Shown: positions 1 to 10,778 of the stretch, one piece after another
Position numbering within the stretch: position 1 is the first letter of the stretch
How the letters are laid out: the number at the start of each line of letters is the position of its first letter
NCBI GenBank assembly: GCA_050014495.1
Contig: JBEKDF010000062.1
Span: 1-10,778 of the forward strand
Reading direction: 5' to 3'
Origin: Candidatus Bathyarchaeia archaeon
GTDB taxonomy: Archaea; Thermoproteota; Bathyarchaeia; TCS64
Length of the DNA: 10,778 nt
Notes under the pieces: model-generated
Database searches by the model: none
Seen by the model: the letters and a program-made list of their open reading frames with translations, nothing else
What the model was told of the DNA's origin: nothing
Position numbers and translations under genes: made by a program

Positions 1-162
1 AAGAAGATCTCTCCGAGGGAGGCGGTCTTCGTGCCGGCGGGTGCGTTGCACAGGATCGATGTGGATTTGGGGGCGGACCTGGATTACGTGGTTATCTATG
101 CTCCTCCTGGGCCGGAGGAGGAGCTTGATCAAAGAGGAGAACACGCCTTTGAAGTATATTAA
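1..162 (+). CDS. Cupin-domain protein, C-terminal part (5' truncated by window)
   Basis: Frame 1 reads KKISPREAVFVPAGALHRIDVDLGADLDYVVIYAPPGPEEELDQRGEHAFEVY* (TAA 160-162). 'VFVPAGALHRI' fits cupin motif 2 (PxGxxH) and is followed by a typical 'VIYAPP' strand. Not in the ORF track because it has no start in the window. Confidence 0.8.
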   Translation, partial: KKISPREAVFVPAGALHRIDVDLGADLDYVVIYAPPGPEEELDQRGEHAFEVY

Positions 163-173
163 TCCCTTATTTT

Positions 174-192
174 TACGCGCGCGCGATCCTAG
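174..192 (+). repeat. Intergenic CG-alternating repeat copy (TACGCGCGCGCGATCCTAG)
   Basis: Starts 12 nt after the cupin stop. Near-identical to 2865-2882 and to the reverse complement of 5196-5215. Confidence 0.7.
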
Positions 193-339
193 TGATAGTT
201 AATGTCTGAGAAAAGTATACTATGTCTCTGGCATTGCGAGTATGAACCCTGCCTCCATACCTTTGAAAATGATAAATGAAGATAGAAAAACTACGGTGGT
301 AAACAAATAATCATCAAATTACCCTCGCTCGCATCAAGG

Positions 340-345
340 TATAAA
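340..345 (+). promoter_or_regulatory. Putative archaeal TATA box for the SOR-like gene
   Basis: TATAAA lies about 25 nt upstream of ATG 370 with no clear SD, consistent with a leaderless transcript. Confidence 0.4.
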
Positions 346-369
346 TTCAAAAAGGTATTAGCTTAATCC

Positions 370-768
370 ATGGCAGAGCACATAGCAGAAAAAATCAAGA
401 CGGCTGACTGGAAAGCCGAAAAACATGTTCCAGTAATTGAATGTAAAGAGAAGATCCAAAAAGACGAGCTGTTAAACGTTAAATTATCAGTGGGTAAGGA
501 AATCAGTCACCCAAATACAACTGAACATCACATCAGGTGGATAAGGGCCTACTTTGTTCCGGAGGGTGGCACGTCCGCATACGATCTCGGATCATTTGAG
601 TTCAACGCCCATGGGGAAAGTGGCGCCGGTCCGAATAAGGGGCCTGTTTACACTCATCATGAGGTGAGTTTCTCCTTTAGGACGGGTCAATCAGGCACGA
701 TAAATGCCGTGTCATACTGTAACATCCATGGGTTGTGGGAGTCGTCTAAAATAATCCAAGTAGAGTAG
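370..768 (+). CDS. Class II SORL-domain protein (superoxide reductase / neelaredoxin-desulfoferrodoxin family)
   Basis: Iron-site motifs EKHVP, HPNTTEHHIRWI and YCNIHGLW are all present. There is no N-terminal desulforedoxin CxxC domain. Confidence 0.92.
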   Translation: MAEHIAEKIKTADWKAEKHVPVIECKEKIQKDELLNVKLSVGKEISHPNTTEHHIRWIRAYFVPEGGTSAYDLGSFEFNAHGESGAGPNKGPVYTHHEVSFSFRTGQSGTINAVSYCNIHGLWESSKIIQVE

Positions 769-824
769 TAAAAACGAGATTTGTACACTAAATAGTCACA
801 CGCATCTAACAGGGTTGTGGGATC

Positions 825-1301
825 ATGAGAATAATAGCTGGGATGGGCGAGTTCTTCAGACAGTCAAGGGTTGTCTTTATGACAACATTATCCGAGACGG
901 GTGAGGAACATAGCAGAGCCATGACAAACTTCAACGAAGATCCATACTCGATGATGTGGTTTCCGACATATACCAATACAAGGAAGGTGGATGACATCAG
1001 AAATAATCCAAAGGTGCTCATCCTTTTTCCAGCTCAGGAAGAGGGGGAGTATTACGAGATTGAAGGCATGGGAGAGTTAGCGGATGAGGTAGAGGTAAAT
1101 GAGAAATGGAGATGGTGGTACCTCTACTGGCGTCCTGAGATGGAAGACAAGTTCTGGTTCCCTAGTGATGGGATTCACCCTGAGAGGTCTTTGATTCATG
1201 TCTCACCGATTGAGGTGAAGTTGATTAAAGGGGTCAAATTCGAGAGATTAGTAGCTGAATTACCTCATGAATATCGCTATTACCTTAAAATAATAAGGTA
1301 A
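825..1301 (+). CDS. Pyridoxamine 5'-phosphate oxidase-like (FMN/F420-binding split barrel, general stress protein type)
   Basis: Signature 'SRAM...MWFPTYTNTRKVDDIRNNPKVLILF...YEIEG' followed by a Trp-rich segment and 'LIHVSP'. Confidence 0.8.
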   Translation: MRIIAGMGEFFRQSRVVFMTTLSETGEEHSRAMTNFNEDPYSMMWFPTYTNTRKVDDIRNNPKVLILFPAQEEGEYYEIEGMGELADEVEVNEKWRWWYLYWRPEMEDKFWFPSDGIHPERSLIHVSPIEVKLIKGVKFERLVAELPHEYRYYLKIIR

Positions 1302-1623
1302 AATACCGTTCACGTGCGCATAGCCACAATTGGACTTGTACTCCAAACCGTAATTGTGATGAGTGCAGCCAGCCGCGCGTGCGACGTTCCTTAATAGTAT
1401 TCGGATCGGAGGCTGACGTCGTCTTCAACTCAATAGAAGCCTTTGAGGCAGTCGTCGAGCGTTACCAAGCTTTGGAATAAACGAGTTCATATTCTACTAT
1501 CCTAAGAAGGAGGAGCAATCCCGGTTTTCGAACGCGCGCGGCTGCACACGCGCATACATCATCGCGGACATGCTGTACAGAAGGATAAATAAGGATCGAT
1601 TTACTTACTTTTTTTGACTCTGT

Positions 1624-1725
1624 ATGCCATGTAAGTGTAAAGAGTGTGGCGAAGTCTTCCCCAGTGCCAAGCAGAGAGATGCCCATGTAGCTAAAGCACA
1701 CTCGGAGAAGAAGAAGCCACAGTAG
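1624..1725 (+). CDS. 33-aa stand-alone C2H2 zinc-finger microprotein
   Basis: ATG 1624 to TAG 1723-1725 gives MPCKCKECGEVFPSAKQRDAHVAKAHSEKKKPQ, matching C-x2-C-x3-F-x8-H-x4-H with a basic tail. An A/T-rich box GATAAATA lies at 1584-1591. Confidence 0.75.
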   Translation: MPCKCKECGEVFPSAKQRDAHVAKAHSEKKKPQ

Positions 1726-1786
1726 ACGTGAACAGTCGCCAAACCTTCATAAAGCGAATGGACACATACCCATTTTCTGTCATCTT

Positions 1787-2026
1787 TCACTTTATCTTCT
1801 TAATAACTATTCGAATTGCACCGCCTTCATCATTGGTGCTGCTAACAATTTCCTGCCCAAGACGCTTAACGAGGCTGTGGATGTCTGAATCCGCAGCGGG
1901 ATCATCAGCGACAACCTCCAACGTCTCCCCTACCCCCATCTCATCCAACTCCAATCTCGTCCTAAAGACCGGCTCAGGGCAGTACAAACCCAAACAATCA
2001 AGCCTTCTATCGACGCGAGAAGCCAA
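1787..2026 (-). CDS. tusA: TusA/SirA-family sulfur carrier
   Basis: LDCLGLYCPEP (CPxP motif), 'GETLEVVADDPAADSDI' and C-terminal 'IVIKK'. Likely start is TTG at 2026 after a GGGGGAG SD, rather than 2071 which overlaps the dsrE-like gene. This gives 79 aa. Confidence 0.9.
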   Translation of the reverse strand: MASRVDRRLDCLGLYCPEPVFRTRLELDEMGVGETLEVVADDPAADSDIHSLVKRLGQEIVSSTNDEGGAIRIVIKKIK

Positions 2027-2061
2027 TAAATCTCCCCCAAAACATGTTGAGCTGGTAGATT

Positions 2062-2424
2062 TTAGAACCACATGGTAGCATTAGCATCCAATGCCAAGTC
2101 GTTAAGCGTAGCCGCACCCACGATTTTTACTCCCGGAATCAGGGTCACCTTGTCCCATCCTAGCATCTGCTTGGAGGCTTCGCAGACGTCGATTTCGATC
2201 CCCATCTGAATAGTCTTCTGGATCATCTCCGCGACGCTGGGAAAGGCTCCCAGCTTTATCTTTTCAGCCGCCCCAGGGAGCAGTATCTTTAGGCCTTGGC
2301 CCAGGAAGTAGACTTTAGGGTTCAGACCCATTGCTTTGGCTGTCTGAGCCAATACTAGGGGGGAGTACTGTCTCTCGGGTTGGTCGCTTGTCTGAACATA
2401 CAAGACGAATTTCTCATCTTTCAA
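2062..2424 (-). CDS. DsrE/DsrF-family protein
   Basis: 'VYFLGQGLKIL...GIEIDVCEAS...GVKIVGAATL' is typical of the DsrE fold, with the conserved Cys. TTG start is preceded by a GGTGA SD. Co-oriented directly upstream of tusA. Confidence 0.85.
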   Translation of the reverse strand: MKDEKFVLYVQTSDQPERQYSPLVLAQTAKAMGLNPKVYFLGQGLKILLPGAAEKIKLGAFPSVAEMIQKTIQMGIEIDVCEASKQMLGWDKVTLIPGVKIVGAATLNDLALDANATMWF

Positions 2425-2512
2425 AATACATTCACCAGTTACGTTTTACCCGTTATTGCTTCTTATTTCGTTCGAAATAAACATAATGCGAATGCGATAA
2501 CTCGACAATGGT

Positions 2513-2794
2513 TTAAGTTTGTGAACGAATCATCGAATTTTTCATGATCTTCCTACATTCAACGCTGAGAGCCCATCTGTCCCTTCCCCCACGAACCAGC
2601 ATACCCGACTTCACCAATTTCCTACGAATACTATCGTTGAAGACCTCACATGGTGACACTCCCCGCTCTATCCTCCTGAGATCCGAGGCGAAGCATATTA
2701 TGAGGTTCCGGTCGCTCCTCCGCTCGTTATCATCGACCTCCTCCTCATTCAGGGACGGTGAAGGCCTCTGTATTTGCGTGTAGTAGTGGGTCAA
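2513..2794 (-). CDS. Hypothetical protein, possibly winged-helix-like
   Basis: 93-aa ORF with an acidic N-terminus and a basic C-terminus 'RRKLVKSGMLVRGGRDRWALS' resembling a wHTH helix and wing. Start codon uncertain. Confidence 0.5.
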   Translation of the reverse strand: MTHYYTQIQRPSPSLNEEEVDDNERRSDRNLIICFASDLRRIERGVSPCEVFNDSIRRKLVKSGMLVRGGRDRWALSVECRKIMKNSMIRSQT

Positions 2795-2863
2795 TCTACA
2801 ACCATCCTCGTCTACATTAAAGTGATGCAGCGCAACATATGGATATGAGCCTGTGTGTACACC

Positions 2864-2931
2864 TACACGCGCGCATCCTAGCGTGTAATAATCTTATCCT
2901 CACTCCCACCTGATGCTAATGCGAGCGCGTA
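2864..2931. repeat. Inverted pair of the CG-alternating intergenic element
   Basis: TACACGCGCGCATCCTAGC at 2864-2882 faces GCTAATGCGAGCGCGTA at 2915-2931, whose reverse complement is TACGCGCTCGCATTAGC. Confidence 0.65.
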
Positions 2932-2985
2932 AGATAATTGCACATATAATATCTGGGATTCCGCGAAAACTATCGGTGAATAAGT

Positions 2986-3332
2986 TTGGTTCTACAAAAG
3001 AAGAATTTCCAGAAACCTGATGAGACTCAGACGCCTCAAGTTCAAGGGTAGACATCATCCGAATGGGTGACATGGCTGTTCTGAAACAAACGTATCAACC
3101 TGGGTGGCAATGGTCAAAACACCAGAAATCCATCGCGGGAACAAAATCCTGTCAAGTGCACCATTTCGGACTATTGCAATCAGGTAAGTTACATATGAAA
3201 GCTGACGATGGCCAAGAAATCGAACTTGGCCCAGGAGATGTAGTCGACATCCCGCCAGGACACGATGGCTGGGTAGTAGGAAACGAGCCCGCAACTTTCT
3301 ATTGGTTCCAAAGTAAAACAAACCCGAAGTGA
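2986..3332 (+). pseudogene. Cupin-domain protein gene with a 1-nt frameshift near 3033-3040 (pseudogene or assembly error)
   Basis: GGTGA SD at 2975-2979, then TTG 2986 reads MVLQKKNFQKPDETQTP before TAG 3049-3051. The -1 frame (open from 3024) continues SSSRVDIIRMGDMAVLKQTYQPGWQWS...SCQVHH...GPGDVVDIPPGHDGWVVGNEP to TGA 3332. Confidence 0.75.
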
Positions 3333-3334
3333 AT

Positions 3335-3365
3335 TACTCGCCGGGTAAGAGGCGGGTATCTTTTT
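3335..3365 (+). terminator. Hairpin plus T-run after the cupin stop
   Basis: TACTCGCC (3335-3342) pairs with GGCGGGTA (3351-3358) with one G-U pair, followed by TCTTTTT. Lies between convergent genes. Confidence 0.5.
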
Positions 3366-3399
3366 CAGGAATTTTCGCCTGCGTTTTTATGCGCCAATA

Positions 3400-4455
3400 T
3401 CACCGCCCCATAGGATGAGGCTCAGGGTGAGAATGAGGACCCAGCCAGGGATCCAACTTCGTCTTTATGTACACCCAGCCATCACCGTAGTCTAGCTGGG
3501 GTAGATGCATATTCTCGGAGTGACTTCTCAACCGAAAGCACCTATCAATCAGGTGATGAATCACGCGGACATCGTCCTCGTTGTACTCGAAGAACCGGGA
3601 CTCCAGCGGGGAGCCGTATTCAACGTGCCTCTGATACGCCTGTGCTACCTGTAGACCATCAAGGTCAGACTGCTTAAATCCATAGTTGAGGTACTTACCC
3701 AACTCCTTCAACGCGTAGCTGCTTTGTGGGAAGATGAAGCTCCTCCTCAGGAGAGTGCAGAGGTCAACATGGAGATACTCCTCAAGAGGATATGAGTCTA
3801 GCTCAAGCCGCTTCAAAGCCTTTAGGGTCACCCTGTAGTCGAAGCAGGTCCCCGAGTAACTCACCAGCGTATATCCTCTATGTATCACTAGGAAGCTCAG
3901 GAACTTCTCGAGGATGTCTTTCTCCTCCTCCCAACTCTCCGCGTAGAACTGGGTGAATCTACCATCGACTAGCAGTCCAATCAGCCAGACTCTGCTGCAC
4001 CTGTCATCGGTCTCGATGTCTATGTAGATAAGGCGGTCGCCTGGAAACTCGATCGACTCCGTCTGAAGAATCTTCCCGCTTACATAGGAGAGGGCTCGAA
4101 GTCGAATCTTGCGGAGCAGGGAAGCGGGTATTCCGAGTGGCTCCTCGAACTCTTCGATGTCAGTTATCTTGGCGATGTCGCCTATTGTTTCGAGGCCAAT
4201 TCCTCTCAGAACCTCAGAGTACCGTTTACCTATTCCATAGATGCTCTCAATAGGGAAACTCGCTGCTACACGGCTGCCTGTCCACCCAACCTCCGAGGCG
4301 TCATCGGGGCGACTCTGTGTTTCGATTGTCTCCTGCGAGGCTGATGCGTTCAAGGCATATTCGCTGGTGCCATTTTGGGCTGATAAGCAGTTGGAACGTT
4401 GCTGTGGGTTGGAGATCGGTGAAGGTGCCTTCTCACAACAGCCTTTTGCATGCAT
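3400..4455 (-). CDS. Helix-hairpin-helix + RNase H-fold DEDD exonuclease (RNase_H_2; YprB/TM0106 C-terminal type)
   Basis: HhH 'IESIYGIGKRYSEVLRGIGLETIGDIA', ExoI 'IYIDIET', ExoII 'SYSGTCFD', 'HVDL...SYALKELG', ExoIII 'YNEDDV'. The first ~60 aa are low-complexity and the true start is uncertain. Confidence 0.85.
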   Translation of the reverse strand: MHAKGCCEKAPSPISNPQQRSNCLSAQNGTSEYALNASASQETIETQSRPDDASEVGWTGSRVAASFPIESIYGIGKRYSEVLRGIGLETIGDIAKITDIEEFEEPLGIPASLLRKIRLRALSYVSGKILQTESIEFPGDRLIYIDIETDDRCSRVWLIGLLVDGRFTQFYAESWEEEKDILEKFLSFLVIHRGYTLVSYSGTCFDYRVTLKALKRLELDSYPLEEYLHVDLCTLLRRSFIFPQSSYALKELGKYLNYGFKQSDLDGLQVAQAYQRHVEYGSPLESRFFEYNEDDVRVIHHLIDRCFRLRSHSENMHLPQLDYGDGWVYIKTKLDPWLGPHSHPEPHPMGR

Positions 4456-4470
4456 AAGAAGGAGGGATGC

Positions 4471-4929
4471 CTACTTGGTACCCTTCATCCTCTTCTCGAC
4501 GCCGAGGATGGCGGCGATCTGCCCCTCATGATGGATTATCTCGCTCACCATAATCATCAAATAGTACTCGAGTGGCTTCTTGCCCTCCCATGCCTCTATC
4601 TCAGCGTCGAGCTTGTCATTAGTTAATTTGTTGAGGCCAGCGTTGAGCTTCCTGTGTCCCTTTTCTATGTCGGCCATGATTTTTTCCATTTTATACTTCG
4701 GGTTGCCAACGTAGTCCTTTGGCCAGTCTTTTGGTTGCGGTTCGCCTAATAATTTGGGTATATCGATGTTTAGCTCCTCACTCAGATGTGTGAGTATCCA
4801 CCTGATTGTATTTGCTTGGGTGCAGCTCTTCCAGTCGAGCTGCTCGGGCTTGAGGGTCTTCGTCGCACTCCCTAATCTGTCGAATCCAATCTGTGCGAAG
4901 TCCTTTATCATCTTCGTCTTGACGGTCAT
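4471..4929 (-). CDS. DinB/YfiT-family four-helix-bundle protein
   Basis: 'LKPEQLDWK...NTIRWILTHL' and C-terminal 'EIIHHEGQI' are DinB signatures. Confidence 0.85.
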   Translation of the reverse strand: MTVKTKMIKDFAQIGFDRLGSATKTLKPEQLDWKSCTQANTIRWILTHLSEELNIDIPKLLGEPQPKDWPKDYVGNPKYKMEKIMADIEKGHRKLNAGLNKLTNDKLDAEIEAWEGKKPLEYYLMIMVSEIIHHEGQIAAILGVEKRMKGTK

Positions 4930-5195
4930 CTTACTACCGGAATCTGAGTGTAACCTATGATTTATTTAACAATACTGCGCGCGCTAAGACTAGTGTGCGA
5001 TTGGCCAAATTAGAATGCCTCCTTGTAGATCATCAATTTTGTTTTGAAATACTGAAATCGACTTTCATTCATATCATTCCACTAAAAAAAGACCTGAGAA
5101 TATTTCTTTATAAACCTATGATTTTTATAATTTTTCCCAAAAAATTAACTAGTTTTATTAAATATTATATTTGATACAATTAAATTTACTTCTAT

Positions 5196-5215
5196 GCTAG
5201 GATGCGGGCGCGTGT
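5196..5215 (-). repeat. Intergenic CG-alternating repeat copy
   Basis: Reverse complement ACACGCGCCCGCATCCTAGC differs from 2865-2882 only by a 2-nt insertion. Starts 15 nt after the stop of the ThiR-like gene, on the same strand. Confidence 0.7.
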
Positions 5216-5229
5216 TTAGGCTTTGGGGA

Positions 5230-6255
5230 TTACTGTTTTATCCTCTTCGAAAGATTTCGAGCGATCTTCACAGCTTCCTGAGCCACCTCTATCGGGTTTA
5301 TTCCGAAGAGAAAGACCATGGGCTCCTTCCCAATGCCACCGAGATCGTAGATCACATTCAGTGGTTCCTTCACATCTGAATACGCTCGTCTTATCCCCCA
5401 AGGTATCGTTTTACCCTCCATTACCCTAACTTCTTGTGGTTCGTCTCTTCTGTCGAAGTGAGAGATCACGAGTCCAAGTTCTTCGCATACCCTGATGACT
5501 TCGGCGTCGTACTTGAGGCTCAATGATGATCTTAGAGCAGGCTGAAGGGACATCATGGTTAGCGTGGCCCTAGCCACGTGTGATGACCCACCGAACTCTG
5601 GTGGTCTTGATGATCGTGGGTACCCTCCTATTGGGTGTATCCTGCCCGGAATCCCCACGATGTCGTTTATAGTATCTGCCTCTGGTTTGCCATATGTTAT
5701 GTTCATACCTATCTCGGGTATGAGGGAGGCAAGCTCTTTGCATCCCTCTATCAAGCTGAGGGATTGCCTCACCATGTCAATTATCTCCGCGTCCTCACGG
5801 GATCTCTGCTTGAATGTAGAGTAGTCCTCCACGCATACTGCGCAATTTATTGGTAGCTCCTCATATCCATCTCTATGGATTGCGCATATCGGTCCAAAGC
5901 TCCTAAGCTCCAAACATAAACCGCAGACTCTGCGTATGGCCTCTGTCTCAGTTAGCCTGCCGTCGATCCAATCCTCTGATATGTCCTTGGCGAGTGTCTC
6001 TATCTTCGTGACTCCTCTGAGCTCCTCCCTGGTCCGTGGTTTGCTGTGTAGGTAGCTGGAAACCGCGGGCTGAGTCACACCAACTATCTTAGCAGCCTGC
6101 AGTTGACTAATCCCCCTGTTGACAACTAATTCCCTCACGAGGGCTTTTCTCATGAGGGGTAACAGTTGCTCCGTTACTATCTCACAGGGTAGTCTGATCC
6201 TCACCTCGTCGCGTGGGGACCTCTTCGACTTCTCCTCCCCTTCCATGATGTTCAA
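5230..6255 (-). CDS. ThiR-like regulator: N-terminal HTH + Cys/His-rich linker + ThiN (thiamine-phosphate synthase) domain
   Basis: 'LPCEIV...GISQLQAAKIVGVTQPAVSSYL' HTH, linker 'CGLC...CAIH...CAVC', and ThiN motifs 'LIPEIGMNI', 'GIPGRI', 'PEFGGSSHVAR', 'DLGGIGKEPM'. Alternative start ATG 6246. Confidence 0.85.
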   Translation of the reverse strand: MNIMEGEEKSKRSPRDEVRIRLPCEIVTEQLLPLMRKALVRELVVNRGISQLQAAKIVGVTQPAVSSYLHSKPRTREELRGVTKIETLAKDISEDWIDGRLTETEAIRRVCGLCLELRSFGPICAIHRDGYEELPINCAVCVEDYSTFKQRSREDAEIIDMVRQSLSLIEGCKELASLIPEIGMNITYGKPEADTINDIVGIPGRIHPIGGYPRSSRPPEFGGSSHVARATLTMMSLQPALRSSLSLKYDAEVIRVCEELGLVISHFDRRDEPQEVRVMEGKTIPWGIRRAYSDVKEPLNVIYDLGGIGKEPMVFLFGINPIEVAQEAVKIARNLSKRIKQ

Positions 6256-6264
6256 TAAACGATC

Positions 6265-6281
6265 CTATAAGCTGCTTATAG
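6265..6281. promoter_or_regulatory. Palindromic operator candidate CTATAAG-ctg-CTTATAG upstream of the ThiR-like gene
   Basis: Perfect 7-bp inverted repeat in the 36-nt gap between the NTase stop and the regulator start. The same core occurs at 8734-8748. Confidence 0.6.
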
Positions 6282-6291
6282 TTGTTAGTCT

Positions 6292-7068
6292 TCACCTAAC
6301 GAGTTCCTCGACCTCATCCCACCATTTTTTCCTGGTTCCAACCAGCTTCCTCATCTCCCAGTTCCTAGACTTTGGCTCGGAATCGATTATTGTATTTATT
6401 TTCTCAATCTTGATCTTTAGTTCGTTGAACTGATTCTCTTCGACGCTTGGATCACTCCTAAGTAATCTGTTGAGGTTAGATTTCGCATCGAACCAGAAGC
6501 CCCAGTCATCGGCTAAAACGGATGCTATCCTTGAAACGTTAATAGATTCGGTGGCATCAACGTCGGTAAGAGGGTGTTCGAGGATTAGAATTTGTAGATC
6601 TCTTCTATCCTTCTCCTCAAGTGTGTGTATCTGAAGTTTAGATAATACAAGATCAGCGATCGTTAAGGTCGGGAAATCCAGCTCGATTCTCGCCGGCGCT
6701 CCCTCAGGTCGCAGGTTAATTTGATGGTTGAAGCGAAGTTTTTCGAAGAAGATGTCCACGGTGTATCTCCGTTCTGGATTGTGGAACATGAAGCGTTCCT
6801 CCCCGAAGTACGCCATAACGTAGCGGTCAGCGGTGTAGCCTGCGTCAATGAATAGATCATTCACTTCGACTTGTTTCGCTCTGTAAGTAACCATATCGAC
6901 GTCTTTTAACCCGTTTTTCTCCCGCTCAGGAACGTTGAGTCGATTTGTGTGGTTGTGGAATTCAATCGCAGCTCCACCAGTGAGCCTAAGGGGGATGCCC
7001 CACTTCTCTGCCTCCTCCACTAACCTGAGGGCATCGTTGAGGATCGGCTCAGTGATCGGGTTTGTCAA
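6292..7068 (-). CDS. Uncharacterised nucleotidyltransferase-fold protein (Pol beta superfamily-like)
   Basis: 'LRLTGGAA' + 'KDVDMV' (DxD) + 'TVDIF' (third Asp), then 'DLVLSKLQI...EKDRRDL'. TTG start lies 10 nt after the permease stop. Confidence 0.72.
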   Translation of the reverse strand: MTNPITEPILNDALRLVEEAEKWGIPLRLTGGAAIEFHNHTNRLNVPEREKNGLKDVDMVTYRAKQVEVNDLFIDAGYTADRYVMAYFGEERFMFHNPERRYTVDIFFEKLRFNHQINLRPEGAPARIELDFPTLTIADLVLSKLQIHTLEEKDRRDLQILILEHPLTDVDATESINVSRIASVLADDWGFWFDAKSNLNRLLRSDPSVEENQFNELKIKIEKINTIIDSEPKSRNWEMRKLVGTRKKWWDEVEELVR

Positions 7069-7078
7069 GCAGATCTAC

Positions 7079-8695
7079 CTACACTGGCGGGATCTCTTTG
7101 AAGGCGAGGTCAATGTCGACCCCCTGTCTGGCTCTGATGAATCTTATTATCCAATACAGGACGAAGCCTACAGCTATCATGCCAAAGTTCAGGAATAGGG
7201 CGTAAGGTGTTGAGATGCCGAACTGCGGGTATGCTATGAAGATGTATGCGATGGCGACCACGAAAGCCGCCTCAATGACTCCGAATATGGTTATTATCGG
7301 GATTCCGATTATCTCGCGCTTAATCGGTGAAGCCTCGTAGATGTCCTTTCTCCTGTATGGTAGTAGGGCTGCCGTGATCCCTGGGAGGAACATGCAGCTG
7401 AACGCTGGTCCGATTATTGTGGAGAAGAGGAAGGTCCAGAAGGCATCTGGGAAGATGGCTACTATCACAAGGAAGGCTTCGCATATCAGGAATATTGCTA
7501 GGTTTGTATAGGTCGGTGTGTGGAACCTCGGGCTGACCTCCGAAAGCTTCCCTGGCATCAGTCTATCCATCGACCAGGCGAAGATGTTGCGGCTGATCTG
7601 GAGGTAGATGACTACCGTGTAGATCAGGGTGCCAGCGAGGGCCATTCCGAGTACGGCGAGTGCCGCTAACACTGGGTTCTGTGTGACGAGGCCAAAGAAC
7701 GCCGTTATCATCTCCAGCGCGTTGCTCCAGGGTAGTCCCTGAGGATTATACGTGGCGAGGTAGCTGACCGAGGCCAAGAAGTTGTATCCAATGGTCCTGA
7801 ATGCGTAGTAGAAGAGCAAGGCGAGGAAGAGTAGGTTGAATAGCCCGGCGCCGGCCATTGAGAATAGATTTCTCTTGACGGAGCCGGCCTCCTTCACCTC
7901 GCCGGCGATGTATGCTGAGTAGAATGTCCACCAAACCGCGTTGGTTGCTATGGCGAGTAGGGGCCAATCAAATGTGAGAGGAGGTGCGTTGTATCCTCCC
8001 TGATTCGCAGCATCTATGATAGATTGGTATGGGTTCGCTGCGGCTCCGAACTGACCTCCATAGCTATGCATGAAGGAGTTGAATATTCCTATGAATCCCT
8101 GATTTCCGACAAGGACCAGAGAAATGAGGGCTACTCCGATGCCGGCGATCATGATGAGCCAGATCGCATTGTTCGCGATCAGCATCCTCTTTGTGCCTGA
8201 TAGGGCGAGTAGTGTGAATACCACGTTTAGGAGTGAGCCGACGACGAAGGCGACTAACGGGGTCATCAGCGCCAACCCGATGTTGATTATGGCCTGGTTC
8301 CCCAGGAGGTACCCGATTATGTGAAATCCGGGACCTAAGCCGTAGAAGCTGATTAGGTAGAAGTTGAAGGCGAGGAAGAATGTCTGCCAGAAGACGAGGC
8401 TGAAGTTGAAGCCGAAACCTAGGGATGGGTGCAATACCCTGCTGTTGAACACGTAGTCCCCACCGGATCTTGGGAATGTGGAGACCAGCATCGCGTACAC
8501 TATCGCGATTGAGAAGGCGAGTAGAACTAGTGGGAGAGCCGAGAGGACATCCCCGCCGTTGGCGAAGGTTACAGCGAAGGCGTAGTTTCCGATTACGCTA
8601 GCGAAGGAGCTCGCGGATGAGTTGTAGATGAATGTGTCTAAGAGTGAGGCCTGACGGATTAGTCCCGAGGTCTTCCTGGAGAAGGCGCTGGACAT
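7079..8695 (-). CDS. APC-superfamily (amino acid/polyamine/organocation) permease
   Basis: 538 aa with about 12-14 hydrophobic segments. Motifs 'FSRKTSGLIR', 'FPRSGGDYVFNSRVL', 'AYIAGEVK', 'SRNIFAWSMDRLMP...HTP' and terminal 'FKEIPP'. Confidence 0.92.
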   Translation of the reverse strand: MSSAFSRKTSGLIRQASLLDTFIYNSSASSFASVIGNYAFAVTFANGGDVLSALPLVLLAFSIAIVYAMLVSTFPRSGGDYVFNSRVLHPSLGFGFNFSLVFWQTFFLAFNFYLISFYGLGPGFHIIGYLLGNQAIINIGLALMTPLVAFVVGSLLNVVFTLLALSGTKRMLIANNAIWLIMIAGIGVALISLVLVGNQGFIGIFNSFMHSYGGQFGAAANPYQSIIDAANQGGYNAPPLTFDWPLLAIATNAVWWTFYSAYIAGEVKEAGSVKRNLFSMAGAGLFNLLFLALLFYYAFRTIGYNFLASVSYLATYNPQGLPWSNALEMITAFFGLVTQNPVLAALAVLGMALAGTLIYTVVIYLQISRNIFAWSMDRLMPGKLSEVSPRFHTPTYTNLAIFLICEAFLVIVAIFPDAFWTFLFSTIIGPAFSCMFLPGITAALLPYRRKDIYEASPIKREIIGIPIITIFGVIEAAFVVAIAYIFIAYPQFGISTPYALFLNFGMIAVGFVLYWIIRFIRARQGVDIDLAFKEIPPV

Positions 8696-8719
8696 CGCCT
8701 TAATTCTTCAACCATGGTG

Positions 8720-8750
8720 GTTATAAGTAATTATATAAGTGACTTATAAC
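8720..8750. promoter_or_regulatory. Divergent promoter/operator with nested palindromes
   Basis: GTTATAAGT (8720-8728) and ACTTATAAC (8742-8750) form a perfect 9-bp inverted repeat. TATAAG-tga-CTTATA is at 8734-8748. TATA-like boxes for both directions overlap within the 66-nt gap. Confidence 0.7.
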
Positions 8751-8761
8751 TCGTTGAGGTT

Positions 8762-9712
8762 GTGGCTAGGACCCGACTCTTCTTCGCGACGGACATACAC
8801 GGTTCGGTGACATGCTTCCTAAAATTCCTGAATGCATCTAGGGTCTACAAAGCCGACGTTATGGTCTTAGCGGGCGACCTCAGTGGAAAACTCCTAATAC
8901 CAATCGTTGAGCGTGGAGACGACTCATACGAGTCAACGTTCATGGGGGTTCGCCATGTCGTATCAGAAGGGAAACGAACTGAACTTGAGGAGCGTATCCG
9001 TAGGGTGGGTTCCTATCCTCACATTATGAGTAAAAATGAGTACGATGAGCTTCTCAGGAAACCCGAAAGGGCTAACGCCCTCTTTGAGGGTCTGATAAGG
9101 GAGAGAATCGAGAAGTGGGTTACACTAGCGGATGATAGACTGAGGGGGGCCTCGGCGGAGTACTATGTCTCAGGCGGCAACGACGATTTCCCCTGGGTGG
9201 ATGAGCTATTGAAGAAATCCCGATCCTTCACCGACGGAGAGGGAGAAATAATCCGAATCAGGGGTCGGAATGAGATGATGACCTGTGGGTGGTCGAACCC
9301 CACACCATGGGGAACGCCAAGGGAAACGAGTGAAGATGACCTGACGAAGAGGATAACGGGCCTCACTTCGGAGGTCGAGTCGATGGATGGATGCATCTTC
9401 AACCTCCACGCCCCTCCTTACGACTCTGATTTAGATGTGTGTCAGAGGCTAAGCGAGGAACTGAAGCCAATCTTCGTTGGAGGACAACCCGACGTATTCA
9501 ACGCCGGTAGCGTAGCCGTCCGCAGGTGCATAGAGGAGCTCAAGCCGATGCTGGGGCTCCACGGTCACATACACGAGTCTAGAGGTGTGGCCATGATTGG
9601 GAGGACAACCTGCGTTAATCCGGGGAGTGAGTATGCGGAGACGATCCTGAGGGGTGCTATTCTCGACATCGAGAACAACCATGTCAAGAACCACATCCTC
9701 ACATCAGGCTGA
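8762..9712 (+). CDS. Calcineurin-like metallophosphoesterase (Icc-related)
   Basis: Five MPP motifs: TDIHG, AGDL, GGNDD, LHAPP, HGHIHE, then 'VNPGS'. GTG start is preceded by GAGGT. Confidence 0.92.
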   Translation: MARTRLFFATDIHGSVTCFLKFLNASRVYKADVMVLAGDLSGKLLIPIVERGDDSYESTFMGVRHVVSEGKRTELEERIRRVGSYPHIMSKNEYDELLRKPERANALFEGLIRERIEKWVTLADDRLRGASAEYYVSGGNDDFPWVDELLKKSRSFTDGEGEIIRIRGRNEMMTCGWSNPTPWGTPRETSEDDLTKRITGLTSEVESMDGCIFNLHAPPYDSDLDVCQRLSEELKPIFVGGQPDVFNAGSVAVRRCIEELKPMLGLHGHIHESRGVAMIGRTTCVNPGSEYAETILRGAILDIENNHVKNHILTSG

Positions 9713-9910
9713 CGCCCCACATAGTGAAGTTTGACTATCATCAAAATTCGAAAGAACGACACATAATTTCACAGCTTGTTACGACATAAGTTAGTCATGA
9801 AGATTAATCCCAATTGGTTTGTCCAATTGTGGCACTCAAGAAGGAGCCATCACGAGCGCACCACTCGTCGCCTCAAATAAGGGCCCTACCATGATATCAA
9901 AGAACCCGCA

Positions 9911-10021
9911 ATTATGGTACCATTCCATAATTCAAGTGAAGCTAATTCGCTCGCACCCATTAATTCGGTAGGTAATAAATAATGGTACCATTTCTCAAAA
10001 CAATATTATGGTACCATTCCA
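9911..10021. repeat. Three copies of palindrome ATGGTACCAT(T)
   Basis: ATTATGGTACCATTCCA occurs identically at 9911-9927 and 10005-10021. The perfect palindrome AATGGTACCATT is at 9981-9992. Confidence 0.85.
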
Positions 10022-10117
10022 CTTCGTATACTCACTATAGAGTCCATTAAATCAACTCCAAAAATGCAAGTGATGGTTTTCATGTAAACACCAATAAGAC
10101 GGATTGTGCAGAAGATC

Positions 10118-10778
10118 ATGGCATACCTCAGGGGCCTGTACACCTGCAGCCGCAAGGCTAAACGTATTACAGCAGAGCGCCCCCCCACCGGTGGTCTAAG
10201 CCACGACCGAGGTAGAGGCCATTGGTCCCCCAGAGAGGATGAAGTCTGGGGAACTCGCGCATGAGGAGGAGCCGAGTGTAATACAGGCGAAGAAGGTCGT
10301 CACCGAGAAGTTCACCGGCACACAGGCGCACGACACAAGCACGGTGCAGTTCCCAGATGGGGAATTGGGGAAACTCGTGCAGAAGCAGGATGGAGGTTAC
10401 ATGGTTCTCCCAGTCGAGGAGTCGTTCACGCCCATCGAGGCAGACGATGCGCGCGCGTAGAGCCACAGCAAAGCAGGCTAAGAGCACCACAAGAGCACCC
10501 GACCAAGCTAGCGCGCGTGGGTGGGGACCCTTGAAGGTGAGGGACCTTCCCCCACCGAGGAATCCCCCACCATGGTTGATTCCTCCACCACTTCCCCCAC
10601 CACAGAGGAGGAGTCCATGGAGGCTAATCCTGAGGATGTAGTGGATGGTACACCCCTACAGCCCCCTACTGTGGAAGGTGTACTCAAAGTGGTGGTGGGT
10701 GGTGGTACAGGTGGTGGTCAAGTGGTGGTAGGTGGTGGCAACTCAGGTGGTGGTACAGGTGGTGGTACAGGTGGTGGA
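10118..10778 (+). pseudogene. Frame-broken acidic/Pro/Thr/Gly-rich protein gene, 3' truncated by window
   Basis: Same-frame acidic blocks 10200-10457 (ATTEVEAIGPPERMKSGELAHEEE...) and 10512-10778 (...GTLEGEGPSPTEESPTMVDSSTTSPTTEEESMEANPEDVVDG...GGGTGGG) are separated by stops at 10458, 10479 and 10509. A bridging segment VEPQQSRLRAPQEHPTKLARV lies in another frame. Confidence 0.4.
10698..10778 (+). repeat. GGT-rich tandem repeat (GGTGGTGGTACA units, Gly-Gly-Gly-Thr)
   Basis: 12-mer at 10698-10709, 10746-10757 and 10758-10769 with degenerate copies between. Runs off the window end. Confidence 0.8.

Follow-up and report, generated by a model that had tools for sequence, protein, structure and literature searches.

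A conserved permease, nucleotidyltransferase and phosphoesterase gene trio with a copy very likely belonging to an archaeal ThiR regulon

Results

A trio of genes beside thiR

An APC permease, a nucleotidyltransferase (NTase) and a metallophosphoesterase (MPE) form a recurrent gene trio, and the copy in the window (the whole stretch of 10,778 nucleotides analysed here) very likely lies within a ThiR regulon and serves thiamine salvage. This placement is based on operator footprinting, on the thi and YlmB-like neighbours of orthologous loci, and on the displacement of CytX or Bmp-ABC transporters. The explanation of the locus as a whole is more tentative: ThiR would control an importer of the HMP type that is gated by NTase/MPE nucleotidylation of the permease. 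The novelty lies in the trio, the ThiR regulon alone being a further case of a known regulon type. The features of the locus are as follows.

5230-6255, minus strand: thiR (HTH-ThiN), start at TTG 6255 or ATG 6246, PF10120 match
6266-6280, no strand: palindrome TATAAG-N3-CTTATA upstream of thiR, likely ThiR operator (autoregulation)
6292-7068, minus strand: NTase, Pol-beta-fold nucleotidyltransferase, PF14907-related, GG/DxD/D site intact
7079-8695, minus strand: APC permease, PF13520, trio-specific subfamily of the APC superfamily
7082-7123, minus strand: permease C-terminal motif G-x6-[FY]-x-E-I-P-P, candidate partner-docking tail
8654-8683, minus strand: permease N-terminal tail motif F-x-R-x-[AST]-[ST]-G-L-x-R, residues 5-14
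8666-8668, minus strand: Ser10 of the permease, candidate modification site
8734-8748, no strand: palindrome TATAAG-N3-CTTATA in the divergent permease/MPE promoter, likely ThiR operator
8762-9712, plus strand: MPE, calcineurin-like metallophosphoesterase with a TT1561/aq_1956-like fold

The four open reading frames, their gaps of 36, 10 and 66 nt (45 nt before thiR if it begins at ATG 6246) and the common palindrome in both regulatory gaps agree with the earlier note on this DNA. The note was also right that the window holds no canonical thi gene; a thiW-thiDN pair is located terminally on contig C19, and this contig overlaps the first 36 bases of the window. The C19-window join is ambiguous because contig C69 shares the same 36-base overlap. 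The thiR product consists of an XRE-type HTH, a Cys-rich linker and a ThiN domain, the latter matching PF10120 at 7.8e-53 (179 bits) and the former matching HTH_3 at 19.9 bits, below the Pfam cut-off. The HTH region is kept in an alignment of 13 homologues, and the product could also be aligned with ThiDN. It is likely a thiamine-phosphate-sensing repressor. Full-length homologues were found at 21 loci in 20 of 301 genomes of the class.

The trio is a conserved unit

All three trio genes are present in 81 of the 100 genomes that have any of them, out of 301 genomes of the class, and the trio is complete at 58 of 80 actinobacterial loci, bearing out the conserved linkage of NTase, MPE and APC permease that the earlier note had anticipated. 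Co-occurrence of the genes across the 301 genomes (Jaccard 0.84-0.93) and the correlation between NTase and MPE copy numbers (rho 0.79, with per-genome counts of at least 7-9 at the upper end) are both inflated by kinship among the genomes. An MPE accompanies the NTase at 54 of 61 archaeal loci and an APC permease at 52, with gene order and strand shuffled. Stand-alone NTases exist, since 7 of the 22 actinobacterial NTase loci without the MPE/permease pair are near full length. Some genomes of the archaeal class carry up to at least 7-9 paralogous sets, and in 32-33 of 33 cases a paralogue had its nearest relative in a different genome.

Co-occurrence with an APC permease was thus confirmed by gene neighbourhoods, whereas ThiR or thi genes lay nearby at just 4 of the first 61 archaeal loci and at none of the 80 bacterial ones. 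With so few loci near such genes, a thiamine-specific trio family is ruled out. Neighbours of other trios include aminotransferases, MttB, amidases, hydantoinase and adenine deaminase. In each of the three gene trees, the five ThiR-linked copies group as a single clade (support 99-100); they adjoin thiW, thiDN or a YlmB-like gene, the neighbours in orthologous loci comprising thiW, thiDN, thiM, thiE and YlmB-like genes. Searching the whole phylum for the window permease, at E 1e-60, matched 2 of 401 genomes and yielded no additional member of the ThiR clade.

The three proteins evolve at different rates: identity stays at 40-44% for the NTase and MPE and falls to 24% for the permeases. On deep pairs, the MPE and permease trees agree (rho 0.62 versus a null maximum of 0.16), and the NTase and permease trees give a rho of 0.11, inside the null. 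In both linkage and co-evolution, the MPE is bound more closely to the permease than to the NTase. Exchange of NTases between permeases would be allowed, because the permease tail motif is conserved. Inter-protein coupling analysis of 116 trios gave no usable signal at an effective depth of 52.

The palindrome is a likely ThiR operator

The 3.1-Mb genome contains just two exact copies of the palindrome TATAAG-N3-CTTATA, those at 6266 and 8734. By itself, the exact 15-nt pattern has no genome-wide specificity: it is matched in 13 of 79 genomes of the order and a reversed control pattern is about equally frequent, so that a single exact match per genome is near background. What makes it significant is where the copies lie and that they are conserved. 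Four other genomes have both copies in the same gaps, and the 8734 copy, which overlaps TATA-like boxes of both directions, is present at all four other ThiR-linked genome loci and at 6/6 further metagenome loci spanning the permease/MPE gap. Scanning with a 15-nt core matrix from trio-free thiamine loci ranked the two copies first and second among 3.1 million positions, and a matrix with 2-nt flanks ranked the 8734 site first and the 6266 site 29th, ranks that are partly circular because the training sites were selected for likeness to the window palindrome. The 8734 site is the genome's best under both matrices.

Thirteen trio-free ThiR loci contain 30 intergenic palindromic sites. With at most one mismatch, TATAA-N5-TTATA is found 2.4 times per 10 kb in these loci, compared with 0.6 for other loci with the trio and 0.5 for the genome as a whole, and similar sites precede thiW, thiC, thiT, tenA, thiR, cytX and the Bmp operon. 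When 61 trio loci were scored with the operator matrix, the four ThiR-linked loci came out on top. The palindrome is therefore likely the ThiR operator, and in all probability ThiR binds it and represses at high levels of thiamine phosphates. That thiR is a mere chance neighbour of the trio is ruled out, since clade, operator and thi genes agree. Exact-pattern matches were also observed beside unrelated genes in genomes G123, G104, G267, G065, G030 and G183, with two in G135.

Archaeal ThiR regulons (Rodionov 2017; Hwang 2017) are described as comprising an HTH plus ThiN regulator and palindromes before thiamine synthesis and transport genes. The present regulon resembles them in these features and in its clustering with thiW, thiDN, thiC, tenA and thiT, and differs in that the transporter under its likely control is an APC permease accompanied by two enzymes as partners. 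In the window's family a TPP riboswitch, not the palindrome, precedes thiW.

A thiamine pyrimidine as the probable cargo

The 21 full-length thiR loci include the trio in five cases, an NCS1 permease in four and a Bmp ABC system in four; both NCS1 permeases tested passed the CytX cut-off. The five trio genomes showed neither an NCS1 permease nor an orthologue of the ThiR-locus Bmp protein, and NMT1/ThiY-type binding proteins gave only short, weak matches in them. Because eight other ThiR loci hold CytX or Bmp-ABC in the slot of the trio, the trio likely imports a thiamine pyrimidine. The cargo is rather likely to be an HMP-type pyrimidine, which ThiDN would couple to thiazole from ThiW and ThiM; ThiDN is kept in all five ThiR-linked genomes. 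ThiC was not seen in four of the five trio genomes. G219 has ThiC and G198 has it beside its Bmp system, and HMP synthesis and uptake are therefore not mutually exclusive. The cargo may differ between trio genomes, as TenA was not seen in four of the five. In G048 and at L268-L270, the trio has a PRK08596 M20 hydrolase as its immediate neighbour; we take this neighbour to be YlmB-like, which points to FAMP or AmMP, both without the hydroxyl.

The trio shares its regulon slot, its neighbours (PRK08596 hydrolase, TenA, ThiD) and its predicted job with CytX (NCS1) and with ThiXYZ-YlmB-TenA salvage, but CytX and the trio permease belong to unrelated families. CytX is not known to depend on a partner enzyme, and ThiXYZ is powered by an ABC ATPase. 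The window permease did not match the NCS1 (CytX, TIGR02358) profile and would work like CytX without being a member of that family. It matches AA_permease_2 (PF13520) at 1.1e-17 (64.6 bits versus a cut-off of 27), and its profile matches solved amino-acid/APC transporters (E 1e-28 to 5oqt/6f34). Its N-terminal tail motif is complete in 115 of 116 trios, with the Ser10 position occupied by S or T in all 116 (68 T, 48 S), and is absent from the three other APC matches in this genome and from 5/5 weakly related bacterial permeases. In the C-terminal motif, G525 is conserved in 115/116 and P536 in 116/116 trios.

Two enzymes with intact active sites

A Pfam search with the window NTase returned no match, PF14907 included; many of its 110 homologues carry PF14907 (NTP_transf_5), as does 19% of its top Atlas cluster. 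The hGG motif, the DxD, the third carboxylate and the NTase fold are all present. G31, D56, D58 and D105 are invariant among the 110 homologues, and in 116 trio rows the first three are invariant and D105 is conserved in at least 98%. The AF2 model (pLDDT 93) has MenT1 and ANT(2'')-Ia (both Z 11.9) and LnuA (Z 10.3) as structural neighbours, the top Foldseek match being MenT1 (5.8e-5), and cyclases and CD-NTases match weakly. A profile search against PDB sequences gave nothing significant (best relevant match AadB, E 0.45). ANT(2'')-Ia, LnuA and MenT1 are the closest solved folds (Z 10-12, rmsd 3.0-3.5, 136-169 residues aligned), but identity is only 10-18%, the gene context is different, and the NTase has extra C-terminal helices that carry invariant W/K/R residues.

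The MPE, labelled Icc-related by its source name, has only weak Metallophos matches in Pfam. Its AF2 model (pLDDT 96) matched 2yvt at 4.5e-12 and 1uf3 at 4e-9 in Foldseek, and structure prediction accordingly upheld both folds named in the earlier note, that of a metallophosphoesterase (2yvt, 1uf3) for the MPE and of a nucleotidyltransferase (MenT1, ANT(2'')-Ia) for the NTase. TT1561 and aq_1956, themselves uncharacterised by their PDB titles, are the closest solved folds and have the full metal-ligand set in common with the MPE, which differs from them in its 12-15% identity, an 80-residue insertion and a GNDD motif. The seven binuclear metal ligands (D11, H13, D39, N140, H216, H269, H271) are conserved in at least 97%. 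The position of the GNH His is D141 in 116/116 trios, and by motif count an invariant Lys43 occupies the Arg position of monoesterases (Arg after GDxxD). According to a study of CthPnkp (PMC2190708), this histidine binds phosphate, is required by CthPnkp for Mn-dependent monoesterase activity and is linked to cyclic-nucleotide hydrolysis, and its replacement favours acyclic diesters in the CthPnkp/MJ0936/YfcE precedent. By this analogy the MPE looks like a diesterase, and, given Lys43 at the Arg position, it may have monoesterase activity. A cAMP phosphodiesterase was rejected as an assignment because the histidine tied to cyclic-nucleotide hydrolysis is missing.

A candidate switch and its alternatives

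Our best guess is that the NTase and MPE would form an opposing protein-modification pair, the second of the two ideas offered in the earlier note. ThiR would repress the trio when thiamine phosphates are high; the permease would import HMP or a close precursor; the NTase, as writer, would put a nucleotide on the cytoplasmic tail of the permease, and the MPE, as eraser, would take it off, with this cycle gating uptake. That both enzymes have the permease itself as their substrate, the acceptor being Ser10 and the MPE being docked on the permease, is given slightly less than an even chance. In favour of the switch are the higher conservation of the enzymes than of the permease, the nearest relatives of paralogues in other genomes, the deep co-evolution of MPE and permease, the invariant S/T in the tail, the Asp in place of the GNH His and the intact active sites. 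Against it, agreement between NTase and permease on deep pairs stays within the null, a weaker relation than expected for a reader of its cognate tail, and the closest NTase folds act on small molecules (ANT(2''), LnuA) or tRNA (MenT), not on proteins.

An unlikely alternative, though the least so of those considered, is group translocation, in which the NTase would O- or N-nucleotidylate the imported molecule and the permease-bound MPE would cleave the resulting diester, so trapping and releasing the cargo. ANT(2'')-Ia and LnuA, the nearest small-molecule folds, are O-adenylyltransferases, HMP offers a primary hydroxyl and could directly yield HMP-phosphate, and the MPE is diesterase-like and shows co-evolution with the permease, as expected of an enzyme specific for the cargo. 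However, the substrates of other trios' neighbours have no acceptor group in common, although the active sites of the two enzymes hardly vary; the HMP kinase ThiDN is kept in all five genomes; FAMP or AmMP, the presumed cargoes beside a YlmB-like enzyme, would have no hydroxyl to modify; and the invariant tail Ser/Thr is left unexplained.

An improbable reading has whole thiamine, or a thiamine compound bearing a phosphate or adenylyl group, imported and processed with the MPE as thiamine-phosphate phosphatase. It is consistent with the ThiR regulon and would serve this genome, in which no ThiT, ThiC or full-length Thi4 was seen. Nevertheless, the displaced transporters are CytX-type, the kept ThiW, ThiM and ThiDN assemble thiamine from halves, and G162 and G219 carry ThiT alongside the trio. 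An MPE acting on TMP, THZ-P or HMP-P fits poorly, because the CthPnkp-type histidine is missing. Of the import-and-process module proposed in the earlier note, the thiamine-salvage role within a ThiR regulon is supported, whereas thiamine-specific processing by the NTase and MPE is not supported: the enzymes occur at mostly non-thiamine loci, outstrip the permeases in identity and include an MPE without the monoesterase His. The trio enzymes are probably not thiamine-specific.

Still less probable is transceptor signalling, with the permease sensing cargo, the NTase making a diffusible nucleotide messenger and the MPE degrading it. The Pol-beta fold does include cyclases and CD-NTases, and the name Icc-related would suit such an MPE, but its missing histidine is the one tied to cyclic-nucleotide hydrolysis in PMC2190708, no recurrent receptor gene was found among 74 annotated neighbour clusters, the many paralogous sets in a genome are insulated, and the module occupies the transporter slot of a repressed salvage regulon. 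A MenT/AbiEii-like toxin acting on RNA, reversed by the MPE with the permease as passenger, is very improbable despite the first place of MenT1 in Foldseek and its joint top Z, given that the MPE is tied more closely to the permease than to the NTase, that MPE and permease, with no recurrent antitoxin-like gene, are the constant neighbours in 61 archaeal and 80 bacterial loci, and that the genes are under a vitamin-salvage operator.

Returning to modification of the permease, a stronger version, which we consider improbable, would have an NTP-consuming nucleotidylation/hydrolysis cycle at the tail Ser/Thr drive the APC carrier, making it a new class of primary active transporter. The trio would then replace an ABC system for trace thiamine precursors, and its paralogues would do so for many other nitrogen compounds.

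Discussion

A literature search, which left subscription journals largely uncovered, found no known system matching a permease family with a constant NTase and phosphoesterase of its own, and we know of none that fits. The trio is common in the archaeal class and in soil Actinomycetota, and its mechanism bears on organic nitrogen uptake. Unlike the other copies, the window locus offers a regulator and an operator, together with a short list of purchasable candidate cargoes and a single mutable residue. A thiamine-precursor cargo would be a first testable substrate for asking whether the enzymes switch the permease on and off. If the switch model is true, it would represent direct nucleotidylation of a prokaryotic transporter; if the cycle drives transport, it would represent a new energy-coupling mode.

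GlnD/PII/AmtB and GlnE are nucleotidylation switches. The trio resembles GlnD and GlnE in pairing a Pol-beta NTase with a hydrolase of opposite action, the pair being proposed to control a transporter of nitrogen compounds, but differs in its separate writer and eraser genes, its calcineurin-like eraser and its own set for each permease. PII does not recur near trios, with none among the annotated 74 of 90 recurrent neighbour clusters, although targets need not be linked. A weak search for NTase fusions among 7,996 candidates found no longer NTase form, and a search for longer MPE forms yielded four singletons. P0116 is an in-frame MPE-permease protein of 860 aa with one member, on a single 2.7-kb contig, whose junction resembles a lost stop, and P0117 and P0118 include out-of-frame stretches; all three fusions were discounted on these grounds. 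The candidate writer and eraser are encoded separately in 116 of 116 trios.

Genes of the window

ORF calling in the window, contig C62 of a 3.1-Mb genome that the names of close homologues assign to Bathyarchaeia, recovered the four genes of the earlier note with their gaps of 36, 10 and 66 nt:

5230-6255, minus strand: thiR, HTH-ThiN regulator
6292-7068, minus strand: nucleotidyltransferase (NTase)
7079-8695, minus strand: APC permease
8762-9712, plus strand: metallophosphoesterase (MPE)
6266 and 8734: palindrome TATAAG-N3-CTTATA, candidate ThiR operator

Permease, NTase and MPE (the trio) are each present in one copy in this genome. Pfam searches gave the thiR product a ThiN domain plus an HTH match that was weak, identified the permease as AA_permease_2, and yielded weak matches only for the MPE and no match for the NTase. 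G31, D56, D58 and D105 are all retained in the NTase, whose AF2 model (pLDDT 93) structurally matches MenT1, ANT(2'')-Ia and LnuA; that of the MPE (pLDDT 96) matches aq_1956 and TT1561.

Unrelated genes lie left of thiR (370-4929): a desulfoferrodoxin-type superoxide reductase, a PNPOx-like protein, a TusA/DsrE pair, a cupin, an RNase_H_2/TM0106-like nuclease and a DinB-family protein. Downstream of the MPE, at 9910-10029, a 26-nt repeat built around the palindromic core ATGGTACCAT occurs three times, possibly as sites for another regulator, and short elements containing GCGCGCG/CTAG in intergenic gaps (~176, 2868, 4977, 5194 and 10506) possibly form a small mobile or repeat family. Bases 1-36 are identical to the ends of both contigs C19 and C69, and a cupin frame continues across the join; if C19 is the true neighbour, ~6 kb is inserted between thiR and a riboswitch-thiW-thiDN operon.

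The trio is a conserved unit

The NTase profile matched 103 of the 301 genomes of the archaeal class (91 strongly), the MPE was found in 91 genomes, the permease subfamily in 92, and of the 100 genomes that had at least one of the three genes 81 contained all of them. Sixty loci were fetched out of 327 NTase matches, picked from 150 listed on score, contig size and spread; with the window included, the MPE was present in 54 of 61 NTase loci and the permease in 52, with gene order and orientation varying. The bacterial sample comprised the best 80 of 586 matches, all Actinomycetota owing to the query chosen, and both partners occurred in 58 of these 80 loci (35 of 42 among full-length loci). 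ThiR was present in just 4 of the 61 archaeal loci, and none of ThiR, ThiW, TenA or ThiDN lay near any of the best 80 of 586 bacterial loci. The trio is a conserved unit that is for the most part not about thiamine. Its other neighbours (74 of 90 neighbour clusters annotated) encode diverse nitrogen-compound enzymes, including class III aminotransferase, MttB, acetamidase, hydantoinase, adenine deaminase, choline kinase and FAD oxidases.

Several variants were observed. A second, divergent NTase subfamily (~305 aa; L246:8929-9843, L247:1125-2051, L252:1346-2284, L255:2510-3598) lies beside some MPE-permease pairs, alone or next to the canonical NTase. Three kinds of accessory gene recur beside non-thiamine trios, none matching Pfam: in 8 loci a protein of 210-270 aa with roughly two membrane helices, in 10 loci a pair encoding one membrane and one soluble protein, which are fused in L083, and in 7 loci a soluble protein of 170 aa (L035:4602-5279, L049:11393-12181, L057:7779-8767, L067:8895-9593). 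The metagenomic singleton P0116 is an 860-aa in-frame MPE-permease fusion, which may stem from a lost stop codon, and the NTase homologues P0096, P0103 and P0110 (420-440 aa) carry an additional N-terminal domain and a Pro-rich linker.

A trio copy in a predicted ThiR regulon

The window's genome contains exactly two copies of the palindrome, and both copies, noted in the regulatory gaps, are kept (one with a mismatch) in the other ThiR-linked trio loci, in genomes G219, G162, G048 and G135. The genes after thiR in G219 and G162 are thiW, a P-loop gene and thiDN; in G135 thiDN adjoins the MPE, and in G048 a PRK08596 hydrolase gene sits between NTase and thiR. A metagenome search with the permease returned nine loci, one of which was the window itself. 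Among the eight others, five carried thiR, thiDN, thiW, thiM/thiE or the PRK08596 gene (the remaining three were too short or had none), and all six spanning the permease/MPE gap contained the palindrome. In the trees of NTase, MPE and permease alike, the five ThiR-linked genome copies grouped together as a single clade (support 99-100; 75 rows, 40 of 47 bacterial rows omitted), so the ThiR-linked trio had one origin rather than five.

At trio-free loci the motif, often in tandem, lies upstream of thiW, thiC, thiT, tenA, thiR, cytX and a Bmp operon. A 30-site matrix was built from these loci; its core version ranked the window sites 1 and 2 among 3.1 million positions, and the version including flanks ranked them 1 and 29. 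Since the training sites were picked for likeness to the window motif, the independent evidence is position before thiamine genes, not rank. These sequence patterns very likely place this trio copy in a ThiR regulon, the palindromes being its predicted operators; ThiR function is as described in PMC12029414 and PMC10746257.

A TPP riboswitch was found in 8 of 13 sources scanned, before thiW genes without the palindrome, and at none of the four loci whose thiW has palindromes. This alternation fits a thiamine-responsive role of the motif. The riboswitches (RF00059, 57-67 bits, above the gathering score) lie 5' of thiW in the window's archaeal order, at G000:C19:50910-51018 in the window's genome (L261), L031:8033-8141, L032, L108, L114, L119, L121, L136 and L138. 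Archaeal TPP riboswitches are known chiefly from Thermoplasmatales, and our literature search found no report of them in Bathyarchaeia. Between thiW and thiDN, nearly all thiamine loci of the class encode an uncharacterised 185-aa P-loop protein with only weak family matches (L031:8696-9253, L108:9773-10360, G000:C19:49801-50355), a candidate thiazole kinase or energising partner of ThiW.

Likely cargo

The full-length thiR loci numbered 21, from 20 genomes: five had the trio, four an NCS1 permease (both of the two tested exceeding the CytX cut-off), four a Bmp ABC system, three thiC with thiW, and two only thiW/thiDN/tenA; G150 had thiC, thiW and thiT, G037 no thiamine gene, and G070, on a short contig, no visible thiC/thiW. 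Neither an NCS1 permease nor, in a search without positive control, an orthologue of the thiR-locus Bmp protein was seen in the five trio genomes (completeness 84-96%). Searches of the window's genome revealed ThiW, ThiM and ThiDN and no ThiC, full Thi4, TenA or ThiT, so it would need outside pyrimidine, and HMP, the thiamine pyrimidine, is the simplest cargo candidate for the permease. Counter to a strict pyrimidine-import picture, ThiC is present in G219, ThiT in G162 and G219, and TenA in G048 alone among the five. The PRK08596 model, which we take to represent the YlmB family, scored above cut-off in one control genome. Bacillus YlmB converts FAMP to AmMP (PMC10470507). The Bmp/PnrA-family ABC transporter preceded by the ThiR motif (L108:1128-5704, L114, L121, L122:8954-13623) is itself a candidate uncharacterised thiamine-precursor importer.

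Co-evolution and a candidate modification site

Across 116 cognate trios, median archaeal identity was 40% for the NTase, 44% for the MPE and 24% for the permease, and trio paralogues were almost never mutual nearest relatives. Conservation of the enzymes over the permeases suits a shared enzyme substrate and permeases with differing cargoes. MPE and permease trees agreed deeply: over 2,179 deep pairs rho was 0.62, against a null maximum of 0.16, and the two trees had 27 supported splits in common. The NTase agreed at the tips only, with a deep rho of 0.11-0.17 that lay within the null and 18-19 splits in common. Permease cytoplasmic tails are subfamily-specific; position 10, within the motif F-x-R-x-[AST]-[ST]-G-L-x-R, is Ser or Thr in 116/116, the sole such column in the permease, and the motif is absent from 8/8 unlinked permeases. 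The MPE keeps all metal ligands, but an Asp stands in for the His of GNH and a Lys occupies the position of the Arg.

In the mechanism that we rank first, though tentatively and jointly with the proposed cargo, the permease would carry a covalent switch: the NTase would put a mark on the tail Ser/Thr and the MPE would take it off. According to PMC2190708, CthPnkp depends on the GNH His and the Arg to act as an Mn-dependent monoesterase and on the His to cleave cyclic nucleotides, and enzymes without this His are acyclic diesterases; a seryl-NMP bond is an acyclic diester of that type. The mark could also be phosphate, since NTase-fold enzymes can phosphorylate Thr (PMC11375011). Nucleotidylation of the cargo by the NTase, ranked second, is less likely; whole-thiamine processing by the trio enzymes comes after it, then messenger signalling, and a toxin-antitoxin reading ranks last.

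A full-text literature search, covering few subscription papers and no ThiR supplements, found neither the trio combination nor PF14907 in a related context. The parts are known folds and the ThiR regulon is of a known kind; the trio departs from GlnD/GlnE, MenAT and CytX in defining features. This copy links the trio to a regulator, a predicted cargo and one specific testable residue, Ser10 of the permease tail.

Follow-up and report, generated by a model that had tools for sequence, protein, structure and literature searches.

Putative operators of a clade-specific ThiR regulator in a Bathyarchaeia gene cluster

Results

Two copies of a palindrome, TATAAG-N3-CTTATA, lie in a thiR gene cluster of a Bathyarchaeia MAG. 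They are likely the operators of the adjoining ThiR, which as a dimer would bind them when thiamine phosphate is plentiful and shut off thiR itself, the permease operon and the phosphoesterase gene. In our best reading they are ThiR operators peculiar to one clade that overlap the TATA/BRE region, and for these we infer binding, effector and direction of control. Synteny, clade tracking and genome-wide confinement support what a sequence-only reading of the window (the whole 10,778-nt stretch of DNA analysed) had predicted, namely a ThiR site with autoregulation and co-control of permease and phosphoesterase.

Table 1. Features of the thiR cluster and a paralogue elsewhere in the genome (G000)
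Feature	Position	Strand	Description
O1, putative operator	6266-6280		TATAAG-CTG-CTTATA, TATAAGCTGCTTATA; full palindrome 6265-6281; sequence scan
O2, putative operator	8734-8748		TATAAG-TGA-CTTATA, TATAAGTGACTTATA; sequence scan
Solitary third half-site	8722-8727		TATAAG; outer repeat arm 8720-8728
thiR	5230..6255	-	338-341 aa; HTH, Cys-rich linker and ThiN; listed start TTG 6255, likely start ATG 6246
258-aa protein	6292..7068	-	No assigned family; possibly nucleotidyltransferase fold
Permease	7079..8695	-	538 aa; APC superfamily; Pfam AA_permease_2, E = 1.1e-17
Metallophosphoesterase	8762..9712	+	316 aa; calcineurin-type; divergent from permease; sub-threshold Metallophos matches
Stand-alone paralogue of ThiR HTH domain	G000:C10:21642-21995

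Position of the palindromes

A scan of the window at up to two mismatches returned only these two matches (shuffled sequences gave a mean of 0.31, and two or more in 10 of 200). The core sits exactly where it had been placed earlier and nowhere else in the window. The same reading had put it in exactly two intergenic gaps; sites do occur in both of those, but the cluster has three gaps, and the third, 10 nt between the 258-aa gene and the permease gene (7069-7078), holds no site. The 6+6 bp core is likewise present, but the arms extend further than had been described, to 8+8 in O1 (CTATAAGC and GCTTATAG, 6265-6272 and 6274-6281) and 7+7 in O2 (8734-8740 and 8742-8748). A 9-bp outer inverted repeat that takes in the third half-site was found as claimed, with GTTATAAGT at 8720-8728 and ACTTATAAC at 8742-8750, 13 nt apart.

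Transcription starts were inferred from distances to start codons. From the centre of O1 to the likely thiR start is 27 nt, a distance repeated in the related genomes G006, G012 and G016, and from the centre of O2 to the phosphoesterase start (GTG 8762) is 21 nt, each site being upstream of its gene. The left half of O2 falls at the position expected for the TATA box of the phosphoesterase gene. O2 also abuts the TATA-like box of the permease; seen from that gene it stands just upstream of the box, at the position expected for the BRE. The third half-site, centred about 29 nt from the permease ATG (8695), stands at a 12-bp offset from O2's left half. It is likely the permease operon's own TATA box and not an element of a further operator. 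Among 22 distinct thiR-upstream sites, 19 have a TATAA(A/G) box at this offset. Immediately upstream of the three sites lacking it (the window's, L192 and L193) there is either no called gene or the 258-aa gene, and on our reading of the locus maps none of them has a divergent gene there. The converse is not strict, as L054 and L196 keep the box despite a 258-aa gene upstream.

In each palindrome the upstream half would also act as a TATA box, for a transcript with a short leader or none. On that reading, bound ThiR would compete with TBP/TFB for the promoters of thiR and the phosphoesterase gene; at the permease promoter it would cover the BRE side. Because the half-sites stand at expected TATA positions, their conservation may be owed partly to the promoter itself.

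Confinement to the thiR cluster

Across the whole genome of the window (G000, 3,108,400 bases), the exact pattern occurs at the two window places only, which are less than 2.5 kb apart and flank the thiR cluster. The half-site counts (544 TATAAG and 591 CTTATA) lead one to expect about 0.1 exact sites. Inverted half-sites with any spacer from 0 to 40 number 11 in all, two of them being the N3 sites. One-mismatch variants occur at seven further places, as against 13 for a reversed-pattern control, and show no excess. A symmetrised weight matrix run over G000 yielded no further credible operator; its next best matches fall inside coding regions or, at C13:57289, between Mrp/Nuo-like and glutamate dehydrogenase-like genes (both identified by eye).

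The AT-rich hexamers enriched in crude non-coding DNA of G000 are TTTAAA, ATTTAA and TAAATA, and CTTATA comes 105th in enrichment and 307th (of 2080) in count; TATAAG is not the generic TATA hexamer of this genome. The sequence-only reading had called for a genome scan and had named a motif common at unrelated promoters as evidence against itself. The scan gave two exact matches in 3.1 Mb, both in the thiR cluster, and neither the genome-wide count nor the hexamer ranks point to such a common motif. Separately, the palindrome ATAAC-N3-GTTAT, in which the innermost base is swapped, occurs five times in G000 and never in the window, a number similar to those of other AT-rich palindromes.

Conservation with ThiR in relatives

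The arrangement of a phosphoesterase gene divergent from a permease, 258-aa and thiR unit recurs in four other genomes, whose ThiR proteins are 83% (G006), 83% (G012), 54% (G016) and 53% (G025) identical to that of the window. The first three carry exact sites in both gaps. In G025 the site is exact in the divergent gap and has one mismatch upstream of thiR. When the divergent gaps of the five clusters are aligned, these otherwise divergent regions are invariant only across 8722-8749, the segment that holds O2. Lack of conservation in orthologous promoters would have counted against an operator, as had been pointed out beforehand; the site is kept in the same gaps of all four.

The site also follows the phylogeny of ThiR. 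Among 52 full-length ThiR proteins placed in a tree and scored for a site before thiR at no more than one mismatch, all 31 members of one clade (support 100/99) have it, as does 1 of the 21 proteins outside that clade. Other ThiR clades examined have different palindromes. All 21 metagenome loci encoding a ThiR of at least 44% identity have a site within 130 nt upstream of thiR at that same tolerance, 12 exact and nine with one mismatch, some of these loci being near-copies of MAG loci. Over 22 distinct sites the core reads T22 A22 T22 A21 A22 G18 - N3 - C18 T22 T22 A22 T22 A22; sites with one GTTATA half occur at L068, L070 and L200-L205. CTTATA/TATAAG is the only hexamer common to all ten thiR upstream regions compared.

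Six genomes of the ThiR clade contain 12 exact sites (G000 2, G012 2, G016 4, G025 1, G041 1 and G042 2), ten of them in thiR clusters. Five genomes of the same family in which no ThiR match was found have no exact site. Two of the four exact sites in G016 stand beside genes with no obvious thiamine role. One of these genes encodes a CARDB protein; the other, which follows a POR subunit gene, encodes a class-III aminotransferase. Elsewhere among relatives, variant sites directly precede thiW (G025:C7 and L198), and the site also precedes an M20 gene and a BMP-type ABC transporter gene; the latter, at L071, has a full site and no gene running rightward from it. The thiR gene adjoins a riboswitch-thiW/P-loop/thiD-thiN unit in G012 and L191, and thiW, tenA and thiD-thiN in L068-L071, L200-L206 and L213.

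ThiR and the products of neighbouring genes

The 341-aa product of thiR fits the ThiR domain architecture, with an HTH match below cut-off. Its C-terminal ThiN domain is clear (Pfam PF10120, residues 162-329, 179 bits against a cut-off of 25); it matches PDB 2pb9 with E = 4.3e-39, and the model superposes with a TM of 0.90 and an rmsd of 1.6. The N-terminal HTH_3 match (E = 7.5e-4) reaches 19.9 bits, under Pfam's 23-bit cut-off, and the AF2 model places helices 48-55 and 59-67 over an invariant VTQPAVS stretch. At JGI, homologues bear the name 'predicted fused transcriptional regulator/phosphomethylpyrimidine kinase'. Homodimer predictions scored 0.25 and 0.27, under the mark of 0.42. Compared with ThiD-ThiN, the ThiN domain of ThiR has no deletion near the His, and a Met at H+9 (M232) is invariant in the clade; at the 'IYH' motif, Asp is found in 12 of 12 ThiR proteins where ThiD-ThiN has His (7 of 7). 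The Arg and His that are kept are presumably catalytic residues, and we take the Met position to mark a catalytic ThiN. Judged by these residues, the ThiN domain of the window's ThiR is not clearly a pure sensor.

The 258-aa protein, whose gene is kept in all four orthologous clusters, has no Pfam or NCBIfam match at threshold. NTP_transf_5 is sub-threshold (E = 0.032), Atlas features match 'nucleotidyltransferase family' clusters with a score of 0.98, and the top weak Foldseek rows for its AF2 model (pLDDT 65) are nucleotidyltransferases, with no match at E <= 0.001. A nucleotidyltransferase-like protein is only a lead. A search of 251 genomes for the permease gave orthologues (67% identity or higher) in no others than the five with the cluster, the next best match being at 39%. 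It may serve as an importer, with thiamine or its pyrimidine moiety (HMP or a relative) as candidate substrates. A thiamine link for the permease family as a whole was considered and rejected: paralogous permeases showed no TPP riboswitch at 10 loci and no site, at up to one mismatch, at 25 loci (107,692 bases). Within the family, such a link would apply only to the orthologue group in the thiR cluster, by association.

The phosphoesterase residues D11, H13, D39, N140, H216, H269 and H271 are invariant in five orthologues; we take them to be the metal-binding motifs of the calcineurin-type family. We rejected a role as a TMP phosphatase feeding a pyrophosphokinase, as a search of G000 matched ThiL (232 bits) and gave no match to TPK. 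For permease, 258-aa protein and phosphoesterase alike, a thiamine role is proposed by association.

Thiamine genes of the genome

The MAG encodes ThiM, ThiE, ThiD-ThiN, ThiL and ThiW, and neither ThiC nor a true Thi4 was found in it. From this gene content the organism is predicted to salvage thiamine precursors; with ThiC and Thi4 missing and the other five present, it would have to import the pyrimidine moiety. A permease under ThiR control would be the obvious candidate for that importer, de-repressed when thiamine phosphate runs low. The thiW and thiD-thiN genes lie on another contig than thiR, in a thiW/P-loop/thiD-thiN operon (C19) that has a TPP riboswitch in place of the palindrome, and no such palindrome was seen by eye upstream of thiM-thiE (C8). 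The expectation that the motif would precede thi or transporter genes therefore held in part: it does so in relatives, before thiW and an ABC transporter gene, and not at the recognised thi genes of G000.

Discussion

Bathyarchaeia are uncultured archaea, abundant in peat and sediments, and next to nothing is known of their gene control. The pair described here is a candidate regulator and operator with a clear consensus, TATAAG-N3-CTTATA, in organisms that appear to be thiamine-precursor auxotrophs regulating uptake; its cluster offers candidate B1-salvage transporters and enzymes that no database names. We weighed four other accounts of the palindromes.

That they serve some other regulator, such as the stand-alone HTH-domain paralogue (Table 1), with ThiR merely a target, seems quite improbable. 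The idea has a basis in short stand-alone proteins encoded in G000 and many relatives, which share about 31% identity with residues 19-134 of ThiR. However, the site tracks the full-length ThiR clade and not these paralogues, which are also encoded in G015 and G017, where no full-length ThiR match was found; its presence before thiR in all 31 clade members likewise argues against a paralogue as the binder. The five ThiR-less genomes scanned for the site match neither ThiR nor paralogue and so do not separate the two.

The palindromes might instead need no dedicated regulator and be mere promoter elements, the TATA boxes of adjacent genes standing back to back. Gene-facing half-sites are indeed centred 25-32 nt before start codons, where archaeal TATA boxes lie, and the third half-site is itself best read as a TATA box, in keeping with the boxes at 12-bp offset. 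Against this, the hexamer stands only 105th by non-coding enrichment in G000, where TTTAAA-type words lead. At O1 only one half could act for thiR; nevertheless, the clade keeps both halves and the exact 3-nt spacing throughout. The full palindrome at L071 has no rightward gene to serve, and the five related ThiR-less genomes lack such a palindrome. On this evidence we consider an origin as paired promoters quite improbable.

Repression at every promoter is also open to challenge, in that ThiR could repress only at thiR and the phosphoesterase gene and activate at the permease and ABC-transporter promoters. Several archaeal activators bind on the BRE-distal side of the TATA box, and the palindromes of the permease and of the BMP-type transporter at L071 lie on that side of their own TATA-like boxes. 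At the permease, however, the near half-site is 6 nt from the TATA-like box, so that a bound dimer would cover the BRE; and if DNA binding needs thiamine phosphate, as is reported for ThiR, activating uptake in replete cells would make no physiological sense. We regard such a dual action as very unlikely. An RNA hairpin at O1 that ends the permease/258-aa transcript deserves next to no credence: O1 does lie 11 nt past the 258-aa stop codon with GTTTATT next, but its fold is weak, at -5.3 kcal/mol, and does not surpass shuffled sequences (z = -0.39; 69 of 200 fold as well), its half-sites are invariant rather than co-varying, and the same motif stands in divergent promoter gaps, where there is nothing to terminate.

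We return to ThiR as the binder. ThiR was reported in 2017, by Rodionov and co-workers and by Hwang and co-workers, as an archaeal repressor of thiamine genes combining an HTH and a ThiN domain. Thiamine monophosphate is reportedly its effector, with DNA binding dependent on thiamine phosphate; by analogy, thiamine monophosphate would be the effector here and repression the action. Hwang and co-workers reportedly found the ThiN domain of ThiR to be non-catalytic, with the Met near the active-site His missing and a helix shorter. Bathyarchaeia were reportedly not among the lineages analysed. ThiR itself has thus been known since 2017, and the Bathyarchaeia pair is a new example. It resembles the known systems in predicted domain architecture, in genomic linkage to thi genes, in lineage-specific operator sequences and in a palindrome, here the putative operator, that stands upstream of thiR itself and of genes for thiamine transport or salvage. 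It differs in its lineage, reportedly not covered in 2017, in an operator consensus that is the clade's own, and in a putative G000 regulon made up of the APC permease, the 258-aa protein and the metallophosphoesterase, with no recognised thi gene. It may also differ in that the window's ThiN domain keeps presumed catalytic features; relative to ThiD-ThiN, this domain has a His-to-Asp change at one invariant position. The 2017 papers (Rodionov et al., J Bacteriol 199:e00743-16; Hwang et al., J Bacteriol 199:e00810-16) appear in the reference lists of PMC10746257 and PMC8305020.

Like the TPP riboswitch (Rfam RF00059), ThiR would sense the end product of the same pathway, and both are associated with thiW, which the riboswitch precedes in these genomes and which at G025:C7 and L198 has a ThiR-type site in its place. 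The riboswitch is a cis RNA sensor of TPP, whereas ThiR is a protein predicted to act on promoter DNA. If the ThiR reading is true, protein and RNA sensors of one vitamin stand side by side in archaea. A broader proposal, which we hold tentatively and think somewhat more apt to fail than to stand, is that two sensors operate at once. The TPP riboswitch would gate thiW and thiD-thiN, a thiamine-phosphate-sensing ThiR would gate a second, distinct module for uptake and salvage, and at thiW either could stand in for the other; the APC permease (as a new pyrimidine-moiety importer), the nucleotidyltransferase-like protein and the metallophosphoesterase would then be undescribed parts of B1 precursor scavenging in peat and sediment archaea.

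As a side finding, TPP riboswitches are common in Bathyarchaeia and would share thiamine control there with ThiR. Archaeal TPP riboswitches had not been known outside Thermoplasmatales, and a narrow literature search found no paper on them in Bathyarchaeia. The window itself gave no riboswitch. Across Bathyarchaeia, TPP riboswitches were found in 92 of 151 genomes.

Two palindromes of identical core in the thiR cluster

The palindrome TATAAG-N3-CTTATA occurs twice, as O1 and O2, in the intergenic gaps of a four-gene cluster that ends in thiR, the gene for an HTH-ThiN protein. The sequence-only reading had placed an identical core at these two positions and nowhere else in the window; a pattern scan of all 10,778 bases bears this out, O1 and O2 being the sole matches even with up to two mismatches. 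Dinucleotide shuffles of the window held the pattern 0.31 times on average, and two copies were reached in 10 of 200. By inverted-repeat search, O1 forms an 8+8 palindrome and O2 a 7+7 palindrome, and the 9-bp outer inverted repeat described earlier at O2 was recovered. In the host genome, G000 (3,108,400 bases, 92 contigs, the window being C62, 96% complete, 7.5% contamination), the proposed wider scan returned O1 and O2 as the only exact sites, where the half-site counts (TATAAG, 544; CTTATA, 591) lead one to expect about 0.1. Over spacers of 0 to 40, TATAAG is arranged as an inverted pair 11 times in G000, both N3 sites included, and as an everted pair 3 times. One-mismatch variants fell in 7 further places, no excess over the reversed-pattern control (13), and a weight-matrix scan of G000 yielded no additional credible operator.

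Features of the window and of compared loci (window positions unless a genome or locus is named)
Feature	Position	Strand	Remarks
O1	6266-6280		TATAAGCTGCTTATA; 36-nt gap, 258-aa gene / thiR
O1, 8+8 arms	6265-6272 / 6274-6281
O2	8734-8748		TATAAGTGACTTATA; 66-nt gap, divergent permease / phosphoesterase genes
Outer repeat at O2	8720-8728 / 8742-8750		arms 13 nt apart
thiR	5230-6255	-	341 aa; ThiN domain 179 bits; HTH_3 match sub-threshold
ThiR stretch with Cys/His pattern	5233-6246	-	between HTH and ThiN
258-aa protein gene	6292-7068	-	no family match
APC-type permease gene	7079-8695	-	538 aa
Metallophosphoesterase gene	8762-9712	+	316 aa; Pfam hits sub-threshold
Desulfoferrodoxin-type superoxide reductase gene	370-768		no site
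PNPOx-like flavoprotein gene	825-1301		no site
RNase H-fold protein gene	3400-4455		no site
DinB-family protein gene	4471-4929		no site
TPP riboswitch	G000:C19:50910-51018	-	65.2 bits; cut-off 54.3 bits
P-loop gene	G000:C19:49804-50343	-
P-loop gene	L071:8593-9180
M20 gene	L055:5259-6590		shares gap with thiR
M20 gene	L071:4647-5954		shares gap with thiR
Exact site L148	G016:C17:29830-29844		outside thiR cluster
Exact site L153	G016:C17:82446-82460		outside thiR cluster
Tandem ThiR-like genes	L221:1259-3116		two genes, one-mismatch site before each
g11 Bathyarchaeia motif	L058-L062		AAGATTTAATCTT; about 45-60 nt upstream of thiR
Brockarchaeota-like motif	L086 and L088 (5185-5205)		ACATGTTTATAAACATGT; thiR / thiD-thiN divergent gap, two contigs

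Conservation at orthologous loci

The four-gene cluster was also found in four other Bathyarchaeia genomes, with ThiR and permease identities to the window proteins of 83% and 93% (G006), 83% and 91% (G012), 54% and 74% (G016), and 53% and 66% (G025). A lack of conservation in orthologous promoters had been named as counting against the motif; G006, G012 and G016 hold exact sites in both cluster gaps. G025 has an exact site in the divergent gap and TATAAC-TAT-CTTATA before thiR, where a divergent M20 gene is inserted between the 258-aa gene and thiR. When the five divergent gaps were aligned, the invariant columns formed one block, 8722-8749, and the remainder was not convincingly alignable. 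At L068-L071, where ThiR is 49-50% identical, thiR is preceded by TATAAGT-N5-TATAAG-N3-(C/G)TTATA in a gap common to a divergent BMP-type ABC binding-protein gene, and L071 has a second full site ahead of the BMP-type transporter gene. G035, with a 42% identical ThiR, has TATAAT-TAA-CTTATA. Permease orthologues of at least 67% identity were confined to the five cluster-bearing genomes among 251 Bathyarchaeia searched, the next best being 39%. Across five orthologues, the phosphoesterase keeps its putative metal-ligand residues, which we take to be those of the metallophosphoesterase family.

Six genomes hold 12 exact sites (G000, 2; G012, 2; G016, 4; G025, 1; G041, 1; G042, 2), 10 of them in thiR clusters. 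One extra G016 site precedes a CARDB-domain gene adjoining a GHMP kinase gene, and the other precedes a class-III aminotransferase gene, just 3′ of a POR subunit gene. No exact site was present in five same-family genomes that gave no ThiR match, and none with up to one mismatch in 25 paralogous APC permease loci of other Bathyarchaeia (107,692 bases).

Scanning metagenomes with the ThiR clade alignment yielded 52 loci. The site (at most one mismatch, at most 130 nt upstream of thiR) was present at 21 of 21 non-self loci with ThiR identity of at least 44%, 12 exact and 9 with one mismatch, its centre mostly 25-30 nt before the inferred first codon; several nearly duplicate MAG loci, so the 21 are not all independent. 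With ThiR at or below 41% identity, 1 of 14 loci had the site in the upstream stretch; at L221 and L225, also in this range, it overlaps the inferred start. L214 has two ThiR-like genes and two sites, facing thiD-thiN and the second ThiR copy. Among 52 full-length ThiR rows, 49 of them different, a maximum-likelihood tree set apart one clade (support 100/99) with the site in 31/31 rows; outside that clade, 1/21 had it. This conservation with the clade supports the earlier proposal that the palindrome would be the binding site of the HTH-ThiN protein. Because kin share labels, the tree shows that protein clade and site are co-inherited, and the rows are not counted as independent events. Base counts in the core of 22 distinct sites run T22 A22 T22 A21 A22 G18 - N3 - C18 T22 T22 A22 T22 A22. 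CTTATA/TATAAG was the sole hexamer shared by 10 of 10 thiR upstream regions, and likewise in 7 of 7 of a more divergent subset.

Operator or promoter element

Could the palindromes be TATA boxes alone? Measured from centre to start codon, the gene-facing half-sites stand about 25.5 nt ahead of the phosphoesterase gene, 29.5 nt ahead of the permease gene (solitary box) and 31.5 nt ahead of thiR, spacings at which a TATA box would serve a leaderless or short-leader mRNA. At such distances operator and core promoter would overlap, and many archaeal repressors act through an operator of this kind. Promoter function alone, however, does not explain the palindrome. Of the two halves, thiR can use only one as its TATA box, but conservation extends over both of them and over the 3-nt spacing, and at L071 a complete palindrome stands before the transporter gene with no gene reading rightward from it. 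The AT-rich hexamers enriched in crude non-coding G000 DNA are TTTAAA, ATTTAA and TAAATA; CTTATA comes 105th in order of enrichment and 307th of 2080 in order of count. The most enriched hexamers there are CGCGCG (15.6-fold over coding) and GCGCGC (13.3-fold). That O1 acts as RNA is unlikely, given a fold of -5.3 kcal/mol (z = -0.39).

The third half-site, the solitary TATAAG within the outer repeat at O2, is best read as the leftward gene's putative TATA box. Of the 22 distinct sites, 19 have a TATAA(A/G) box at 12 bp on the upstream side of the palindrome; at the box-less ones (window, L192, L193) that side holds no divergent gene. There are exceptions to this rule, since L054 and L196 have the box though a 258-aa gene lies upstream. 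In our judgement, O1 and O2 are probably ThiR operators; we infer which effector acts there, that ThiR binds as a dimer, and which way control runs.

The ThiR protein

In an alignment of twelve ThiR proteins, the predicted recognition helix contains a VTQPA stretch that never varies, and the ThiN core is common to all. Between HTH and ThiN lies the pattern CxxC-x9-C-xx-H-x10-CxxC, which is joined by a Cys near the N terminus. No row departs from C121, H124, C135 or C138, and at least 90% of the 12 rows, drawn from several clades, have C21, C108 and C111. These residues may form a site for a metal or an iron-sulfur cluster. The ThiR model (pLDDT 75) has helices at 48-55 and 59-67 and low confidence over the Cys/His region; superposed on 2pb9, the modelled ThiN domain gives a TM score of 0.90. 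The ThiN domains of ThiR show no deletion relative to seven ThiD-ThiN domains and keep an Arg and a His that are presumably the catalytic residues of ThiN. An Asp (D301 in the window) stands in 12/12 ThiR where 7/7 ThiD-ThiN have His, changing IYH to IYD.

Relation to known ThiR systems

ThiR was reportedly described in 2017 from Crenarchaeota, Halobacteria and Thermococci, with palindromic motifs that differ by lineage and with thiamine phosphate acting as co-repressor. A paper citing it (PMC10746257) gives it as the thiamine-transport regulator of Pyrococcus furiosus. The window case resembles the ThiR family in predicted architecture, in proposed control of its own gene and in gene context, and we count it as a member; its operator consensus is its own, and other ThiR clades carry other palindromes. 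New are the Bathyarchaeia lineage and this consensus, a putative regulon of uptake and unknown-function genes, and the coexistence of ThiR with TPP riboswitches.

Thiamine genes and TPP riboswitches

The stretch is present in peat and wetland metagenome runs. Searches of G000 gave no match for ThiC or thiamine pyrophosphokinase, Thi4 matches confined to the Rossmann motif and, by tblastn, no TenA, BMP-type binding protein or close M20 orthologue. G000 does encode thiM-thiE (contig C8), ThiL (232 bits) and a ThiD-ThiN fusion with P-loop and ThiW-like ORFs upstream (C19). From this inventory, TPP would therefore be assembled out of thiazole and pyrimidine moieties that the cell takes up. Thiazole import is usually the task of ThiW; for the pyrimidine moiety, the cluster's permease is the one candidate importer that can be recognised in G000.

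In relatives, thiR lies beside thiW (TIGR02359, 153.7 bits), tenA (PF03070), the P-loop ORF and thiD-thiN. An M20/ArgE-type gene shares the operator-bearing thiR gap at L055, L071, L194, L197, L198, L206, L207 and in G025, and matches NCBIfam PRK08596 (565 bits). We take Bacillus formylaminopyrimidine deformylase YlmB to be of the same type; by this analogy the M20 gene may encode a YlmB-like deformylase, a candidate salvage enzyme.

Variant sites lie immediately upstream of thiW at G025:C7 and L198, loci at which no riboswitch was found. A TPP riboswitch lies ahead of thiW in 13 other places, L071 counted twice (G000 C19, L053, L054, L068, L069, L071, L191, L195, L200, L202, L206, L213); that of G000 precedes the ThiW-like/P-loop/ThiD-ThiN operon. 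RF00059 scores before such operons were 57-66 bits. To our knowledge, archaeal TPP riboswitches had been regarded as a feature of Thermoplasmatales alone; in a search of 151 Bathyarchaeia genomes, 92 had one above cut-off. The same search found none in five g11 genomes, G025, G035 and G037, which have other ThiR clades or two ThiR copies. The P-loop protein (GxxGxGKT, 184-196 aa) encoded between thiW and thiD-thiN in riboswitch-controlled operons had no match in Pfam and NCBIfam searches and may be an unnamed thiamine-linked protein.
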